Source: Acidilobaceae archaeon
GTDB lineage: Archaea > Thermoproteota > Thermoprotei_A > Sulfolobales > Acidilobaceae
DNA length: 64,000 nt
NCBI GenBank assembly: GCA_038824665.1
Contig: JAWBBK010000003.1
Span: 318 to 64,317 of the forward strand
Direction of reading: 5' to 3'
Shown: positions 1-64,000 of the stretch, in pieces
Layout of the letters: each line of letters opens with the position of its first letter
How positions within the stretch are numbered: position 1 is the first letter of the stretch
Position numbers and translations under genes: made by a program
Notes under the pieces: generated by a model
What the model saw: the letters and a program-made list of their open reading frames with translations, nothing else
What the model was told of the DNA's origin: nothing
Database searches by the model: none

Positions 1-225
1 ATTGAGAAGACACTTAAGAGAGTTGAAATACTAAAAAAGTTATGTTCACAAATTAAAGAAGAGCTGTGTACAGCTAAGATGTTCATCTATAGTAACGAAG
101 GGATCAAGATCCCTGAGGTTAAGGGAGTTGAAGTAAATACTTATGAATCATCTACTGAAGCATTATGGGAAGCAGCCCACTACGTCATAGCTCTGCTTAA
201 TAATACAGAGTCAGGAGACGTCTGA
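1..225 (+). CDS. cas7: 3' end of probable type I-A Cas7 (Csa2), truncated by window edge
   Basis: Frame 1 is open to TGA at 223-225 (IEKTLKRVEIL...NNTESGDV*) and lies directly upstream of cas5. Identity inferred from the usual cas7-cas5-cas8a order. Confidence 0.55.
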   Translation: MEKTLKRVEILKKLCSQIKEELCTAKMFIYSNEGIKIPEVKGVEVNTYESSTEALWEAAHYVIALLNNTESGDV

Positions 226-250
226 AGCGACTCCTAAGAAATAAAGATCA

Positions 251-1276
251 ATGGGTATCGGAATGTCCACTCTAAGGCTTTTTTACGCTAATATAACTCT
301 TCATTGGGGATTTGTAGTGAGAATTCCCGGTGCTACTGCAGCTCAACCAGCACTAGCTATAGCTCCGCCTACGACTGTAGTAGGCGCTTTTGCAGCATCT
401 CTTCTAAGAGCTCTAGGGTATAGCGAAGGAAATATAAGCAAATACTTTGTGAATGGGTCTGAAAAGTCTCAAAAAGCGCCAGATACAGAAGCAGTCTTGT
501 CCCCAGTTTTCCAGAATATTCTAGATTCGACTATAGCCGCCTCTATGGGTTTACATCCACAAAGTGAAGGACCTGGAGTAGGCGTAACAATGGAAGCCTC
601 GCGGGTCTTAGCTGTACCTTATAAAACAGGAGGAGAAGAGCGGAGCAAATTTAAGACAAAACCTTATTCCCCAAAATTCTACGGACAGGGTATACCTGCA
701 GCTCTCCCCGTTCAAGCTGTAGGCGTAGCTTACGCTCCCTCTACAGTAGTTGACCTTGTTTGGGTTGTAGACGTTAATAAGCTTATCGAAGGTCTTCCTA
801 AAGAGGACGGAAGAAACATCAAGGTCAGTGATATAGATAGAATAGGTCTTAGCGTAGCCTACGGGGTTACTAGGCTAGGCTCAAAAGAGGGAATATGTTC
901 TGTAAACGTCGCATGTTACATCGAAGACCCCCCTACAGTCAATATAAACAAACCGTTCCAAGCGCATACTTACGTTCCTGTTGATTGTGTTGAACCACAA
1001 AACGTCAGCTTAGTCTCTAAAATTAGATTATGGAATCTAAAATATGAGCCAACAGAATATTATGCTCCAAGAGGTACTACGTTAACGCTAGCTTATCCTC
1101 CAACATCTAAATATGAGATACCTCACTATATATTAAGAGAGAATTGTGTAGCGTATCGTGTAGTGCCGGATCCGAATAAATGTAGGAAAGTCCATGATTT
1201 ACGTAACGTAGAGTCAATCATAGCTATTGGGCTAAGAGGTGAAGCAAGTGAGCGTAAGCATTCCTTTGTATCCTGA
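251..1276 (+). CDS. cas5: Type I-A CRISPR-associated Cas5 (Cas5a)
   Basis: N-terminal HWGFVVR...PPTTVVGAFA RAMP motif and RLGSKEG G-loop typical of Cas5a. Confidence 0.9.
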   Translation: MGIGMSTLRLFYANITLHWGFVVRIPGATAAQPALAIAPPTTVVGAFAASLLRALGYSEGNISKYFVNGSEKSQKAPDTEAVLSPVFQNILDSTIAASMGLHPQSEGPGVGVTMEASRVLAVPYKTGGEERSKFKTKPYSPKFYGQGIPAALPVQAVGVAYAPSTVVDLVWVVDVNKLIEGLPKEDGRNIKVSDIDRIGLSVAYGVTRLGSKEGICSVNVACYIEDPPTVNINKPFQAHTYVPVDCVEPQNVSLVSKIRLWNLKYEPTEYYAPRGTTLTLAYPPTSKYEIPHYILRENCVAYRVVPDPNKCRKVHDLRNVESIIAIGLRGEASERKHSFVS

Positions 1277-2540
1277 AACCCTGTTTGGATATTATTTACA
1301 GCTTACTGCGCTAGCGCTTGGAGGTTGGAAAGGACCAGTTACCGGTCAAATTAAGGTTAGTAGTGAAAACTACGTTAACCTAGTGAATACAGCTATAAAC
1401 AATATTATACAAATTAGGTTAGGAAAACAAGTGTCACCGAATGAAGTGTGTAACTACTTAAAAGGTCCACGGGTTTATAGAAGCGACTCTGGGTTCCTTA
1501 AAAAAGCGGATCTTCCAATACCTGCACGCATAGAACCTGATAAATATTGGTGCGTTGCTACGATGAATTATGTGAACAAAGTCATAGAAAAGCAGGGACC
1601 TTTAGACAAAACTAGCTATTCTCTACAACCTCTCAGGTTGCTCAGAGCAACGATATATGGTACTACAAGAGGGGTTAAACGTAAAGAAGTTGAGGATTTA
1701 GTCAAAAACACTACGATAGACTCTCTTGGCTTAGGATTGATAGGTGGGCTAGCCTCCTATATAGGTAGCTTTAAACTTAAAAGTAAGCACAATAAACGAG
1801 GAGAAGTGTACGAGTATTTCCTCATACCGGACGGCTCCCCCGAGTCTCTCGAATACATTAGCGAAGTCCTTGAAGCATTTCATGGAACTATTTTAGGGTC
1901 TGATAGCTTAGTCGACAAGATCAAGAAGCTAGCAATTATTGAAACAAAGATGAATGAAAAGACTCATAACAAGCAGGAAACGTGTAAACGTAAAAAAGAA
2001 GAAGAGGAAGAAGTTACTAGAACAAAGGGGTTAAGTTTAGATTTAGCTACACACTTTTCTACCTTAGTTCAAGCATTAGAAACCGTCAATATGAACGTAA
2101 TGTTAAGAGGTGCGATCGATAAGATGATGTTTGAGAGGTTCTTGCTCGTTAGAAACGTCGCCGGTGGTAATAGGCCTCAAATAATGTGGATTAGCCCTCT
2201 AGCTGTCTCACAGATAGTTACCGAGGTGAAAGCAAAGAATGCTGAAGAGGTCTTAATTAACTTATATAAGCTTGCACAAAAATTAGCCTCCCTTCATGTC
2301 ACTTCGAACATTTCAGAGAAGAGTGATAAAAAGAAGAACAAAGCTTTAGACCCCGCCTCTAAATGCGTTAATAATATCATCTTGTATCTTTGGAGCGGAC
2401 AATTAGACTTCCTAGCTGAGTGCTCTAGAGAATTAGCTGTTTTATTCGATGAAACTTTAGAAAACAAGAATATGAAGGATTTGGAATATGATGTGTACAG
2501 ATTGCTTTCTAATATAACGAGACTCACTAAGCTGAGATAG
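1239..2540 (+). CDS. cas8a: Type I-A Cascade large subunit Cas8a (Csa4-like)
   Basis: 433 aa between cas5 and cas3'; starts IPLYP and has a GLIGGLASY segment. Called mainly from position and size. Confidence 0.65.
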   Translation: MKQVSVSIPLYPETLFGYYLQLTALALGGWKGPVTGQIKVSSENYVNLVNTAINNIIQIRLGKQVSPNEVCNYLKGPRVYRSDSGFLKKADLPIPARIEPDKYWCVATMNYVNKVIEKQGPLDKTSYSLQPLRLLRATIYGTTRGVKRKEVEDLVKNTTIDSLGLGLIGGLASYIGSFKLKSKHNKRGEVYEYFLIPDGSPESLEYISEVLEAFHGTILGSDSLVDKIKKLAIIETKMNEKTHNKQETCKRKKEEEEEVTRTKGLSLDLATHFSTLVQALETVNMNVMLRGAIDKMMFERFLLVRNVAGGNRPQIMWISPLAVSQIVTEVKAKNAEEVLINLYKLAQKLASLHVTSNISEKSDKKKNKALDPASKCVNNIILYLWSGQLDFLAECSRELAVLFDETLENKNMKDLEYDVYRLLSNITRLTKLR

Positions 2541-2556
2541 TCGTGAGGGGTGAAAA

Positions 2557-4344
2557 ATGGAGAGATGGAAGGTTTTAGCCAACAAGATCTACAATATGCT
2601 CAATATGAATTACGAGCTGGTCTTCGTCTTCGCTCCTACGAGCTACGGTAAAACAATGGCTTCACCGTATTTACTTGATCTTGCACGTAAGAACATGATG
2701 GCTAGCAGGCTTATTCACGTTGTTCCCGTTAGAACTCTCCTTAGAGAAATATATAATGAAAAGTTTAAAAGCTTCTCTGATTATCTTAATGTTAGCTACC
2801 AGTCTATGGATAGGATTCCTGGAGGGAGCAAGAGTCCATATTTTCTTTCAGACATTATTGTAACTACTTTAGATAGCTTCCTCTGGAATATATATAAAAT
2901 CCCTGTAGCTGAGATATCGAAGATCTTACGCAATATATCGATGGGTCATTACTATCCTGCTCTAGCAGCGATACAGACCTCTATAGTGGTCTTCGACGAA
3001 GCTCACGTTTATATAGGTGAGCACGAAGAAGATAAAGAGAGAATAGCGATAATATCTGCACTTAACGCTATACGCGAGCTTGAAGTGCCTATCGTTCTCT
3101 CTACAGCTACTATGTCCTCAAAGCTTGTAGAAGCGATCATAAACACTTTAGGTTTGGACAGAAATAAGGTTGGAGTAGTTTATGCTTGCAATAAAGCGTG
3201 TAACAAACACGTAAGGAGATTAGAAAAGTATTTAAAGCTAAAGGTAGAGTACATAGATAACTTATCTAGCACGGTCAATTGGAACACGCGTGTAGTTGAT
3301 GACAAAGATGTAAATAGTTTAGTAAATCTAGTAGGAAAGTATTGTCGCGACAAGATCGTACTCGTAGTAGCCAATACTGTTGAGAGAGCTGTAGAATTAT
3401 ATAGGAAGAGTAAAGAGAAATGTAAAAGAGCAACGCTAATCCACTCTAGACTAACGGAGGAAGACAAGGAGAAATCTTATAATGAAATTAGAGAGATTAA
3501 AAATGAGAGAAAAGGGTTAATAGTTGCTAGCCCGATAATAGAGGTCGGAGTCGAAGTTGACGCTGATATCCTAATAACGGATGAAGCGCCTCTAGAGAAC
3601 TTGATCCAAAGAGCTGGAAGACTTTGTCGTAGTAGAAGTGGTCAATGTAATGCCGAGGTAATTATATTGAAGAACGTTGCAGGCGATTATCCCTACGATA
3701 AGAATGATGTCCAGAGAAGTGTTGGAGCAATAGAGAATATAGTGAAAAATGGAAGGTGTATAGAGTGGAGGCTCTTCAGCTCTGAAAACTGTGAACCAGT
3801 TATCCAGATACTTGACCGTATTGCTAAAGATTTTAGCGTTACTTCGAGTAGAATACTTAGAAACTATTTGGTATTTGATTCTACGCCAAAAATCTTGATA
3901 GAGGAGTTAAACCTTAAGAATTTGTATAATTTGTTTAGAGGCTTCTCTATGGTAAAAGCGGTTGTAGACATTTCGAACTGCAAAAGAAGCGATAATAGCG
4001 TTGATATCGACTGTATAAAGGATAAATTCTTCGCAACCAGCGTAGAGACGCTTAGATGGCTAGAGAGTAAGATGAAGTGTTTGGAAACGGACAACGATGT
4101 CGATAAGAATAGCGTCAAAGCGTTGGTTTTAATAGCTAAACGAAGCGCGTCTGAGAAAAACGTATTTAGCGTTAAAGAGGTAGATTCTGTTGTCCTACAT
4201 AACGCTATCTTTAAGGAAGGTTATCATATACTAAAAGTGCATAGGGATATCGAGAAAGTTCTTGATGAAGGTGAGGTTGAAGTAGATTTCTTCGTTAAGA
4301 TTAAGCCAGAGTGCTATAGTGAAGGTGAAGGAGCGTATGTCTAA
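2557..4344 (+). CDS. cas3: CRISPR-associated helicase Cas3'
   Basis: APTSYGKT Walker A, VTTLDSF, FDEAH, STAT, IHSR, EVGV.VD and QRAGRLCR motifs; no HD domain (split Cas3). Confidence 0.95.
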   Translation: MERWKVLANKIYNMLNMNYELVFVFAPTSYGKTMASPYLLDLARKNMMASRLIHVVPVRTLLREIYNEKFKSFSDYLNVSYQSMDRIPGGSKSPYFLSDIIVTTLDSFLWNIYKIPVAEISKILRNISMGHYYPALAAIQTSIVVFDEAHVYIGEHEEDKERIAIISALNAIRELEVPIVLSTATMSSKLVEAIINTLGLDRNKVGVVYACNKACNKHVRRLEKYLKLKVEYIDNLSSTVNWNTRVVDDKDVNSLVNLVGKYCRDKIVLVVANTVERAVELYRKSKEKCKRATLIHSRLTEEDKEKSYNEIREIKNERKGLIVASPIIEVGVEVDADILITDEAPLENLIQRAGRLCRSRSGQCNAEVIILKNVAGDYPYDKNDVQRSVGAIENIVKNGRCIEWRLFSSENCEPVIQILDRIAKDFSVTSSRILRNYLVFDSTPKILIEELNLKNLYNLFRGFSMVKAVVDISNCKRSDNSVDIDCIKDKFFATSVETLRWLESKMKCLETDNDVDKNSVKALVLIAKRSASEKNVFSVKEVDSVVLHNAIFKEGYHILKVHRDIEKVLDEGEVEVDFFVKIKPECYSEGEGAYV

Positions 4345-5227
4345 TTTGGAGTGGCCGCTAGCTTATGCTGAAGGATCTCCAGAAGACCATCAAGTCGTTA
4401 GCTTAAGCGACCATTTAAGTAATACTGCTAAGATGGCTTTCTGTTTGTTTGACAACGATCTAGAGGTCTTATCTAAGAGAGCTAGAGTCGATAAGAAAAC
4501 GCTCACTAAGACGCTCGTTTTATCTGCTGGGCTACACGATATTGGGAAAGCTTCACGTTATTACCTTGAGAAATGGTTTGAAAATCGGAGGCTGACGTTT
4601 CCTTATCATGAGTTCTTATCGGCTTTGATCCTTTACGAACTGTATCAACGATATGTAGACGAATCTAAACGTGAGCGTGAACTCGCGTGTTTATTTAGAA
4701 CTTCGGCTAAGATAGTGTCTAGACATCATTCATCAATGCTCAATAGACATCCATCTAATCATGCCGATATGAATTTGATAAACGGAGTTAGGGATGCTAC
4801 ACAAAAGATAACGAGTTCAGACGTTATGAAAGCTCTCGAGCAACTCTTATGTAATATGCAACTCTTATGTAATATATGGATTGTAAAGGATGAGCTTGAT
4901 ATTATTATGACGAGAGTAGAGGACGTTATATCTCAGCTTAATAAAATGGAGAATAACGATATAAAATCAATTGTTATGACGATAGCGGACCTTAGGTCTG
5001 ATCCAGGAGACGTATGTGGTAACATGAACGAACTCGTAGTCGTTAGAACTATAACGGGATTCCTCATAATAGCTGATAACATAGTCGCTAGCTACGAGAG
5101 AAGAAGCACTGATGACTCGCCTATGCCTGCTTATATTGGAAGCTGGATAAGAGAATTAGAGCGAAGGCTTGAATGTTGTTCTCGTCTTTTAAGTTGTTCT
5201 GAGAATTTCTCCTCCTTTACTTTTTAA
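4337..5227 (+). CDS. cas3'': CRISPR-associated HD nuclease Cas3''
   Basis: LSDHL, LHDIGKA, HEFLSA, SRHH and IIADN metal-binding motifs. ATG at 4337 overlaps the cas3' end. Confidence 0.93.
   Translation: MSNLEWPLAYAEGSPEDHQVVSLSDHLSNTAKMAFCLFDNDLEVLSKRARVDKKTLTKTLVLSAGLHDIGKASRYYLEKWFENRRLTFPYHEFLSALILYELYQRYVDESKRERELACLFRTSAKIVSRHHSSMLNRHPSNHADMNLINGVRDATQKITSSDVMKALEQLLCNMQLLCNIWIVKDELDIIMTRVEDVISQLNKMENNDIKSIVMTIADLRSDPGDVCGNMNELVVVRTITGFLIIADNIVASYERRSTDDSPMPAYIGSWIRELERRLECCSRLLSCSENFSSFTF
4841..4875 (+). repeat. In-frame 18-bp tandem duplication inside cas3''
   Basis: caactcttatgtaatatg followed by caactcttatgtaatat, encoding QLLCNM-QLLCNI. Confidence 0.9.
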
Positions 5228-5588
5228 TTTAATTGTGTTTAGTTATGTTAGAACTCGCTAACCTAGTTCTGTAACTAGTTATCAGCTAGAGGCTTAGCTA
5301 AGAGGATGAGCTGACGTGTGTTTTCTCTTGATAATGAACTTCGAGGCTCAACAACAGATAGCGCGTTATGTTCAAGATCATGAAGGCACGTTAAAGCTTT
5401 ATGTGTATTCAGAGAGAACAGCGTAAAGTAGACCTTCTGATCGCTCATACCTTATAGCGACACTAGAGGTCTACTAGAAGTTCGCAAACGTTAAGAGTTG
5501 AACTATAGAAACAAGGCTTTTAGAAACAGAAGATCGACTGTTGAGATTTAAAGCCTTCGGTCTAACTATCGAGCTTCAGGGAGCAGCT

Positions 5589-5876
5589 TTGAAGTTCCCG
5601 AAGAAGATTAGAGCGTATTGCGCTAGATGTAAAACGCATACTGAGCACTCAGTCTCGATCTATAAACACGGCAAAAGGAGGACTATGTCGCAAGGACAGA
5701 GAAGATATTTGAGAAAGCTTAAAGGATATGGAGGTAAGAGAAAGCCAGAACAAAAAGACTTCGCTAAAGTAACGAAGAAGGTCACGCTAAGAATAGCTTG
5801 TAGTCAATGTGGATATAAGAGACATATACTCAACGTGAGACTCAAAAAGATAGAACTAGTAGAACCAGCTAGGTGA
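5589..5876 (+). CDS. rpl44e: 50S ribosomal protein L44e
   Basis: [20 protein letters not shown]...KGYGG...KVTKKV...CSQC; TTG start at 5589 after a GGAG RBS. Confidence 0.96.
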
Positions 5877-6100
5877 AGCGTATGAGTTTGCCTTCTGTAG
5901 GCATCAAGAAGAGAAAGATCTTAGTGCCTCAGCCTAGAAGCAGGTTTTTACTTGTAGTTTGTCCTCAGTGTGGAAACTCTCAAGTGATCTTTTCTCATTC
6001 TACCTTTCCTGCTCGATGTCTTCTATGTGGAACTCAGTTAGTAAAAACAGCTGGAGGGAAAGCTCAAATACTAGGCAAAATCGAGAGGATCTTAGGATAA
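5873..6100 (+). CDS. rps27e: 30S ribosomal protein S27e
   Basis: [24 protein letters not shown]...CLLCG...GGKA; coupled to rpl44e. Confidence 0.96.
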
Positions 6101-6226
6101 CCTTGAATCACAAAAGCTGTTGTACGATCGTGATCTCTTCTCAAACAGTTGACAGCTTTAAAACATAAAAAGACGTTAAGACTTACGCTTTATTTTTGAT
6201 CTTAGCTTCAAAGAGGGAAACAATTA

Positions 6227-7117
6227 TTGAGTGAAGAAAGAGGAGTTGTTGGAGACGTTTTAGTAATAGTTAGACTGAATGGAGTTCTTAAAGCTGTTAA
6301 GCTTGATGACATTAAGACGTACAAAGACACAGGCTACAACATAGAGGTATATGGAATCAATAAAGACTTAATCGATAGATTTTATCGTCTTAAAGACGTT
6401 GAGGAAAACGAGTGTAAAGACTTAGCTGTAGTCTATGTCAAAGGTCATCACTCTTTGTCTCTATGCGAAGATCATTTGGTTCCGGTCGCAGGACCTCGCG
6501 GTCTTGAAGAAAAGCCTGTTCGAAATTTAAAGCCAGGAGACTTCGTGTTCAGCTTCGTTAAAAACCGTCTTCAGGAAGAGTCTGAACGACTTTCACAAAG
6601 CCTATTGTTGGAAGAAAAAGATGAGATAACGTGTTCTAGAAGACCTGAAGATTTAGCGGTCTCTCTTTGGTCTTTAAGACTTAGCGGTATCCTTTCAACT
6701 CTCGCTATCAACAAGCTTTGTCTGAAATCTTATCTTACGAGAAGAGAGAGAGATAGAGTTGAGAAGCTTCCTATGTTGTTCTTCAAAGAGCTAAAGCTGT
6801 ATCTCAGAGAAGCTACAAGACGTTCAGATCATTGTAGACATGTCTACTCACATCTTAAAAATAGAAGAGCTGTTTCGAAACGTATAGCTTTACATGCTTT
6901 AAGAGACCTTTTGGAACTCGTGTCTTCTAAAGAAGTTAAAAAAGAGGTTCTCGAACTATTAGAAGCTTTGATCAAACTTGCTTCAAGCAACCTCTACGTT
7001 GCTGAGGTGTCTAGAGTAGAGATGCAGAGAGTTGAGAAAAACGTAAAAACGTATTCTTTAAAAGTCGAAAAAGCAACTTATGTCTTCTTAGGATTAGCTC
7101 CTATCCTAATAACTTAA
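6227..7117 (+). CDS. Stand-alone intein-like Hint-domain protein lacking splice-junction residues
   Basis: Block A-like GVVGDVLVIVR, block B-like LSLCEDH, LKPGD, and C-terminal LASSNLYVAEV..TYSLKVE..FLGLAPILIT (blocks F/G) ending without HN. Confidence 0.75.
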   Translation: MSEERGVVGDVLVIVRLNGVLKAVKLDDIKTYKDTGYNIEVYGINKDLIDRFYRLKDVEENECKDLAVVYVKGHHSLSLCEDHLVPVAGPRGLEEKPVRNLKPGDFVFSFVKNRLQEESERLSQSLLLEEKDEITCSRRPEDLAVSLWSLRLSGILSTLAINKLCLKSYLTRRERDRVEKLPMLFFKELKLYLREATRRSDHCRHVYSHLKNRRAVSKRIALHALRDLLELVSSKEVKKEVLELLEALIKLASSNLYVAEVSRVEMQRVEKNVKTYSLKVEKATYVFLGLAPILIT

Positions 7118-7858
7118 AAGTAGTTTCTTAAATCTAAGCGCGTCTTCAAACGAATAAACGTTATTGAAAAGCACGTAAGCGACTTCAGGGTTTAGCTCTT
7201 CCAATATCTTCTTTAATTGAAGCAAGTCTTCATCTGTATACTTGTATCTATAGTTCACTTCTTGACCTCCGAGACCATGGAGTCTGAAGTACGCGATCTC
7301 TCTTTGTTCTTTAAGAACTCTGCCTCTAAGAGCGTCTCCGCCTATAACTACTTCAGCATGAGTTGCAACGTTAACTAGCTCGTCTGGTTTGTTCCACCAA
7401 TCTCCTCTAGGCTCCCACACGATAATCTTGCCTCTTCTCGGAACGTTTTTGAAGAACTCAAGCGCTCTGACTTTGTTGACTTCGTTGAAGCTAAACGAAG
7501 GAGGAGTTTGAACAACTATTATCTTAGAGCTGAGAGCATCAGCTACTTCAAGGGTTTTCTCCCAAGCCCAAAGGACCTCTTCAGTTAGTTTGAGAGACCC
7601 GTAGTTTTCTAGCCTTCCTGGAATCTCTTCTTTGAGTTTAGACCAAAGGTTTTTGTTGTATTCATGTGTAATCAACATCCAAGCTTTTATTGTAAACTCA
7701 AACGTGCTAGAAGCCTCTTTGCGCCATTTGCTGTAACTCTCTGTTCTAGGATCGTAGAAGGTTTGTTGTACTTCTAGCACGTCGAGATTAGAGTAGTGAG
7801 CTTTACGAGATTTCTGAAATCCGCAAGTGCCTATCTTAACCTTCATGTCTGTCTCCAA
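7106..7858 (-). CDS. DUF72 family TIM-barrel protein
   Basis: IGTCGF, EVQQTFY, FTIKAW..ITH, QTPPSF, WEPRG, YFRLHG, YKYT, VLFNN motifs. Confidence 0.93.
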   Translation of the reverse strand: METDMKVKIGTCGFQKSRKAHYSNLDVLEVQQTFYDPRTESYSKWRKEASSTFEFTIKAWMLITHEYNKNLWSKLKEEIPGRLENYGSLKLTEEVLWAWEKTLEVADALSSKIIVVQTPPSFSFNEVNKVRALEFFKNVPRRGKIIVWEPRGDWWNKPDELVNVATHAEVVIGGDALRGRVLKEQREIAYFRLHGLGGQEVNYRYKYTDEDLLQLKKILEELNPEVAYVLFNNVYSFEDALRFKKLLLSY

Positions 7859-7933
7859 AAGCTTAGAGAAAAGGTTAGAGATTTTGAGATCGCTAGCCTT
7901 TATCTCTGAGAGGAGATAACGAGTTCAGTTCTT

Positions 7934-8344
7934 TTAACCGATCTTTCTTATTCTAAGCTGAACCACGCTTTCTAAAGCGTTTAGATAAGTTCTAAGGTCG
8001 TCAGGAGTTATCATAGACTTAGAGAAATCTACTATTAACGTACACTCAGCTTCTTCCCCTCTGACTATAGTCGTACATCTAGTTATCAACTGGTCTATGT
8101 TGACTTTAGCCAAAACTTCAGCTACAGAAGCGAACGCTCCTGGTTTATCTAAAAGTCGCAACTCGATCTCGTAAAGCCTTTCTGGCGATGCGCTTACAGG
8201 TGTCAACTCTATCTCTCTTTTATCGATATCTGCTACCATAACTATATGCATTCCAGGCTCGATACCTAAGGCCTCTCTTATAGACTGAGGGATCGTGAGA
8301 CGACCTTTAGGGTCTACCTTGACTATCTCAGATAGCTTAGTCAC
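7934..8344 (-). CDS. AbrB-family regulator with C-terminal ACT domain
   Basis: VKVDPKGRLTIPQSIREALGI (AbrB) plus DKPGAFASVAEVLA (ACT). Confidence 0.9.
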   Translation of the reverse strand: MTKLSEIVKVDPKGRLTIPQSIREALGIEPGMHIVMVADIDKREIELTPVSASPERLYEIELRLLDKPGAFASVAEVLAKVNIDQLITRCTTIVRGEEAECTLIVDFSKSMITPDDLRTYLNALESVVQLRIRKIG

Positions 8345-8484
8345 TTAGTTCCACCTGTAATCTCTTAAAGATTAAGCTTTAAATATGTGTATTTTTGTGG
8401 AGAAATTGTGGGCTCTTTCAAAAACCTTCTATAGTTAAAATTTATATCCTGTTTAAATTTAAAAAGAGAGTGCTGGGTCTGAAA

Positions 8485-8739
8485 TTGACTTATAGAAAGC
8501 TGTATAGAGTTTATTATACTACGTACTCTGACGAACTACACGAAAAGGTGAAAAAAGCGCTTGTTGAAAAGTTTAGAACAGAGATCGTAGACCACTCTTC
8601 TATAGTACATCCTGAATTCCGTTTTTTAGAAGTCTTGTTAAAAGAGCCTAACAAAAGCAGTGAGATAGCTGAAGTCGTAAACTCGATTTTAGGTTGTGAA
8701 CAAGTTAAGGTCGATTGGATAGACACTGAGGTGGGCTAG
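8485..8739 (+). CDS. Small conserved-looking hypothetical protein upstream of ileS
   Basis: ORF abuts the ileS start; likely TTG start at 8485. Confidence 0.6.
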   Translation: MTYRKLYRVYYTTYSDELHEKVKKALVEKFRTEIVDHSSIVHPEFRFLEVLLKEPNKSSEIAEVVNSILGCEQVKVDWIDTEVG

Positions 8740-11700
8740 TTGAGAGTCGTAGACAAGTTGTCTTCACAAAGCTACAATCAGTTTAAAGTTGAAGAGTACG
8801 TCAAGAGCTTCTGGAGAGAAAACGAGATCTACAAGAAGATCAAGAAAGCAGAGACTAATAGAACAGCTAAGTTCTACTTTCTGGACGGTCCTCCTTACGC
8901 TTCTGCAAAGTCTATTCATGTTGGAACAGGTTGGAACAAAGTAATTAAAGACATAGTTCTTAGATATCACAGAATGAAAGGCTACAGAGTTTGGGATAGA
9001 CCTGGTTTCGACACACATGGTCTCCCAATAGAAGTCAAGATCGAACAAGCTCTAGGAGTCTCTACTAAAAAAGACATCGTTGAGAAAATAGGTGTAAACA
9101 GATTCGTTGAAGAGTGCAAGAAGTTTGTAGATGAAAACATGCGAGCAATGATCGAACAATTCAAAGAGATCGGGGTCTTCATGGACTGGGAGAACCCCTA
9201 TGTGACTTACACTAACGACTATATAGAGTCTGGATGGTGGCTGATAAAGAAAGCTCATGAAAAAAGCCTTCTTTATAAAGACCTTAAAGTAGTTCATTGG
9301 TGTCCTAGATGTGAGACCACGCTAGCTGATTATGAGGTGTCAGAGTATAGAGACCTAGAAGACCCATCGATATACGTTAAACTACCTATAAGAGGTAAAA
9401 ACAAAGAGTACTTGTTGATTTGGACTACTACTCCTTGGACTTTGCCAGCTAACGTCTTCGTAATGGTACATCCAGACCTTGATTACGTTAGAGTCAAAGT
9501 CTATAATGAGGTATTTATATTAGCTAAAAGCAGAGTTGAAGACGTGTTTAAAGAAGCCGGGATAAAGAGCTATGAGATCTTAGAGGAGTTCAAAGGTTCA
9601 GAGTTAAAAGACCTCGAGTACGATCATCCTCTTGAAGATCTAGTTCCAGCACAAACCGTTGCTAAAAAGTTCCACAAAGTCGTGATAGCTCCTGAAGCTG
9701 TCTCTGCCTATGAAGGAACAGGACTAGTTCATGGAGCTCCAGGTCATGGAACGATAGATTATGAAATAGGGCTTTCTATTGGAGCTCCTGTGTTATCTTT
9801 AGTAGACGAACGAGGCTTTATGACTCAAGAAGCCGGTAAGTACAAACAGCTTTATTTCAGAACTGAAGCTAACGAAGCGATACTGATAGACCTCAAGACT
9901 AGAGGAGTTCTTCTTCACGCTGGCAAAATAGTTCATAGATATCCTGTATGTTGGAGATGTAAAACGCCGCTGGTCTTAAGAGCTACAGAACAGTGGTATA
10001 TAGCTGTCACCAAGCTTAAAGACGAGCTAATCAAAGCTGCAGACGAGACAGAGTGGGTTCCCTCTTGGGCTAAAACTAGATTCGTAAACCTGTTGAAAGA
10101 GCTGAAAGATTGGGTTATAAGCAGACAGAGGTTTTGGGGTATTCCGATACCTATATGGGTTTGTAAAAGCTGTAAACATATAGAAGTCATTGGAAGCGTT
10201 GAAGAGCTTCGCTCTTTAGGAGGAGAGCCTCCAAGAGATCTTCATAGACCATGGATTGATCAAGTGAAGCTCAGATGTCCTAAATGTGGAGGAGTTATGG
10301 AGAGAGTTCCTGACGTTCTCGACGTCTGGTTCGATAGCGGAATAGCTTTTTACGCTAGCTTAGGATATCCGATGAAAAAAGAAGTCTATGAAAGCTTTGA
10401 GCCTGTAGATTTCATAGTAGAAGGTCACGATCAGATCAGAGGTTGGTTCTTCAGCCTTCTTAGAAGCGGAGTCATAGCTTTTGGAAAAAGCCCCTACAAG
10501 AGAGTCCTTGTTCACGGTTTCGCTTTAGACGAACAAGGAAGAGAGATGCATAAGAGTTTAGGCAACTATGTGGACTTTGAGGAACTCATAGCCAGATGTC
10601 CAAGAGATGTGTTTAGATTATGGGTAGCCTCTAACACTGTTTGGGAGGACCTGAAGTTCTCTTGGAGAGGTTTAGAACAGACACAAAGAGACTTCAGCGT
10701 GTTCTGGAACACATTCGTCTTTGCGTCAACCTATATGGGTTTAGATGGCTTCGACCCTGAAGTAGTGAGCTTAAATGACGTTGCTAAACATCTAGAACCA
10801 GAAGACCTATGGCTTCTCTCAAAACTCAATAAGTTGATCAAAGAGTATCGTAAAAGCATGGAGAGTCTAGAGATCCACAACGCTGCAAAAGCGCTCAGAA
10901 GCTTCTTGATAGACGATGTGAGCAGATTCTACATAAGATTGATCAGAAGAGTATGGGAGGAATCCGAGACTCCTTCAAAGACCGCTGCTTACGTGACTTT
11001 ATACAGAGCTCTCAAGACGTGGCTCACGTTAGCTGCTCCTTTCATACCGTTCTTCACAGAGTACGTTTACCAGCACTTCTTTAGAGAAGCTGAAAAAGGA
11101 AGTCCCGAATCCGTTCACATGTTAGAAATGGTAGAACCTGATGAGAAACTGATCAATGAGATCTTGGAAGAAGATGTTGAGATCGTTAGGAGAGTTGCAG
11201 AAACAGCTCTATCAGCAAGAGCTCAAGCAGGACTTAAGTTAAGAAGACCTTTGAGAAGAGCGATAGTCTACACGAGTTCAGAAAAGGTTAAGAAAGCAGT
11301 AGAAAAGTTAAGCGATATGATAAAAGAATTGGTAAACGTAAAAAGCGTTGAAGTAAAGAGCTTAAGCGAACTCGAAGAAGCCAAGATCTATGACGTAAGA
11401 GCTATAGTAAGCGAGATAGGTAAAGACTATAAGAGTCTAGCTCCTCAGATACTCAAAGAGTTTGAGATAAGAAAAGAGGAGCTGATAGAGTCCTTTAAGA
11501 AAAAAGGCTATTTCGAGTTCCTCCTCGGAGACAAGATAGTCAGACTTGAGAACAGACACGTAGAGATCAAAGCTTCTTACCCTGAGTGGATGAGCGTAAG
11601 CGAAGGTCAAGACCACGTAGTGGCTATAGACGTTAGAGTGAGTAGAGAAGAAGAGATGGAAGGTATAGCTCGCGAAGTCGTCAGAAGGGTTCAGTTCATG

Positions 11701-11919
11701 AGGAAAGAGCTTAAACTTCAAGTAGCCGACAACATTGAGCTTTGGATCAATGGAGACCAAGAGCTCTTGAGCGCTGTAAAAGAGTTCGAGAAGTACGTTA
11801 TGAGCGAAACCAGAGCAATAGCTATACACTACATCGAGCCTCCTCAAGACGTTCCTTCAAGGACTTGGGATATAGACGAAAAGACTCTTGTGATAGGAGT
11901 GAAGAGGGCAAGTTCTTGA
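8740..11919 (+). CDS. ileS: Isoleucine--tRNA ligase
   Basis: LDGPPYA, HVGT (HIGH variant), [31 protein letters not shown] and EMHKS motifs. Confidence 0.98.
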
Positions 11920-11920
11920 A

Positions 11921-12616
11921 TTGGATAAAGACGTTAACGGAGTTGAACGCAGTCTAGTTGTAGTGCGTCCAAGCGAGCTCAGACTTTACGCTTACTGTCC
12001 TAGACTTCTGTTTCTTAGAGAACATCTAGGTCTTCGTAAAAGCTTGTGGCTAGAGCTGAGAGCGTTTGTCGGTAGAGTATATCATTTCTTCTTAAACCTC
12101 ATAGCCTTTTTGAAAGGCTTTAGAGTAGAGAGTTCTTTTGAAGAAAGGCTTGGAAACGTTGTGCTCAAAGGAAGACCTGATCACTATAAGATAGAAAAAG
12201 GAGTAGCTGAAGTGGTTGAAGTGAAGAGTTCTAAAGGTCCTAAAGACGGAGTGTGGTTAAGCGACCTTCTACAAGTCGCTGCCTACGGTTTAGTCTTAGC
12301 TAGAAGAGGAGCTCAAAGAGTAGAGCTAGTGGTTAAGTACGTAAACGGAAACAGAAAAACCGAGCTCTCTTCAGAGCTAGCTTTAATGGTGCTGAAATCT
12401 CTAGACGATACGACATTGATTAAAAGCTATGGACTAGTTCCTGTAGCTCTTAGAGGAGAGAAAAAGTGTAAAAAGTGTCTCTACCGAAGAGAGTGTTACG
12501 ATATCGATGAAAACCTTAAGATCGAGAACGAACTCGCAGACGAAGTTGGAAGCTGGCTAAAAAACGTTAAGAACGTCTACAAAGCGATTCCTTCAAGCGA
12601 TAAGGTTCAACTTTGA
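11921..12616 (+). CDS. cas4: Solo Cas4-like PD-(D/E)xK nuclease with Fe-S cysteines
   Basis: YCPR, GRPD, EVKS, QVAAY and CKKC...C. Confidence 0.8.
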   Translation: MDKDVNGVERSLVVVRPSELRLYAYCPRLLFLREHLGLRKSLWLELRAFVGRVYHFFLNLIAFLKGFRVESSFEERLGNVVLKGRPDHYKIEKGVAEVVEVKSSKGPKDGVWLSDLLQVAAYGLVLARRGAQRVELVVKYVNGNRKTELSSELALMVLKSLDDTTLIKSYGLVPVALRGEKKCKKCLYRRECYDIDENLKIENELADEVGSWLKNVKNVYKAIPSSDKVQL

Positions 12617-12665
12617 AGAAAGTCTTAGCTTTAAGTTCCTTAAAGCTCTAAACGATCTTAAAGCT

Positions 12666-13118
12666 TTGGTGAATAAAATCGCGATAGCTTTGAGATACAG
12701 CGGCGAGCTGTCTTTAAACACATCACCTGAGAGAGTTAGAAGAACTCTTTTTCAAATCGACGAACTGATCAAGTGTTTACCAGGCTATAAGAGACATGAG
12801 ATGTTTAACGAAAGAAAAGCGAAGATCGTAGTAGAAGTCGTTATAGGTCCTATATCGGGAGATGTCGATATAATGGCTGACATCGTTTTCGACAACGATA
12901 TTGTAATAAAAGGAGAAGGTTCAGGACTGTTGAGCAAAATGAGTTTTGTCTTAAAGCTAAAGATAGAAGAAAAGGAGAAAGGCGCTTTGCTCAAATGGAG
13001 TTTTGAAGGAGTTCTGGAAGGACTAGCTGCGAAGTTCGATAAGAGGCTTATAGACTACGTTGCACAAACGTGGATCGATAAAATGAAAGATGAGCTCAGA
13101 AAGAAGCTTGAGTTCTAG
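12666..13118 (+). CDS. CoxG/SRPBCC family protein
   Basis: LIKCLPG...VVIGPISG pattern of CoxG. Confidence 0.8.
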   Translation: MVNKIAIALRYSGELSLNTSPERVRRTLFQIDELIKCLPGYKRHEMFNERKAKIVVEVVIGPISGDVDIMADIVFDNDIVIKGEGSGLLSKMSFVLKLKIEEKEKGALLKWSFEGVLEGLAAKFDKRLIDYVAQTWIDKMKDELRKKLEF

Positions 13119-13155
13119 AAGGATTAAAGGCTTCTCGCAAAATTTCAGACAAGGA

Positions 13156-13232
13156 GGGCCCGTAGCTCAGCTTGGTGGAGCGCCCGGCTGATAACCGGGA
13201 GGTCGGGGGTTCGAATCCCCCCGGGCCCACCA
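13156..13232 (+). tRNA. tRNA-Ile(GAU), CCA encoded
   Basis: Cloverleaf gggcccg...cccgg-ctGATaa-ccggg...ttcgaat...cgggccc-acca. Confidence 0.97.
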
Positions 13233-13257
13233 GAGTTCTCTATCCAGAGTTCTCTAT
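13230..13257 (+). repeat. 14-bp perfect tandem duplication starting at the tRNA CCA
   Basis: ccagagttctctat repeated twice. Confidence 0.85.
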
Positions 13258-13435
13258 ATAGTGTTAGTTATTGTGTCGTGATCGATATAGTTAAAACCTC
13301 TTTCCTCAAAAGCTGTTCTGTCACGTCTTTCAGCTAGAAAGCCTCTTTTTCTTAAACTCTAAATCGTTTCGTTCAACGATCTCAGATTTCAACAACCTAA
13401 CGTCTCTCATGAGTTAAGCTTATATGAAACCTAAG

Positions 13436-13511
13436 TGGTAGCCGGGCGGGGATTCGAACCCCGGTCACGGGGGCCAGAGCCCCGCATCCTGGGCCGCTAG
13501 ACGACCCGGCT
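13436..13511 (-). tRNA. tRNA-Gln(CUG), CCA encoded
   Basis: Reverse complement agccggg...ggg-ctCTGgc-ccc...ttcgaat...cccggct-acca. Confidence 0.96.
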
Positions 13512-13539
13512 TCGACTATTATCATATAAGGTCGAACTT

Positions 13540-14190
13540 TTAAGCTCTAAATACGTCGAGAACCTCTTCGACTATTGAAGTCCAAGGGATTAAAGCTGTA
13601 AGCCTTCCGCTCTCTTCCGATAAAGCTCCTTCTCTTAAACAGACCTCCAGAACTTCTTCAAGGTTTCTTTTAGTTAGAGCTAAGATCACTGTCAAAGCTT
13701 TGACTGCGGACCTTGAAGCTCTTAGGTTTGACGAACGGACTATCTTGAAGCTTTCTGCGAGTTCTAAAGTTGCTTTCTGAACAACCTCTTTAGAAGCGTC
13801 TGTTTGAATTCTTCTTCTGCTAAGGAATTCAACTCTAAAGCCTTTTCTCTTAAGGTACTCCGCTAACACATCTATCGGTATTTGAGTTCCAGAAAGCTCC
13901 TTTAACTCATCTGCAGATATGCTTCTAAGTCTCTTTTTAGTCTTTTCGCTTCTCTCTACCTTATAGGAGGCCAAGAGTCGACGTATTCGTTCAAGCGACA
14001 TGATGATCTCTGTCTCTGACCCGTAGAGCTCTAATCTCACTTTGTCTCCTAATATAACTATGTTGGCTGTTTTCGTAGCTAAGCTCTTAGAGAGCTTCTC
14101 TAAAAAGGACTGAAGGTCGTTTTTAGCTACTTCAGGTATAGGAAGATATCTTACGAAAGTCTTGGACACATCACCACCTCTTAAGACCAA
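13540..14190 (-). CDS. Conserved archaeal protein (DUF2067-like)
   Basis: Coupled downstream of csl4; family call from context and overall similarity. Confidence 0.55.
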   Translation of the reverse strand: MVLRGGDVSKTFVRYLPIPEVAKNDLQSFLEKLSKSLATKTANIVILGDKVRLELYGSETEIIMSLERIRRLLASYKVERSEKTKKRLRSISADELKELSGTQIPIDVLAEYLKRKGFRVEFLSRRRIQTDASKEVVQKATLELAESFKIVRSSNLRASRSAVKALTVILALTKRNLEEVLEVCLREGALSEESGRLTALIPWTSIVEEVLDVFRA

Positions 14191-14821
14191 GCAAAAACCT
14201 AAGTCCTATAGGAATTACCTTATTGGAAGGAGCTAAAGTCGAGACCTTTCGAGACTCTATGTTACCGCAATTGCTACAAGTCATAGATTTGCTTCCTATA
14301 GGTTTTAAGAGCGAAAGACATTTAGAACACATAGCGTAAAGCACACCGTATTGCGGAGATTTCGTAGTTAAAACGTAGGGGTTGTTGTTGTTTAACGCTT
14401 TAGCTACAACTAGGTCTCCAGGTCTATAGTAATCATATAGGTCGTTAATGAACTCGTTAGCCACTTGACTTATAGGTAGAAGTCCTGTGAGCAAACCCGA
14501 TAACTCTACAAAACCTCCTAAAGAGTTTCCAGAGATCGTAACGAGACCGTATATGTCTATAGTGACTATGTCTTGTCTTACGCTAGAGACTATTCCGAAA
14601 ACGTTAGAACCTCGTCTCACCGTTTTGACTCTAGACAAAGAGTTTAGAGATATAGTCTTAGAGTTTACGTCTGCAGAGACTATTCCTACGAGCGCTGACC
14701 TTAAATAGCCGTCTTTATCTTCGTACACTCCGCTTGCTCTGCTGAACTCCTCTACAACAGCTACTCTATCTCCCGGTAAGACTATCTCGTTCCTTCTCTT
14801 TTCTTTCGAAACAGAAGACAT
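14171..14821 (-). CDS. csl4: Exosome RNA-binding subunit Csl4
   Basis: VLPGD..AVVEEF, S1 domain, GVLYAMCSKC...CSNCGNIESRKVS zinc ribbon. Confidence 0.93.
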   Translation of the reverse strand: MSSVSKEKRRNEIVLPGDRVAVVEEFSRASGVYEDKDGYLRSALVGIVSADVNSKTISLNSLSRVKTVRRGSNVFGIVSSVRQDIVTIDIYGLVTISGNSLGGFVELSGLLTGLLPISQVANEFINDLYDYYRPGDLVVAKALNNNNPYVLTTKSPQYGVLYAMCSKCLSLLKPIGSKSMTCSNCGNIESRKVSTLAPSNKVIPIGLRFLLGLKRW

Positions 14822-15422
14822 CGACTTTCACCCGTCTCACTCTACTCCTATGATGCTTCATGCTAGCGGGGATATCTATGCTGTCCTTTGAGAGAAACCT
14901 GATCTCATATCCGTTTTTCGAAGCTAGTCTTCGGTGATAGCTTAAGTTTCCTGACTTCAGTATAGCGTATACTCTACGAGGTCTAAGAGAGAAGGAGTAG
15001 AGTAAGAACTCTGTGTCTGAACCTCTTCTATGAACTCCAAAAGGAGGATTCATTATGACTAACGAAGGAGCTCCTGAAGCTATAGGTCCCTCGTCTCTAC
15101 AAATCATTGACGCTACGAAGAGAAGCCTTTCTGAAAGACCTAGTTCTCGAGCTGCTCTAAGACAGATCTCAGAAAGTCGAAAGTCCGCTTCAACGGCTAC
15201 AGCTCGAGAAGCTCCTAGCAATAAAGCGGCTAAAGCAAGCCTACAGGTTCCTGCTCCTAGGTCTACTACATCTTTATCGTCCAGCTCTCCGCTAAGCTTA
15301 GCGTGAAGAGCTATCTTGAGAGCGAGATCAGCAGGAGTCGTGTATTGTTCTAGCTCTACGCGTGGACTCGGTATTTCAGAAGCTACTCTCTCTAAGACGC
15401 TAGCGAGACCTCTAAGGCTCAG
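14766..15422 (-). CDS. METTL5-family SAM-dependent methyltransferase (probable CTG start)
   Basis: Frame extends beyond the track ORF through LEQYTTP and VVDLGAGTCRL; NPPFG downstream; only CTG codons (15422, 15464) precede these motifs. Confidence 0.85.
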   Translation of the reverse strand: MSLRGLASVLERVASEIPSPRVELEQYTTPADLALKIALHAKLSGELDDKDVVDLGAGTCRLALAALLLGASRAVAVEADFRLSEICLRAARELGLSERLLFVASMICRDEGPIASGAPSLVIMNPPFGVHRRGSDTEFLLYSFSLRPRRVYAILKSGNLSYHRRLASKNGYEIRFLSKDSIDIPASMKHHRSRVRRVKVDVFCFERKEKERDSLTGR

Positions 15423-15510
15423 CTCGTCTCCCCTTAAATTCTCTTTAGATTTGTACGCTCTCAGCCTTTATTAGCCTCTTTCAATTCTATCTTGTTTTCT
15501 AAACGTGCTT

Positions 15511-15978
15511 TCACTTTTCTTTAGGCATATTTAAAACTGACATCACTATCTCGTAGAGCTCTGGGTCTTTCTCTTTGAGTTTAGAAAGAGTCCAAGGCTT
15601 CCATCCTCCTCTCTTCACTCCTCTTATAGTTGAAGCTACCCACGTCTGATAGATCTTACCGCAATTGTTATGGTTTTTACAACTGTTTTCGAGAAATCTC
15701 TGAACGACTTTAAGAGCTTCTTCATCGCTTAGTTTCTTCACGTTAACGAGATATCTGCTAATCACATAAAGAATGAGACGAGCTCTGCCGTCAGGTACTC
15801 CTTTCTCTATTAGCTCTTCTACCCATTTATAAGAAGGTCTGGACTTCTTTCGGCTCTCATAGCTCTCACAGACGTCTAGAGGAGTACACAAACTCTTTAG
15901 AAACTCCTCAAGAGCTCTCTTACACTCCTCTAGACCGCTCTTACAAGCCTTGAGAACGTTGTTCCATCCGTTACTCAA
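15511..15978 (-). CDS. priX: Primase non-catalytic subunit PriX
   Basis: YKWVEELIEKGVPDGRARLILYVISRYLVNVK...KIYQTWV...WKPW. Confidence 0.88.
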   Translation of the reverse strand: MSNGWNNVLKACKSGLEECKRALEEFLKSLCTPLDVCESYESRKKSRPSYKWVEELIEKGVPDGRARLILYVISRYLVNVKKLSDEEALKVVQRFLENSCKNHNNCGKIYQTWVASTIRGVKRGGWKPWTLSKLKEKDPELYEIVMSVLNMPKEK

Positions 15979-15990
15979 AGCTGTCGTCCT

Positions 15991-16587
15991 CTAAAGCCTC
16001 ATCGTACGAACTTCGTGAACTGAGTTCGCTACGATCGTTATCACTGCGTAGTAACCTAGGGTTATAGACCCAGCGTTTACAAACAAAGTCTTGTCTCGTC
16101 TAAGAGTTCCGATGTCCTCGTGTACGTGACCAAAAACATGGAGAACAGGCTTTAGAGAGTTCGAAAAAAGAGCTAACTCTAAATATCCTCTGCTAATTCC
16201 GTAAGGACTTGAATCCAACACTCCTAAAGGAGGATGATGAGAAGCTAGGACTAGAGTCTCAGACCGCTCTCTCATAAAGACGTCTCTTGGAGACATGATG
16301 TTGTTTATGGTCTCAAGCCCTCCGACTCCGATTATCGCTATATCTCTTATCTCTTTCTGAACTCCGTCAAGTAAAGAACCTCTTTTCTTGAGAACTCTAT
16401 ATATTGCAGGGTTGTCAAGTTCTCCAGTTACAGCATAGACTTCGCCTCCTTCTTCTAATAAGAGTTCCGCTACGTCTACACACTCGAAGTCTCCAGTATA
16501 GATCACGAAGTCAAACGACTCTCTTCTCAACGCTTTCAATAGATTAGAACTCTCGCAATGAGCGTCAGAAAGGTGAAGCACTCTCAA
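15991..16587 (-). CDS. Calcineurin-like metallophosphoesterase
   Basis: SDAH, TGD, HHPP, FGHVHE and VNAGS motifs. Confidence 0.92.
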   Translation of the reverse strand: MRVLHLSDAHCESSNLLKALRRESFDFVIYTGDFECVDVAELLLEEGGEVYAVTGELDNPAIYRVLKKRGSLLDGVQKEIRDIAIIGVGGLETINNIMSPRDVFMRERSETLVLASHHPPLGVLDSSPYGISRGYLELALFSNSLKPVLHVFGHVHEDIGTLRRDKTLFVNAGSITLGYYAVITIVANSVHEVRTMRL

Positions 16588-16606
16588 AAGCCTGTCGACC
16601 TCGACA

Positions 16607-17035
16607 TCAGCTTTCTGTCTCTCCGATAAAAGTCAATAAGATACGTCTTGACCTCGGACCGTCCATCTCTATTACCATTACTCTTTGCCAAGTGCCTAAC
16701 GCTAGCCTTCCGTTGACTACAGGAATTATTCTTTCGCCTCCGATTAGCACGCTAGAGAGATGAGCGTGTGCGTTATGGTCTATTAAGTTATGCTTCCAGA
16801 AAGCGTTAGGTTTTGACAGCTCAACCAACATACTGATTATGTCTTCTCTTAGACCAGGCTCGTTCTCATTGATAACGATCGCCATAGTGGTATGAGAAGA
16901 ATATACTAGCAATATTCCGTTTTTAGTTTTAATCTCTCTTAACCATTCCTCAATTTTGTTTGTAATGTCTACGACCTCGCGCTCTCTTCTAGTCTCTATC
17001 TCCAGACTTCCATGAACGACTCTCAGGACCTTCAC
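16607..17035 (-). CDS. yjbQ: YjbQ/UPF0047 secondary thiamine-phosphate synthase family protein
   Basis: HTT..I.INE, NAHAHL, LGTWQ and EMDGPR motifs. Confidence 0.93.
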   Translation of the reverse strand: MKVLRVVHGSLEIETRREREVVDITNKIEEWLREIKTKNGILLVYSSHTTMAIVINENEPGLREDIISMLVELSKPNAFWKHNLIDHNAHAHLSSVLIGGERIIPVVNGRLALGTWQRVMVIEMDGPRSRRILLTFIGETES

Positions 17036-17091
17036 CCTCCTTCCTTAAGGCTCAGCATACTTAATAGCTCCTAGAAACTTCTCTTTCAGTA

Positions 17092-17170
17092 TCGGGATGC
17101 CCGGCTTCAGCTCCCTCGAGGTGGGAGCGAGACCGAAGAAAGCGATGAGGATGTGGCGGCTGTGGAACCG
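17092..17170 (-). ncRNA. Candidate GC-rich structured RNA
   Basis: Intergenic GC island; minus-strand hairpin ttcggt-ctc-gctccc-acctcga-gggagc-tgaa-gccggg with G-U pairs. Confidence 0.35.
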
Positions 17171-17187
17171 TTTTGGTGTCATAACCT

Positions 17188-19056
17188 ATGAACAACGAAA
17201 ACGTTCGCTTTCCCTACGACTCTTTCAGAAAAGGCCAAAAAGAGCTCAGCGACGAAATAGCTCAAGGAGTCGCTAATGGCGATATAGTAGTCATTAGAGC
17301 TCCTACGGGTTTTGGGAAGACAGCTGCAGTCATCTACGGGCTTCTGAAAGCCAAAAGCGAAAGAGTTCTCTACGTAGTGAGAACCGTTAACGAGATAGAC
17401 CCAGTGGTTAGAGAACTAAAAAGATTCGAAGTGCCGTTCACCTTCCTCTTCTCTGCGAGAAGGGTTTGTCCTCTTCTACAAAAACATCGTCAAGAAGTTC
17501 TCTTAAACCACGAAGACTTTTGGAGAAACTGTTCTATAGTGAGACTTAAAGGACTATGTCCCTATTACGAGAAGTCCTCTCAAGTAGACATCGCCGAAGT
17601 TCTCAAATACCTCTTTAAACATCAAGAATTTCATGCACGTCAAATAGCTTTAGATTTAACGAAAGAGTTCGGAGTATGTCCTTTCTTCTCACTTATAAAG
17701 CTCATAAGCTCTTCTAACGTGATCGTAGCTACATACCCTTATCTCTTCGAGAAAGAGATATTCAAGGAGGTCTTCTATGACTACGACTATTCAGATCTCG
17801 TAGTAGTTGTAGATGAAGGTCATAATCTCCTTAACGCACAAAGCATAGTCGAGCGTAGAGTAAATCTTGAAGAGCTAAGAGAAGCCGTACGAGAGATCAG
17901 AAAACATAGACCAGAGGCTTCAGAGCTAGCTTCTGTGTTAGAACGAACTCATAACTTTTTTGTTTCTTTAGCTAATCGCAAGTGGAGAGGACTTGCCTAT
18001 GTAGATAAAAACGTCATAGCGGAAGCTATAGAATCCTGTGAGCTTTTATCCGATCTTGAGAATGAGATCAGAGAAGAACTTTTGCTTAAAGCTCTTCTTG
18101 GCTCAGAGAGTCTCGCTATCGCTAGGCTCTCTCTCAGCAAGGTGGTCAGATGGTTAAAGAGTTTAAAGAGTTCTGAAAACTATCTATTCGTTGCTTACGA
18201 AGAAGGCTCTTTGCAACTGATCTCTACTCCTCTTGACCCTGCTGTTGTAGTGAAAGAGCCTTTAGACCTTAGCAAAGCTTCGATAGTGATGAGTGGAACC
18301 TTGCCTCCTTTAGAGACGTTCAAAGCTATCGTAGAGGTAACGAAACCTATAAGGTATATAGATGTAGAGATCCTTTATGGACCTCTCGTTCCTCGCTCTA
18401 ACGTTTTGACCTTAGTCGCTACAGACGTCACGACTCTTTATAGAGAAAGAGGAGCTCATATGTACTCAAAAATAGCGAGATATTTGGTAACTATATCTAG
18501 AACTCTCCCCGGACCCAAGCTAGTCGTTTATCCTAGTTATGATGTGATGAAGTCTGTAACTGACCTGATGCCTATAGACCTCGATATAATCGTAGAGTCG
18601 TCGTCTACTGGTTTAGATGAAGTAGAAGAGAGAGTTAGAAGTTCTTCAAACGTTCTAGTTAACGCCGTAGCTGGAGGAAAGCTAGTCGAAGGAGTAGAGT
18701 TCACTGACGTAGAGGGCAAAAACGTTCTCCACATAGTAGTGGTCATTGGAGTTCCCTTCCCTTTAGCTGACGACTTTACTGAGATGGCTATAAAAACTCT
18801 TTCTAAAAGGTTCAAAAGTCAGAAGGACGCTAGAAGAGGCTTTTATTTAAGCATAGCGATTACGAGAGTCAAACAGGCTCTCGGAAGAGCTGTGAGATCT
18901 CCTGAAGACAAAGCGGTCTTCGTGTTGTTAGATTATAGATACTTCAGAAAAGACTTGAGAGAGCTATTAAATATAAAATATGATAAAGTAGTGGGCAGTC
19001 CTGAAGAACTCGAAGAGCTGTTGAAAGACGTTCAGAACTTTTTGGAGAACGCTTAG
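17188..19056 (+). CDS. xpd: XPD/Rad3-family Fe-S DNA helicase
   Basis: FPY..FRKGQ, APTGFGKT, four Fe-S Cys, DEGHN, SGTL, EGVEF and QALGRAVR motifs. Confidence 0.95.
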   Translation: MNNENVRFPYDSFRKGQKELSDEIAQGVANGDIVVIRAPTGFGKTAAVIYGLLKAKSERVLYVVRTVNEIDPVVRELKRFEVPFTFLFSARRVCPLLQKHRQEVLLNHEDFWRNCSIVRLKGLCPYYEKSSQVDIAEVLKYLFKHQEFHARQIALDLTKEFGVCPFFSLIKLISSSNVIVATYPYLFEKEIFKEVFYDYDYSDLVVVVDEGHNLLNAQSIVERRVNLEELREAVREIRKHRPEASELASVLERTHNFFVSLANRKWRGLAYVDKNVIAEAIESCELLSDLENEIREELLLKALLGSESLAIARLSLSKVVRWLKSLKSSENYLFVAYEEGSLQLISTPLDPAVVVKEPLDLSKASIVMSGTLPPLETFKAIVEVTKPIRYIDVEILYGPLVPRSNVLTLVATDVTTLYRERGAHMYSKIARYLVTISRTLPGPKLVVYPSYDVMKSVTDLMPIDLDIIVESSSTGLDEVEERVRSSSNVLVNAVAGGKLVEGVEFTDVEGKNVLHIVVVIGVPFPLADDFTEMAIKTLSKRFKSQKDARRGFYLSIAITRVKQALGRAVRSPEDKAVFVLLDYRYFRKDLRELLNIKYDKVVGSPEELEELLKDVQNFLENA

Positions 19057-19111
19057 ATAAGACTCTAAGGTTTAATATTTCTTAGCGCTTTATCCGTTTA
19101 GGGATTACTCG

Positions 19112-20182
19112 TTGAGCAGAGATGGACTGTTTAAAGTGTTCGAATCTCAAGGCGAAGGCATAGCTGTCTACGTATCTCAAAACGTTGGAGTCCCTATAGG
19201 AGGCTCTTCGACTAAAAGACTAAGCTTAAAAATACCTAAAAACAAGCCTCGCGGTTTCGAGGTCGACTACAGCGTGTTAGCCGTAGGCGTTGAGATACCT
19301 CCTACTTTGGCTATCCCTCTTCGATGGAGACTAGAGCTAGATGGCGTAGCTATCTCGAGAGAGCTGAAGCCTCAGTTTACATCTCAGCTAGAAGAGACTC
19401 TTTACTCTAGGTCGCTTTTCGACATAAAGCCTCTTGTATCTCAAGGGAGAAGAGCTGAGACCTCTCACGCTGTTCTTAAAGCCTCATTTGATGCCGCACA
19501 TCCAATAGTGTTGAGAGACGTTAGCTTTTTCTCAGTTTATAGAAAGCCGGGCTCAAAACAAGCATACTCAGCTACCTACTACTCAGGAGTTCTTGTAATA
19601 GAACCGGGCTCAAAGCTTAGCTTCTCCTCTTCCTGTTCTAATCTTGAAAGTTCTCAAGCTACTGCATATGTCGCTTTACTGCTACCTTCGCCTTTGTCTA
19701 AAGTGTCTCTAACGTCTTCTGTGACCAGCGTTGTTGTCGAGGGAGCTGGATATAAAGTTGTAGAGATCCCTGTCTCCGCAAGAGGAGACGCTATAGCTAT
19801 AGAATACCATCAGTCAGAGATAAAGTTCTATCCCAGAAAGGCGGTAATAGCTGACGCGTTGTTTGTTTGTAACAAGTTAGATACTCCTAAGCTCTCTGTA
19901 AGACTTGAAAGTTTAGAGTTATCTGGAAGCGTTTTAAACTTAAAGCTCTCGTTGGAGAACCCTGATGAGAGAAGCGTTGACGACGTTGTTTTAAGCGTTA
20001 GACATGGAGTAATGAACGTAAAAGAGATCAGACTCTCTAGAGTTGAAGGTAAATCTATAACTCCCATCTCGCTCCCTGTAGACTTAAGCAAGATCTCCGT
20101 TAAACCACAAAGAATGATCATCAAAGTCGAGTGGGTTTACGACGGCATTCTTTCGAACTCTTTCCTTGAGGTCAAGCTATGA
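19112..20182 (+). CDS. Uncharacterised beta-rich protein, possible C-terminal Ig/CARDB-like domain
   Basis: 356-aa ORF whose stop overlaps the sua5 start; the C-terminus (LKLSLENPDE...ISLPV...IKVEW) looks Ig-like. Confidence 0.6.
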   Translation: MSRDGLFKVFESQGEGIAVYVSQNVGVPIGGSSTKRLSLKIPKNKPRGFEVDYSVLAVGVEIPPTLAIPLRWRLELDGVAISRELKPQFTSQLEETLYSRSLFDIKPLVSQGRRAETSHAVLKASFDAAHPIVLRDVSFFSVYRKPGSKQAYSATYYSGVLVIEPGSKLSFSSSCSNLESSQATAYVALLLPSPLSKVSLTSSVTSVVVEGAGYKVVEIPVSARGDAIAIEYHQSEIKFYPRKAVIADALFVCNKLDTPKLSVRLESLELSGSVLNLKLSLENPDERSVDDVVLSVRHGVMNVKEIRLSRVEGKSITPISLPVDLSKISVKPQRMIIKVEWVYDGILSNSFLEVKL

Positions 20183-21276
20183 GCGATAAGGATGAAGTCA
20201 TGATAGATACGAAGATTTTTAAAGTAGACCCCTTCGATCCAGACATTAATGTGATTAGACAAGCTGCATACGTCATAAAGCGAGGAGGTCTAGTGGCTTT
20301 TCCTACTGAGACCGTATACGGTCTCGGTTGTAATGCGTTTGATGCTAACGCCGCTAGAAAGGTCTTCGAAGCCAAAATGAGACCTCCTGACAACCCTCTG
20401 ATAGTTCATATTCATGACTTAGAGCAGTTGAAGCTAGTAGCGAAAGACGTTCCTGAAGAGGTTTACAAACTAGCTAGAAGGTTTTGGCCAGGTCCGCTCA
20501 CGTTAGTGTTAGAGAAGACACCTCAAGTACCGTCTATAGTGACTGGAGGTTTGAAAACAGTAGCCGTTAGACTTCCAGCCCATCCGGTAGCTTTGAAGCT
20601 GATAGAAGAAGCAGAAACGCCAATAGCTGCACCAAGCGCTAACATATCTGGAAGACCTAGTCCCACTTGCGGAGAACATGTGATCAAAGATCTAAAAGGT
20701 AGAATAGACGTTATAATAGATGCTGGAGAAACTCTTTATGGAGTCGAGTCGACTATCTTAGACGTGTTGCACGACCCGCCTAGAGTATTGAGACTAGGAG
20801 CATATCCTATAGAAGAGATAGAAAAAGAGCTGAACAAGAAAGTTGTTGTTCCAGACTTCGCTAAAGGACTTAAAGAAGCAGAGACTGCTCTGGCTCCCGG
20901 AATGAAGTACAGACATTACTCTCCGCAGACTCCTCTAGTGTTGATCGAAGCTCAAAGCTATGAGAGATTAGAGATATATGTTGACAAAATCTTAGACTTC
21001 TGTTTTCAGCTAATTAAAGAAGGAAGGAGAGTTGCCGTCTTGTCTTCAAAAGAGACTTCGAAAACCTATATAGAGAAAGGAATACCTGTCGTAGAGCTAG
21101 GTTCTAGAAACAATCCCTATGAGCTAGCTAAGAACTTATACCGAGCTCTGAGATCTCTTGACGAACTTAGAGTTGACGTAGTTGTAGCAGAAGGTTATGA
21201 AGAAACGGGTCTGAAGCTGACAGTTATGAGCAGACTAAGAAAAGCGTCCAGTCAGAGGATAGTTGTGAGCTTTTAG
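20179..21276 (+). CDS. sua5: Threonylcarbamoyl-AMP synthase Sua5
   Basis: VAFPTETVYGL, KMRPPDNPLIVH, FWPGPLT, APSANISG and APGMKYRHYSP motifs. Confidence 0.97.
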   Translation: MSDKDEVMIDTKIFKVDPFDPDINVIRQAAYVIKRGGLVAFPTETVYGLGCNAFDANAARKVFEAKMRPPDNPLIVHIHDLEQLKLVAKDVPEEVYKLARRFWPGPLTLVLEKTPQVPSIVTGGLKTVAVRLPAHPVALKLIEEAETPIAAPSANISGRPSPTCGEHVIKDLKGRIDVIIDAGETLYGVESTILDVLHDPPRVLRLGAYPIEEIEKELNKKVVVPDFAKGLKEAETALAPGMKYRHYSPQTPLVLIEAQSYERLEIYVDKILDFCFQLIKEGRRVAVLSSKETSKTYIEKGIPVVELGSRNNPYELAKNLYRALRSLDELRVDVVVAEGYEETGLKLTVMSRLRKASSQRIVVSF

Positions 21277-23420
21277 TCTTCTATATATCTCTCTAGCCCT
21301 TTGCCTCGACTTCTCTTGTAGCTCGAGACTCCCAAGAATTCCATTATGGCTTCTACTGTAGCTGGTCCTATTCCAGGTATCTTCAGAAGATCTTCAGGTC
21401 TAGCTAGCATCAAATCTTGAAGAGTTCTATAGCCAGCTTCGTAAAGTCTTCGAGCTCTGACCCTACCTATTTTAGGTATAGCTACTAAAGGCAGAAGTTC
21501 AAGCTTAACTCCGTGTCTCAACCTTTTCGCTAAAAGCGTAAGCTTATGCGAAAGATCGCGATGTCCAAACCCTATCGAAACCAATCCAGCTAAGCTTGAA
21601 GATATCCACTCAGCTGAGTCAACGAATACAGCTATGTCTCCAGGTCCTACATTGTGAGATTCTAGTATAGCGTCTTCTGAGACCTCGTTGACCCAGTCGT
21701 AAAGTACTAAAGCTGTACGTGCTGCTCGTGCTTCTCTCACGTCGTCCCAGTCTATGAGAGATGCAAGCTTAGGGTTTTCATCGAGTATTCTGTCTATCAC
21801 ATTGGACACATCTCTTCTCGAAGCCGGAAGTAGAGTCATATCTGGCATAGAGGTTACAATAAAAAGAGTCTCTAGGTCTCCGAACTCTAGCTCTTTAAGT
21901 CTCTCTAAAAGTTCTTTGAGAACCGGTACTGACTTAGGGTCTAGGTAGTTCTTTGAGACCTCTACTCCCAACGCTGTTGGAACATAACGACCTTCGTGCT
22001 CTTCAATTAATCCCCAAGACTTTAAGTGGTTTAACGCTATAGCTACTTGATGTGTCACCTCTTCTGCTTTCTTCTCTCTAGCGTAAAGCGTTTTAGACAC
22101 TATCCTAAGGATCTCTTCAAGTGAAGAGGCTAGTCCAGAAGCCACTAGACCTAGCACTGTATGTCTAAGCCCTCTAAGTCCTCCTAACATGCTTGAAATA
22201 GGCTCTGTCTCTCCTCTAGCATAAGAGTTCAACAGTTCATCCACGTCTTCAGTGCTATCAGACACTATGACAGCCTCTCCGTAGGGGTCGAAACCCGGTC
22301 TTCCCGCTCTACCGGCTAGCTGTTTGTACTCAGCTACGCTGATAGGCTTCCAAAACCCTTCTTCGAATCTGTAGATATCGTCAACTATGACTCTTCTAGC
22401 GGGAAGATTAACTCCTGCCGCTAGCGTAGGAGTAGCTGAAATGGCCGCTAGTCCTCCGCGTCTGAAAGCGTCTTCTATAGCTCGTCTCTGAGCGCTAGAA
22501 AGTCCCGCGTGATGATAGCTTACTCCTCTCTTAACCAAGTTAGCTATCTCTTCTTTCAAGCTCTTAGGTCCGTCCATACTTATGATCTCTGAAGCCGTTT
22601 CTTTAGCTACCGTCTCATCAAAATACAATTTAGATGAATATTTAGCGATCCTTTCTGCAGCTATTACAGCTTTCCTTCTAGCTTGAACGAAGACAAGAGC
22701 TTGACCTCCGTTTTTATTTATATCTATGACCAGGTCGATCGAAGCTACGCCGCTAACCTTGTTGACTCTATGAGACTCTCCGTTAGAGTATTTGATCAGA
22801 CCGTCCCAGTAAACTCCTTCTCTTAGCGGAACAGGTCTCCAATCGCTTACCACAAGTTTAGCTTCGAGCCATTCCGCTATCTCTTTAGCGTTGGGAACTG
22901 TAGCGCTTAACCCAATGATTTGAGGAGAGCTTTTTGCTGCAAGAAGTTTAGCTATGAGAGACTCTAAAACAGGTCCTCTTTCTGGATCTCCAACATAATG
23001 TATTTCGTCTACTACGAGAACTGCAAGAGAGTCGATCAGTTGAGGGTTGTTTCTCAAAAGAGAGTCCAGCTTTTCGTATGTAGTTACTATTAGGTTTCCT
23101 TCTACGTCTCCTTCGCTGTAATCTCCTACGCTAACGCCTACTCTAAAGCCTAGAGCCTCTAGCTTTTTAACCTCTCTGTACTTCTCAAGAGCTATGCTCT
23201 TCAAAGGGACAGTATAGACTGCTCGTTTTTCTCTCTCTTCATGAAGTCTGTTAACTATAGCTATTAGCCCTATAAGAGTCTTCCCTGAAGCTGTTGGAGC
23301 CGCTACTACTAAATTATGGCCTTTCTCTACGCCTGCTTCAAGAGCTTGTCTTTGAGGAGGAAACAACTCTTTGTAGCCAATGAGGTCTAGTAGCTTGGCT
23401 GTGACCTCGCTAATCTTCAT
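21273..23420 (-). CDS. hel308: Ski2-like DNA helicase Hel308
   Basis: PTASGKT, DEIH, SAT, HHAGL, TPTLAAGVNLPA, GRAGRP and C-terminal RAR/HhH. Confidence 0.96.
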   Translation of the reverse strand: MKISEVTAKLLDLIGYKELFPPQRQALEAGVEKGHNLVVAAPTASGKTLIGLIAIVNRLHEEREKRAVYTVPLKSIALEKYREVKKLEALGFRVGVSVGDYSEGDVEGNLIVTTYEKLDSLLRNNPQLIDSLAVLVVDEIHYVGDPERGPVLESLIAKLLAAKSSPQIIGLSATVPNAKEIAEWLEAKLVVSDWRPVPLREGVYWDGLIKYSNGESHRVNKVSGVASIDLVIDINKNGGQALVFVQARRKAVIAAERIAKYSSKLYFDETVAKETASEIISMDGPKSLKEEIANLVKRGVSYHHAGLSSAQRRAIEDAFRRGGLAAISATPTLAAGVNLPARRVIVDDIYRFEEGFWKPISVAEYKQLAGRAGRPGFDPYGEAVIVSDSTEDVDELLNSYARGETEPISSMLGGLRGLRHTVLGLVASGLASSLEEILRIVSKTLYAREKKAEEVTHQVAIALNHLKSWGLIEEHEGRYVPTALGVEVSKNYLDPKSVPVLKELLERLKELEFGDLETLFIVTSMPDMTLLPASRRDVSNVIDRILDENPKLASLIDWDDVREARAARTALVLYDWVNEVSEDAILESHNVGPGDIAVFVDSAEWISSSLAGLVSIGFGHRDLSHKLTLLAKRLRHGVKLELLPLVAIPKIGRVRARRLYEAGYRTLQDLMLARPEDLLKIPGIGPATVEAIMEFLGVSSYKRSRGKGLERYIED

Positions 23421-23426
23421 TAGCTC

Positions 23427-25523
23427 TCACACGGTTGAGTAACACTCGCTATACTTTTCGATTATAAGCCCGTCTCTGTGAAGTTTTTCGAGAGCCTCCA
23501 TCACTTTACTTTCGTGAACAGCAGGATACTTGGACGTGATCTCCTTTACGATCTCTGACACTTTAATACAGGACTCTTTGCCGGCTTTTTTGATTATATC
23601 GTGTACTTCCATCATCAGCTTTCTCTGAGCAAAGCTAGCTCCTGTCATTATTGCAGAAACGTCTACTGTTCCGCTTTCTATGTCAAGTCCTACGCTTTCT
23701 AAAAACGCGAGCATAAGCCTTATTGCAGCTATAGCGTCTTCTTCTAAGATCTCGTTTCTTAACGCCATTCTTGCGTGAGCTCCAGCTATTCTGATCAAAG
23801 CTTCTAGCTGTCTAGCAGTGATCGGTATTGGAGTCTGACCTGTTTGTTGATAGTGGAGAGCTGTGCTTCTCATCTCAACGAAGAAGTCCTCTATGATCTT
23901 TTCTGCAACAGGTGTGAGCTCTGGTCTGACATATCTTCTAGCGTATATTATATACTTTTTCAGAAGCTCTGGATCTATGTCGGGCTTGAATCTCTCTCCT
24001 ATGCTATGAGCCCTAAGTATGTACCTAGCTAGCTGTCTGTCTCTTTCAACTTCAATTATATCTCTCACGACAAATATGAGGTCGAATCTTGAAAGAATCG
24101 TAGGAGGTAAGTTCACGTTGTCTATGAACGATTTGGTAGGGTCGTAGACTCCGAACTTCGGGTTGCCTGCTGCGAGAATTGTCGTTCTAGCGTTGAGTCT
24201 AGCCACAATGCCTGCTTTAGATATGCTTATGATCTGTTGTTCCATAGCTTCGTGTATAGCTATTCTGTCGTTCTTCTCCATTTTGTCGATCTCGTCTATT
24301 ACTGCTACTCCTCCGTCAGCTAACACTAGAGCTCCTGCTTCTAAATAATACTCTCCGGTCTTCGGGTCCTTTAGAACCGCTGCCGTCAGTCCTGCTGCAG
24401 TAGAGCCTTTGCCTGTGGTGTAGACAGCTCTAGGAGCAAGCCTATAGCCTGCTTGCAATAACTGGCTTTTTGCAACTCCAGGGTCTCCTATCATAAGTAT
24501 ATGTATATCGCCTCTTATTCTAGTCCCATCGGGAAGCACTCTTGGAGCGCTTCCAAAAAGGCTTACAGCTATAGCTTCCTTTATGTCCCAATATCCATAA
24601 ATGCTTGGAGCTATGCTGGCTATGATCCTTTCTTTGATCCAAGGATCTCTAGCCAACTGTTTGATCTTCTCTTCGTCTTCACGAGTTATGCTCACTTCCT
24701 CTAAAACTCTTTCTGAAACCTTCACGCTGTTAGCTTCTATAAATATGTTAAAGTAAGGACTTCTCTCTCCCATAGAAGACTCAAGACTCACCACTCCAAC
24801 TATAGTGACTCTGTCTCCAGGTCTAGCCGAATCTACCAGATCGTGAGTAAGCTGAACCTCAATGTTTCTTGGCATCTGACCTCCAGGAACGTCTTCAGGC
24901 TTCTCTTGAACTACTATCCTTTGCCAGTCTATGAATTCAGACTCTTCGCGAAGAAGCAGAAACTTGCCTCCACTCTGAAGACATTTAGGACATACAGTCG
25001 GCTTTTCTATCTTTTCCCCTATCTCTTCATCTTCAGGAGGCCAAGCGAACGTCTCATTACAAACAAACTGTCCTCCTTCGTATTTTTCGTGTCTGTAGAA
25101 GGCCTTGACGAGCTTGCTCTTGACGGGATGCATTCTCGTTATTATCCCTTCGATCTGAACGAGCTTACCTATATGTTCGCTCCTCACGTCTCTTATTTTC
25201 AGCGTATCGATCAGATTAGTGATCCTAACGAAAAACCTCTTCTTCTTATCGGCTACCTCTGGAAACTCTTGAGCTACAAGTTCTCTAACGGCTTCGCTCG
25301 CCTCTTTCAACACACTTCTCGGTCTATCGATAATGTCTTCAGCAAGTCTGCTGTCGAATCTATAGAGGTCTGTGAACTCTATATAGAGGCTCGTAGCTCC
25401 ATAGCTAGCCATTCTTCTAAGCCTTTCGAGATATTTGAGTCTACCCGTCTCATCTCTGAAGTTCAATATGAACTCTCTGAACCTCTCTAAATACCCTAGC
25501 TGAGCTATAGTCTCTTCAGCCAC
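23427..25523 (-). CDS. mcm: Replicative helicase MCM
   Basis: GDPGVAKSQ, AAGLTA, IDEIDKM, EAMEQQ and SRFD; no intein. Confidence 0.98.
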   Translation of the reverse strand: MAEETIAQLGYLERFREFILNFRDETGRLKYLERLRRMASYGATSLYIEFTDLYRFDSRLAEDIIDRPRSVLKEASEAVRELVAQEFPEVADKKKRFFVRITNLIDTLKIRDVRSEHIGKLVQIEGIITRMHPVKSKLVKAFYRHEKYEGGQFVCNETFAWPPEDEEIGEKIEKPTVCPKCLQSGGKFLLLREESEFIDWQRIVVQEKPEDVPGGQMPRNIEVQLTHDLVDSARPGDRVTIVGVVSLESSMGERSPYFNIFIEANSVKVSERVLEEVSITREDEEKIKQLARDPWIKERIIASIAPSIYGYWDIKEAIAVSLFGSAPRVLPDGTRIRGDIHILMIGDPGVAKSQLLQAGYRLAPRAVYTTGKGSTAAGLTAAVLKDPKTGEYYLEAGALVLADGGVAVIDEIDKMEKNDRIAIHEAMEQQIISISKAGIVARLNARTTILAAGNPKFGVYDPTKSFIDNVNLPPTILSRFDLIFVVRDIIEVERDRQLARYILRAHSIGERFKPDIDPELLKKYIIYARRYVRPELTPVAEKIIEDFFVEMRSTALHYQQTGQTPIPITARQLEALIRIAGAHARMALRNEILEEDAIAAIRLMLAFLESVGLDIESGTVDVSAIMTGASFAQRKLMMEVHDIIKKAGKESCIKVSEIVKEITSKYPAVHESKVMEALEKLHRDGLIIEKYSECYSTV

Positions 25524-26133
25524 TTCTGGTCCTCCCCACTATTTTTTTAATATACTCTCTCCAGCTTGAAACCAACTTAATGAGATGTTCGTAGAGCACC
25601 AGCTCTTCTATGGTGATCTTCGTCTTCATACTTACGTCTTGAGAGTAAGCAAGTTTGAGAAGCTTAAGAAGCCTTGTTTCAGCTATATCGACAACGTTCT
25701 TTTCAGCTGTGTCTCTATCTCTTAAGAACATATGTGAAGGGTTTTCTCGGATCACTTTATCTATTTTCTCTAAAAAGTCTTTGACTCGTAGATAGAAGTC
25801 TTGTTGAAAGGCTACTAGCTCTCCTGGAGGATTTCTCCGCTCTCTGAAGTGAAGGGTGTTGATAGTATCTAAATCTATTTCGCTGTCTCTAACCTCTACA
25901 TAGCCTTTGGCTTTAAGTAATCGCGCCTGCCAACGAGGGAGCTCAAGCTCGTCTCCTCTTCTGACTGAAATTAACCCCATGGGGGTTGGAAGTCTGGGGT
26001 AGTCTCTCAGAAAAACTACTCGAGACCTCCTCATTTCATAGTCTAGCCAGGCGAGTTCAAACTTATCTAACAGCAAGCTCTTGTCCCCATTCGTTAGACT
26101 GCTGAGAGAGGTAATCGTTTTTCCTCGAATCAC
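25516..26133 (-). CDS. gins23: GINS complex subunit Gins23
   Basis: ELPRWQA..L...G.VE B-domain then helical A-domain; immediately upstream of mcm. True start probably near 26076. Confidence 0.88.
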   Translation of the reverse strand: MIRGKTITSLSSLTNGDKSLLLDKFELAWLDYEMRRSRVVFLRDYPRLPTPMGLISVRRGDELELPRWQARLLKAKGYVEVRDSEIDLDTINTLHFRERRNPPGELVAFQQDFYLRVKDFLEKIDKVIRENPSHMFLRDRDTAEKNVVDIAETRLLKLLKLAYSQDVSMKTKITIEELVLYEHLIKLVSSWREYIKKIVGRTRSG

Positions 26134-26202
26134 TTTAAGACCTCTCGCCTAATGAGGTATCCACCTACGAGAGCCTGTAACGAACTCTTCGAAATCCAAA
26201 TG

Positions 26203-26283
26203 TCCTGTGCCCCGCCCCTGACCCCCTCTCCACATACAAAGCCGTGACGCGGCTCGGTTCAGAAGGGTTACCCTAGCGGGGCC
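26203..26283 (-). ncRNA. Candidate H/ACA pseudouridylation guide RNA
   Basis: Basal stem GCCCCGC/GCGGGGC, internal pocket, upper stem with CUGA/AUGUGGA K-turn-like motif, followed directly by ACA. Confidence 0.6.
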
Positions 26284-26328
26284 ATATTAGATAACGTATT
26301 CGTGAAAGCTAAAGAGCTTCAAAAGGGT

Positions 26329-26859
26329 TCAACTCTTCTCTGTGAAAAACTTTGGCAACTTGACCCCCCTTTGTTTCTGATAGTCTCCTGAATAAGGCGT
26401 TGCTGGAACTCCTAACTTGACTAAAACTAAATGTAGAAACCTATCGCCTGCGTAAAGCTTAACCGGAAAGCTCGAGCCTATTATTTCTATAGTGAGCTGT
26501 CCTTCGAAACCGGCGTCTACAACCGTTGAAGGTATGTAGAGTCCTGTTCTAGCCCAAGTGCTTCTTAAATTCACCAAGCCGGCAAGATAAGAAGGGAGCT
26601 TGACGTATTCTAGCGTATGAAGCAACATGTGCTCTTTAGGTCTCACGATTATCTCATCAGATTCTGAACACTCGTAAAACTCTTGAGGATCTCCAGGGCT
26701 TCTAGGGTCTAACACTTTAAGCGTTTCTTTGAATCTACAAAACCCTCTTCCGAGCCTCAGGTCTAAACCGTTTTCTCTAATTATCTCTGGACTGAAAGGC
26801 TCGATAGAAAGCTCTCCCGATTTGATTAAGATCGTTATCTCTCGATCGCTTAATATCAC
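26329..26859 (-). CDS. dcd: dCTP deaminase
   Basis: MILSDREI, GLDLRLG, LRSTWARTG, VDAGFEGQLTIE and YSGDYQ motifs. Confidence 0.96.
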   Translation of the reverse strand: MILSDREITILIKSGELSIEPFSPEIIRENGLDLRLGRGFCRFKETLKVLDPRSPGDPQEFYECSESDEIIVRPKEHMLLHTLEYVKLPSYLAGLVNLRSTWARTGLYIPSTVVDAGFEGQLTIEIIGSSFPVKLYAGDRFLHLVLVKLGVPATPYSGDYQKQRGVKLPKFFTEKS

Positions 26860-26990
26860 GAACTCTCACCCGCTCTTCCACAGCCCTAGAAGCTTAAAAT
26901 TGAAGTAGCGACGTGCTGAAGTTAAGAAGGTTCAACTAGCTTGAAGAACACGAACGTTATAAGACCAGCCGACGAACTGGTACGGTCTAG

Positions 26991-27067
<77 letters not shown>

Positions 27068-27123
27068 GCTCTTACTACCTTATATAAGGCTGACTTCTAG
27101 CAAAGCTCGTAAAGGGTTGAAGA

Positions 27124-28587
27124 TTGAACCTAGAGTCTGGAAGACAACCGGGTAGAGTCCAGTGGTCTAACAACTTCTCTCGATGGTTTGAAGATTTCAT
27201 AGAGAAAGCTGAAGTCTACGACTATGGAAGATATCCGGTTAAAGGAATGGGCGTCTGGTTGCCTTATGGCTTTCAGCTTAGGAGAAGAGTTCTTGATCTT
27301 CTCAGAAGTCTTCTTGATGAGACTGGACACGAGGAAGTACTGTTTCCGCTCCTCATTCCTGAAGAATTGCTGAAAAAAGAGACTGAACACATCAGAGGTT
27401 TCGAAAACGAAGTTTATTGGGTCACTCACGGAGGTCTAGAGCCTCTCGACGTTAAGTTGGCCTTGAGGCCTACTAGCGAGACAACTATAACGTATTTTGA
27501 GAGCCTCTGGATAAAAAGCTACAAACAATTACCTAAGAAGTACTATCAGATAGTCAGTGTGTTCAGATATGAGACTAAAGCTACTAAGCCTATGATTAGA
27601 TTAAGAGAAGTGACTACGTTCAAAGAAGCGCATACTGTACATCACAGCTTCGAGGACTCAGAGAAACAGATTCTCGAAGCTGTAGAAATCTATAAGAAGT
27701 TCTTCGATAGACTTGGCATACCTTACGCTATATCCCGAAGACCTGAGTGGGACAAGTTCGCTGGGGCTCTCTACACGATAGCTTTCGACACTATAATGCC
27801 GGATGGGAAGGTGCTTCAAATAGGCACAGTTCACAACCTAGGACAGAACTTCACTAAAGCTTTTGGCTTCAGGATACAGCTAGCTGACGGAACTCTAGAC
27901 TATCCTTGGCAAACCAGCTATGGGGTTAGCGATAGAGTGATAGCTACGCTTATATCGATTAACGGCGATGATAGAGGATTAGTGCTTCCACCTGAAGTAG
28001 CTCCTATACAAGTCGTCATAATACCGATCCCCTCGAGTAGTCCCGAAGAAAACGCCAAGATAAGTCAGATAGTCAAAAAGATAGCGGACGAACTTAAGAG
28101 AGAAGGAGTGAGAGTCCATATCGACGATAGAGAGGACTTGAGACCAGGAGCCAAGTACTACTATTGGGAAGCCAAAGGCGTACCGTTGAGAATAGATGTA
28201 GGAGCTGAGGAGTACAGAGCTGAGGCTTTGACCATAGTGCGTAGAGACACTTTAACCAAGACCAGAGTTCCTTTCGAAGAAGTCGTTACAGTTGTGAAGA
28301 AGCTTTTAGATAGCACAACTGAGTATTTAAAGAAACGTAATTGGGAGTTCTTCAAGTCGAGAACTTATAGCGTAGACAACGTTGAAGAAGCAACAACTGT
28401 TTTGAAAGAGAATGGAGGTATAGTAGAAGTTCCCTGGTGTGGTCTCGAGAGTTGCGCTAAAAAGCTAGAAGAGCTCATAGAAGCCAGATGTCTTGGAACT
28501 CCGTGGCCTCGCAGAGAAGCTGATGGATACTGTCTTGTCTGCTCTAGAAGAGCTGTAGCTCAACTAAGGTACGCCAAGACATATTAG
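27124..28587 (+). CDS. proS: Proline--tRNA ligase
   Basis: [27 protein letters not shown] and C-terminal AKTY. Confidence 0.98.
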
Positions 28588-28621
28588 GTTAGAGGTCAGC
28601 TTCTCGGAAGGAGTAGTCGAA

Positions 28622-28909
28622 ATGGTGAAGAAAAGAGAAAGTAGAGGGAGAAGAAAAGGAGATAAAGGTAAGTCCAAAGCTATTCAGTGTGATAACTGCG
28701 GTAGGATCATTCCTTCAGACAAAGCTATATGTGTAACCAGAATGTACGCTCCGATAGAGCCTTCTTTGGCTAAAGAGTTGGAGAAGAAAGGAGCAGTGAT
28801 AATGAGATATCCTATTGAAAAATGTTATTGTATAAGTTGCGCTATATTCTATGGAGTTGTAAGGATAAGAGCTGAAGAAGAGAGGAAACCTAAGACCTTA
28901 GAGATATAG
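28622..28909 (+). CDS. rps26e: 30S ribosomal protein S26e
   Basis: KKRESRGRRKGDKG...CDNCGRIIP.DKAI...YCISCAI. Confidence 0.96.
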   Translation: MVKKRESRGRRKGDKGKSKAIQCDNCGRIIPSDKAICVTRMYAPIEPSLAKELEKKGAVIMRYPIEKCYCISCAIFYGVVRIRAEEERKPKTLEI

Positions 28910-28941
28910 TTCTCTCTTTGAAACCTGAGGTTGGCTTTTAG

Positions 28942-29466
28942 TTGAGCTTCAACTTAATAGTAACCCACTTACCTGGACCTTATGCCAAGAGGAGAGCTAG
29001 AGAGATACTAGAACAACTTTTAGATATCTCTATCTTAGAGTCGAGACCAAACGTTCTGATATGTAGAGTCCCAGATCCTCTTAACGCAATAGAACAATTA
29101 CGACGTCAACTGCCTCTCAAATCGCCAATATTGAGAGCGATTCCGGTTACAGCTGTGACAAGACCTAGAGTTGAAGACGTTAAAAGAGTAGTGATGGAAG
29201 CCGTGAGTTCTTTGCCAGAAGGTTCTTTCGCTGTGAGAATAGACGGTAGACTTTGGAGCTCTTCAGGCGAACCTTTGAGCAAGCTCGATGCTGTAAAGAT
29301 CATAGCTGAAAATATAGATAGAAAAGTAAACTTGAAGAATCCTGACATCCTTGTTTACGTTAAGGTGATCAGATTCAGAGGGAGAAGGTGGGCAGCTGTT
29401 TACGTTGGTCATCCTAGCTTCGTGTTTTCTACCGTCAAGTCTCTCGGAGACCGTTCTTTAGGATGA
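28942..29466 (+). CDS. THUMP domain protein
   Basis: ILRAIPV, SFAVRI and RKVNLKNPD motifs. Confidence 0.88.
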   Translation: MSFNLIVTHLPGPYAKRRAREILEQLLDISILESRPNVLICRVPDPLNAIEQLRRQLPLKSPILRAIPVTAVTRPRVEDVKRVVMEAVSSLPEGSFAVRIDGRLWSSSGEPLSKLDAVKIIAENIDRKVNLKNPDILVYVKVIRFRGRRWAAVYVGHPSFVFSTVKSLGDRSLG

Positions 29467-30187
29467 TCTCATAAAGTCTTCTAGGGTTTTTAGAATAAAG
29501 CCTCAGCTTGTTTAAAGTCTTCTCGCCTCTGACCACCAGCTCTACGAACTTCCTCTCTTCGCTTAAATCGATAGAGACCTCTTTGGGTAGAGGGAACCCT
29601 ATCCCTTTTTTCGTCAAAAGCCCAGAGATTACTATGCCTTTCTCTGTGACCACATAGCTTCGTGGAACGTTAAGTATTGTAATCGATTTCATTCTGGCTA
29701 AAGCGAGTTGTATCGAAGCTTGGTTTATGATGAAGAACCCTTCAAGATAGACAAGAAATCCTAAAAACCTTCCTAAGTACGCGTTGCCTGTCATCTCTGT
29801 GAAGAACTCAGCAAGAGCTGGAACCTTACTCCAGAATATGAAGAAGTAAGCAAGTCCTATCAAAAGCGCTAAGTTCATATAAGTGAAGAACCTGAGCTGT
29901 TCTTGAAGTTCTTGAAGTTGGCTTTGGTCTTGAGCTTGTATCTCCATTGCGTTTTTCTCTTCATAAAGCTTTTTGACTGAAAGTATCTCTTCAACTCTCT
30001 TCGAAGCCTTTTCAAAAGGTCCTTTGAATATTTTGTTTAGCAACTGGCTAGACGCAATAGAAAAAGCTATTATTATGAGGAACGTCCATATATTTATGCC
30101 TATAATCGTCGCTAAAGCTGAGTAAGCTAAAACCAATATCTGTCCTAAGAGAACTCTATACAAGGGTCTCTCGTAATAGTAAGCCAA
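29435..30187 (-). CDS. Crenarchaeal membrane protein (DUF2208-like)
   Basis: Four hydrophobic segments and a soluble C-terminal VTEKGI...KFVEL...RLYSKNP domain. Confidence 0.7.
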   Translation of the reverse strand: MAYYYERPLYRVLLGQILVLAYSALATIIGINIWTFLIIIAFSIASSQLLNKIFKGPFEKASKRVEEILSVKKLYEEKNAMEIQAQDQSQLQELQEQLRFFTYMNLALLIGLAYFFIFWSKVPALAEFFTEMTGNAYLGRFLGFLVYLEGFFIINQASIQLALARMKSITILNVPRSYVVTEKGIVISGLLTKKGIGFPLPKEVSIDLSEERKFVELVVRGEKTLNKLRLYSKNPRRLYEIILKNGLRET

Positions 30188-30682
30188 CGCAACTCCCGGA
30201 AAACGTAAAGAGTAGAAGCTTAATTGGCTGTCGTTTTTCTACAGACAGCTCTTCTTAGACCTTTGTGCTCTTCTATCTTCAACTTCAGCTATCCGTTTCT
30301 AAAACTTCTAGAGCCTTCTATCCCATGAAGCTCTGACGTAGGAAAGTCAAGAGCGTTAACGGTATGAAAGCGTGTAGGATATTCAGATACCTCACATAGT
30401 GTAACGCTAGAGGATCTGAACGTTACGCTAGGAATGACAAGATATGAGTGGAAACAACAACTGCTAAGCATCAATACTCAAGAACATTGTGATCGAGACA
30501 TATCGTCTTATAAGACTTCTGTCTAGCGTGGAATTCTTAAGAGAACATGTAGTCTACCTATTAGTTATTATCCAGCTTTAGCGTTTGTTTCTCAAGTCGA
30601 GTTTTAAGCTTAGAATTGAACGACAGAGGCTACAGACTCCTTCAAGAAAATAGCTTTCTTAAGCGAGAGAGTCATACATGCG

Positions 30683-30955
30683 CTACTCGAGGTCTTTCTC
30701 TTCTCTCTTCTTTATCTTACTTTTAGCCTCAGAGAATCTCTTAGAACCGAAGAGCAAAGCTAAGCCGATCCCTGCGATGAATCCTCCTATGATTATAGCT
30801 GTAGCGGCCAGCGTGGCTTTGATCAAAGTCTGCGAGTAGTCTGTGTACAACACTAAATAAGAGTATACGACCGCTACGATAAGACCGAAGACCGTAAAGA
30901 TAGAGCCTAACACTTTAGGGTCCAATAGATTCCACCTCTTTAACTTTTTCTTCAA
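30683..30955 (-). CDS. Small two-TM membrane protein
   Basis: Two hydrophobic helices with basic termini; overlaps the upstream gene stop. Confidence 0.7.
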   Translation of the reverse strand: MKKKLKRWNLLDPKVLGSIFTVFGLIVAVVYSYLVLYTDYSQTLIKATLAATAIIIGGFIAGIGLALLFGSKRFSEAKSKIKKREEKDLE

Positions 30956-31161
30956 CTGTCTTTTTTGTTCTCCTTGGCTTCTTTCAAAGAAAATACCATC
31001 TTCTTTCTGTTGTAATCTGGTTTTCTTTCAACAACTCTTCTTCTAACCAGATCAGCTAGAAGACCTCTCAATGCTCTTCTATCTCTTATGCTTAAAGTGT
31101 TCGCTATCTCTGAGAACGTTAGCTCTCTGTTCTCAAGAAGTTTGAGGACGTTCTCCTCCAC
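30952..31161 (-). CDS. Small winged-helix DNA-binding protein
   Basis: LTFSEIANTL...LRGLLADLVRRRVVER...KMVF wHTH pattern. Confidence 0.75.
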   Translation of the reverse strand: MEENVLKLLENRELTFSEIANTLSIRDRRALRGLLADLVRRRVVERKPDYNRKKMVFSLKEAKENKKDS

Positions 31162-31294
31162 GCTCTTTCCCTATGTGTGAGTTCAGAAAGAGAGTTTTTA
31201 ACCAAAGGCTAAACGCATTCTCGAGACCTCATAAAATACTTTCTCTCTACCCTCTCTACAAATAAAGGCTAGACCTTCCAATAGGGCGTCTCTA

Positions 31295-31549
31295 TTGAGA
31301 GTAAAGCTCGATTTAGACCAAATAGCCAAAGAGATCGCTGACAGTAAGTTCAAATATGTGAGAGTGAAAGACGTGAGCAAGATGCTTGGCGTTTCAACTA
31401 AGACCGCCGGTAAAATACTTGTAAGGCTAGAAAGAGAGGGCTATGTAAAGAGGTATTCTATTCGAGCCTACAAAGTTCTAGTTGCTCTAGGAGAGGATAG
31501 CGCTGTTTTTCAAAGCTCTTGTAACGGTGTTCAAACAAGTCTAGTTTAG
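31295..31549 (+). CDS. Small winged-helix DNA-binding protein
   Basis: VKDVSKMLGVSTKTAGKILVRLEREGYVKRYS. Confidence 0.8.
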   Translation: MRVKLDLDQIAKEIADSKFKYVRVKDVSKMLGVSTKTAGKILVRLEREGYVKRYSIRAYKVLVALGEDSAVFQSSCNGVQTSLV

Positions 31550-31698
31550 AAAGACGGTCTTCCTCTAAGCAGTTCTACGCATCTGTTTAGCGCTGTTAGT
31601 TAAGGAGCGCTACAATCTTGTTTTAGGCATAAACACTTATAAACATCTCTTCTAGAGTGCTTGAGCTGTGTGAGATCTAGAAGAGCCAGAAACGCTCT

Positions 31699-32004
31699 GT
31701 GGGGGATTTCGTCTTGCCTAAGAGATTGACTTCAATGAAGCTAGCTCTAGAAGCTTTAGGACTGAAACAACTCGATGTATACAGAATAGCTGAAGACAAC
31801 AGACTCGTAGATATAGTTAGAGTCAAAGATCTGACGAGCGAAAAGGTGGTTACGATCAATCTCGGAACGGTTAGAGAAAGTCTAGAGGTTTCAGAGTTCG
31901 TAGATAGAGTCGTCTCAGAGCTAGTTAGAGTTGGTGTCAAAGTTGATGAGAGAAAGCTAAGCGCACTTAAGTCCAAGCTCTCTATAGGTAAGCGACTCAG
32001 CTAA
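31699..32004 (+). CDS. Hypothetical protein
   Basis: Codon usage like the rest of the genome; TTATAA box upstream; function unknown. Confidence 0.65.
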   Translation: MGDFVLPKRLTSMKLALEALGLKQLDVYRIAEDNRLVDIVRVKDLTSEKVVTINLGTVRESLEVSEFVDRVVSELVRVGVKVDERKLSALKSKLSIGKRLS

Positions 32005-32886
32005 TTCGACAGCGCTCTTTCTATCCGGCATAGTGCTACTTCCTCTCATAGTGACTTTGAGCAAACCCATTGCAACCCCTAGTCTCAGAGCCCACTCAAC
32101 GTTTCCCTCTTCTTTAAATCCTATAGTAAAACCAGCATCAAATGCGTCTCCTGCACCCGTCGTGTCGACCGCTCTGACTTTAGGGCTCTCTACAAAATAG
32201 ACTTTAGACCTCGTTAAGACGACTGCTCCTTTCTCGCCCATCTTGACTGCTACCGCTTCAGCTCTAGAGCTTTTTTCAAGAATCTTACACGCGTTTTGTA
32301 TGTCTGAAGATCCAAAGAGCGTTTCTAGCTCTTGTCTGGCTACTATAGCTACGTCTACGTTTTTCAGAGCTCTGAACACTCTTTCTCTATCTCTCTTGAC
32401 TTCTGCTCCAGGGTCGTAGCTCAAAGTGATCTCTGAGGTCTCTTTCGAGTAGCTCAAAACCACATCTGGGTTTACGCTAGCGAAGTGAACGTGATCTCCT
32501 TCTTTAGGGATGTGTTCATAAGAAAGATTCGAAGCAACACCTCTATATGATATTATTGCTCTAGATCCGTCTTCTCGAGAAACGAAGATAGAAGCTACGC
32601 TAGGAGGGCCTTCTAAGACCTTTACATACATCACTTCGACTCCAGCTTCACGTAAGAACTCAAGAAAGCCGAGTCTTTGAGCTAAAGCGCTTGTGACCGC
32701 TACTAGAAAAGCTTTGTGTCCTAGTTTACTCACAGCTACTGCGTAGTTCGTAGCCGCTCCTCCAGGTCCGAGCCAAAGGTCTTCAGCTAATAGTCCCTCT
32801 CCCGCTTTAGGGCTTCTAGGCACAAACATAACCACGTCTATGTTTAGGTTTCCTACAGATAAGAACGAAAGAGTTCGTGTTCTCAC
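31957..32886 (-). CDS. PfkB-family carbohydrate kinase
   Basis: GGAATNYAV and VDTTGAGDAF signatures. Confidence 0.95.
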   Translation of the reverse strand: MRTRTLSFLSVGNLNIDVVMFVPRSPKAGEGLLAEDLWLGPGGAATNYAVAVSKLGHKAFLVAVTSALAQRLGFLEFLREAGVEVMYVKVLEGPPSVASIFVSREDGSRAIISYRGVASNLSYEHIPKEGDHVHFASVNPDVVLSYSKETSEITLSYDPGAEVKRDRERVFRALKNVDVAIVARQELETLFGSSDIQNACKILEKSSRAEAVAVKMGEKGAVVLTRSKVYFVESPKVRAVDTTGAGDAFDAGFTIGFKEEGNVEWALRLGVAMGLLKVTMRGSSTMPDRKSAVELAESLTYRELGLKCA

Positions 32887-33055
32887 ACCTCTTTCCCCCG
32901 ATTTCCAGCTGAAAGCTTCGGCTCTCTTTAAAAGACACGTAATACCTCATTGATTATGAAGTTTTTATCGCTACCTTTGAGTTGCTCACGTCAAGTTTAT
33001 TAGTCTTGGTTTGGCTATAGAATATCTAAATGATAGTGAGTTGGGTGAGTAAAAG

Positions 33056-33244
33056 ATGGCAGCCTGCACACAGGCCATCAAAGTAAAGACCCCCGGTGGT
33101 CAGGAAGCCACGTTAGTGCCCAAGAAAGTTTGGATGCTACAGCCCAAAGGCGGTAAAGGAGTCAAGATAGGACTATTCCAGGACCCCGCTAGCGGCAAGT
33201 TCTTCAGAGCTAAGGTCCCTGCTGAGTACCCTGAATGTGGCTAA
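33056..33244 (+). CDS. creN7: Chromatin protein Cren7
   Basis: [38 protein letters not shown]; GGTGA RBS; T-rich terminator. Confidence 0.96.
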
Positions 33245-33274
33245 ACAAGCCACCGGGGGCTAAGCTCCAAACGT

Positions 33275-33290
33275 CTCCTTTTTTTCTCTT
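33275..33290 (+). terminator. Oligo-T terminator after creN7
   Basis: ctcctttttttctctt about 30 nt after the stop. Confidence 0.5.
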
Positions 33291-33876
33291 ATCTTTTCTT
33301 AATTAGCTCCTTAACGATAATTATCTTAGAGAGGTCTTCGAGAGTCTCAATAGCGTTTAAAGCCTCATACAAGCTTGAGCTACTATAAGCAACTACTCCG
33401 TGTTTTTCTAAAACAACTAAGCTACAACCAGTCTTCACGAAAGCCTCTGCGACCACTTTCGCTAACTCGAGAGTAGCGGGCTTTATGTAAGGAACTCTAG
33501 CGATACAGCCAATTGACTGAACGGTCTCTGAGAACACATCTAAATCTGTGTCTAACCAACGCTCAGCAAGAGCGAGTATATAAGGGGGGTGGAGGTGAAG
33601 CACTGCGCGAGCTTTCTCGACTCTCCTGTAGACCTCTAAGTGGAGAGCGAGTTCTGATGATGGGTCTCCCCAGAGGACTTTGCCATCTAAGGTGACTAGA
33701 GATACCGTTGTAGGCGATATGAATTGTTTAGGGAGAGCTCTAGGACTTATATATACGAGCTTCAAGTCTCTGTCGAGTATGCTAGCGTTTCCTCCTTTAG
33801 TTTGAGTTAGCCCTCTATTATAAGCTGTCTTCATCACCTCGACTATCTCTTTAGAGAAGCTATTGAAAAAACTCAG
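33289..33876 (-). CDS. Class II aldolase/adducin family protein
   Basis: GGNAS, PSSE..LH, HLHP and LEKHGVV motifs; frame extends to a CTG at 33876. Confidence 0.92.
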   Translation of the reverse strand: MSFFNSFSKEIVEVMKTAYNRGLTQTKGGNASILDRDLKLVYISPRALPKQFISPTTVSLVTLDGKVLWGDPSSELALHLEVYRRVEKARAVLHLHPPYILALAERWLDTDLDVFSETVQSIGCIARVPYIKPATLELAKVVAEAFVKTGCSLVVLEKHGVVAYSSSSLYEALNAIETLEDLSKIIIVKELIKKR

Positions 33877-33877
33877 T

Positions 33878-34411
33878 CTATCTGTCAGACTCCCCCACCA
33901 CGTAGTAGTACATAGTGCTCTGCCATCCTGTTCTGAAGCCGGAGACTTTGACTGGCTTCCAACCAGGTATTTGAAAATCTAGAGAAACTACTCGAGATCC
34001 CGGCTTGAGTTCTTTCGATAACTTGGGCTTAAGAGCATCGTTGACGCTTGTGAGTAGATAGATGTAGACTACAGAGGCTTCTCCAATAGGAGTCTCAAAT
34101 ATGTCTCCGTTCACAGCTACGAATCTGTCTAAAACCTCTTCTTGTTGAGCTCGTTTTATCGCTTGTTCTATGAGGTCTCTGCGAGACTCAATACAAACTC
34201 CTCTTCTCACAGCTGTTCTCTTTAATACCTCGACCACAACTCTGCCATCTCCACATCCTAGATCGTAAAAAACATCTTCAGAATCGAAGTCGACCAGCTT
34301 AAACAACATCTCCAAAGCTTCGTTACGAGTAGGAACGAAGGGAACTAACGAACCGCCTAAAGTCATAGCGAGCCACCCTAGCCAGTCACTGTATTCCTCA
34401 ATATCGCTCAT
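33878..34411 (-). CDS. Crenarchaeal protein-lysine methyltransferase (aKMT, Dot1-like)
   Basis: VPFVPT, YDLGCGDGR and YLLTSVN.ALKPKL..ELKPGSRVVS..F.I.GW match Sulfolobus aKMT. Confidence 0.88.
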   Translation of the reverse strand: MSDIEEYSDWLGWLAMTLGGSLVPFVPTRNEALEMLFKLVDFDSEDVFYDLGCGDGRVVVEVLKRTAVRRGVCIESRRDLIEQAIKRAQQEEVLDRFVAVNGDIFETPIGEASVVYIYLLTSVNDALKPKLSKELKPGSRVVSLDFQIPGWKPVKVSGFRTGWQSTMYYYVVGESDR

Positions 34412-34473
34412 TTTCTCCCGTTGTTTCTCTTAAGCAAGAGACTAATAAATGCTCTAAACAACGCCTACCTATT

Positions 34474-34878
34474 TTGAGGTGGTCTAGACTGATAGAAGTC
34501 GTTCACACATCCTTAGCTCCTAGCCCTGTTGGTCCTTATTCTCAAGCTGTGAAAGCTGGCTGTTTTCTGTTCGTCTCCGGACAGATCCCAATAGACCCCT
34601 TGACGGGAGAGTTGATTAAAGACGACTTTTCAGAAGAGGTTAGAAGAGTTCTATTGAACCTCAAAGCTGTAGTTGAAGCGGCAGGAGCAGGACTGGATAG
34701 AATAGTCAAGGTTACAGTCTATCTAACGGACTTGAGGTTAGCTCAAGAGTTCAACAGAATCTATGCTGAGTTCTTCGGAAGCTTCAGACCATCAAGGTCT
34801 TTAGTAGAAGTCTCTGGTCTTCCTAGAGGTGCTAGAGTCGAGATAGAGGCTGTGGCTTATCTTTGTGGGGACAGGTGA
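34474..34878 (+). CDS. ridA: RidA/YjgF enamine-imine deaminase
   Basis: APSPVGPYSQA, SGQIP, RPSRS and LPRGARVEIE motifs. Confidence 0.95.
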   Translation: MRWSRLIEVVHTSLAPSPVGPYSQAVKAGCFLFVSGQIPIDPLTGELIKDDFSEEVRRVLLNLKAVVEAAGAGLDRIVKVTVYLTDLRLAQEFNRIYAEFFGSFRPSRSLVEVSGLPRGARVEIEAVAYLCGDR

Positions 34879-35775
34879 TGCATGAAGTCTGTGTGACAGG
34901 ACTAGGAGCTATAGGTAGCCTCTTGGGCTTTTTTCGCTTCTAAAGGTCTTGGAGAACCTGTAGCCGTCTTGGTTAGAAGGAGAGAACAAGCTGAAGAAGT
35001 CTTGAAACAAGGGGTTAAGCTGGAAGGGCTCATCTCAGGGTCCTATAGACCTGTGGTGTATTTGAGAGAATTCGGAGAACGCTGTAGGTATAACATAATA
35101 GCTACGAAAGCCTACGATGCTGAAGAGGCTGCGAGAATCACTTTAGAAAAAACAGAGGTCTTCGTGGTAGCCTGTAACGGTTTAGGTCCACTTGAAACCG
35201 TTGCTGGTTTTGGAAAGAAAACAGCTGGAGCAGTGATAGACTATGGAGTCACAAAGCTTTCTGATTGGGAAGTCTCCGTTAGAGGTTTAGGCTCTATTGT
35301 TTTAGGACCTTGGAGAGGAGAAGCTAAGATAGAGCCTCTAGCTGAGATCTTGTCTCAAGGCGGAGCTAGAGTGAGAACAGTAAAGGACTTAGAGCCTTAT
35401 AGATGGCTTAAGCTTTCTGTCAACGCTGCGCTTAATCCAATCACAGCTTTGCTAAGAGCTCCTAACGGAGCTATTTTGGTTGAGCCCGCGTGGAGCTTAG
35501 CTAAAGCTGCTTGTCAAGAAGTGGTATCCGTAGCTAGGGCTCGTGGAATAGAGCTACCTGAGGATTGTGTGGAGTACCTTAAGAGAGTAGCTGAATCAAC
35601 GAAAGAGAACAAATCCTCTACTTTAGCTGATTTAGAAGCTTGTAGAAGAACTGAAGTAGATTTCATAAACGGAGCCGTAGTCAGAGCCGCTCAAGAGCTA
35701 GGACTCAAGACTCCGGTTAACGAAGTGCTTTACAAGCTGGTCAAAGCTTTGGAGGCGTTGGCATGTGCGCGATAA
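34878..35775 (+). pseudogene. panE: Ketopantoate reductase interrupted by a +1 frameshift at T6 (34929-34934)
   Basis: ATG 34878 gives MHEVCVTGLGAIGSLLGFF (Rossmann GxGxxG) then stop at 34941; the +1 frame continues with ATKAYD, NGLG, WLKLSVN, NKSSTLAD and TEVDFING. Confidence 0.85.
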
Positions 35776-36577
35776 GGTCATGGTAAAAGATATAGTGAAG
35801 ATGAAAGGCTCTAACAAAATAGTGATGGTGACAGCTTACGATTATCCTACAGCTAAGCTTGTCGATAAAGCAGGGGTAGACGCGATCCTAGTGGGAGACA
35901 GTCTAGCTATGGTCCTTTTGGGCTATCCTACAACTCATGGAGCTACTATGAGAGAGATGTTAGCTCACACGAGAGCTGTAGCTAGAGCAAAGCCTAGAGC
36001 TCTCGTAGTAGGAGACATGCCTTTCGGTAGCTACGAGCCTAGTTCAAAGAAGGCTATAGAATCGGCGATAGCTTTCGTCAAAGCTGGAGCAGAAGCTGTA
36101 AAGTTAGAAGGAGGAAGCGAGTACGCAGACAGAGTTAGAGCTATAGTGAAAGCAGGAATCCCCGTTATGGGACATATAGGTATGACTCCTCAAAGATATC
36201 TTACGCTAGGAGGCTTTAGACCAGTAGGCAAAAGAGAAGAGGAAGCGAGAACTCTTCTAGAAGATGCTGAAGCTCTTCAAGAAGCAGGAGCCTTCTCGAT
36301 AGTCATAGAGTTCACAGCAGCTGAAGTCGCTAAAGAGATAACGAGTAGACTAGAGATACCGACTATTTGTATAGGCTCTGGACCATATTGTGACGGACAG
36401 GTGCTAGTGCTTCACGATATAATAGGACTTTCTGAAGCTCCTCCACCTTTTGCAAAAAGATATGTCAATGTAGCCGAAATCGTAATAGAGGCGGTAAGGT
36501 CTTTTGCCAAAGAGGTTAGAGAGGGAACGTTTCCCGGACCTGAGCACACGCCGGTAAGGCTTAAAAAGCAGTCTTAA
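35765..36577 (+). CDS. panB: 3-methyl-2-oxobutanoate hydroxymethyltransferase
   Basis: MVTAYD, LVGDSL, GDMPFGSY, AVKLEGG and DGQVLV.HD motifs. Confidence 0.98.
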   Translation: MRDKVMVKDIVKMKGSNKIVMVTAYDYPTAKLVDKAGVDAILVGDSLAMVLLGYPTTHGATMREMLAHTRAVARAKPRALVVGDMPFGSYEPSSKKAIESAIAFVKAGAEAVKLEGGSEYADRVRAIVKAGIPVMGHIGMTPQRYLTLGGFRPVGKREEEARTLLEDAEALQEAGAFSIVIEFTAAEVAKEITSRLEIPTICIGSGPYCDGQVLVLHDIIGLSEAPPPFAKRYVNVAEIVIEAVRSFAKEVREGTFPGPEHTPVRLKKQS

Positions 36578-36640
36578 TAATACAAATTTAAAATTTTTGT
36601 TATTAACTAAAGCTTAAATATTCTCTATCACTACTAATAA

Positions 36641-38107
36641 TTGGGGTTGAGAACGATCGACTTAATACAACCGATTTCTACAAAGAAAGAGGAGAGGGAG
36701 GGAGGAACGGAAGAGCCTCATGGATGTCCGAAAATGTTAAGACTTCAAAACTATTTTAGTAGACTTAAGGGACTCAAGAAAGGTCTAGCTGAAGTTCTAG
36801 AGAACAGACCTGAACTCTCGTCTTATGTCTCAATCTTAAGAATTCTCGACTACTTCCAGTACACCAACCCTCCTTACGTCCAGAAACAGGTATCTGAAGA
36901 CCTTGGAGAGCCTCAGTCCAAGATCTCACAGCTCGTCGAAAGCTTAGAGAAGAAAGGGGTTAGAATTAGACTAGACTATTCTCATGTGCCTCTCGGTCTC
37001 AGACTTCTCGTAGTCATGTTTGAAAGCACGAAAGCCAGAGCTGACAGACTTCCTCTCATCGATTGGGTATCGACAGTTCTTAGAAGTCCTAAAGGTCTCA
37101 TAATTACATACAGAGTTCCCGCTACAAACATGCAAGAAGCTGTAGACATAATCGAGACCAGAGCAGAGCTGATGAGTGCAAGCACAGGACGCACGAGGAT
37201 CACGATACTAAGAGGAGAGGACTCACTACTGGCTAGACCTAGTCTAGAGTACTGGCTCTACAGAGTCTTCGACGAACACTCAGAGCTAGAGGAGATAGAC
37301 CCGATAAACGCTTTTGACCTTCTCGATGACCATCCGCGAAGAATCGATGCACCTGACTCTCTCGACCTCTACGAAGACATAGAGTTTAATCTCGACGAGC
37401 CTCACATAGGCTTTAGAGACATGTTCGACCTAGTTCTGCTGTCATATATGGAGGCTTCTATATTCCACACCAGATCGCGCAACCTAGAAGACCTGCTTCC
37501 AAAGAGGTTCGGTAAGCCGCGTCTTCAGGTAGAGCTCCACGAGAGCCACCTTAGAGCTGTAGCGAGAGGGAGCAAGGTCTCAATGAACGATCTAGATCCT
37601 GAAGAAGGAAACGTCATTCTATGCTGTGTAGCTTGGGGGTCTCAAAGAGAGCTAAGAACTCTATCTAGAGACCTCAAGAAGCACCCCTACGTCTACACTC
37701 TAGCTAAGTTAGAAGAGGAAGGACTGTTTTTCACTATGACAATACCGGTAGCGTTTACAAACAAGCTAGCTATAGAGCTAAGAGAAAGATATGGAGTTGA
37801 CATAGACTTATCGGTTGTTACTGTGAAAGACTTACTGTTGAGACAAGGTCTTCCCTATAGAAACTACAACCAGCTCGAGAGGTCGTGGGACTTCCGTAAC
37901 ACAGTTAAGACAGTGCTTCTGAATTATCTCAGAGGCTATGTCGAGAAGAGGAGAGAAGTACATATGAACATAAGGGAATATGTTGAGAAAGCTAAGAGTA
38001 GCTACGGAGAGGACTTGCTTTTAGAAGCCGCTAGAGATCTAGGCTATGAGTCTATAGATGAACTGATAGATGAGATTGAGAAGATCGAAGTACAGAACAG
38101 AAGATAG
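36641..38107 (+). CDS. Large putative DNA-binding regulator (N-terminal HTH, possibly tandem Lrp-like modules)
   Basis: QKQVSEDLGEPQSKISQLVESLEKKGV...DYSHVPLGL is Lrp/AsnC-like; a second degenerate unit is possible near DMFDLVLL. Confidence 0.6.
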   Translation: MGLRTIDLIQPISTKKEEREGGTEEPHGCPKMLRLQNYFSRLKGLKKGLAEVLENRPELSSYVSILRILDYFQYTNPPYVQKQVSEDLGEPQSKISQLVESLEKKGVRIRLDYSHVPLGLRLLVVMFESTKARADRLPLIDWVSTVLRSPKGLIITYRVPATNMQEAVDIIETRAELMSASTGRTRITILRGEDSLLARPSLEYWLYRVFDEHSELEEIDPINAFDLLDDHPRRIDAPDSLDLYEDIEFNLDEPHIGFRDMFDLVLLSYMEASIFHTRSRNLEDLLPKRFGKPRLQVELHESHLRAVARGSKVSMNDLDPEEGNVILCCVAWGSQRELRTLSRDLKKHPYVYTLAKLEEEGLFFTMTIPVAFTNKLAIELRERYGVDIDLSVVTVKDLLLRQGLPYRNYNQLERSWDFRNTVKTVLLNYLRGYVEKRREVHMNIREYVEKAKSSYGEDLLLEAARDLGYESIDELIDEIEKIEVQNRR

Positions 38108-38108
38108 C

Positions 38109-38134
38109 CAAATAATGCTAGAAATAATGCTAGA
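38109..38134. repeat. 12-bp tandem repeat after the regulator stop
   Basis: aaataatgctag repeated twice. Confidence 0.8.
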
Positions 38135-38192
38135 ATACGTCGGCTTCTGGAGGTACCTTTGTTCCGTTGAACACGACTTTATCCCCCTTCAA
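38130..38192 (-). CDS. Candidate 20-aa micropeptide MKGDKVVFNGTKVPPEADVF
   Basis: TTG at 38192, SD-like GAAGGT 6 nt upstream, BRE-TATA-like AGAAAG-TATATATA on the minus strand at about 38265-38279. Confidence 0.3.
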   Translation of the reverse strand: MKGDKVVFNGTKVPPEADVF

Positions 38193-38415
38193 AATCTAAC
38201 CTTCATAACTATTTGATCTAATCAAAAGGGAAAATCATTACAGTGCTTTTGTTATGCTGAAGGTCTATATATACTTTCTATTTATACAATTTTGTTTTTT
38301 ATTTGTGTATCGATGAGATCGGAGTTTCTTAACGTTCTCTCTTGAAATTGTAAAAAGAGAGTTCACGAATGGACTTAATAAGGGGCTTCGGTCAAGGTTA
38401 ACGCTAGGAGGAGAG

Positions 38416-39732
38416 TTGACAGCTAGAGTTTATATTGAGACTTACGGTTGTGCTCTAGCAGAGTTCGAGTCTTGCATTATGGAAGAGGTTTTGAGAGCTC
38501 GCGGTTTTGAGGTTGTCAGCGACATAAGCTTAGCTGACGTGATTGTTGTAAACACTTGTGCTGTAAGACTTGATACTGAGCAGAAGATCGCTAAAAGGTT
38601 ACTCGAACTCCGAAAGTCGCGTTCTAACGCACGTTTTGTCGTAACTGGTTGTTTAGCTAAAGCTAGACCTGGTCTTGTAATTAGAGTAGTTCCTGAAGCC
38701 TCTCTGTTAGCTCCTCAAGCTGTAGAAAGAGTAGCTGAAGCTGTCAATACTGCTCTCGCTGGCTCTAAGCTTATAGTCTTGGACTGCGAGAGAGACACGT
38801 CTAGAGCTCCTCCTTTAAGACCTCAAGAAGCTGTAGGAACGGTGATGATACAAGAAGGTTGTTTAAACGAATGTAGCTTCTGTATAACCAAACTGGCTAG
38901 ACCGAAGCTAAAGAGCTATCCAATTAACGTGGTAGTTGATATGGTGAGAAGGCTTGTAGAACAAGGAGCTGTGGAGATCAGGCTTACAGGAATGGATGTA
39001 GGAGCTTATGGAGCAGACCTCTCAGATAAGCCCACTTTAGCTGACCTGTTGAGAGAAGTTCTAGACAAAGTAGAAGGAGACTATTTAATAAGGATAGGAA
39101 TGATGACTCCTGAATCAGCTCTTGAGACGATAGACGACCTGTTGGACGTATATAGAGACCCTAGAGTCTACAAGTACTTCCACATACCCGTACAGACAGG
39201 AGACGATAGGTTACTGAAGATCATGGGTAGAAAGTATAGCGTTGAAGACTATAAGGAGCTCTACAAAAAGATAAAGAACAGGTTTCCTGATGCCGTTGTG
39301 GCTACAGACATAATAGTTGGACATCCTGGAGAGGACGAAAAGTCTTTCGAGAAGACCGTTGAGCTCCTCTTAGAGCTGAGATTTGAGAAAGTACATATAG
39401 CTCAATATACCATAAGACCTCACACTAAAGCCTCGGTTTTACCTCAGGTCTCAGATAGCGTTAAGAAAGAGAGAAGCACTAAGCTCTCTAAGTTGGTCGA
39501 GTCTATATGTTATGAGAAGCTATCGAGATATAAGAGCAGAGAGGTCGTGGCTAGAGTCGTAGAGATAGGCTTTAGAAAAGAGAGTCTGATAGCTAGACTT
39601 GAGAACTACGTTCCTGTAGTGTTGAGAGGAGGAAAAGAGCTACTAAGGAAAAGAGTTAGAGTTCTGATAGAGGATAACACCTTCTTCGACCTCAGAGGTA
39701 AGGTCATAGAGGTGTTAATGAATAGAATATAG
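38416..39732 (+). CDS. mtaB: tRNA methylthiotransferase, MiaB/MtaB-like radical SAM
   Basis: IETYGC, VNTCAV, VTGC, GCLNECSFC, TDIIVGHPGE and a C-terminal TRAM domain. Confidence 0.93.
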   Translation: MTARVYIETYGCALAEFESCIMEEVLRARGFEVVSDISLADVIVVNTCAVRLDTEQKIAKRLLELRKSRSNARFVVTGCLAKARPGLVIRVVPEASLLAPQAVERVAEAVNTALAGSKLIVLDCERDTSRAPPLRPQEAVGTVMIQEGCLNECSFCITKLARPKLKSYPINVVVDMVRRLVEQGAVEIRLTGMDVGAYGADLSDKPTLADLLREVLDKVEGDYLIRIGMMTPESALETIDDLLDVYRDPRVYKYFHIPVQTGDDRLLKIMGRKYSVEDYKELYKKIKNRFPDAVVATDIIVGHPGEDEKSFEKTVELLLELRFEKVHIAQYTIRPHTKASVLPQVSDSVKKERSTKLSKLVESICYEKLSRYKSREVVARVVEIGFRKESLIARLENYVPVVLRGGKELLRKRVRVLIEDNTFFDLRGKVIEVLMNRI

Positions 39733-39779
39733 AACGGTCAAGAGGATAGTTTGGACTTGATGTAGAAAGTATTCTCGCG

Positions 39780-39920
39780 TTATTCTTCTTCTTCCTCTTC
39801 TTCCCAGAACTCTTCTTCTTCCTCTTCCTCCCAGAACTCTTCTTCTTCGTCGAATTCTTCCTCTTCTTCCCAGAATTCCTCTTCTTCTTCCTCTTCTTCT
39901 TCTACCCTCTTGCGAGGCAT
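39780..39920 (-). CDS. 46-aa poly-glutamate microprotein
   Basis: MPRKRV-E9-FW-E5-FD-E4-FW-E7-FW-E7*; mixed GAA/GAG codons; purine-rich leader and TATATATA box upstream (about 39960-39969). Confidence 0.8.
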   Translation of the reverse strand: MPRKRVEEEEEEEEEFWEEEEEFDEEEEFWEEEEEEEFWEEEEEEE

Positions 39921-39972
39921 AACCTTCTCACTCTCAGGTTTTTCGGCTTAGAGGTCTAAGTATATATAATTT

Positions 39973-40890
39973 TTGGGTATTGCTAGACGTGTAGTCGGCT
40001 GGCTCTTTTTGGAGATCTACGATTTCAGAAGAACTCCCTCAGTAACTGTTGACGAGAAAGAGCTGTTGTCTCTGTTAGAGGCATGTAGAGCTGGAGTCGG
40101 AAACGTGAAAGTAGACCTAGGTTTACGCTCAGCTAAAGTAGAGAAGGTCGGAAGTCTTTGTGTGATCTCTACAGAAGTCGCCGTAGTGAGAGTAGAGTCG
40201 AAAGACCTCGAAAGAGTTCTAGAAGAGTCCAGGGGAAGAGAGGTCTTTGTACTTGAAGAGAGCGGAACCGTTAGTGTAGCTGAAATCCGAGGAGCTCATT
40301 ACTATAAGTTGGTCTCTCTCGGAGAGACCGCCCCTACTCTAGAAATAAATGGAATTCATATGCATAGAGTCTCCGGAACTACTCCCTGGAAAGACGCAGA
40401 ACTCAAAGCTAGACTCGTTGGAGCGAGAAGAGGAACTAAGGTCTTAGATGTGTGTACAGGGCTCGGCTATACAGCTATACACTCGTTGCTTTTAGGAAGC
40501 GCTAGCGTCACGACGATCGAAGTTGATGAAAACGTTCTAAGCCTAGCTGAAGTAAACCCTTGGAGCGAGTTGTTAGGAAGCGAGAACGTGGTCTTAATTC
40601 ATGGAGATGCAGTTGAAGTTGTGAAAGAGCTTGAAGGAAGCTATCATGCAATCATTCATGACCCGCCTCGCTTTACGTCTTCTACGAGCAAGCTCTATAG
40701 CATAGAGTTCTACAAAGAGTTCTATAGGTTGCTGAAGAGAGAAGGAAGGCTTTTCCATTATACAGGAGAGCCAAAGAGAGCTAGAGGAGCGAGATTCCCC
40801 TCTAAAGTAGCTTCAAGACTAAGAGAAGCTGGCTTCAAGATCGTCAGATACGACCCAAGAGCTTTAGGGATAATAGCTATCAAGCTTTAA
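39973..40890 (+). CDS. Archaeal SAM-dependent methyltransferase (COG2521-like)
   Basis: PTLEINGIHMHR, VLDVCTGLGYTAI, NPWS, HDPPRF and LFHYTG motifs. Confidence 0.88.
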   Translation: MGIARRVVGWLFLEIYDFRRTPSVTVDEKELLSLLEACRAGVGNVKVDLGLRSAKVEKVGSLCVISTEVAVVRVESKDLERVLEESRGREVFVLEESGTVSVAEIRGAHYYKLVSLGETAPTLEINGIHMHRVSGTTPWKDAELKARLVGARRGTKVLDVCTGLGYTAIHSLLLGSASVTTIEVDENVLSLAEVNPWSELLGSENVVLIHGDAVEVVKELEGSYHAIIHDPPRFTSSTSKLYSIEFYKEFYRLLKREGRLFHYTGEPKRARGARFPSKVASRLREAGFKIVRYDPRALGIIAIKL

Positions 40891-40940
40891 ACTCGGCTCC
40901 ACTGCATAGAACATCTTCTTCTAATTACAAAGTTAAAATA

Positions 40941-41156
40941 TTGTTGCGTCTAAAGGAGAAAGGGGTTGCTAGAGTAGTGTACGAGAGCTTCGAGGTTGTA
41001 GAAGAGTACGTGAAGCACGGGATGAGGAGGTTCAAGGTCAGAGTCAAGGGAACCAATCTCGTTTTCGATGTGAGAGCTGACAGCGTAGAAGAGGCTTTAA
41101 AGAAAGCAGAAGAGATGGCGAAAAAACTTCGAAAGGTCAGCGAGAGTTCAAGTTGA
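40941..41156 (+). CDS. Small hypothetical protein
   Basis: FEVVEEY...RRFKVRVKGTNLVF.V.A...EEA; codon usage looks real. Confidence 0.65.
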   Translation: MLRLKEKGVARVVYESFEVVEEYVKHGMRRFKVRVKGTNLVFDVRADSVEEALKKAEEMAKKLRKVSESSS

Positions 41157-41841
41157 CTCTGACAGTCTTATCTCCAACTATGTAGACCTTCTCTGTCTCT
41201 CTAACCTCAATCTTAAATATAGGAGCTTCATGTTTTACTCTCTCTAAAGCTTCAGCAAGAGCAGGAATGGCGTTCTTTCTTGAAAGGCCTGCTGTAGCTA
41301 TCACGATCGTCTTCTCTCCTGGCTTTCTTCTTCCTACATAATGAGCTATAGCTATGCCTTTAAGTTCCCACTTCTCTCCTACCTCTTTAGCTATTTTCTC
41401 TAAAGTCTTCTCTAAGAGTTCAGGCGAATGTTCGTAGAGTAGTTCTTGTACTCGCTCTCCTTCGCTTTTCGGTTTGACCACTCCTATGAAGAGCGCTATA
41501 GCTCCTACTTCAAGCTCGCTCAATTCGTTAACTAACTCGTTCAGGTCTATATCGTCGCTCTCTTTAAGCACCTTAACGCTCGTCTTCAAACTCCCGCCTG
41601 AAGGTAGAGGCATTAGATGAATCACATCGCTTTCGATCAGTTCTCCTCTCTCAAGCCTCTTACCGTTTCCGTCTAAGATCACGTAAGAACCTTCAAGCAC
41701 CTTCATAGCCTTAGCTATACCTTCAACTCTAGACAGCTTCTCTAAGAGTTCTTCGTAACTGTCTTTTTCTAGATCTATCTCAAGCACAGAGCTTCCCGTC
41801 AGATCTCGAAATAAAGAGTAGAGCTTGACTTTAACTTTCAA
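41137..41841 (-). CDS. moaE: MoaD-MoaE fusion (molybdopterin synthase)
   Basis: N-terminal beta-grasp domain ending PLPSGG, then MoaE motifs GAIALFIG.V and VKHEAPIFK.E. Confidence 0.92.
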   Translation of the reverse strand: MKVKVKLYSLFRDLTGSSVLEIDLEKDSYEELLEKLSRVEGIAKAMKVLEGSYVILDGNGKRLERGELIESDVIHLMPLPSGGSLKTSVKVLKESDDIDLNELVNELSELEVGAIALFIGVVKPKSEGERVQELLYEHSPELLEKTLEKIAKEVGEKWELKGIAIAHYVGRRKPGEKTIVIATAGLSRKNAIPALAEALERVKHEAPIFKIEVRETEKVYIVGDKTVRVNLNSR

Positions 41842-41875
41842 TTCTGCTCCCTAGAACCGATTGCGGTGTTGCTGG

Positions 41876-42100
41876 CTAAATCTTCTTGACCGGTTTAGCT
41901 TCCCTCTTAGCCAGCTCTCCAGCTAGGTCTCGAGCTACCGTGAGACACTGATAGTCTAACCTCTCGAAGAAGATCTTAAAGAACTTGTATGCACAACGCG
42001 AGCTGTGAAACTCTAAGATCAAACCTCCTCTAGATATAATCACTCCTTGACCTTCAGGAAAGACGCGTCCACACATTAAACACTTCCGTTTGTCGCTCAA
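41876..42100 (-). CDS. Small TRASH/L24e-like metal-binding protein
   Basis: KCLMCGRVFPEGQG.....G..LEFHSSRC. Confidence 0.7.
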   Translation of the reverse strand: MSDKRKCLMCGRVFPEGQGVIISRGGLILEFHSSRCAYKFFKIFFERLDYQCLTVARDLAGELAKREAKPVKKI

Positions 42101-42162
42101 AAGCGAAACCCTCTGAAAAAAGAGTCTTTGAGATTAAAAAAGAGGTGAAGAGAAAGAGTTCG

Positions 42163-42681
42163 CTAGAGCTTCTTGAGACCCCAGAGCTTTTTAGTCAATA
42201 CTTTAATCCCTGCGCTAACTCCGTCGAGTATCTTGGGGTTCAAGAGCATTCTAACTCTCTTAGACGGAGGCTTTTGCTTGCTTAGCTCCTCGCTGAGGTT
42301 GAGCACTGTTGCCAGTATAGCCTTTGCGCCAAAGAGCTTTTCTACTATCAGGTCTTCGAAGAGCTTTTGCCACACCGCTGGATCTCTAGCTCTTCTAATC
42401 ATAACCAGATAGCCGCCAACGACTGGACCTATCTCGGGCTTGAGTCTAAGCGCAGTCATAGTAGCTGTCTTAGTCTCAGCCTCTATCAGGTTGTTCTTTC
42501 TCAAGACTTCAGCCATTATGTTGAAGAGTTCTTGAACTCCCTTTCCTCCTATCTTTATTAAGGTTGTCTCTCGAGCTTCAGGTCTAGTGACTCTTAGTTG
42601 GAGCGAAGGACCTCTTGCTGTGTTCTTCAGAATTAGTCTGTACTGTTTGACTTCTGTGCTCACCTCGAGCCACCACACCAC
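42163..42681 (-). CDS. Hypothetical protein
   Basis: 172-aa ORF with normal codon usage; no recognised motif. Confidence 0.7.
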   Translation of the reverse strand: MVWWLEVSTEVKQYRLILKNTARGPSLQLRVTRPEARETTLIKIGGKGVQELFNIMAEVLRKNNLIEAETKTATMTALRLKPEIGPVVGGYLVMIRRARDPAVWQKLFEDLIVEKLFGAKAILATVLNLSEELSKQKPPSKRVRMLLNPKILDGVSAGIKVLTKKLWGLKKL

Positions 42682-42745
42682 GATCCTAGTGTGACACGGG
42701 GTTAAATATGATTCTATAGTCGTCTAATTGAGGATGTGCTGAAAC

Positions 42746-43744
42746 TTACGCAGAGCTTGAGCGTCTAAGATAGAGATCAGCTCGTCTAGCTACTTCAAGC
42801 CCTGATTTCACAGCCGGACCGATCTTACTCGGTCCTTGGACAGCATCTCCACAGGCGAAGACTCTATCTGCGCTAGTCATCATGTTCTCATCGACCCAGA
42901 AGGTGCCATCTGCTCTCCTCTTCAAGAAAAGTGATGTGGAAATAGGAGTAGGCTCTTGACCTACTGCTAGCAGAACGTAGTCTATTTCTAGCTTCATCTT
43001 CTCATCAACTAGCTCTACAAGCCTGCTTTCGTTAACTCTAGTCTTAGTCAATTCAACCACCCTTCTTCCGCTCTCTTCTCTGAACCCAATGGGAACGGTG
43101 TATTCGAGAACCTTCACGCCTCTTCTCTCGAGTTCATCTATAGACTTTGCTCCACTAGGAGCGTCCTTTCTGCTTCTTCTATAGCTTAAGAATATTGTTT
43201 CCACATTGTCTCTGAACTCGGGATACTCTAAGAGGACTGTGATCACGTCCAACGCTGTAAAGCCTGCACCAACTACCAAAACCCTGCCGCTAACTCTAGT
43301 CAACTTGTTCCGAGGCTCATAGCCTAACCTAACGAGATGTACTTGAGAAAGCCAATCGACAGCTCCTAGAACCCAGTTGTAGTCTTCTCCAGGCACGTTC
43401 AGTCTCTTAGAACGCCAAGCTCCTATCGCTAGGATGACAGCATCATAGCGTTCAACTATGTCTTCAAGCATCACGTCTCTACCGACTTTGGTGTTGAAAA
43501 AGAAGGAGACTCCTGCCTCCATAAGCTCTTTGACGCCTAATCTCAGAGCTTTTTTATTCACTCTGTTATCAGGTATTCCGAAGACCACCATGCCTCCTGC
43601 TTCAGGCATAGCTTCAAGCACTATCACATCGTAACCCATACAGACCAGAGCTCCAGCAGCCGTTAATCCAGCAGGCCCTCCTCCTACTATAGCTATTTCA
43701 AAACCAGATGGCTGTGCTCTTTCCTTACAAAACAAGAACCTCAC
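42746..43744 (-). CDS. FAD-dependent oxidoreductase (GltD/SudA-like)
   Basis: GGGPAGL, GGMVVFGIP, GAGFTALD, YRR and FACGD..GP motifs. Confidence 0.9.
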   Translation of the reverse strand: MRFLFCKERAQPSGFEIAIVGGGPAGLTAAGALVCMGYDVIVLEAMPEAGGMVVFGIPDNRVNKKALRLGVKELMEAGVSFFFNTKVGRDVMLEDIVERYDAVILAIGAWRSKRLNVPGEDYNWVLGAVDWLSQVHLVRLGYEPRNKLTRVSGRVLVVGAGFTALDVITVLLEYPEFRDNVETIFLSYRRSRKDAPSGAKSIDELERRGVKVLEYTVPIGFREESGRRVVELTKTRVNESRLVELVDEKMKLEIDYVLLAVGQEPTPISTSLFLKRRADGTFWVDENMMTSADRVFACGDAVQGPSKIGPAVKSGLEVARRADLYLRRSSSA

Positions 43745-43820
43745 GAAGTTGCCCTTTAGGCTATGGCTTCAGCTCAACTTTTTTGTTTTTTGTTGAGTTT
43801 TTATAGATGGAAGATCGAAT

Positions 43821-44561
43821 TTGAGACTGACTGAAAGAGAAGACATCGAGTTAGCTGTTGTAAAGTTGTTAGGAAACGAAGTTCGATGTCGCAGATTGAG
43901 CCTCTTGGGAAGCACGTTCTTTTGTGAAGGTCGTAGAGGCTCTCTAGTAGCTAAAGTTTACGATGAGTTCTCTACATTAAAATGGGTCTCTGTCGTTCCT
44001 TTCTCGAGACCTGCTATAGCTTTCAGAGTCTCCTCTTACGAAAGACTTGTCTCTGAACTGGTTTACTCTGTAAAACTGAGAAAGCTCATCAAAACTTTCA
44101 AAGTCTTCGGAGTAGCTAAGATCTCAGGAGTTTACGTTCTTTTGAGAGAATACGTGCAAGGAGAGACCTTGTTTAAAATCAAAGATCCTAAAGCTTGGAG
44201 ACTCTTAGGAAGAAGGCTTGCAGAAATTCATTTAGAAAACATAGCGTTAGGTGACTCAAATCCTGGAAACTTTGTCGTCTCAAATAACGAGATAGCTGTA
44301 GTAGACCTAGAACAAGCTAGAAACATAGAGGAAGGTCTAGCGGCTTGGGATTTGGTTACTCTCTTAGTACATGGACATTTGAGAGGAGTAAGCACTTCTC
44401 TACTTGTAGAGGCTCTGAAAGGCTATGGAGAGAACGAAGAGGCACGTCGCAGAATTACAAGAGAACTCTCAAACCTCGCTGTATGGACTCCTTACTTGCT
44501 AGTGGCACAACCATTAGCTCCTTTCGCTTTTTCAGCTTTCAAGAAGGCTGGCTACCTCTAG
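43821..44561 (+). CDS. Protein-kinase-like (Bud32/RIO/Kdo-type) phosphotransferase
   Basis: VAK, REYVQG, IH...GDSNPGN and VDLEQ motifs. Confidence 0.78.
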   Translation: MRLTEREDIELAVVKLLGNEVRCRRLSLLGSTFFCEGRRGSLVAKVYDEFSTLKWVSVVPFSRPAIAFRVSSYERLVSELVYSVKLRKLIKTFKVFGVAKISGVYVLLREYVQGETLFKIKDPKAWRLLGRRLAEIHLENIALGDSNPGNFVVSNNEIAVVDLEQARNIEEGLAAWDLVTLLVHGHLRGVSTSLLVEALKGYGENEEARRRITRELSNLAVWTPYLLVAQPLAPFAFSAFKKAGYL

Positions 44562-44584
44562 CTCAAGAGATGTTCTAGTAGCTG

Positions 44585-45001
44585 GTGAAGAGATTGCCTA
44601 TGATCGTGTTGGAAAAAGGTCTCTCAGCTTCCAAAGCTAGATTTGATGATTATAAGGAAGCAGTATACATCTTGACACAGCTCATAGAGCCAGGAAGGGT
44701 CGTCACGTATGGATGTCTCGCTAGAGCTTTAGGGGTGAGTCCTAGACTCGTCGGTAGAGTTCTCGCGATTAACGAAAACATAGTAGTTGTCCCCTGTCAT
44801 AGAGTAGTTGGAAAGAAGAACCTAGGAGGCTTCAGTTTAGGACTGAGCTTTAAAGAAAAACTTCTAGCTATAGAAGGGCTGAAGAGTTCTGAAGACCTGA
44901 GGAGAGCCCTCATAGATTGTAGAGATATAGAAGAGCTGTTGTCTAAAGCGGGGGGCCGTCTCGTCTTTTCTTTTGAGTTAAGTGAAGAGTCTGAAGGTTA
45001 G
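44585..45001 (+). CDS. ogt: O6-methylguanine-DNA methyltransferase
   Basis: GRVVTYG, RLVG, VPCHRVV and KEKLLAIEG motifs. Confidence 0.93.
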   Translation: MKRLPMIVLEKGLSASKARFDDYKEAVYILTQLIEPGRVVTYGCLARALGVSPRLVGRVLAINENIVVVPCHRVVGKKNLGGFSLGLSFKEKLLAIEGLKSSEDLRRALIDCRDIEELLSKAGGRLVFSFELSEESEG

Positions 45002-46185
45002 AGTGCTCCAAACCTCCTAGCCCAGTCTTCATATCTTTTGAGCGATTCTTGGTCTACACTGGGCTTTCTTCTAGCTATGACCTCTATGAAGTCCTTCATA
45101 GATATAGGTCTTGGCTCTTCGGTTCCGCCTTTCTGGAAGAACTCTCTCACAGTTCTCATGTGAGCGTCTACCACAACGTCTCTTATGTCGCTTCCTGAAT
45201 ATCCTTCAAGCATGTCGACCAGTTCCTCTAAGCTGACGTCGTTAGCTAGCTTCAGGTTGTTGGTCAACATCTTAAGCAACTCTAAACGTGCCTTTCTATC
45301 GGGTAACGGAACGTATATCCTTTTCTGGAATCTTCGGAGAAACGCTTCGTCGAGTTCCCAAGGCTTGTTGGTAGCGCCTATCACATAAACGTGGAGCTTC
45401 TGTTTTTTATCGAGAACTCCGTCCATCTCCTTCAAGAACTGGTTTCTTACTCTGACTTCTCCTCCTACCTCGACTTCGTGAACTCCTAGCAATGCGTCTA
45501 CTTCATCGATAAATATCGTTACAGGAACTCCTTGCTTCGATCTCTCTCTAGCGTAAGTGAATATCTTTCTCACGTTCTTTTCTCCTTCGCCTAGCCATTT
45601 ACTCATGACGCTAGCTGCGTCTACGTAAAGGAATTCAGCTCCTACTTCGTTTGCTGCAGCCGCTCCTAACATGGTCTTACCTGTGCCAGGAGGACCGAAC
45701 AACAAGATACCTCGAGGCCAGCCTAGCGGGAAGAGGTCTGGTCTCTTTACGGGATACACTATGGCTTCTCTTATAGCCTCTTTAGCGTGCTCTAAGCCTG
45801 CGATATCGTTAAAGGTCACGTTCGGTCTGTCTCTGATTATGAACGGAGGCAATAACTTCTCTAAATCATCTTGGGAAGTAGACTCTTTCTTATTGCCTTC
45901 ATTAGTTATCTCTACATAGTACTCCTCATCCTCTCCGCCGCTTGAGACCTTTAGCTTGTTCTTCTTTTCTAGTTCCTCTAGCTTCTTCTTGTACTGGATG
46001 AGAAGCCTCTTGTATATAGGAGTTAAGGGATGATCAGGATAGTGTCTCGTTATCTCTTCTAGGACCTCGATGGCTCTTCTTAAGTTAATAAAAGCCGTAG
46101 AGTAGTCTCCGTCGGACTCAGCTTTAGCGGCAGCTAGAGCATACCTTCTAGCTGCTCCCTCCAAGTAGGCTAGAGAATGAGACAA
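44998..46185 (-). CDS. cdvC: Vps4-like AAA ATPase CdvC
   Basis: N-terminal MIT domain, LFPLGWPRGILLFGPPGTGKT, SKWLGE and RNQFLKEMDG. Confidence 0.93.
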   Translation of the reverse strand: MSHSLAYLEGAARRYALAAAKAESDGDYSTAFINLRRAIEVLEEITRHYPDHPLTPIYKRLLIQYKKKLEELEKKNKLKVSSGGEDEEYYVEITNEGNKKESTSQDDLEKLLPPFIIRDRPNVTFNDIAGLEHAKEAIREAIVYPVKRPDLFPLGWPRGILLFGPPGTGKTMLGAAAANEVGAEFLYVDAASVMSKWLGEGEKNVRKIFTYARERSKQGVPVTIFIDEVDALLGVHEVEVGGEVRVRNQFLKEMDGVLDKKQKLHVYVIGATNKPWELDEAFLRRFQKRIYVPLPDRKARLELLKMLTNNLKLANDVSLEELVDMLEGYSGSDIRDVVVDAHMRTVREFFQKGGTEEPRPISMKDFIEVIARRKPSVDQESLKRYEDWARRFGAL

Positions 46186-46223
46186 GAGGAGACCCTCCTG
46201 GCCCCCCGCTTCGTTCTTCTTTT

Positions 46224-46994
46224 TTAGACTGTAGACTCAGCTGATGCTTCAGTTATTCTGTGTATCTTGACTAAGCCTTTGGCTTCGAGAGACTCTAAAG
46301 CTCTCTTAACGGCTTCTGGAGACATATTTAGGTCTCTCGCAGCAACGCTTAAGCTTATCCTACCTCCTCTAGTTCTCACGTACTCGAGCAAACTCTTTTC
46401 GATATCTTCTTGACTCTGAGTCTGAACTCTTATCCCGAGTTCTGCTAGAGCGTAAGCTATCTCTTGTCTGGCCTCCGGGTCTATCTCGACTTTAGCTGTA
46501 GGCATGTTGTTAGCTAGAACGCCTACTTCTCTTATCAGACTCTCAGCTGACACCATTACGTTAGATAGTCTACTTACGAGCTCAGGGCTGATTAAGGCTA
46601 GATAGCTGTTAGTAGCTCTAAGCCAGTAGTCAAGCGGAGCTATGCTCTTAATGAGAGCTTCTATGCTTCTAGCGTCTCTTACTCTTTGAATAGCTATACC
46701 TAAGAGCTTGCTGTAAGCCGTTAGAGCCGTTAAGACTTTTTTCTTTAGAACTATCTCTGCCGCTATCATCTCAGCTGTATCGGTATCGTTGGTTCTCAGA
46801 GCTGTCTGCATCTTATCGTAATAACTCGTTATCTCGTTCGTTAACTGGTCTCTAGCGCGGTCTACCTCAAGCTTCGCTAGCTCGAGTCTAGCCGTTATTT
46901 CATCGAAGTCTATGTTCTCTACTCCGGGGTCAGCGTCTGTTCTATGCCTAGGACCTAGACCTCCTATGAAGTTTCTAATTATACTCAAGACCAC
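46224..46994 (-). CDS. cdvB: ESCRT-III-like CdvB with C-terminal winged helix
   Basis: Helical Snf7-like body, VEIDPEARQ, C-terminal wHTH (VAARDLNMS...LESLEAKGLVKI); directly upstream of cdvC. Confidence 0.75.
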   Translation of the reverse strand: MVLSIIRNFIGGLGPRHRTDADPGVENIDFDEITARLELAKLEVDRARDQLTNEITSYYDKMQTALRTNDTDTAEMIAAEIVLKKKVLTALTAYSKLLGIAIQRVRDARSIEALIKSIAPLDYWLRATNSYLALISPELVSRLSNVMVSAESLIREVGVLANNMPTAKVEIDPEARQEIAYALAELGIRVQTQSQEDIEKSLLEYVRTRGGRISLSVAARDLNMSPEAVKRALESLEAKGLVKIHRITEASAESTV

Positions 46995-47235
46995 TGTTCA
47001 AGCCACCAAAGAGTGTTAGCTTGAAAGGAGAAATTAGAGCGGGTACGGGAGATAATACTGAATGGTTGTTAGCGTCCGCTAGTTAAGGTCAGCGCTCGTT
47101 CGCTCATAGCAAGACCGTCGAGAGCTAAGTCGAGAGTTCCTCTGAGCTTGAAAACAACTTAGAAAAACTCTTACAGGAGAAACAGTCTCTGACCTCTCGA
47201 TGAAGACGTTTCTTCGCCGCTCTTGAAGCTTTTCT

Positions 47236-47646
47236 TTACTCTTCTCCTCCTCTTATCCTGATTATTTTCGGTTTGTTCATTATAATCCAGTACTCTACGG
47301 TTACGCCTGAAGAGAGCTTAGAGACTAGCTCAGGCTCGTTCACAGGCTTCTCTATCTCTAAAGTCTCGTAAGTCTCCATATCCATAATCTGAACTCTATC
47401 GCCCATGTCTGCGAGAACTTGACCTACTCTTTTCTCTATCACTGGAACTTGAACGCGAGTATCTACTGGAGCTATGAGAGTTCTCTTCTGTCCTGTGAAA
47501 ACGCCTATAGCTACTACGTGAGCTTTTGCGCTTCCGTGTTTTCCTGTCTTGGCTGTGCTCATATCGACTATCTTACACGGCTCTCCATCTATCACTATAA
47601 AGCTACCTTTTTTGAGATCTCCTAAAGTAGCATAGTTGATGCTCAT
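47236..47646 (-). CDS. eif5a: Translation factor aIF-5A
   Basis: [10 protein letters not shown] hypusine motif. Confidence 0.98.
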
Positions 47647-47700
47647 CTCTACTTCTCCGACTCAAAAAACCTCGGCTAGCGCTATATAGTCTTCTGCTCT

Positions 47701-48162
47701 TTAATCGATGAGATAGACTCTTAGAGACAACACCTTGTTGTAAACTTCTTTCACGAACTCCTCTAGCTGAACTCTTGACAAACCTCTGCTTTCAGCTATT
47801 TTGAAAACCTCCTCTAACACTTTGTTGTATGACTTGAACTTCTCGTTGAGCTCTCTCCAGGGGATCCCTGAAAGAGCTCTCTCGACATTTTCGGACCTAG
47901 GCAAGAAGCCTTTAACCATTAGCGTAGCGATAATAGGATATCCTATATAGCCTCTGAACTTAGTCCCGTTGTCGTCAGAACTCGCAAAAAAGCCATCAGG
48001 GCTTGGCTTTATTAAGACCTTGTAGACTCTATCTCCAAGACTTGAAGAGACTTTAGCCTCGATTATGTCTCTCTCGTCTCTAACTAGAACTACTCTACCG
48101 TCCGCTATAGAGCCTGAAGCCTCTAAGACTTTGATCTTAGGAGGAGCCTTTAGTCTCTTCAG
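47701..48162 (-). CDS. Conserved archaeal hypothetical protein (probable CTG start)
   Basis: Frame extends about 80 codons upstream of the track ORF (PPKIKVLEASGSIADGRV...SDDNGTKFRGYIGYPII); only CTG codons lie upstream of these motifs. Confidence 0.7.
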   Translation of the reverse strand: MKRLKAPPKIKVLEASGSIADGRVVLVRDERDIIEAKVSSSLGDRVYKVLIKPSPDGFFASSDDNGTKFRGYIGYPIIATLMVKGFLPRSENVERALSGIPWRELNEKFKSYNKVLEEVFKIAESRGLSRVQLEEFVKEVYNKVLSLRVYLID

Positions 48163-48212
48163 CTTGCAACCCTTTGAGATCAGAGAGTCTGAGAGGTTTT
48201 AGCGTGACCTAC

Positions 48213-49088
48213 TTAAAGAGGAGCGTTTACATCGTAAACTTTAGCTACGAGGTCTACATTTATTTTATACAGCTTCTCCTTCCATTCATCATCTAAAGCG
48301 GCTAGCTGTTGAACGAGTCTTGCCATTTCCCAAGGCTGTGTGACGGCTCCGGGTCTCTCAGGGTCGTCGAGAAAGTCGCTTTCGATCATATAGATAGGCT
48401 CTAACTTTGAGAGAGCATACTCAAGAGGTTGACGTAATCCCACTATAGTCGAAGAGTACCCTCTTCTCCAAGCTTCAATAGCTATTCTGAGGTCTGCATG
48501 ATGAAACACTATCTTGTGTTTCAAAGGCTTTAGTCTTTCTATCAGTTTGTCCGTGATCTCTACGGTATCTTCTTTAGCTTGTTCTAAGTGTAGATGGACC
48601 ACTGCTCCTAAGTCTCGAGCGCGTTCTATAGCATATTCCATTATTATATGAGAAGCAAGCACTCTATCGCTGGAAGTCTTGTAGTGTTGTCTACCGACCT
48701 CTCCTATCCCGTCTAGAAGTCCTCTCTCGATGAGAGAAGCAACGTACTCTACCACTCTTACTCCGATCTCGACTGCTTTAGCTGAGCTCAGCCTGTGTCT
48801 ATCTACGAGCTTATCTACTTCAGCTGGATGGAAGCCAGCGATACAAGCTATAGTGATCCCCTCTTCTTTAGCTTTTTTACACTCCTTCACATGAGCATCA
48901 ACGGTTTTTATGAAAGAGTCGAGACCTCTCTCCTCAATGCCATAAGCTGAAGGAGATAGAGAGACCAAAGCTAGAAACCATCCTCCAGACTTTTTGAAAG
49001 CCTCTGCTATAGCTTTAGCTCCTAGACCTCTCGCTGGACTAGCGTGACAATGTCCATCAGCTACCGGTATCAAGAAGTCTGCCCCCAT
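48213..49088 (-). CDS. TatD-family metallohydrolase
   Basis: DGHCH, GFHP, GIGEVGRQHY, VHLH, FHH and ESDF motifs. Confidence 0.9.
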   Translation of the reverse strand: MGADFLIPVADGHCHASPARGLGAKAIAEAFKKSGGWFLALVSLSPSAYGIEERGLDSFIKTVDAHVKECKKAKEEGITIACIAGFHPAEVDKLVDRHRLSSAKAVEIGVRVVEYVASLIERGLLDGIGEVGRQHYKTSSDRVLASHIIMEYAIERARDLGAVVHLHLEQAKEDTVEITDKLIERLKPLKHKIVFHHADLRIAIEAWRRGYSSTIVGLRQPLEYALSKLEPIYMIESDFLDDPERPGAVTQPWEMARLVQQLAALDDEWKEKLYKINVDLVAKVYDVNAPL

Positions 49089-50515
49089 TCTTTCAGCTTT
49101 TTCTCTATGACCTCTCTCACAGCTCTAGGGTCAACAGCTTTCTTCCCTATCCTCTTTATCGTAGCGCCTACTAAGTAGTTAAGAGCCTCTCTTTTACCTG
49201 AAAGGTAATCAGCTACCGCTTTCTTCTCCGCCTTCAGAGTCTCTTCTACAAAGACCTCGATGTCGACGATCTTCTCAGGTAGCAATTCCTCTATAGGCGC
49301 CAAGGGGTTCCGAGCTAGCTTGGGTAAGACTAGACCTTTGATGGTATCATAGGGGTATTCGCCTTTTTTCACCATCTCTGTCAGTTTGAGTATCGACCTC
49401 GCTGGAGGCCAGCTCGAGGGGTCATAGACGTCTTTCTCAAGCTCTTTTAACTCTCCTTTGTAGTCTACAGCTAACATTTTGGCTGTGAGAAGAGGGTCTG
49501 CGCCTCCTTCGACAGCTTCTAAGAACACTTTGAGAGAGCTCTTCACCTGAACTAAGCTCCACGCTAAGTCCTTAGAAACCCCTAGATTTAAGAGCTTAGA
49601 TAAGAGCACAGCAACGCTTTTCGTCTCGACCTCTCTCTCAGCATCTTTGACCATCTCTGGCGTCAAAAGGATAGGTGGTAGGTCGGGATCGGGGAAGTAC
49701 AAATACTCTTCCTCATACTCTTTATGTCTAAGCGATATTGTGATTCCTCTAGCTGAGTCCCAGTGTCTAGTCTCTCTACTAACTGAGCCTCCTGACTCTA
49801 GTATCTTCGTTTGTCTCATTATCTCAAACATCAAAGCCTTTTCAACATCAGCAATGCTACCTATGTTCTTGACCTCTACTCTCTCTCCATCAGCGACGCT
49901 GACGTTAGCGTCTACTCTGAAAGCTCCCTCTAGTCTAGGGTTGGTCACACCTAAGTGTTCGAGAGTTAAGAGTAAATACTCGATAAAAGCTCTCGCATCT
50001 TTAGGACTTTCCAAATCAGGTTCTGTAACTATCTCAAGAAGAGGCACTCCGCTTCTGTTGTAATCCACATAAGATAAAGGACTTCTGGTTATGTCTTCTT
50101 CGTAAGTCGTTCTTCCGGGGTCTTCTTCGATGTTAATCCTCTTTATTCTACACCTCTTCCAAGTCCACGTAACTGGATCGAGATAATCGAGATGTCCGCC
50201 TAAACACATAGGAACACCGCCTGCTTTCTCAAACATAGATATCTGATAGCTTTTTGGAAGATCTGGATAGAAGTAGTGTTTTCTTGTGAAAACGATCTTT
50301 TGAGGAATTCTGCAGTTCGTAGCTAACGCTGCTCTAAGCGCTAGCTCAACAACTCTTTTGTTGACCACTGGAAGAGCTCCCGGTAGACCTAGACAAACAG
50401 GACACACGTTAGTGTTGGGAGGCTTTCCTCTATAGTCAACGCTACAACTACAGAACAGCTTGGTCTTAGCCTCTGTCACTTGAACGTGTATCTCAAGTCC
50501 TATCTTAACCTTCAC
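49070..50515 (-). CDS. gatB: Asp/Glu-tRNA amidotransferase subunit B
   Basis: IGLEIHVQ, RKHYFYPDLPK, NRSGVPLLEIVTEPD and YFPDPDLPP motifs. Confidence 0.98.
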   Translation of the reverse strand: MKVKIGLEIHVQVTEAKTKLFCSCSVDYRGKPPNTNVCPVCLGLPGALPVVNKRVVELALRAALATNCRIPQKIVFTRKHYFYPDLPKSYQISMFEKAGGVPMCLGGHLDYLDPVTWTWKRCRIKRINIEEDPGRTTYEEDITRSPLSYVDYNRSGVPLLEIVTEPDLESPKDARAFIEYLLLTLEHLGVTNPRLEGAFRVDANVSVADGERVEVKNIGSIADVEKALMFEIMRQTKILESGGSVSRETRHWDSARGITISLRHKEYEEEYLYFPDPDLPPILLTPEMVKDAEREVETKSVAVLLSKLLNLGVSKDLAWSLVQVKSSLKVFLEAVEGGADPLLTAKMLAVDYKGELKELEKDVYDPSSWPPARSILKLTEMVKKGEYPYDTIKGLVLPKLARNPLAPIEELLPEKIVDIEVFVEETLKAEKKAVADYLSGKREALNYLVGATIKRIGKKAVDPRAVREVIEKKLKEWGQTS

Positions 50516-51950
50516 TTGCTATCACTCCTCTGATCTTCGTGAGTTCCTCAACGAACTCTCCTAAGGATAAGAGCTTGAAGTCCTCTAAGAACCCTCCTAT
50601 CCACTGTATCCCTATGGGTAGCCCCTGGTAAAAATCTATGGGCTGAGCTAGAGCGGGAAGTCCTGAAAGGTTAGCGATCACTGTGTAGATGTCCATAGAG
50701 TACAGCTTAAGAGGGTCTTCGATCCTCTCACCAAGCTTAGGAGGTAGGATAGGAGAGACTTGAGAGGCTATCACGCATTCTGATGTTAGCTTCAAAAGAG
50801 AGTCTCTCAAGAACCTCCTCAGCTTGGTGGCAGCCACGTAATGTTCTTCTCTATAGCCTTCGCTGAGGACGTAGACTCCCATAAGTATTCTCCTTTTGAT
50901 TTCAGGTCCGAAACCTCTAGACCTAACGGACGATATGAAGCTCTCCCAAGTGTTCTTCTCTGTTTTAAGAGGATAAAGAACGCCTGTGTATCTAGCTAGA
51001 TTGCTCGCAGCTTCGGCAAAAGCTATAGTGTAATAAGCAGGTAGCGCTTTAGCTAAAGAGGGTTCGCTCCTCTCTTCTATAGTAGCTCCTTCTGACTCTA
51101 GTCTTTTCAGTAGATTCCAATAAGACTTAACTAAAGGCTCGTCTGCTCCCTCCCAGAGCTCTTTTACTGCACATATCTTTAGCTTCTCGACTTTCAAAGG
51201 CTCTGTTAGAAGCTTGACGCTTCTCTTTAAAGTCGTAGAGTCTAAAGGGTCCCAGCCGCTTATCGTTTCAAGAAGAAGCGCTAAGTCTCTAGAGCTTCTA
51301 GCCATAGGGGAAACCTGTTCGAGGCTGTTCCCATAAGGTATGACTCCATATCTGCTAACTAAACCATATGTAGGCTTTAGCCCAAAGGTTGCTGTATAAG
51401 TTGCTGGAAGTCTAGCGGAGCCTCCTGTATCGGTTCCTAGAGCTAGATCACAACCTCCATAGGCTAACGCTGCTGCGCTTCCACCACTACTGCCTCCAGG
51501 AGTTCTCTCAAGATCCCAAGGGTTTCTAGTAGGTCCAAAAGCGCTCAGCTCTGTAGTAGAGCCCATAGCGAACTCGTCCAAGTTCGTTTTGCCTATTATT
51601 ATCGCGTCTTCTTCTCTCAACTTCCTAACTACTGTAGCGTCAAAAGGAGGAACGTAGAACGTCAAGATCTTTGAAGCTGCTGTTGTTGAGAAGTCCACAG
51701 TTGATATGTTGTCTTTAACAGCTACGAGTAGTCCTGCGAGTCTGCCTAGCCTATCGCCTTTCTTCACCTTCTCCGCTATCTCTCTAGCCTTCTCTTCAGC
51801 GAGTTCTAGGTTATCTAGAGTCACGTAGGCGTTTACCTTATGCTCCCATCTCAAAATTCGCTCGTATACTTTGTAAAGGTGTTCAAGTGGGTCCAGAACT
51901 CCTTCTCGTATATCTAAAGCTATCCGCCAGGCTTCAGTTAAAATCAACAA
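50505..51950 (-). CDS. gatA: Asp/Glu-tRNA amidotransferase subunit A
   Basis: VKDNI, GKTNLDEFAMGS, GGSSGGS, DTGGS.R.PA and FGPEIKRRI motifs. Confidence 0.97.
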   Translation of the reverse strand: MLILTEAWRIALDIREGVLDPLEHLYKVYERILRWEHKVNAYVTLDNLELAEEKAREIAEKVKKGDRLGRLAGLLVAVKDNISTVDFSTTAASKILTFYVPPFDATVVRKLREEDAIIIGKTNLDEFAMGSTTELSAFGPTRNPWDLERTPGGSSGGSAAALAYGGCDLALGTDTGGSARLPATYTATFGLKPTYGLVSRYGVIPYGNSLEQVSPMARSSRDLALLLETISGWDPLDSTTLKRSVKLLTEPLKVEKLKICAVKELWEGADEPLVKSYWNLLKRLESEGATIEERSEPSLAKALPAYYTIAFAEAASNLARYTGVLYPLKTEKNTWESFISSVRSRGFGPEIKRRILMGVYVLSEGYREEHYVAATKLRRFLRDSLLKLTSECVIASQVSPILPPKLGERIEDPLKLYSMDIYTVIANLSGLPALAQPIDFYQGLPIGIQWIGGFLEDFKLLSLGEFVEELTKIRGVIASEG

Positions 51951-52248
51951 TCCTACCGCCTCTCCACGGAGATTTTATATAGCCTCTTTCATCTACTATT
52001 GAAGAAAGCCTCCTAACGTCTACGGCTTTTTCTGGATCTTCAGCTGGTTCTCTTAAGTGTCCTATCTCCTCCCAGACGTGATAAAGAGGTTCTAACGCTA
52101 GACTCGCAGCCTCGCTTACACCTTTAAGATATGAGGCTATCTTCTCTACATCTCTACATATCTGTTTTATCTCATTATCATTTAATTCAAGCTTCGCTAT
52201 CTCAGCGAGTTTTCTCACTAAAGCTTCATCGCATCCTGTTTTGTCCAT
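51934..52248 (-). CDS. gatC: Asp/Glu-tRNA amidotransferase subunit C
   Basis: VRKLAEIAKLEL...LRE...GYIKSP; first gene of gatCAB. Confidence 0.88.
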   Translation of the reverse strand: MDKTGCDEALVRKLAEIAKLELNDNEIKQICRDVEKIASYLKGVSEAASLALEPLYHVWEEIGHLREPAEDPEKAVDVRRLSSIVDERGYIKSPWRGGRIVDFN

Positions 52249-52384
52249 TTAGAAGTCCCTCTCACCACAGAAAGCTTCTTGAGGTCAGAGCTTATCGCTC
52301 CTGTTGCTCAAACTCGCTCTGAGAATTTAACTAGCTACATGTATATATCTGAGATCGGTCGTTCTTAAGGACTTGGTGTGACGC

Positions 52385-52729
52385 TTGGAGCTGAAGTGCG
52401 TTCAGGAAGCCATGAGGAAAGCTTATTACATGAAAGACTTTGAGAGAGGAGTTTATGCGACTTTTACATGGCTTGTTGAAGAGATAGGAGAGCTTGCTGA
52501 AGCCCTTCTCTCTAAAGATAAGTCCAAGATAGAGGAAGAGATAGCCGACGTGATAGCCTGGACTCTCAGTCTTGCCAACTTAGTAGATGTTGATGTAGAG
52601 AACGCCTTTAAGAAAAAGTACTTGAAAGATGTAGAGAACGCTATGTGTGTAGATATTAGGCTCGAGTTTAACCCTGAGGTCGGGGAAAACTCTTGTCTAG
52701 CAAGAAAAAGAGAACTGGAGGACCTATGA
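52385..52729 (+). CDS. MazG-like nucleotide pyrophosphohydrolase
   Basis: WLVEEIGELAEA...EEEIADV.AW..SLAN. Confidence 0.92.
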   Translation: MELKCVQEAMRKAYYMKDFERGVYATFTWLVEEIGELAEALLSKDKSKIEEEIADVIAWTLSLANLVDVDVENAFKKKYLKDVENAMCVDIRLEFNPEVGENSCLARKRELEDL

Positions 52730-52854
52730 GCGCTGCTGGACTGATATCTTTCTATGAGGAGTTTGAAGGTAGATTTAGGCTTTCTCCTTTAGCTGTGCTT
52801 CTATTAGCTATAGCTGTGATAGCGATAGTTGGGTCTCTCCATATATTCTTCTAA
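52693..52854 (+). CDS. secG: Preprotein translocase subunit Sec61beta (not in ORF track)
   Basis: MSSKKKRTGGPMSAAGLISFYEEFEGRFRLSP followed by one TM helix. Confidence 0.9.
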   Translation: MSSKKKRTGGPMSAAGLISFYEEFEGRFRLSPLAVLLLAIAVIAIVGSLHIFF

Positions 52855-53201
52855 CTATATGTGAGAGATCTAAGCTTTGGACTTTGACCTAAAGTTAGAA
52901 CTTCCCAAACGATCTTAGCTACGTCTTCTCGATTAGCTTCTAATCTCTTATACCTCTCTGAACTTTTAGCTATCTCCAGAGCTCTGAGATGTACACAACT
53001 TCTCTCTTTGAGATGTTTGAGAAACTCGAAACAACTACAGTAAAGCCCTTCGATTATGATGTAATCGCTTGATCTCCCTATGAAAGCCCAAAGCCCGAGG
53101 TCTGGGTCAAGTAGAACAAACCTTTTTGAGAGTCCTAACATCTTGACTCTATCGTTTGAGCCTTTTGGAGGAGAGCTTTCAGAACTCATAATTGGGCTCA
53201 C
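52851..53201 (-). CDS. SWIM zinc-finger protein
   Basis: DYII..LYCSC.EF......SCVH motif. Confidence 0.8.
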   Translation of the reverse strand: MSPIMSSESSPPKGSNDRVKMLGLSKRFVLLDPDLGLWAFIGRSSDYIIIEGLYCSCFEFLKHLKERSCVHLRALEIAKSSERYKRLEANREDVAKIVWEVLTLGQSPKLRSLTYS

Positions 53202-53223
53202 ACTTTTTAACTGGGGGGTTAAC

Positions 53224-53940
53224 CTAGAGGTGTTTACGTTTCTTCCGTCTCTCGAACTTCAACACTTCATATCCACAAACAGATCGTCCTATAACCGCGT
53301 AGTCTGCATATCCAATAAAGACTCCAGTCTCAACAACTCCAGGTATCTCTTTGAGAAGCTCTTCTAATTGCTCTAAGTCTTCGATACCTGGCTCCAAATC
53401 CATTATGATGCCGCCCCAGTCCGATATTGTTGGTCCTCTCTTACCTGAAGAGGGTCTAGGTTTGACTTTAAGACCGAGAGACTCTATAGCCTTTAAGATC
53501 ATGTTTAGATATCCTGGCTCTACTTCTATTGGTATTGGTCTCTTGGAACCAACTTTCTCAACTAGCTTCTCTTCCGATAATATGAATATATTTGTTGAGC
53601 TGTTGTAAGCCATTATCTTCTCTCCAAGTAGAGCTCCGCCTCCACCTTTCAATATGAACCCTCTTCTATCCAATTCATCAACTCCATCTACATAAACGTC
53701 AAGAGAACTGACAGTTCGAGGGTCTAGAACTCTAAGTCCTAACTCTGAAGCCAAGAACGCTGTCTCTAGGCTTGAAGGCACTACAAATAAGCTCTTAGCG
53801 AGTTCGTCTTTAGAGAGTTTATAGAGAAACTCAGCAACAGTTCTCCCAGTTCCCACTCCGAGGACAAAGGGTTCTCGCATTAATTGTTTGAGAAGGGCTA
53901 GAGCCCCTTGAGTAGCTTCAGCTATTGGATCGCAAGACAA
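53224..53940 (-). CDS. rpiA: Ribose-5-phosphate isomerase A
   Basis: GVGTGRTV, DGVDE, KGGGGALLGEK and IPGVVETGVF; start corrected to TTG 53940 because the track ORF runs into origin boxes. Confidence 0.95.
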   Translation of the reverse strand: MSCDPIAEATQGALALLKQLMREPFVLGVGTGRTVAEFLYKLSKDELAKSLFVVPSSLETAFLASELGLRVLDPRTVSSLDVYVDGVDELDRRGFILKGGGGALLGEKIMAYNSSTNIFILSEEKLVEKVGSKRPIPIEVEPGYLNMILKAIESLGLKVKPRPSSGKRGPTISDWGGIIMDLEPGIEDLEQLEELLKEIPGVVETGVFIGYADYAVIGRSVCGYEVLKFERRKKRKHL

Positions 53941-53997
53941 AAAGTCCTCCCCCCAACTTGTTTCAGAGCTGAGAAGAAATAGTTGTGTGAGCAGTGG

Positions 53998-54019
53998 GTT
54001 CCAGAGGAAACAGAGGGGT
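53998..54019 (+). promoter_or_regulatory. ORB1 (Orc1/Cdc6 binding box)
   Basis: gttccagaggaaacagaggggt, a near-consensus ORB. Confidence 0.92.
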
Positions 54020-54073
54020 CTCAATAGCTATTTGTTCTATATGGTTTAGTTTGTTGTGAAGATGTGTAGAGGG

Positions 54074-54094
54074 ACCCCTCTATTTCTTTTAGAC
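54074..54094 (-). promoter_or_regulatory. ORB2 (inverted)
   Basis: Reverse complement gtctaaaagaaatagaggggt. Confidence 0.7.
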
Positions 54095-54187
54095 TAAGCC
54101 TAGAATAAGCGGAACTTTTCAACCAATACAAGACCTCACTAACATTATACAAACCATTATATAACACCACAACAACTCTGATATAGT

Positions 54188-54207
54188 CTCCAGAAGAAGT
54201 TGAGGGG
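54188..54207 (+). promoter_or_regulatory. ORB3
   Basis: ctccagaagaagttgagggg. Confidence 0.7.
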
Positions 54208-54275
54208 CGGGAGTATCGAGAGATCAGAGTAGTCGAACTCAGACAAACCTTTGAGGTCGAGGAGTGCTCTGGTGG

Positions 54276-54297
54276 GCTCCACAGGAAGCAGGGGGGT
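54276..54297 (+). promoter_or_regulatory. ORB4
   Basis: gctccacaggaagcaggggggt; with flanks it is 27/31 identical to ORB1. Confidence 0.88.
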
Positions 54298-54322
54298 CTC
54301 AACCCCCCGGTTAAACTAGTTG

Positions 54323-55654
54323 TTAAAATAGACGTGGTATGGGAGGAGTACGACCTATAACGCTCTCAACGCTAAGAGGGTTCAGAGGTAGACCAAAACC
54401 ATGTTTAGGCTTTCTCAAAGGCGGTGCTACAAGATGTCTCAATCTTCCAGGTCTTGGAGTATAGACAGCTGGAGAAAGAAGTGAACGCTTCTCTATCTCA
54501 ACTTTGATCATCTTGTTGATTGTATAACCACAACTCTTACAACGATAGCCTTTACCAGCTCCAACGCTCTCAAACCTATGACCACATAGAGGACATCGGG
54601 GGTTGACAAACAAAACTCTTTTAGATATCTTCTCAACAACAAGCTTCTCAGAGGCTATCACGACTTTCCCTCTTGGTTTATAAGGTCTCACACTACCATA
54701 AACCACTATCTCATCTCCTCTTCCAAGCATAGCGGCGATCTTGTTCAGAGGAAACGTTTCTCTATAGAATACAGCATCAACAACACCTTCTTCAGTCTCT
54801 ATCTCTACCACTGTATGGGAGCCAGGGATCACTTCTGGATTTTCAGAGACGACTCCTCTCACATATCCAGACTCGTAAGGATAGAGTCTTTCTTTTAGCG
54901 GTCTAGCGTGAACGTCAGTATGTTGATTAGACCTGAAGAGAGTCCAGAGGTCAGGCTCTTCACATAACAGCTTTGAGTATTCAGGAAGCAATTCATAACA
55001 GTCTCCTCGAAACCCAGCTAGAACGGGGTCATAACCTTTAGGAGAAGCCGTTAACTCCCCGGTTAATGGATCGTAGTTGTTGAAAACACAAGGAGGGAGG
55101 TCTCCTTCAAGCAGAGCTACTTTAATTCCTTCAACCACACATCTCTTAGTGCCCCACGCTTCAGGCTTTCTATAAGCTATTAGCTCAAAAGTATAATCAT
55201 CGTTTTCGTTTAGAGCGGTTAGCGCGGCTAGAGCTCCTATTGTTCCTCTGCCTCCACTCCACAAAAGCTTCTTCTTCTCAACTAGCTCGGTTGCCACATC
55301 TAGAGGAATAACGCTTGTGAGAGTTCTCTCATAAAATCTCCTTAGCTCTAGGTCTTTCCAAATAGCTCCGCTAGCCACTATAACTCCATAATCTTTCTTT
55401 CCACTATAAGCATTAGCTAGCTCTTCAACTCTTCTCAAGAGCTCTTCTAGAGATCCATCGTAGTACATCCTTAAGGCGACAGAAGCGTTGCCTCTAGTCT
55501 TCCAAGGAATAGCTGGGTTCAGTCTCACGAGAAGCGGAAGGTCAGCTAGCTTAACTTTATCTCTAAGCTCGTAGAGCAACAACGAAACAAAATGAGTAGT
55601 GCAACCAGCATGAAGACTGTCAACGCTATCCACAGATAAAGTGACTAGCTTCAT
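54323..55654 (-). CDS. tiaS: tRNA(Ile2)-agmatinylcytidine synthase
   Basis: GCTTH, LVRLNPAIPWKTRGN, SNQHTD, OB fold and NPRCPLCG...G.GKGYRC..C. Confidence 0.96.
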   Translation of the reverse strand: MKLVTLSVDSVDSLHAGCTTHFVSLLLYELRDKVKLADLPLLVRLNPAIPWKTRGNASVALRMYYDGSLEELLRRVEELANAYSGKKDYGVIVASGAIWKDLELRRFYERTLTSVIPLDVATELVEKKKLLWSGGRGTIGALAALTALNENDDYTFELIAYRKPEAWGTKRCVVEGIKVALLEGDLPPCVFNNYDPLTGELTASPKGYDPVLAGFRGDCYELLPEYSKLLCEEPDLWTLFRSNQHTDVHARPLKERLYPYESGYVRGVVSENPEVIPGSHTVVEIETEEGVVDAVFYRETFPLNKIAAMLGRGDEIVVYGSVRPYKPRGKVVIASEKLVVEKISKRVLFVNPRCPLCGHRFESVGAGKGYRCKSCGYTINKMIKVEIEKRSLLSPAVYTPRPGRLRHLVAPPLRKPKHGFGLPLNPLSVESVIGRTPPIPRLF

Positions 55655-55669
55655 AAAACACCTTCTTCG

Positions 55670-55939
55670 TTACGTAGACTTGACCTCTTTCTTTACCACT
55701 ATACACGTTATAGTGTTCCTAACTCCCTCAATCTTTCTTATCTTTTGGACCACTACTTGTCTTAACTCCTCTAACCCATCAGCTTTAACCACAGCTATCA
55801 AATCATGTATTCCATAGACTATGTAGGCTTCTTTTACTTCAGGGATCTCAAGGAGTTTTTGAAAAGCGATCTCTTCTTTTCCTATATCTACATTGACCAG
55901 AATCACGGCCTCTGTAGACACGAAACTCACCACGCCCAA
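55670..55939 (-). CDS. Stand-alone Lrp/AsnC ligand-binding (RAM) domain
   Basis: IPEVKEAYIVYGIHDLIA...IRKIEGV..T.T. Confidence 0.9.
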   Translation of the reverse strand: MGVVSFVSTEAVILVNVDIGKEEIAFQKLLEIPEVKEAYIVYGIHDLIAVVKADGLEELRQVVVQKIRKIEGVRNTITCIVVKKEVKST

Positions 55940-55970
55940 CCGATTTATCGAGATCGAGGTTTATAAACGA

Positions 55971-56237
55971 TCAGTCAGTTTGATTATCGCAAGAACAAAG
56001 ATCAAAAGCTAAAACGATAGCGTCTCTAAGCCCCATAGCCAATCCTAGAGCTCCTATAACCAACTGTTTAGAAGAAACGGTAGAAGGCGTGGTGTCAACG
56101 GCTCTAACCAAGTCTTCTACCAATCTAGAGAGTCCTCTCTCAAGAGCTTCTAAAACGTCTTTACAAGAAGGCTTAAGCGTATTCTCTCCAGGTGTAGCCA
56201 CACTTGGTACACCTATAAAATCTAGTGGGAGGTTCAT
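55971..56237 (-). CDS. Possible small hypothetical protein, start uncertain
   Basis: Fills the gap between tfs and the Lrp gene; its only ATG overlaps tfs by 65 nt. Confidence 0.3.
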   Translation of the reverse strand: MNLPLDFIGVPSVATPGENTLKPSCKDVLEALERGLSRLVEDLVRAVDTTPSTVSSKQLVIGALGLAMGLRDAIVLAFDLCSCDNQTD

Positions 56238-56523
56238 CAGCAGCTCTAGTTTGCATCATCCAGAAGTAAGCTCTATCGTTACCACACTTCGGACATACAG
56301 TAGAAACCGTTTGAGCTGTTTCAAGACTTTTCTCAGAGTTTAAAACCAGAGTTTTGTCCTTCGGGCTTCTTCTAGCGTTGCTCTTTACTTGGATCGTGAT
56401 CGGTTCTTGAGTTCTCTCAGAGTAACCACATCTAGGACAGACTAGAGAGTTAGAGCCGTTAGGCTCTCTCTTCGACTGCATTAAAGCTCCACATTTAGGG
56501 CAAAACCTTAACACTGCTCTCAC
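56173..56523 (-). CDS. tfs: Transcript cleavage factor TFS (RpoM family)
   Basis: FCPKCG...CPRCG and CPKCG...QTRAADEPPTRFYRCTKCGYTWREY. Confidence 0.96.
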   Translation of the reverse strand: MRAVLRFCPKCGALMQSKREPNGSNSLVCPRCGYSERTQEPITIQVKSNARRSPKDKTLVLNSEKSLETAQTVSTVCPKCGNDRAYFWMMQTRAADEPPTRFYRCTKCGYTWREYA

Positions 56524-56524
56524 C

Positions 56525-56827
56525 TCATCTATAGGGTTGAGTCGCTCTAGCTCTTCTCATCTTTTCAGCTAGACCTATAAGCTTAGCTAAGAAGGTTTCG
56601 TAGAAGCTAGCGGTTTTCACTAAAGCTGGAGGAGGCAGAACGCCACACGTGCAGTCTCCTAGAGCATAGCGGAGCTCTCCAACATAACCTTCTTTTCGCA
56701 ATCTCTCACAGAGTTCAGCACAACTGAAAGCTAAGACTAGAGCATCGAAGCTAACGCCTCGAAGCACGATAGAAGCGCAGATATCTTCGCTACATCTCGA
56801 TAAGAGAATCCTGACTTCAGGCTTCAA
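56525..56827 (-). CDS. Cys-rich hypothetical protein in the rpoL-tfs operon
   Basis: Overlaps the rpoL stop and abuts the tfs start. Confidence 0.65.
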   Translation of the reverse strand: MKPEVRILLSRCSEDICASIVLRGVSFDALVLAFSCAELCERLRKEGYVGELRYALGDCTCGVLPPPALVKTASFYETFLAKLIGLAEKMRRARATQPYR

Positions 56828-57149
56828 TAACTATTCCTCTCTCTTTCAAAGCCTTTAGGTAGAGGTCTCTAAACATCTGGTTCTTCTCCAAGATCTTCTC
56901 TAAAGCTTTAATTAACACATCGACTACGCTGGTTTCTCTGTTTTTGAGCGAAACGAAGACCACGACTTTATCTTCAAGAGGGTGAGGCTTCAGATAGCTA
57001 GCTATCTCCACCTCAGGTAGCTCGAGAAGGGTCTTAGCGAGCAGGTTGCCCATAGTGTGGTCTTCTCCATCTATCAACACTTTGTAGCTATTGTCTCCAA
57101 GCTTCTCGATGAAGACTCTGCTCTGCGTCTCTCCATTCACTTTATACAC
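56817..57149 (-). CDS. rpoL: RNA polymerase subunit Rpo11 (L)
   Basis: GEDHTMGNLL...ASY..PHPL. Confidence 0.95.
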   Translation of the reverse strand: MYKVNGETQSRVFIEKLGDNSYKVLIDGEDHTMGNLLAKTLLELPEVEIASYLKPHPLEDKVVVFVSLKNRETSVVDVLIKALEKILEKNQMFRDLYLKALKERGIVIEA

Positions 57150-57191
57150 CCTTTCTTCAGCTTATCGAGAGAGTCCTAATATATTAAGGAG

Positions 57192-57270
57192 TGAAGAGCC
57201 GGGAGCGACCCGTCCCACGTTCACACTCTCCCGAGACGCGGGAGCGTCGCGCGGGCAACCGGGGTCCGTT
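57192..57270. ncRNA. Candidate GC-rich structured RNA
   Basis: Very GC-rich intergenic island with nested pairings ccgg/ccgg, cccg/cggg and ctcccg/cgggag; TATA-like boxes on both sides. Confidence 0.45.
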
Positions 57271-57344
57271 TTACAAGCTCTAAACGACAGGTTATAAGTT
57301 TCCTATAGGATAGGGTTAGGAAAGACGTAGGAGGCTCGAATTTC

Positions 57345-58007
57345 ATGAGGTCCTATGTTGTCCTGTTCTCTACGATGACTGTAGACGGTAGGATAGCTAG
57401 CAGAACCGGGTATTCTAGACTTAGTTGTCTTGAAGACCTAGAACTTCTTCATAAACTCAGAGCCTCAAGCGATGCCGTAATGGTAGGAGCTAACACTGTG
57501 ATCTCTGACAACCCTCGACTGACGACAAGACTAGTCGCAGGACCTAGCCCCAAATACAGAGTCGTCGTAGACGCCAGACTAAGAGTTCCTCCTACAGCAA
57601 GAGTCTTTGAGTCTCCTAACAGAGGAGTTTTGGTGACTTTAGATAAATGGAGTGATGAAGACTTAGCGAAGTATTTAGATCGAGGAGTTAAAGTGATAAA
57701 AGCGGGAAAGGACGAGATAGATCTGAAGCTTGCTCTAACGAAGCTTTATGAAATAGGGATTCGAAGACTTCTCGTTGAAGGCGGAGGAACTCTCAACTGC
57801 TCTATGCTCGCATCTGGTCTAGTAGACGAGATAAGAGTTACCGTAGCTCCTTATGTGTTCGGTTCAGGCGTTTCTCTAGCTGAGTGTGAAGCTTTTGATG
57901 GAGAACATAACAGAGTTGAACTCTCTTTAGTAGAGTACTGGGAAGTGTGTCCAGGATGGCTTCACCTAGTTTATAGAGTCGTTCGTCCGAAAAACGTTTT
58001 ACCTTAA
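57345..58007 (+). CDS. ribD: Pyrimidine reductase, RibD C-terminal/Rib7 type
   Basis: TVDGRIA, DAVMVGANTV..DNPRLT and LLVEGGG motifs. Confidence 0.92.
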   Translation: MRSYVVLFSTMTVDGRIASRTGYSRLSCLEDLELLHKLRASSDAVMVGANTVISDNPRLTTRLVAGPSPKYRVVVDARLRVPPTARVFESPNRGVLVTLDKWSDEDLAKYLDRGVKVIKAGKDEIDLKLALTKLYEIGIRRLLVEGGGTLNCSMLASGLVDEIRVTVAPYVFGSGVSLAECEAFDGEHNRVELSLVEYWEVCPGWLHLVYRVVRPKNVLP

Positions 58008-58039
58008 CCCATTAAAGTTCTAACTCCGGATGAGAGCTT

Positions 58040-59227
58040 TTGAGCTCGAGAGAACCTAGAATATACATCGCTAGTCTAGAGGACATACTAGAGGGAAGAG
58101 CTACCGACATCTACTTCTATAGGACTAAAGTGATTTTAGATAAGTACTCTGAAGACATTGAGGTCAGAATGCAGGTTCACGCTTACTCGCTACCTAAAGG
58201 GTATAGTTGGGCGGTCTTCGCAGGACTTGAAGAAGCTCTAGCGGTGCTTAAAGGAAAGCCTCTCACAGTATATGCTGTACCCGAAGGAACAGTGTTTAGA
58301 AGAAAATACCCTATAATGTTGATTGAAGGAAGACTTAGAGATATGGTGCTTTATGAAACTGCTTATTTAGGGGTTTTGAGATTCGCTTCAAGCATAGCGA
58401 CAAAGACCGCTAGACTAAAGAAGCTGGCTGGAGATAAGACTCTTCTCTTTTTCGGATTGAGAGCTCTCCATCCTGTTCTTCAACCAGCTGCTGATCGAGC
58501 AGCCTACATCGGAGGAGCTGACGGTGTGAGCGGATTGCTAGCAGAAAAGTATTTAGGGCTGAAGCCTATGGGTACAATGCCTCACGCTCTTATAGTGGCC
58601 ATGGGAGACCAGAGAAGAGCTTGGAAGAGCTTCGCTGAGACATTCGGTAAGGAGACTCCAGTAATAGCGTTAGTGGACACTTTTTACGATGAGAGAGTCG
58701 AGGCACTAATGGCTGCAGAACTCCTCGGCAAGGACCTTTATGGAGTCAGACTTGACACTCCAGGTAGCAGAAGAGGTAGGATGAGAGATATAGTAGAAGA
58801 AGTCAGAATAGCTTTGGATAGAGCAGGCTATAGACACGTGAAGATCTTCGTCAGTGGAGGAATAGATGAAAACGAAGTAGTGGAGCTAAGAGATATAGTA
58901 GACGGATTCGGAGTAGGGACAGCTATAGCTGCTGCTCCCAACATAGACATAAGCGCAGACATAGTTGAAATACGCGAAGAGGGAGAGTGGAAACCTAGAG
59001 CTAAGAGAGGGAAAATACCGTCAGCTCTACAAGTCTACAGATGTAGTGTCAAAGAAGACTATCTGATCTTTTTTGAACAAAGAGAAGTCCCAAGATGTAA
59101 AGACGGTTCTGAAGCTAGACCTCTTTTAGTTAAATACATAGAGAACGGCGAGATGGTTAGAGACTTACCGAAGCTAGAAGACATCAGAAAGTACGTGCTC
59201 GAACAGATAAAAGAGATAGACCTTTAG
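58040..59227 (+). CDS. pncB: Nicotinate phosphoribosyltransferase
   Basis: TDIYF, GTMPHA, LVDT, GVRLDTP.SRRG, SGG and DGFGVG motifs. Confidence 0.95.
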
Positions 59228-59266
59228 CTTTCAAGAACTTTTTATAGGTTTCTTTCAGCTAAATAT

Positions 59267-60607
59267 GTGGAGCTGTTTATGGCTAGACGACTTTGGCGCG
59301 TAGCCATAACTATAGCGGGTAGCGATTCAGGCGGCGGAGCAGGCATCCAAGCTGACCTCAAGACCTTTGCAGCTCTAGGCGTTCACGGAACTACAGCGAT
59401 AACCAGCATAACGGCTCAAAACACATATCAAGTCACAGCAGTTCATGATGTGCCTCCAGAAATCGTTTACGAGCAGATCAAAGCAGTGGCTGAAGACATG
59501 GGTATAGACGCTGGCAAGACCGGAATGCTTAGCAACAAGGAGATAATATTGGCTGTAGCTAGAGCTCTAAGCGATTATCCTTTCCCTTTAGTGATAGATC
59601 CTGTCATGGTGGCTAAAAGCGGAGCAAGACTCTTGAGAGAAGACGCTCTAGAAGCTCTGAAGAGAGAACTATTACCCAAAGCGAAAGTGATTACTCCTAA
59701 TAGGTGGGAGGCAGAAATACTAGCTGGGTTTAAGATCGAGACTCTTGAAGACGCTAAGAAAGCAGCAGAAGTAATCGCTGAAGGCTATGGTTGCGAAGCA
59801 GTTGTCGTAAAAGGAGGACATCTGAAGATCGAAGACTCCTCAGACATATTGTACTGGCAAGGACGGCACTACAAAATACCTGGTCCACGTATTGAAGATG
59901 CGTGTACTCACGGTACGGGTTGCTCTTTCTCAGCCGCTATAGCTGCTTACCTAGCTCAAGGACTTGATGTGTATAAAGCCGTAGTTGAAGCCAAGAAGTT
60001 CATTACCGTAGCTATAGATTACGGAGTAAAGGTCGGAAAAGGCTTCTGTCCTGTCAATCCTACAGCCTGGTTGGAGCTACCGGCGCAGAGATATAGAGTT
60101 CTAGAAAACGTTGAGAAAGCATTGAGAAAGATGTTCAACTTAAGAGAGAAGATAATGAAGGTCGCTTCTCAGACAGAGATAGAGGTCTCAGAGAGAATCT
60201 CATCCAGATATGTGAGAGGACTCGAAGATGTAGTGACGGCATCACTGGATCTAGCAAAAGCTCAGGAGTTCGAGATAACGCTGAGATCGAGACCTCGAAC
60301 AGCAGAGTTTCTCATCTATCTCGCTTCTTTAGACCCTGAGCTACAAGCGACAATAACTTTGAGATACAATGAGAAGTTAATAGAAAGAGCTATAGACGAA
60401 GGCTATACGGTAGCCTGTTTGGAGCTTCCGAGAGAGGCTTCAGCTATAGAAATGATAAAAGAGGCGACTAAGAGAGCAGGAGGAAAAGTGCCTGACGTTA
60501 TTTGCGAAGGAGTAGGCTCTGATGCTCTAATCAGACTAACGGCGAGGAGTTCTGTAGAGGCTGTAGAGAAGCTCGAAAGAATCTTGAGAGAAGTCGCTAA
60601 CTCTTAG
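59267..60607 (+). CDS. thiD: HMP/HMP-P kinase with degenerate ThiN-like C-terminal domain
   Basis: [27 protein letters not shown] and THGTGC; C-terminal extension. Confidence 0.95.
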
Positions 60608-60644
60608 AGTTCCATAAGACCTTTCGTTCTAAGACCTTCTGAGA

Positions 60645-60720
60645 GGGCCCGTAGCTCAGCCAGGACTAGAGCGCCGGGCTTCGGACCCGGAGGTCCCGGG
60701 TTCAAATCCCGGCGGGCCCG
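60645..60720 (+). tRNA. tRNA-Arg(UCG), CCA not encoded
   Basis: gggcccg...ccggg-ctTCGga-cccgg...ttcaaat...cgggccc-g. Confidence 0.95.
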
Positions 60721-60747
60721 CATCTACTTCTTCAAGAAAAGTGTAAG

Positions 60748-60876
60748 GCCTCCAGCCTCGGCTTGAGGGCCCTGCGAGGCCTCGCGGACCTCACGGGGCC
60801 CTCAACGCGGTCGGCTTAACTTCCGGGTTCGATATGAGTCCGGGTGTTGCCCGACCGCTATGGCCGAGCTGGAGGC
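60748..60876 (-). rRNA. rrf: 5S rRNA (coordinates include an extended terminal stem)
   Basis: Reverse complement cggccatagcgg...acacccggactcat.tcgaacccggaagttaagcc..., closed by gcctccagc/gctggaggc. Confidence 0.96.
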
Positions 60877-60920
60877 AATTTGATAGTAGTCAGGCTGAGC
60901 TTATATCTGTTGCTTGTTCG

Positions 60921-61490
60921 TTAAAACTGAGAAGCAATTAGCTCAGCTTCTCTTAACCTTCTCAAAATTACGTGACTGTCTTCAAATTCAAGAGCGTCTT
61001 CATAAAGCCTGGTCTTGTCTATCGAAAGCTTTCCTGCTCTAACCATTCTGGATATCTCCTTAAGTCTATTCATATCGCTTGACCTTCCCGCGTTCGCTTT
61101 TAGAGTCAGGTACTCTTCAAGACCTAAAGTTCGGACTTCTACATCTCCGATCCTAATTGACGATGTCCTCTTTTCTAAAAAGCTAGGAGGCACGTAGAAG
61201 TCATGAATGTTATCGTAGAACTCGAACAGAACTTCTTCAATAGAGGTTCTAACTACAAGTCTAGGAGTTCCTAGCCAGGTCTGTCCCAAAACCCATCTTC
61301 TACTTGAGGCAACAGAAGCAAATACTTCCTCATCGTAGATGAGAGGGTTTTGAGAGAACACATCTACATCATCGCCCAGGTCGTTGGAGTTCAGCAGGAG
61401 TTCTACTATGGTTCCACCTATCACTACGAACTCGAAGCCTTCTTCGTAGAGAGCCTTAACGGCTTCAGCGAAAGCTCTTCTTGAAACCAC
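60921..61490 (-). CDS. Nucleotidyltransferase-family protein
   Basis: FVVIGG...DVDVF and C-terminal LKA.AGR..D. Confidence 0.8.
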   Translation of the reverse strand: MVSRRAFAEAVKALYEEGFEFVVIGGTIVELLLNSNDLGDDVDVFSQNPLIYDEEVFASVASSRRWVLGQTWLGTPRLVVRTSIEEVLFEFYDNIHDFYVPPSFLEKRTSSIRIGDVEVRTLGLEEYLTLKANAGRSSDMNRLKEISRMVRAGKLSIDKTRLYEDALEFEDSHVILRRLREAELIASQF

Positions 61491-61563
61491 TGAAAGCCCC
61501 TACGTATCGTTCAGCTCAAACTTTATACGTCTAGATGAACCAGCTCCTCGTCTGGGAGCAACT

Positions 61564-62127
61564 ATGGAATACCTGAGAGTCTTCGTAGCTATCGATATAG
61601 AGGATCCTCTTCTAGTCTCTAGGTTAGAAAGGCTAAAGGACTCGCTTTTGTCGACAGGGGTTGCGATGAAGCCTGTAGAGCCTTACAACTACCACATAAC
61701 GCTTAGATTCATAGGAGAAGTGCCGAAGAGAGTAGTGGATGAGATAGCTAGGTCTTTGAGAACAGTTATCTTTAAGCCATTTAAAGCTGTTCTCAAAGGA
61801 CTCGGAGCGTTTCCTTCTATCGCAAACCCCAGAGTTATATGGGTAGGAGTGAGCGAAGGCGAGAAAGAACTGAAAGAACTTCATGACATCGTAGAACAGG
61901 CGTTAAGAAAAGCGAATATACCTCCTGAGAGAGAAGAGTTTGTAGCTCACATCACGTTGGCCAGAGTTAAGGGGTCTAAGAATATAGGCGGTTTAATCAG
62001 GCTTTTAACGGAACTCTCAGACTACGAGGTAGGCTTGATGGAGGTAAACAGTATAAGGCTTAAGAAGAGCGTGCTTACGAAGAAAGGTCCTATCTATGAA
62101 ACCCTAATTGAGGTCAAAGCGTTATGA
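61564..62127 (+). CDS. thpR: RNA 2',3'-cyclic phosphodiesterase
   Basis: RVFVAID and two HITL motifs. Confidence 0.95.
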   Translation: MEYLRVFVAIDIEDPLLVSRLERLKDSLLSTGVAMKPVEPYNYHITLRFIGEVPKRVVDEIARSLRTVIFKPFKAVLKGLGAFPSIANPRVIWVGVSEGEKELKELHDIVEQALRKANIPPEREEFVAHITLARVKGSKNIGGLIRLLTELSDYEVGLMEVNSIRLKKSVLTKKGPIYETLIEVKAL

Positions 62128-63479
62128 ACTTAGCCAACGAGGTTGAGAAAGAGGTCATAGAATATCTAAGACCGACGCCGTGGCAACTGAAAGCTCTAAG
62201 CGGGCTAGCTGAAATAGTGAGCTTCTCTTTGAGAAAATGCACTGAGGCTAGAGGTCTCAAAACGAAAATCTCAATTGAAGGTAGTTTCGCTAAGGGAACT
62301 CTTCTTTCAGACAAGAAAGAAATAGACGTCTTTGTTCTATTCAACAACGTAACTGACGAGTGGATCGAGAGAGAAAGTCTAGGACTTTTAGAGACGTGTC
62401 TGAAAGGCTTTAAGATCAAGAAGAAGCACGCACAACACCCCTACGTAACTGTAGAGTTCAACGACCTCTCTGCAGACGTAGTCCCCGCTAGACTCGTAGA
62501 GTCTCCCTTGCAAAGCAAGTTAGGCGTCAGCAGAACCCCATTCCATACAGAGTACATAAAGAGCAAGCTAGGTCAAGATCCCTCGTTAGCTGACGAGGTT
62601 AGGCTTCTCAAATCTTTTATGAAGGGAATAGGAGTCTATGGGGCAGAAACCGGAATAGACGGCTTCTCTGGATATCTAGCGGAACTCCTAGTCGTATATT
62701 ACGGAGGGTTTAGGAACGCCTTAAGGGCAGCTACCGAATGGACTCCTCCTGTATATATTGACATTGAGGGCTTTGGAGTCAAAGAGGAGATCGTTAAGAG
62801 ATACAGAGGGTGTCCTATCATAATAGTGGACCCTGTAGACCCTATGCGCAATGCTGCAGCAGCTGTTTCCTTAGAGAAGCTAGCTCTTTTCATACTGGCT
62901 TCGAAGCTCTATCTCAGAGGTCCAGACAAGAAGTTCTTCCACATATTTGCAGAAAGGGTAAAAATAGAGGCTCCGGCTGTCGTGGTCTTTTGTGAAGGCG
63001 ATTTCTCGAATAAAGATGAGGCAGTAGTATTAGGAAAGCTCAAAAGAGCTTCAGACCTAATATTGTCAAATCTAAAAGAGAAAGGCTTTGTTCCTCTTTG
63101 GAGAACTTATGGATATGAGAACGAAAGAGCAGTCATCGCGATAGGTTTAGAGTCTCTCACCATGCCTTTCTTTGAGGTTAGAACAGGACCAATGGCTTGG
63201 GAAAACGAAGAGAGGCTAATCAGCTTTCTCTCAAAGAGATTTGAAGAGAAAGCTCAGGTGTGGCTGGGAAGAGATGGAAGGCTTTATGGGTTACGGACTA
63301 GAGCTTTGAAAAGCGTTTCTCCTTTAGTCGCTCTTCTCAAACCTAAGGTCTCAGAGCTACTGTCAGCTGAGTGTAGCTTGGAGGCCTGCGAGGATTCGTG
63401 GAGATGTCTAAGAGATTCAGGAGTGAGCTTGCGAGCCTTGATAAATTACCCAACACATGCTTGGATGAGGTCAGCATAG
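62124..63479 (+). CDS. cca: Class I CCA-adding enzyme
   Basis: GSFAKGT...EIDVF, HPYV, RTPFHT, GVYGAE, GFSGY and DPVDP.RNAAAA motifs. Confidence 0.96.
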   Translation: MNLANEVEKEVIEYLRPTPWQLKALSGLAEIVSFSLRKCTEARGLKTKISIEGSFAKGTLLSDKKEIDVFVLFNNVTDEWIERESLGLLETCLKGFKIKKKHAQHPYVTVEFNDLSADVVPARLVESPLQSKLGVSRTPFHTEYIKSKLGQDPSLADEVRLLKSFMKGIGVYGAETGIDGFSGYLAELLVVYYGGFRNALRAATEWTPPVYIDIEGFGVKEEIVKRYRGCPIIIVDPVDPMRNAAAAVSLEKLALFILASKLYLRGPDKKFFHIFAERVKIEAPAVVVFCEGDFSNKDEAVVLGKLKRASDLILSNLKEKGFVPLWRTYGYENERAVIAIGLESLTMPFFEVRTGPMAWENEERLISFLSKRFEEKAQVWLGRDGRLYGLRTRALKSVSPLVALLKPKVSELLSAECSLEACEDSWRCLRDSGVSLRALINYPTHAWMRSA

Positions 63480-64000
63480 ACAATGTGGAAGTCGTAAAGG
63501 CTCTCTGCTATCCTTTTGAGAAAGGTTCAACTAGAGTTTGTATCGAAAGAGTGGAGAGACTGCTTTCAACAGGCATCGATGTAGTCTGCTCGTGGGGACT
63601 CAGCGAACTTCCAGGCTCACGTCTTCGAGTCTTAGGGAAGGGGCACTCCAGCGTAGTGCTTTCAGCTTTCTCAAACAAGCTAGGCCTCGTAGCTATTAAA
63701 GTTCGCAGGCTGGACAGCAAGCGACAGAGTCTCGTACAAGAAGCTCTACTGCTTCGTGAAGCCTCAATGACAGGCGCTTCTCCTCATGTTTATTATTATG
63801 ACGACGACATGATAGTGATGGACGCAGTACTGGGACCCTCTTTAGAGAAAAGAATTAGAGAGAACGGATTGACTGAGAGAACTCTAGAAGAGGTCTTGGA
63901 TACAGTTAGGGCTCTCGATGTCGCAAAGATCTTACACTTAGAGCTTAGTAGACCGTGGAGAAACTTGGTTTTTACTTGCGAGAGCCCTTGGTGTAAAGCT
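63461..64000 (+). CDS. Ser/Thr kinase-like protein, truncated by window edge
   Basis: TTG 63461; LCYP...VLGKGHSSVV...VAIKVRRLDSKR..L..EA...ILHLELSRP. Confidence 0.85.
   Translation, partial: MDEVSIDNVEVVKALCYPFEKGSTRVCIERVERLLSTGIDVVCSWGLSELPGSRLRVLGKGHSSVVLSAFSNKLGLVAIKVRRLDSKRQSLVQEALLLREASMTGASPHVYYYDDDMIVMDAVLGPSLEKRIRENGLTERTLEEVLDTVRALDVAKILHLELSRPWRNLVFTCESPWCKA

Follow-up and report, generated by a model that had tools for sequence, protein, structure and literature searches.

Inteins are usually seen as pure parasites that pass through a cycle of invasion, decay, and loss. To our knowledge, well-documented cases in which an intein body has been kept for a new use are few, and comprise the yeast HO and WHO proteins, which still cut DNA. 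WhiA is descended from homing endonucleases. Several solved archaeal inteins, i.e., 2cw7 (“intein homing endonuclease II”), TliVMA (7qss, 7qsu), PhoVMA (7qst), and PI-PfuI (1dq3), contain the same Hint plus inserted-domain part as the gene described here, at 13–15% sequence identity. These are splicing-competent (crystallized partly as C1A mutants) and carry a complete two-motif LAGLIDADG domain, of which our gene has only a remnant. This gene, X, lies at positions 6227–7117 (+ strand) of the window, i.e., the whole 64,000-nt stretch of a hot-spring Acidilobaceae archaeon that was analyzed, and is a stand-alone, intein-derived open reading frame (ORF).

Two published systems invite comparison. 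WHO elements are extein-less, lack motif G, and lie downstream of FBA1, whose 3′ end they replace (PMC7282813). X resembles yeast HO and WHO in being intein-derived, stand-alone, extein-less, devoid of the C-terminal motif G, and placed beside one particular gene. However, HO and WHO are eukaryotic and often multi-copy and mobile, and this type has a C-terminal zinc-finger domain and an active LAGLIDADG nuclease, whereas X is single-copy and archaeal and lacks both a nuclease motif and a zinc finger. The second system, the Arth_1007 intein of Arthrobacter sp. FB24, is described as an inactive pseudogene that has 66 extein residues, lacks the block B His, and is unable to splice (PMC3196547). 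X and this intein are both prokaryotic, almost or wholly extein-less, and stripped of essential residues. Yet Arth_1007 is a class 3 bacterial intein, described as a pseudogene from a single genome for which neither selection nor orthologues are in evidence, unlike X, which has zero exteins, orthologues in two genera, and an omega of 0.16. A full-text search of one open-access and preprint collection found no paper on a stand-alone or domesticated archaeal intein.

An extein-less intein body

The ORF of X is intact: it runs from a TTG start through 296 codons to a stop at 7115–7117, and the open frame upstream adds only 7 codons (303 aa). Exteins are absent, with 5 residues before Gly6 and none after block G. 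Upstream, a complete S27e gene (Pfam positions 1–53 of 55) ends 126 nt before X, and the DUF72 gene downstream sits on the opposite strand, hence X has no host gene on either side.

To place X among inteins, we used an alignment of six free-standing X-family proteins and 20 embedded inteins (A2). Residues 6–19 of X fall on block A, where intein residue 1 is Ser in all 20 embedded inteins and Gly in all six free-standing proteins (Gly6 in X). LSLCEDH falls on block B (T-G-S/N-H-S), with the His kept and the Thr replaced by Cys; across the free-standing proteins this Thr is never found (0/6), while the His persists in the three of the window's group (C-x-x-H) and is lost in the other three. Further along, EEKPVRNLKPGD agrees with the intein consensus, SLWSLRLSGI falls on the W-L-A-R-I-x-G block that comes after the second LAGLIDADG motif, the RRAVSKR segment on the V-S-K helix, and the C-terminus on blocks F and G. 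Only one of the six free-standing proteins retains the Asp of block F, which in X is replaced by Leu. The ORF ends P-I-L-I-T-stop at block G without extension (group B proteins have 1–7 extra residues), with Thr296 in the penultimate-His column and the stop codon in the terminal-Asn column, and the terminal His-Asn is present in none of the six.

The alignment thus bears out most of the preliminary description, which had read the whole 296-aa ORF as an intein: all the motifs it quoted are present, and X aligns with embedded inteins end to end. The roughly five residues it gave ahead of block A are exactly five, and the Gly at the first-nucleophile position, the block B-like motif with its His, the end of a LAGLIDADG domain, the basic helical segment, the stop at the His-Asn site, and the missing host gene were all recovered. 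Its “host-like codons” hold only roughly: the RSCU correlation of X is 0.85, against a median of 0.89 for the other long ORFs of the window, but its GC content (0.384) is at the bottom of their range (0.384–0.470).

Nuclease motifs are likewise gone from the free-standing proteins. In A2, these proteins have a gap in place of LAGLIDADG motif 1, and at motif 2 they show unrelated residues without conservation; no acidic pair or LAGLIDADG motif is conserved in any X-family member, and PF14528 matched none of the six X-family proteins, although the embedded inteins L007 and L009 do match. With PF14890 (Intein_splicing, cut-off 35.8 bits), P0001 and P0005 gave no match and P0003, P0006, P0007, and P0004 reached 24.1, 19.3, 14.5, and 13.5 bits, compared to 61–81 bits for the five embedded relatives tested. 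W148, R151, G154, E179, P182, S217, and K218 are invariant in 9/9 rows, as are C136 and C165, which are family-specific. Judged from its sequence, X has no position-1 nucleophile, no terminal Asn, and no LAGLIDADG motifs, and splicing of exteins would be impossible; neither splicing nor cleavage by X is predicted.

Fold and domain layout

The AF2 model of X is confident overall (pLDDT 92.9, pTM 0.89) and agrees with the suggestion that the gene encodes a Hint fold with a homing-endonuclease remnant. In Foldseek, the best matches were PI-PfuI (E 1.8e-10), TliVMA, and PhoVMA, with E-values up to 1e-8; 37 matches were obtained at E ≤ 1e-3, and all those among the matches listed were inteins, BIL domains, or Hedgehog Hint domains. 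Comparison with VIA gave Z 22.4 to both 2cw7 (258 residues aligned) and TliVMA (7qss; 267 of 296 residues aligned), and Z 19–22 to more than 30 solved inteins. On mini-inteins, about 150 residues of X superpose (rmsd ~2 Å, Z 19–20), i.e., the alignment is 258–267 residues long with endonuclease-bearing inteins but only ~150 with mini-inteins. The nearest clusters to X in the ESM Atlas were viral Intein_splicing/PT-HINT proteins (0.90–0.92), consistent with a Hint fold and a lead only.

Four parts can be distinguished along the gene, all on the + strand. The Hint N-terminal lobe (6242–6559, residues 6–111) includes block A with Gly for Ser1, the C-E-D-H of block B, and EKPV..LKPGD..SFVK, and is modeled as beta strands over residues 12–110. 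It is followed by what is left of the latter half of a LAGLIDADG domain (6560–6739, residues 112–171), in which a helix and a strand precede the W148-R151-G154 helix and a further pair of strands; model confidence is low across residues 111–130 (pLDDT 57–72). Next comes a basic helical sub-domain (6740–6991, residues 172–255) with the conserved E-K-L-P and V-S-K motifs, which is common to X and the embedded RFC and ATPase inteins and has a pI of 10.2 versus 5.6 for the Hint N lobe. The Hint C-terminal lobe (6992–7114, residues 256–296) carries blocks F and G, with the Asp-to-Leu change, and ends at Thr296.

Taken alone, the middle domain (residues 112–255, pLDDT 88.5) had no Foldseek match at E ≤ 1e-3, and VIA gave Z 4.5 to 2cw8 (101 residues aligned) and Z 4.2 to 1dq3 (112 aligned). 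In the wider VIA comparison it appeared as a helical bundle whose best matches, at Z 6.2, were other, unrelated bundles of helices, and neither a winged helix nor any other DNA-binding fold was prominent. Of the beta saddle with which the endonuclease contacts DNA, the model shows only three short strands.

Family and nearest inteins

Sequence searches of Pfam and the PDB with X alone gave no meaningful match, and a word-based homologue search recovered only X itself. A further word-based search, in which 8000 candidates were scored, yielded three X-family members, and searches with alignment A3 found one orthologue and one intein in genome contigs, and only one distant intein-like match in metagenome contigs. 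P0008, a 786-aa repeat protein that matched only residues 75–113 of X, was treated as spurious. Overall, the family consists of seven 90%-identity clusters from two Acidilobaceae genera, annotated as “hypothetical protein” wherever named; intact ORFs occur in five genomes across both genera, and in the genomes where it was found X has one copy, always at the same locus.

A profile of four X orthologues matched embedded inteins at E-values from 1e-13 to ~1e-25, well beyond chance; a few shorter open frames were also among the profile matches (e.g., 324 aa in G045:C84, possibly cut by the contig end, and 440 aa in G148:C16). Within the same archaeal order, the nearest embedded inteins interrupt two proteins, the RFC small subunit (site LELNA|S...HN|SDERGI) and a FlaI/VirB11-like ATPase (site FQAxx|S...HN|TGH). 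X shares with these Ser1 inteins blocks A, F, and G, the block B region, EKxV..LKPGD..SFVK, W-L-A-R-I-x-G, E-x-I/L-P, and V-S-K, and the X-family profile runs through one of them as a single unbroken match (positions 37–325, E 8e-25). Closest to X are embedded forms of 304–333 aa (e.g., L013, L028, L036, and L017), which have the same three-part architecture and, as in X, no LAGLIDADG motifs. The embedded forms, unlike X, are in-frame insertions in a host protein and retain Ser1, T-x-x-H, the Asp of block F, and a His-Asn with Ser or Thr after it (27/27 excised). A single branch (support 100/99) sets the free-standing proteins (n = 6) apart from the rest of the tree: the stand-alone gene arose once. 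X itself falls in neither the RFC nor the ATPase group of inteins.

The preliminary description had also asked whether the host genes of the nearest active inteins are intein-free in this genome, and they are: the RFC small subunit and FlaI/VirB11-like ATPase genes are empty at both sites, and no intein was detected in the genome, which is 83% complete. An intein ancestry of X and the loss of its activity are, in our assessment, close to certain. X derives from an intein of class-1 type with Ser1, belonging to the clade now found in the RFC small subunit and the FlaI/VirB11-like ATPase, and has become a separate gene. It retains the whole intein body, i.e., both Hint lobes, the last part of the LAGLIDADG domain, and the basic helical bundle, and has lost every residue needed for intein or nuclease action.

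Purifying selection on X

Genus g7 provides one pair of X genes with unsaturated synonymous sites, G020 and G231. Over 353 ungapped codons, this pair displayed a dN of 0.086 and a dS of 0.527, i.e., an omega of 0.16, with 94.5 synonymous versus 65.5 non-synonymous differences (Fisher p ~5e-26). Omega was low in every part of the gene: 0.12 in the Hint N lobe, 0.18 in the insert and endonuclease remnant, 0.15 in the helical part, and 0.27 in the Hint C lobe, compared to 0.105–0.139 for the neighboring DUF72 gene. Comparisons within genus g1 and between genera are limited by saturation of synonymous sites and gave only upper bounds of ~0.26–0.38 where NG86 was computable. X is thus under purifying selection along its whole length, and the dN/dS check proposed in the preliminary description came out against neutrality. 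An omega of 0.16 over 353 codons indicates that X is a selected gene rather than a relic, and its preservation by selection in two related genera makes a new role probable. We consider it rather likely that X is a selected, non-catalytic, exapted intein.

The convergent DUF72 gene

The DUF72 gene (7106–7858, − strand; 250 aa, PF01904 94.6 bits) is convergent with X and overlaps its 3′ end by 12 nt (7106–7117). The two genes stand tail to tail in all five X-bearing genomes, with overlaps of 12–20 nt (12 nt in G001, 15 nt in G007, 20 nt in G020), and DUF72 is the only neighbor conserved in all of them. Of the orthologue synteny suggested earlier, involving rps27e and DUF72, the DUF72 part therefore holds in 5/5 genomes with intact orthologues, but rps27e accompanies X only in the window's own genus (2/5). 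A role of DUF72 in DNA repair, as an endonuclease-IV-like enzyme, is a purely computational prediction (PMC3828134, PMC4939058).

This association raises the question of whether X serves the DUF72 protein as an accessory subunit or a regulator, using the dead intein as a targeting or DNA-clamping module. DUF72 was found without X at 25 of the 30 loci examined and X without DUF72 at none of five, and within genus g7 both genes are present in three genomes and neither was found in the other four, with the AbrB-ACT flanking gene staying put in both of the X- and DUF72-less loci examined. However, because the genes are convergent they are not co-transcribed and form no operon, and their adjacency and joint absence could reflect one deletion of two neighbors. 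The four g7 genomes without both may be one clade and thus a single event. With the function of DUF72 itself a computational prediction, we regard such a partnership as unlikely. A complex prediction for X and DUF72 scored 0.00 without controls and speaks neither for nor against binding.

The same arrangement would also be expected if X were a present or recent homing element of the HO/WHO kind that targets the DUF72 3′ end and is copied with it, today's copies having been inactivated. X abuts and overlaps this 3′ end in every X-bearing genome, is present or absent jointly with DUF72 in g7, and, like WHO elements (PMC7282813), lacks exteins and motif G and adjoins the 3′ end of one particular gene. 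Against this stand the absence of a LAGLIDADG motif or conserved acidic pair from every X-family member, the single copy at a fixed locus, and an omega of 0.16, which is unexpected for an inactivated selfish element. Large duplicated DUF72 fragments were also absent, with one match per genome at E ≤ 1e-20 in all five X-bearing genomes (short fragments would escape this search), and identity between X-bearing and X-less DUF72 genes was even from 5′ to 3′, a test of low power. Taken together, we consider ongoing or recent homing decidedly improbable.

A slowly decaying relic, i.e., an intein that outlived its host gene and is drifting without function to loss, would fit the lack of any catalytic residue and has a published precedent in the inactive Arth_1007 pseudogene (PMC3196547). 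X also evolves about twice as fast as DUF72 (dN 0.42 versus 0.19 within g1, and 0.85–0.94 versus 0.34–0.40 between genera) and was not found in four of the seven g7 genomes. One metagenome contig (run X4, word depth 5.95) is 2 nt shorter in the (GA)n run at 6743–6753 (+ strand), which would split the frame into 175-aa and 114-aa pieces; the X-family members P0013 and P0014 both come from this 1528-nt contig. Yet this deletion may be an error, since it falls in a slip-prone run and occurs in a single contig at a depth of ~6. In addition, the ORF is intact in five genomes of two genera despite saturated synonymous divergence, and one cluster holds 14 near-identical members that are all 321–333 aa long. 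Combined with omega values below 0.3 in all parts of X, this largely refutes decay for genus g7 and leaves it very unlikely in general.

Finally, the notion that X counters other inteins, by occluding RFC and ATPase homing sites or by disturbing the splicing of related inteins in trans, is hard to credit even though both sites are intein-free here, since an intein-less genome offers nothing to inhibit, X has no obvious cognate site as it branches outside the RFC and ATPase groups, and in G231 X coexists with a related, embedded intein that occupies the ATPase site and looks competent (Ser1, T-G-N-H-S, H-N|T). G020 also shows a second, embedded profile match, in a 908-aa frame.

A candidate binding module

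If X is an exapted intein, it may serve as a non-catalytic binding module. A pI of 10.2 in the helical part makes DNA a possible ligand, the residues invariant in 9/9 rows would fit a binding role, and X might bind DNA through its endonuclease-derived and basic helical surface, in the way that WhiA and HO reuse homing-endonuclease scaffolds. We put this forward tentatively. The middle domain has no match to a known DNA-binding fold and the beta saddle is reduced. X could also act on or with the adjacent DUF72 protein; the fullest version of such an exaptation, in which the intein body has become a sequence-specific DNA-binding or targeting factor that guides or regulates the putative endonuclease-IV-like DUF72, is in our view doubtful. 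Weighing against exaptation of X in general are its twofold faster evolution than DUF72, its absence from four of seven g7 genomes, its confinement to two genera, and the contig with the 2-nt deletion.

If exaptation is correct, X could be the first domesticated intein in a prokaryotic chromosome (none was found in the open-access and preprint collection searched) and would parallel yeast HO as well as WhiA, which derives from homing endonucleases. X combines a complete intein scaffold, no remaining chemistry, and purifying selection (omega 0.16) since before the split of the two genera. Being small (296 aa) and confidently modeled, it is a candidate for asking what a non-splicing Hint fold can do, and it illustrates that exaptations of this sort can go unnoticed among “hypothetical proteins” that score below Pfam thresholds.

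Genomic setting

X is located on a cellular chromosome in the company of housekeeping genes, with ribosomal-protein genes on one side and DUF72 on the other. L44e and S27e are usually followed by aIF2-alpha as third gene, and X was considered as a divergent copy of it; this was ruled out by a normal aIF2-alpha gene elsewhere in the genome (G000:C1, 101 bits). The 126-nt spacer upstream of X (6101–6226, + strand) contains, as read by eye, an A/T-rich TTTAAAA..TAAAAA stretch, a T-run, and a GAGGG located 9 nt before the TTG, which may represent a putative archaeal promoter, terminator, and ribosome-binding site, respectively.

Gene X is an intein by sequence and predicted structure

As the preliminary description had it, gene X is an intact ORF at positions 6227–7117 of the window. 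It lies on the forward strand, begins with TTG, and runs for 296 codons before its stop codon; the open frame reaches just 7 codons further upstream (303 aa). Genes for L44e and S27e, both complete, lie upstream on the same strand, with 126 nt between the end of S27e and the start of X, while a DUF72 gene lies downstream on the opposite strand, the final 12 nt of the two ORFs overlapping. Because the usual third gene of the L44e–S27e operon is aIF2-alpha, X was also considered as a divergent aIF2-alpha; this was ruled out since a normal aIF2-alpha was found on another contig. No significant match to X was obtained in a Pfam search or in a sequence search of the PDB.

Among 41 related genomes, full-length stand-alone matches to X were found in four (the window's genome G000, along with G001, G007, and G020; open frames of 303–360 aa), and weaker matches lay within 814–1043-aa frames encoding the RFC small subunit and a FlaI/VirB11-like ATPase with inteins. 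A profile built from the four stand-alone proteins and searched against 201 genomes of the order matched in 52, of which only three (G000, G007, and G020) had full-length matches in short frames (303–360 aa); the remaining matches were in open frames of 324–1470 aa. We excised 27 distinct inteins from 29 loci in long frames, dropping L037 (Cys start) and L039 (without a C-terminal match) and treating L020 as a duplicate of L009. In each of the 27, the first residue is Ser and the last two are His-Asn, with Ser or Thr coming next; they occupy two sites, LELNA/S...HN/SDERGI and FQAxx/S...HN/TGH (slashes mark intein ends). In an alignment of 20 of these embedded inteins (seven near-duplicates omitted) with six stand-alone proteins (A2), the motifs of the preliminary description coincide exactly with blocks A, B, F, and G of the inteins, with the W-L-A-R-I-x-G block after the second LAGLIDADG motif, and with a helical V-S-K segment. 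By sequence, X is thus an intein, with the embedded RFC and ATPase inteins as its closest relatives, notably the 304–333-aa forms, in which LAGLIDADG motifs are already absent.

The predicted structure gave the same picture. An AlphaFold2 model of X based on A2 (pLDDT 92.9, pTM 0.89) was weak only at residues 111–130 (pLDDT 57–72). Searched against the PDB with Foldseek, it yielded 37 matches at E ≤ 1e-3, including PI-PfuI (E 1.8e-10), TliVMA, PhoVMA, and TFIIB mini-inteins, and all those listed were inteins, bacterial intein-like domains, or Hedgehog Hint domains. VIA-align returned Z 22.4 against both 2cw7 (258 residues aligned) and TliVMA 7qss (267 of 296 residues, rmsd 3.5 Å), and Z 19–20.6 against mini-inteins (~150 residues at ~2 Å). 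These superpositions indicate that both Hint lobes are present, along with an insert superposing on part of the endonuclease domain; as modeled, X is an intein, in line with the Hint fold proposed for it earlier.

Loss of splicing and nuclease residues

Intein position 1 is Gly in 6/6 stand-alone proteins versus Ser in 20/20 embedded inteins of A2. The block B Thr and the terminal His-Asn are both missing in 6/6 stand-alone proteins, the block F Asp is retained in one of the six, and the block B His is kept in three, all from the window's subgroup, as C-x-x-H. In this subgroup, the last codon of the ORF aligns with the His column and the stop with the Asn column. LAGLIDADG motif 1 is a gap in the stand-alone proteins, and the motif 2 columns hold non-conserved residues. 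PF14528 matched none of the six stand-alone proteins (0/6) but did match the large embedded inteins, and PF14890 gave these six either no score or 13.5–24.1 bits (cut-off 35.8), compared to 61–81 bits for embedded relatives. From the residues in its key positions, X is predicted to have neither intein nor nuclease activity.

A stand-alone family under selective constraint

A phmmer search with X against 1.84 billion representative proteins (E ≤ 1e-3) returned 10 matches: six stand-alone proteins, three proteins carrying inteins (two RFC and one epimerase-like), and one repeat protein, which we regard as spurious. The stand-alone proteins fall into group A (289–301 aa, including X of the window) and group B (332–354 aa), and a profile search added one further stand-alone cluster (354 aa). 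Named members are all "hypothetical protein", from Acidilobaceae or Thermoprotei MAGs. A maximum-likelihood tree (26 rows, 357 columns) separates the six stand-alone proteins from the embedded inteins by a branch with support 100/99 and places them apart from the RFC (100/99) and ATPase (92/95) intein groups alike, making a single origin of the family the simplest reading. Several Arg, Lys, Ser, and His residues are invariant in 9/9 stand-alone sequences of the A2/A6 alignment, as are two family-specific cysteines, C136 (6632–6634) and C165 (6719–6721). No such cysteines occur in these columns of the 20 embedded inteins, and the pair may represent a disulfide or metal site gained after the gene's independence. 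Group B also carries an extra conserved C-W/G-S-H-E-W insert.

Synonymous sites were saturated in most X pairs, and dN reached 0.42 within the window's genus and 0.85–0.94 between genera, about twice the DUF72 values. The informative pair was G020–G231, two X-bearing genomes with 353 ungapped codons: 94.5 synonymous versus 65.5 non-synonymous differences (Fisher p ~5e-26), i.e., dN 0.086, dS 0.527, and omega 0.16 (DUF72, 0.105–0.139). Omega was low in every part (Hint N lobe, 0.12; insert and endonuclease remnant, 0.18; helical part, 0.15; Hint C lobe, 0.27), showing that the whole fold is constrained. Against constraint, one contig of metagenome run X4 (depth 5.95) is missing 2 nt from the (GA)n stretch at 6743. 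The deletion splits the ORF and corresponds to the 175-aa and 114-aa members of the cluster; it may reflect slippage, a true null allele, or an error. The sole other variant seen in X, T>C at 6979, is synonymous. Overall, the intein fold, intact orthologues, and omega of 0.16 support the earlier reading of X as a domesticated Hint-fold protein.

Gene X lies next to DUF72

The 3′ ends of X and the convergent DUF72 gene overlap by 12–20 nt in G000, G001, G007, and G020, and the layout is likewise convergent in G231. Synteny with both rps27e and DUF72 had been suggested as a check: the DUF72 part held in 5/5 X-bearing genomes, whereas the rps27e part, with L44e–S27e upstream, holds only within the window's genus. 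Overall, X adjoins DUF72 in 5 of 30 DUF72 loci retrieved for the family, with no trace of X at the other 25 (best E 0.37). Ten of the X-less loci, read by eye, mostly showed in its place a putative small zinc-ribbon ORF and then one that looks PCNA-like. At L054, L058, L060, L063, L068, and L077, DUF72 loci from other genera, the putative Cys-rich zinc-ribbon ORF (~85–120 aa) lies tail to tail with DUF72, again ahead of the PCNA-like one.

Within the second X-bearing genus, three genomes have both X and DUF72, and neither was found in the other four (90–94% complete). Two of these four still have in place the AbrB-ACT gene that usually flanks DUF72, and a hydrophobic 246-aa ORF occupies the place of DUF72 and X. 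As the four may form one clade, the joint absence may be a single event.

Possible function and comparison with known systems

In the window's genome (83% complete), we found no other intein or LAGLIDADG match, and the genes hosting the nearest inteins, encoding the RFC small subunit and FlaI-like ATPase, are uninterrupted at both homing sites. X had been suggested to inhibit splicing in trans or to occlude homing sites, but both roles are unlikely since G231 carries X alongside an embedded related intein keeping Ser1, T-G-N-H-S, and His-Asn/Thr. We propose that X would be an exapted, non-catalytic binding module, for which DNA binding would be the likeliest mode. The helical part (residues 172–255) is basic (pI 10.2) and the Hint N lobe acidic (pI 5.6). 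Modeled in isolation (pLDDT 88.5), the middle domain gave no match to a known DNA-binding fold in structure searches. From their gene positions, a tie between X and DUF72 is possible; for DUF72 (Tm1631), computation has predicted a repair protein of endonuclease-IV-like type (PMC3828134, PMC4939058).

The closest concept to X is provided by yeast HO and WHO elements, described as extein-less, without motif G, and located next to one particular gene, on its downstream side, where they replace its 3′ end (PMC7282813). These are active nucleases with zinc fingers (PMC7282813), whereas X has neither feature and is single-copy, and a low-power test gave no indication that the 3′ end of DUF72 had been replaced. 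Arth_1007, an inactive bacterial intein with 66 extein residues, was called a pseudogene (PMC3196547); X differs in having orthologues and a low omega. Within the library searched, no stand-alone, orphan, or domesticated inteins in archaea were found in full-text literature.

Other features of the X neighborhood

Just upstream of the ribosomal-protein genes, two overlapping genes (2557–5227) encode a Cas3 helicase (595 aa; Cas3-like_C_2, DEAD, and Helicase_C) and a separate Cas3 HD nuclease (302 aa), preceded by two more ORFs (251–1276 and 1239–2540). A tandem-repeat search of the window revealed no CRISPR array, and this neighborhood is not conserved in G001. The AbrB-ACT gene (7934–8344, reverse strand) encodes a 136-aa protein that joins an AbrB/MazE-type SpoVT domain to an ACT-like one, and the G000 and G001 versions share 85% identity; its position is kept across the family, adjoining DUF72 or the gap left by DUF72 and X. 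A small forward-strand ORF (8395–8739, listed as 114 aa, without Pfam match) comes shortly before IleRS. Three further loci that were read (G206, G221, and G009) contain its core (...LYR-x-YYTTYS-D/E-E...), adjoining the AbrB-ACT gene in G206 and G221, and the product looks like a conserved unknown protein. Finally, a T>C variant in metagenome contigs at 5541 hits the listed TTG start of L44e, which suggests that translation really begins at the Met further downstream, as in G001, and another T>C, at 6104, is intergenic.
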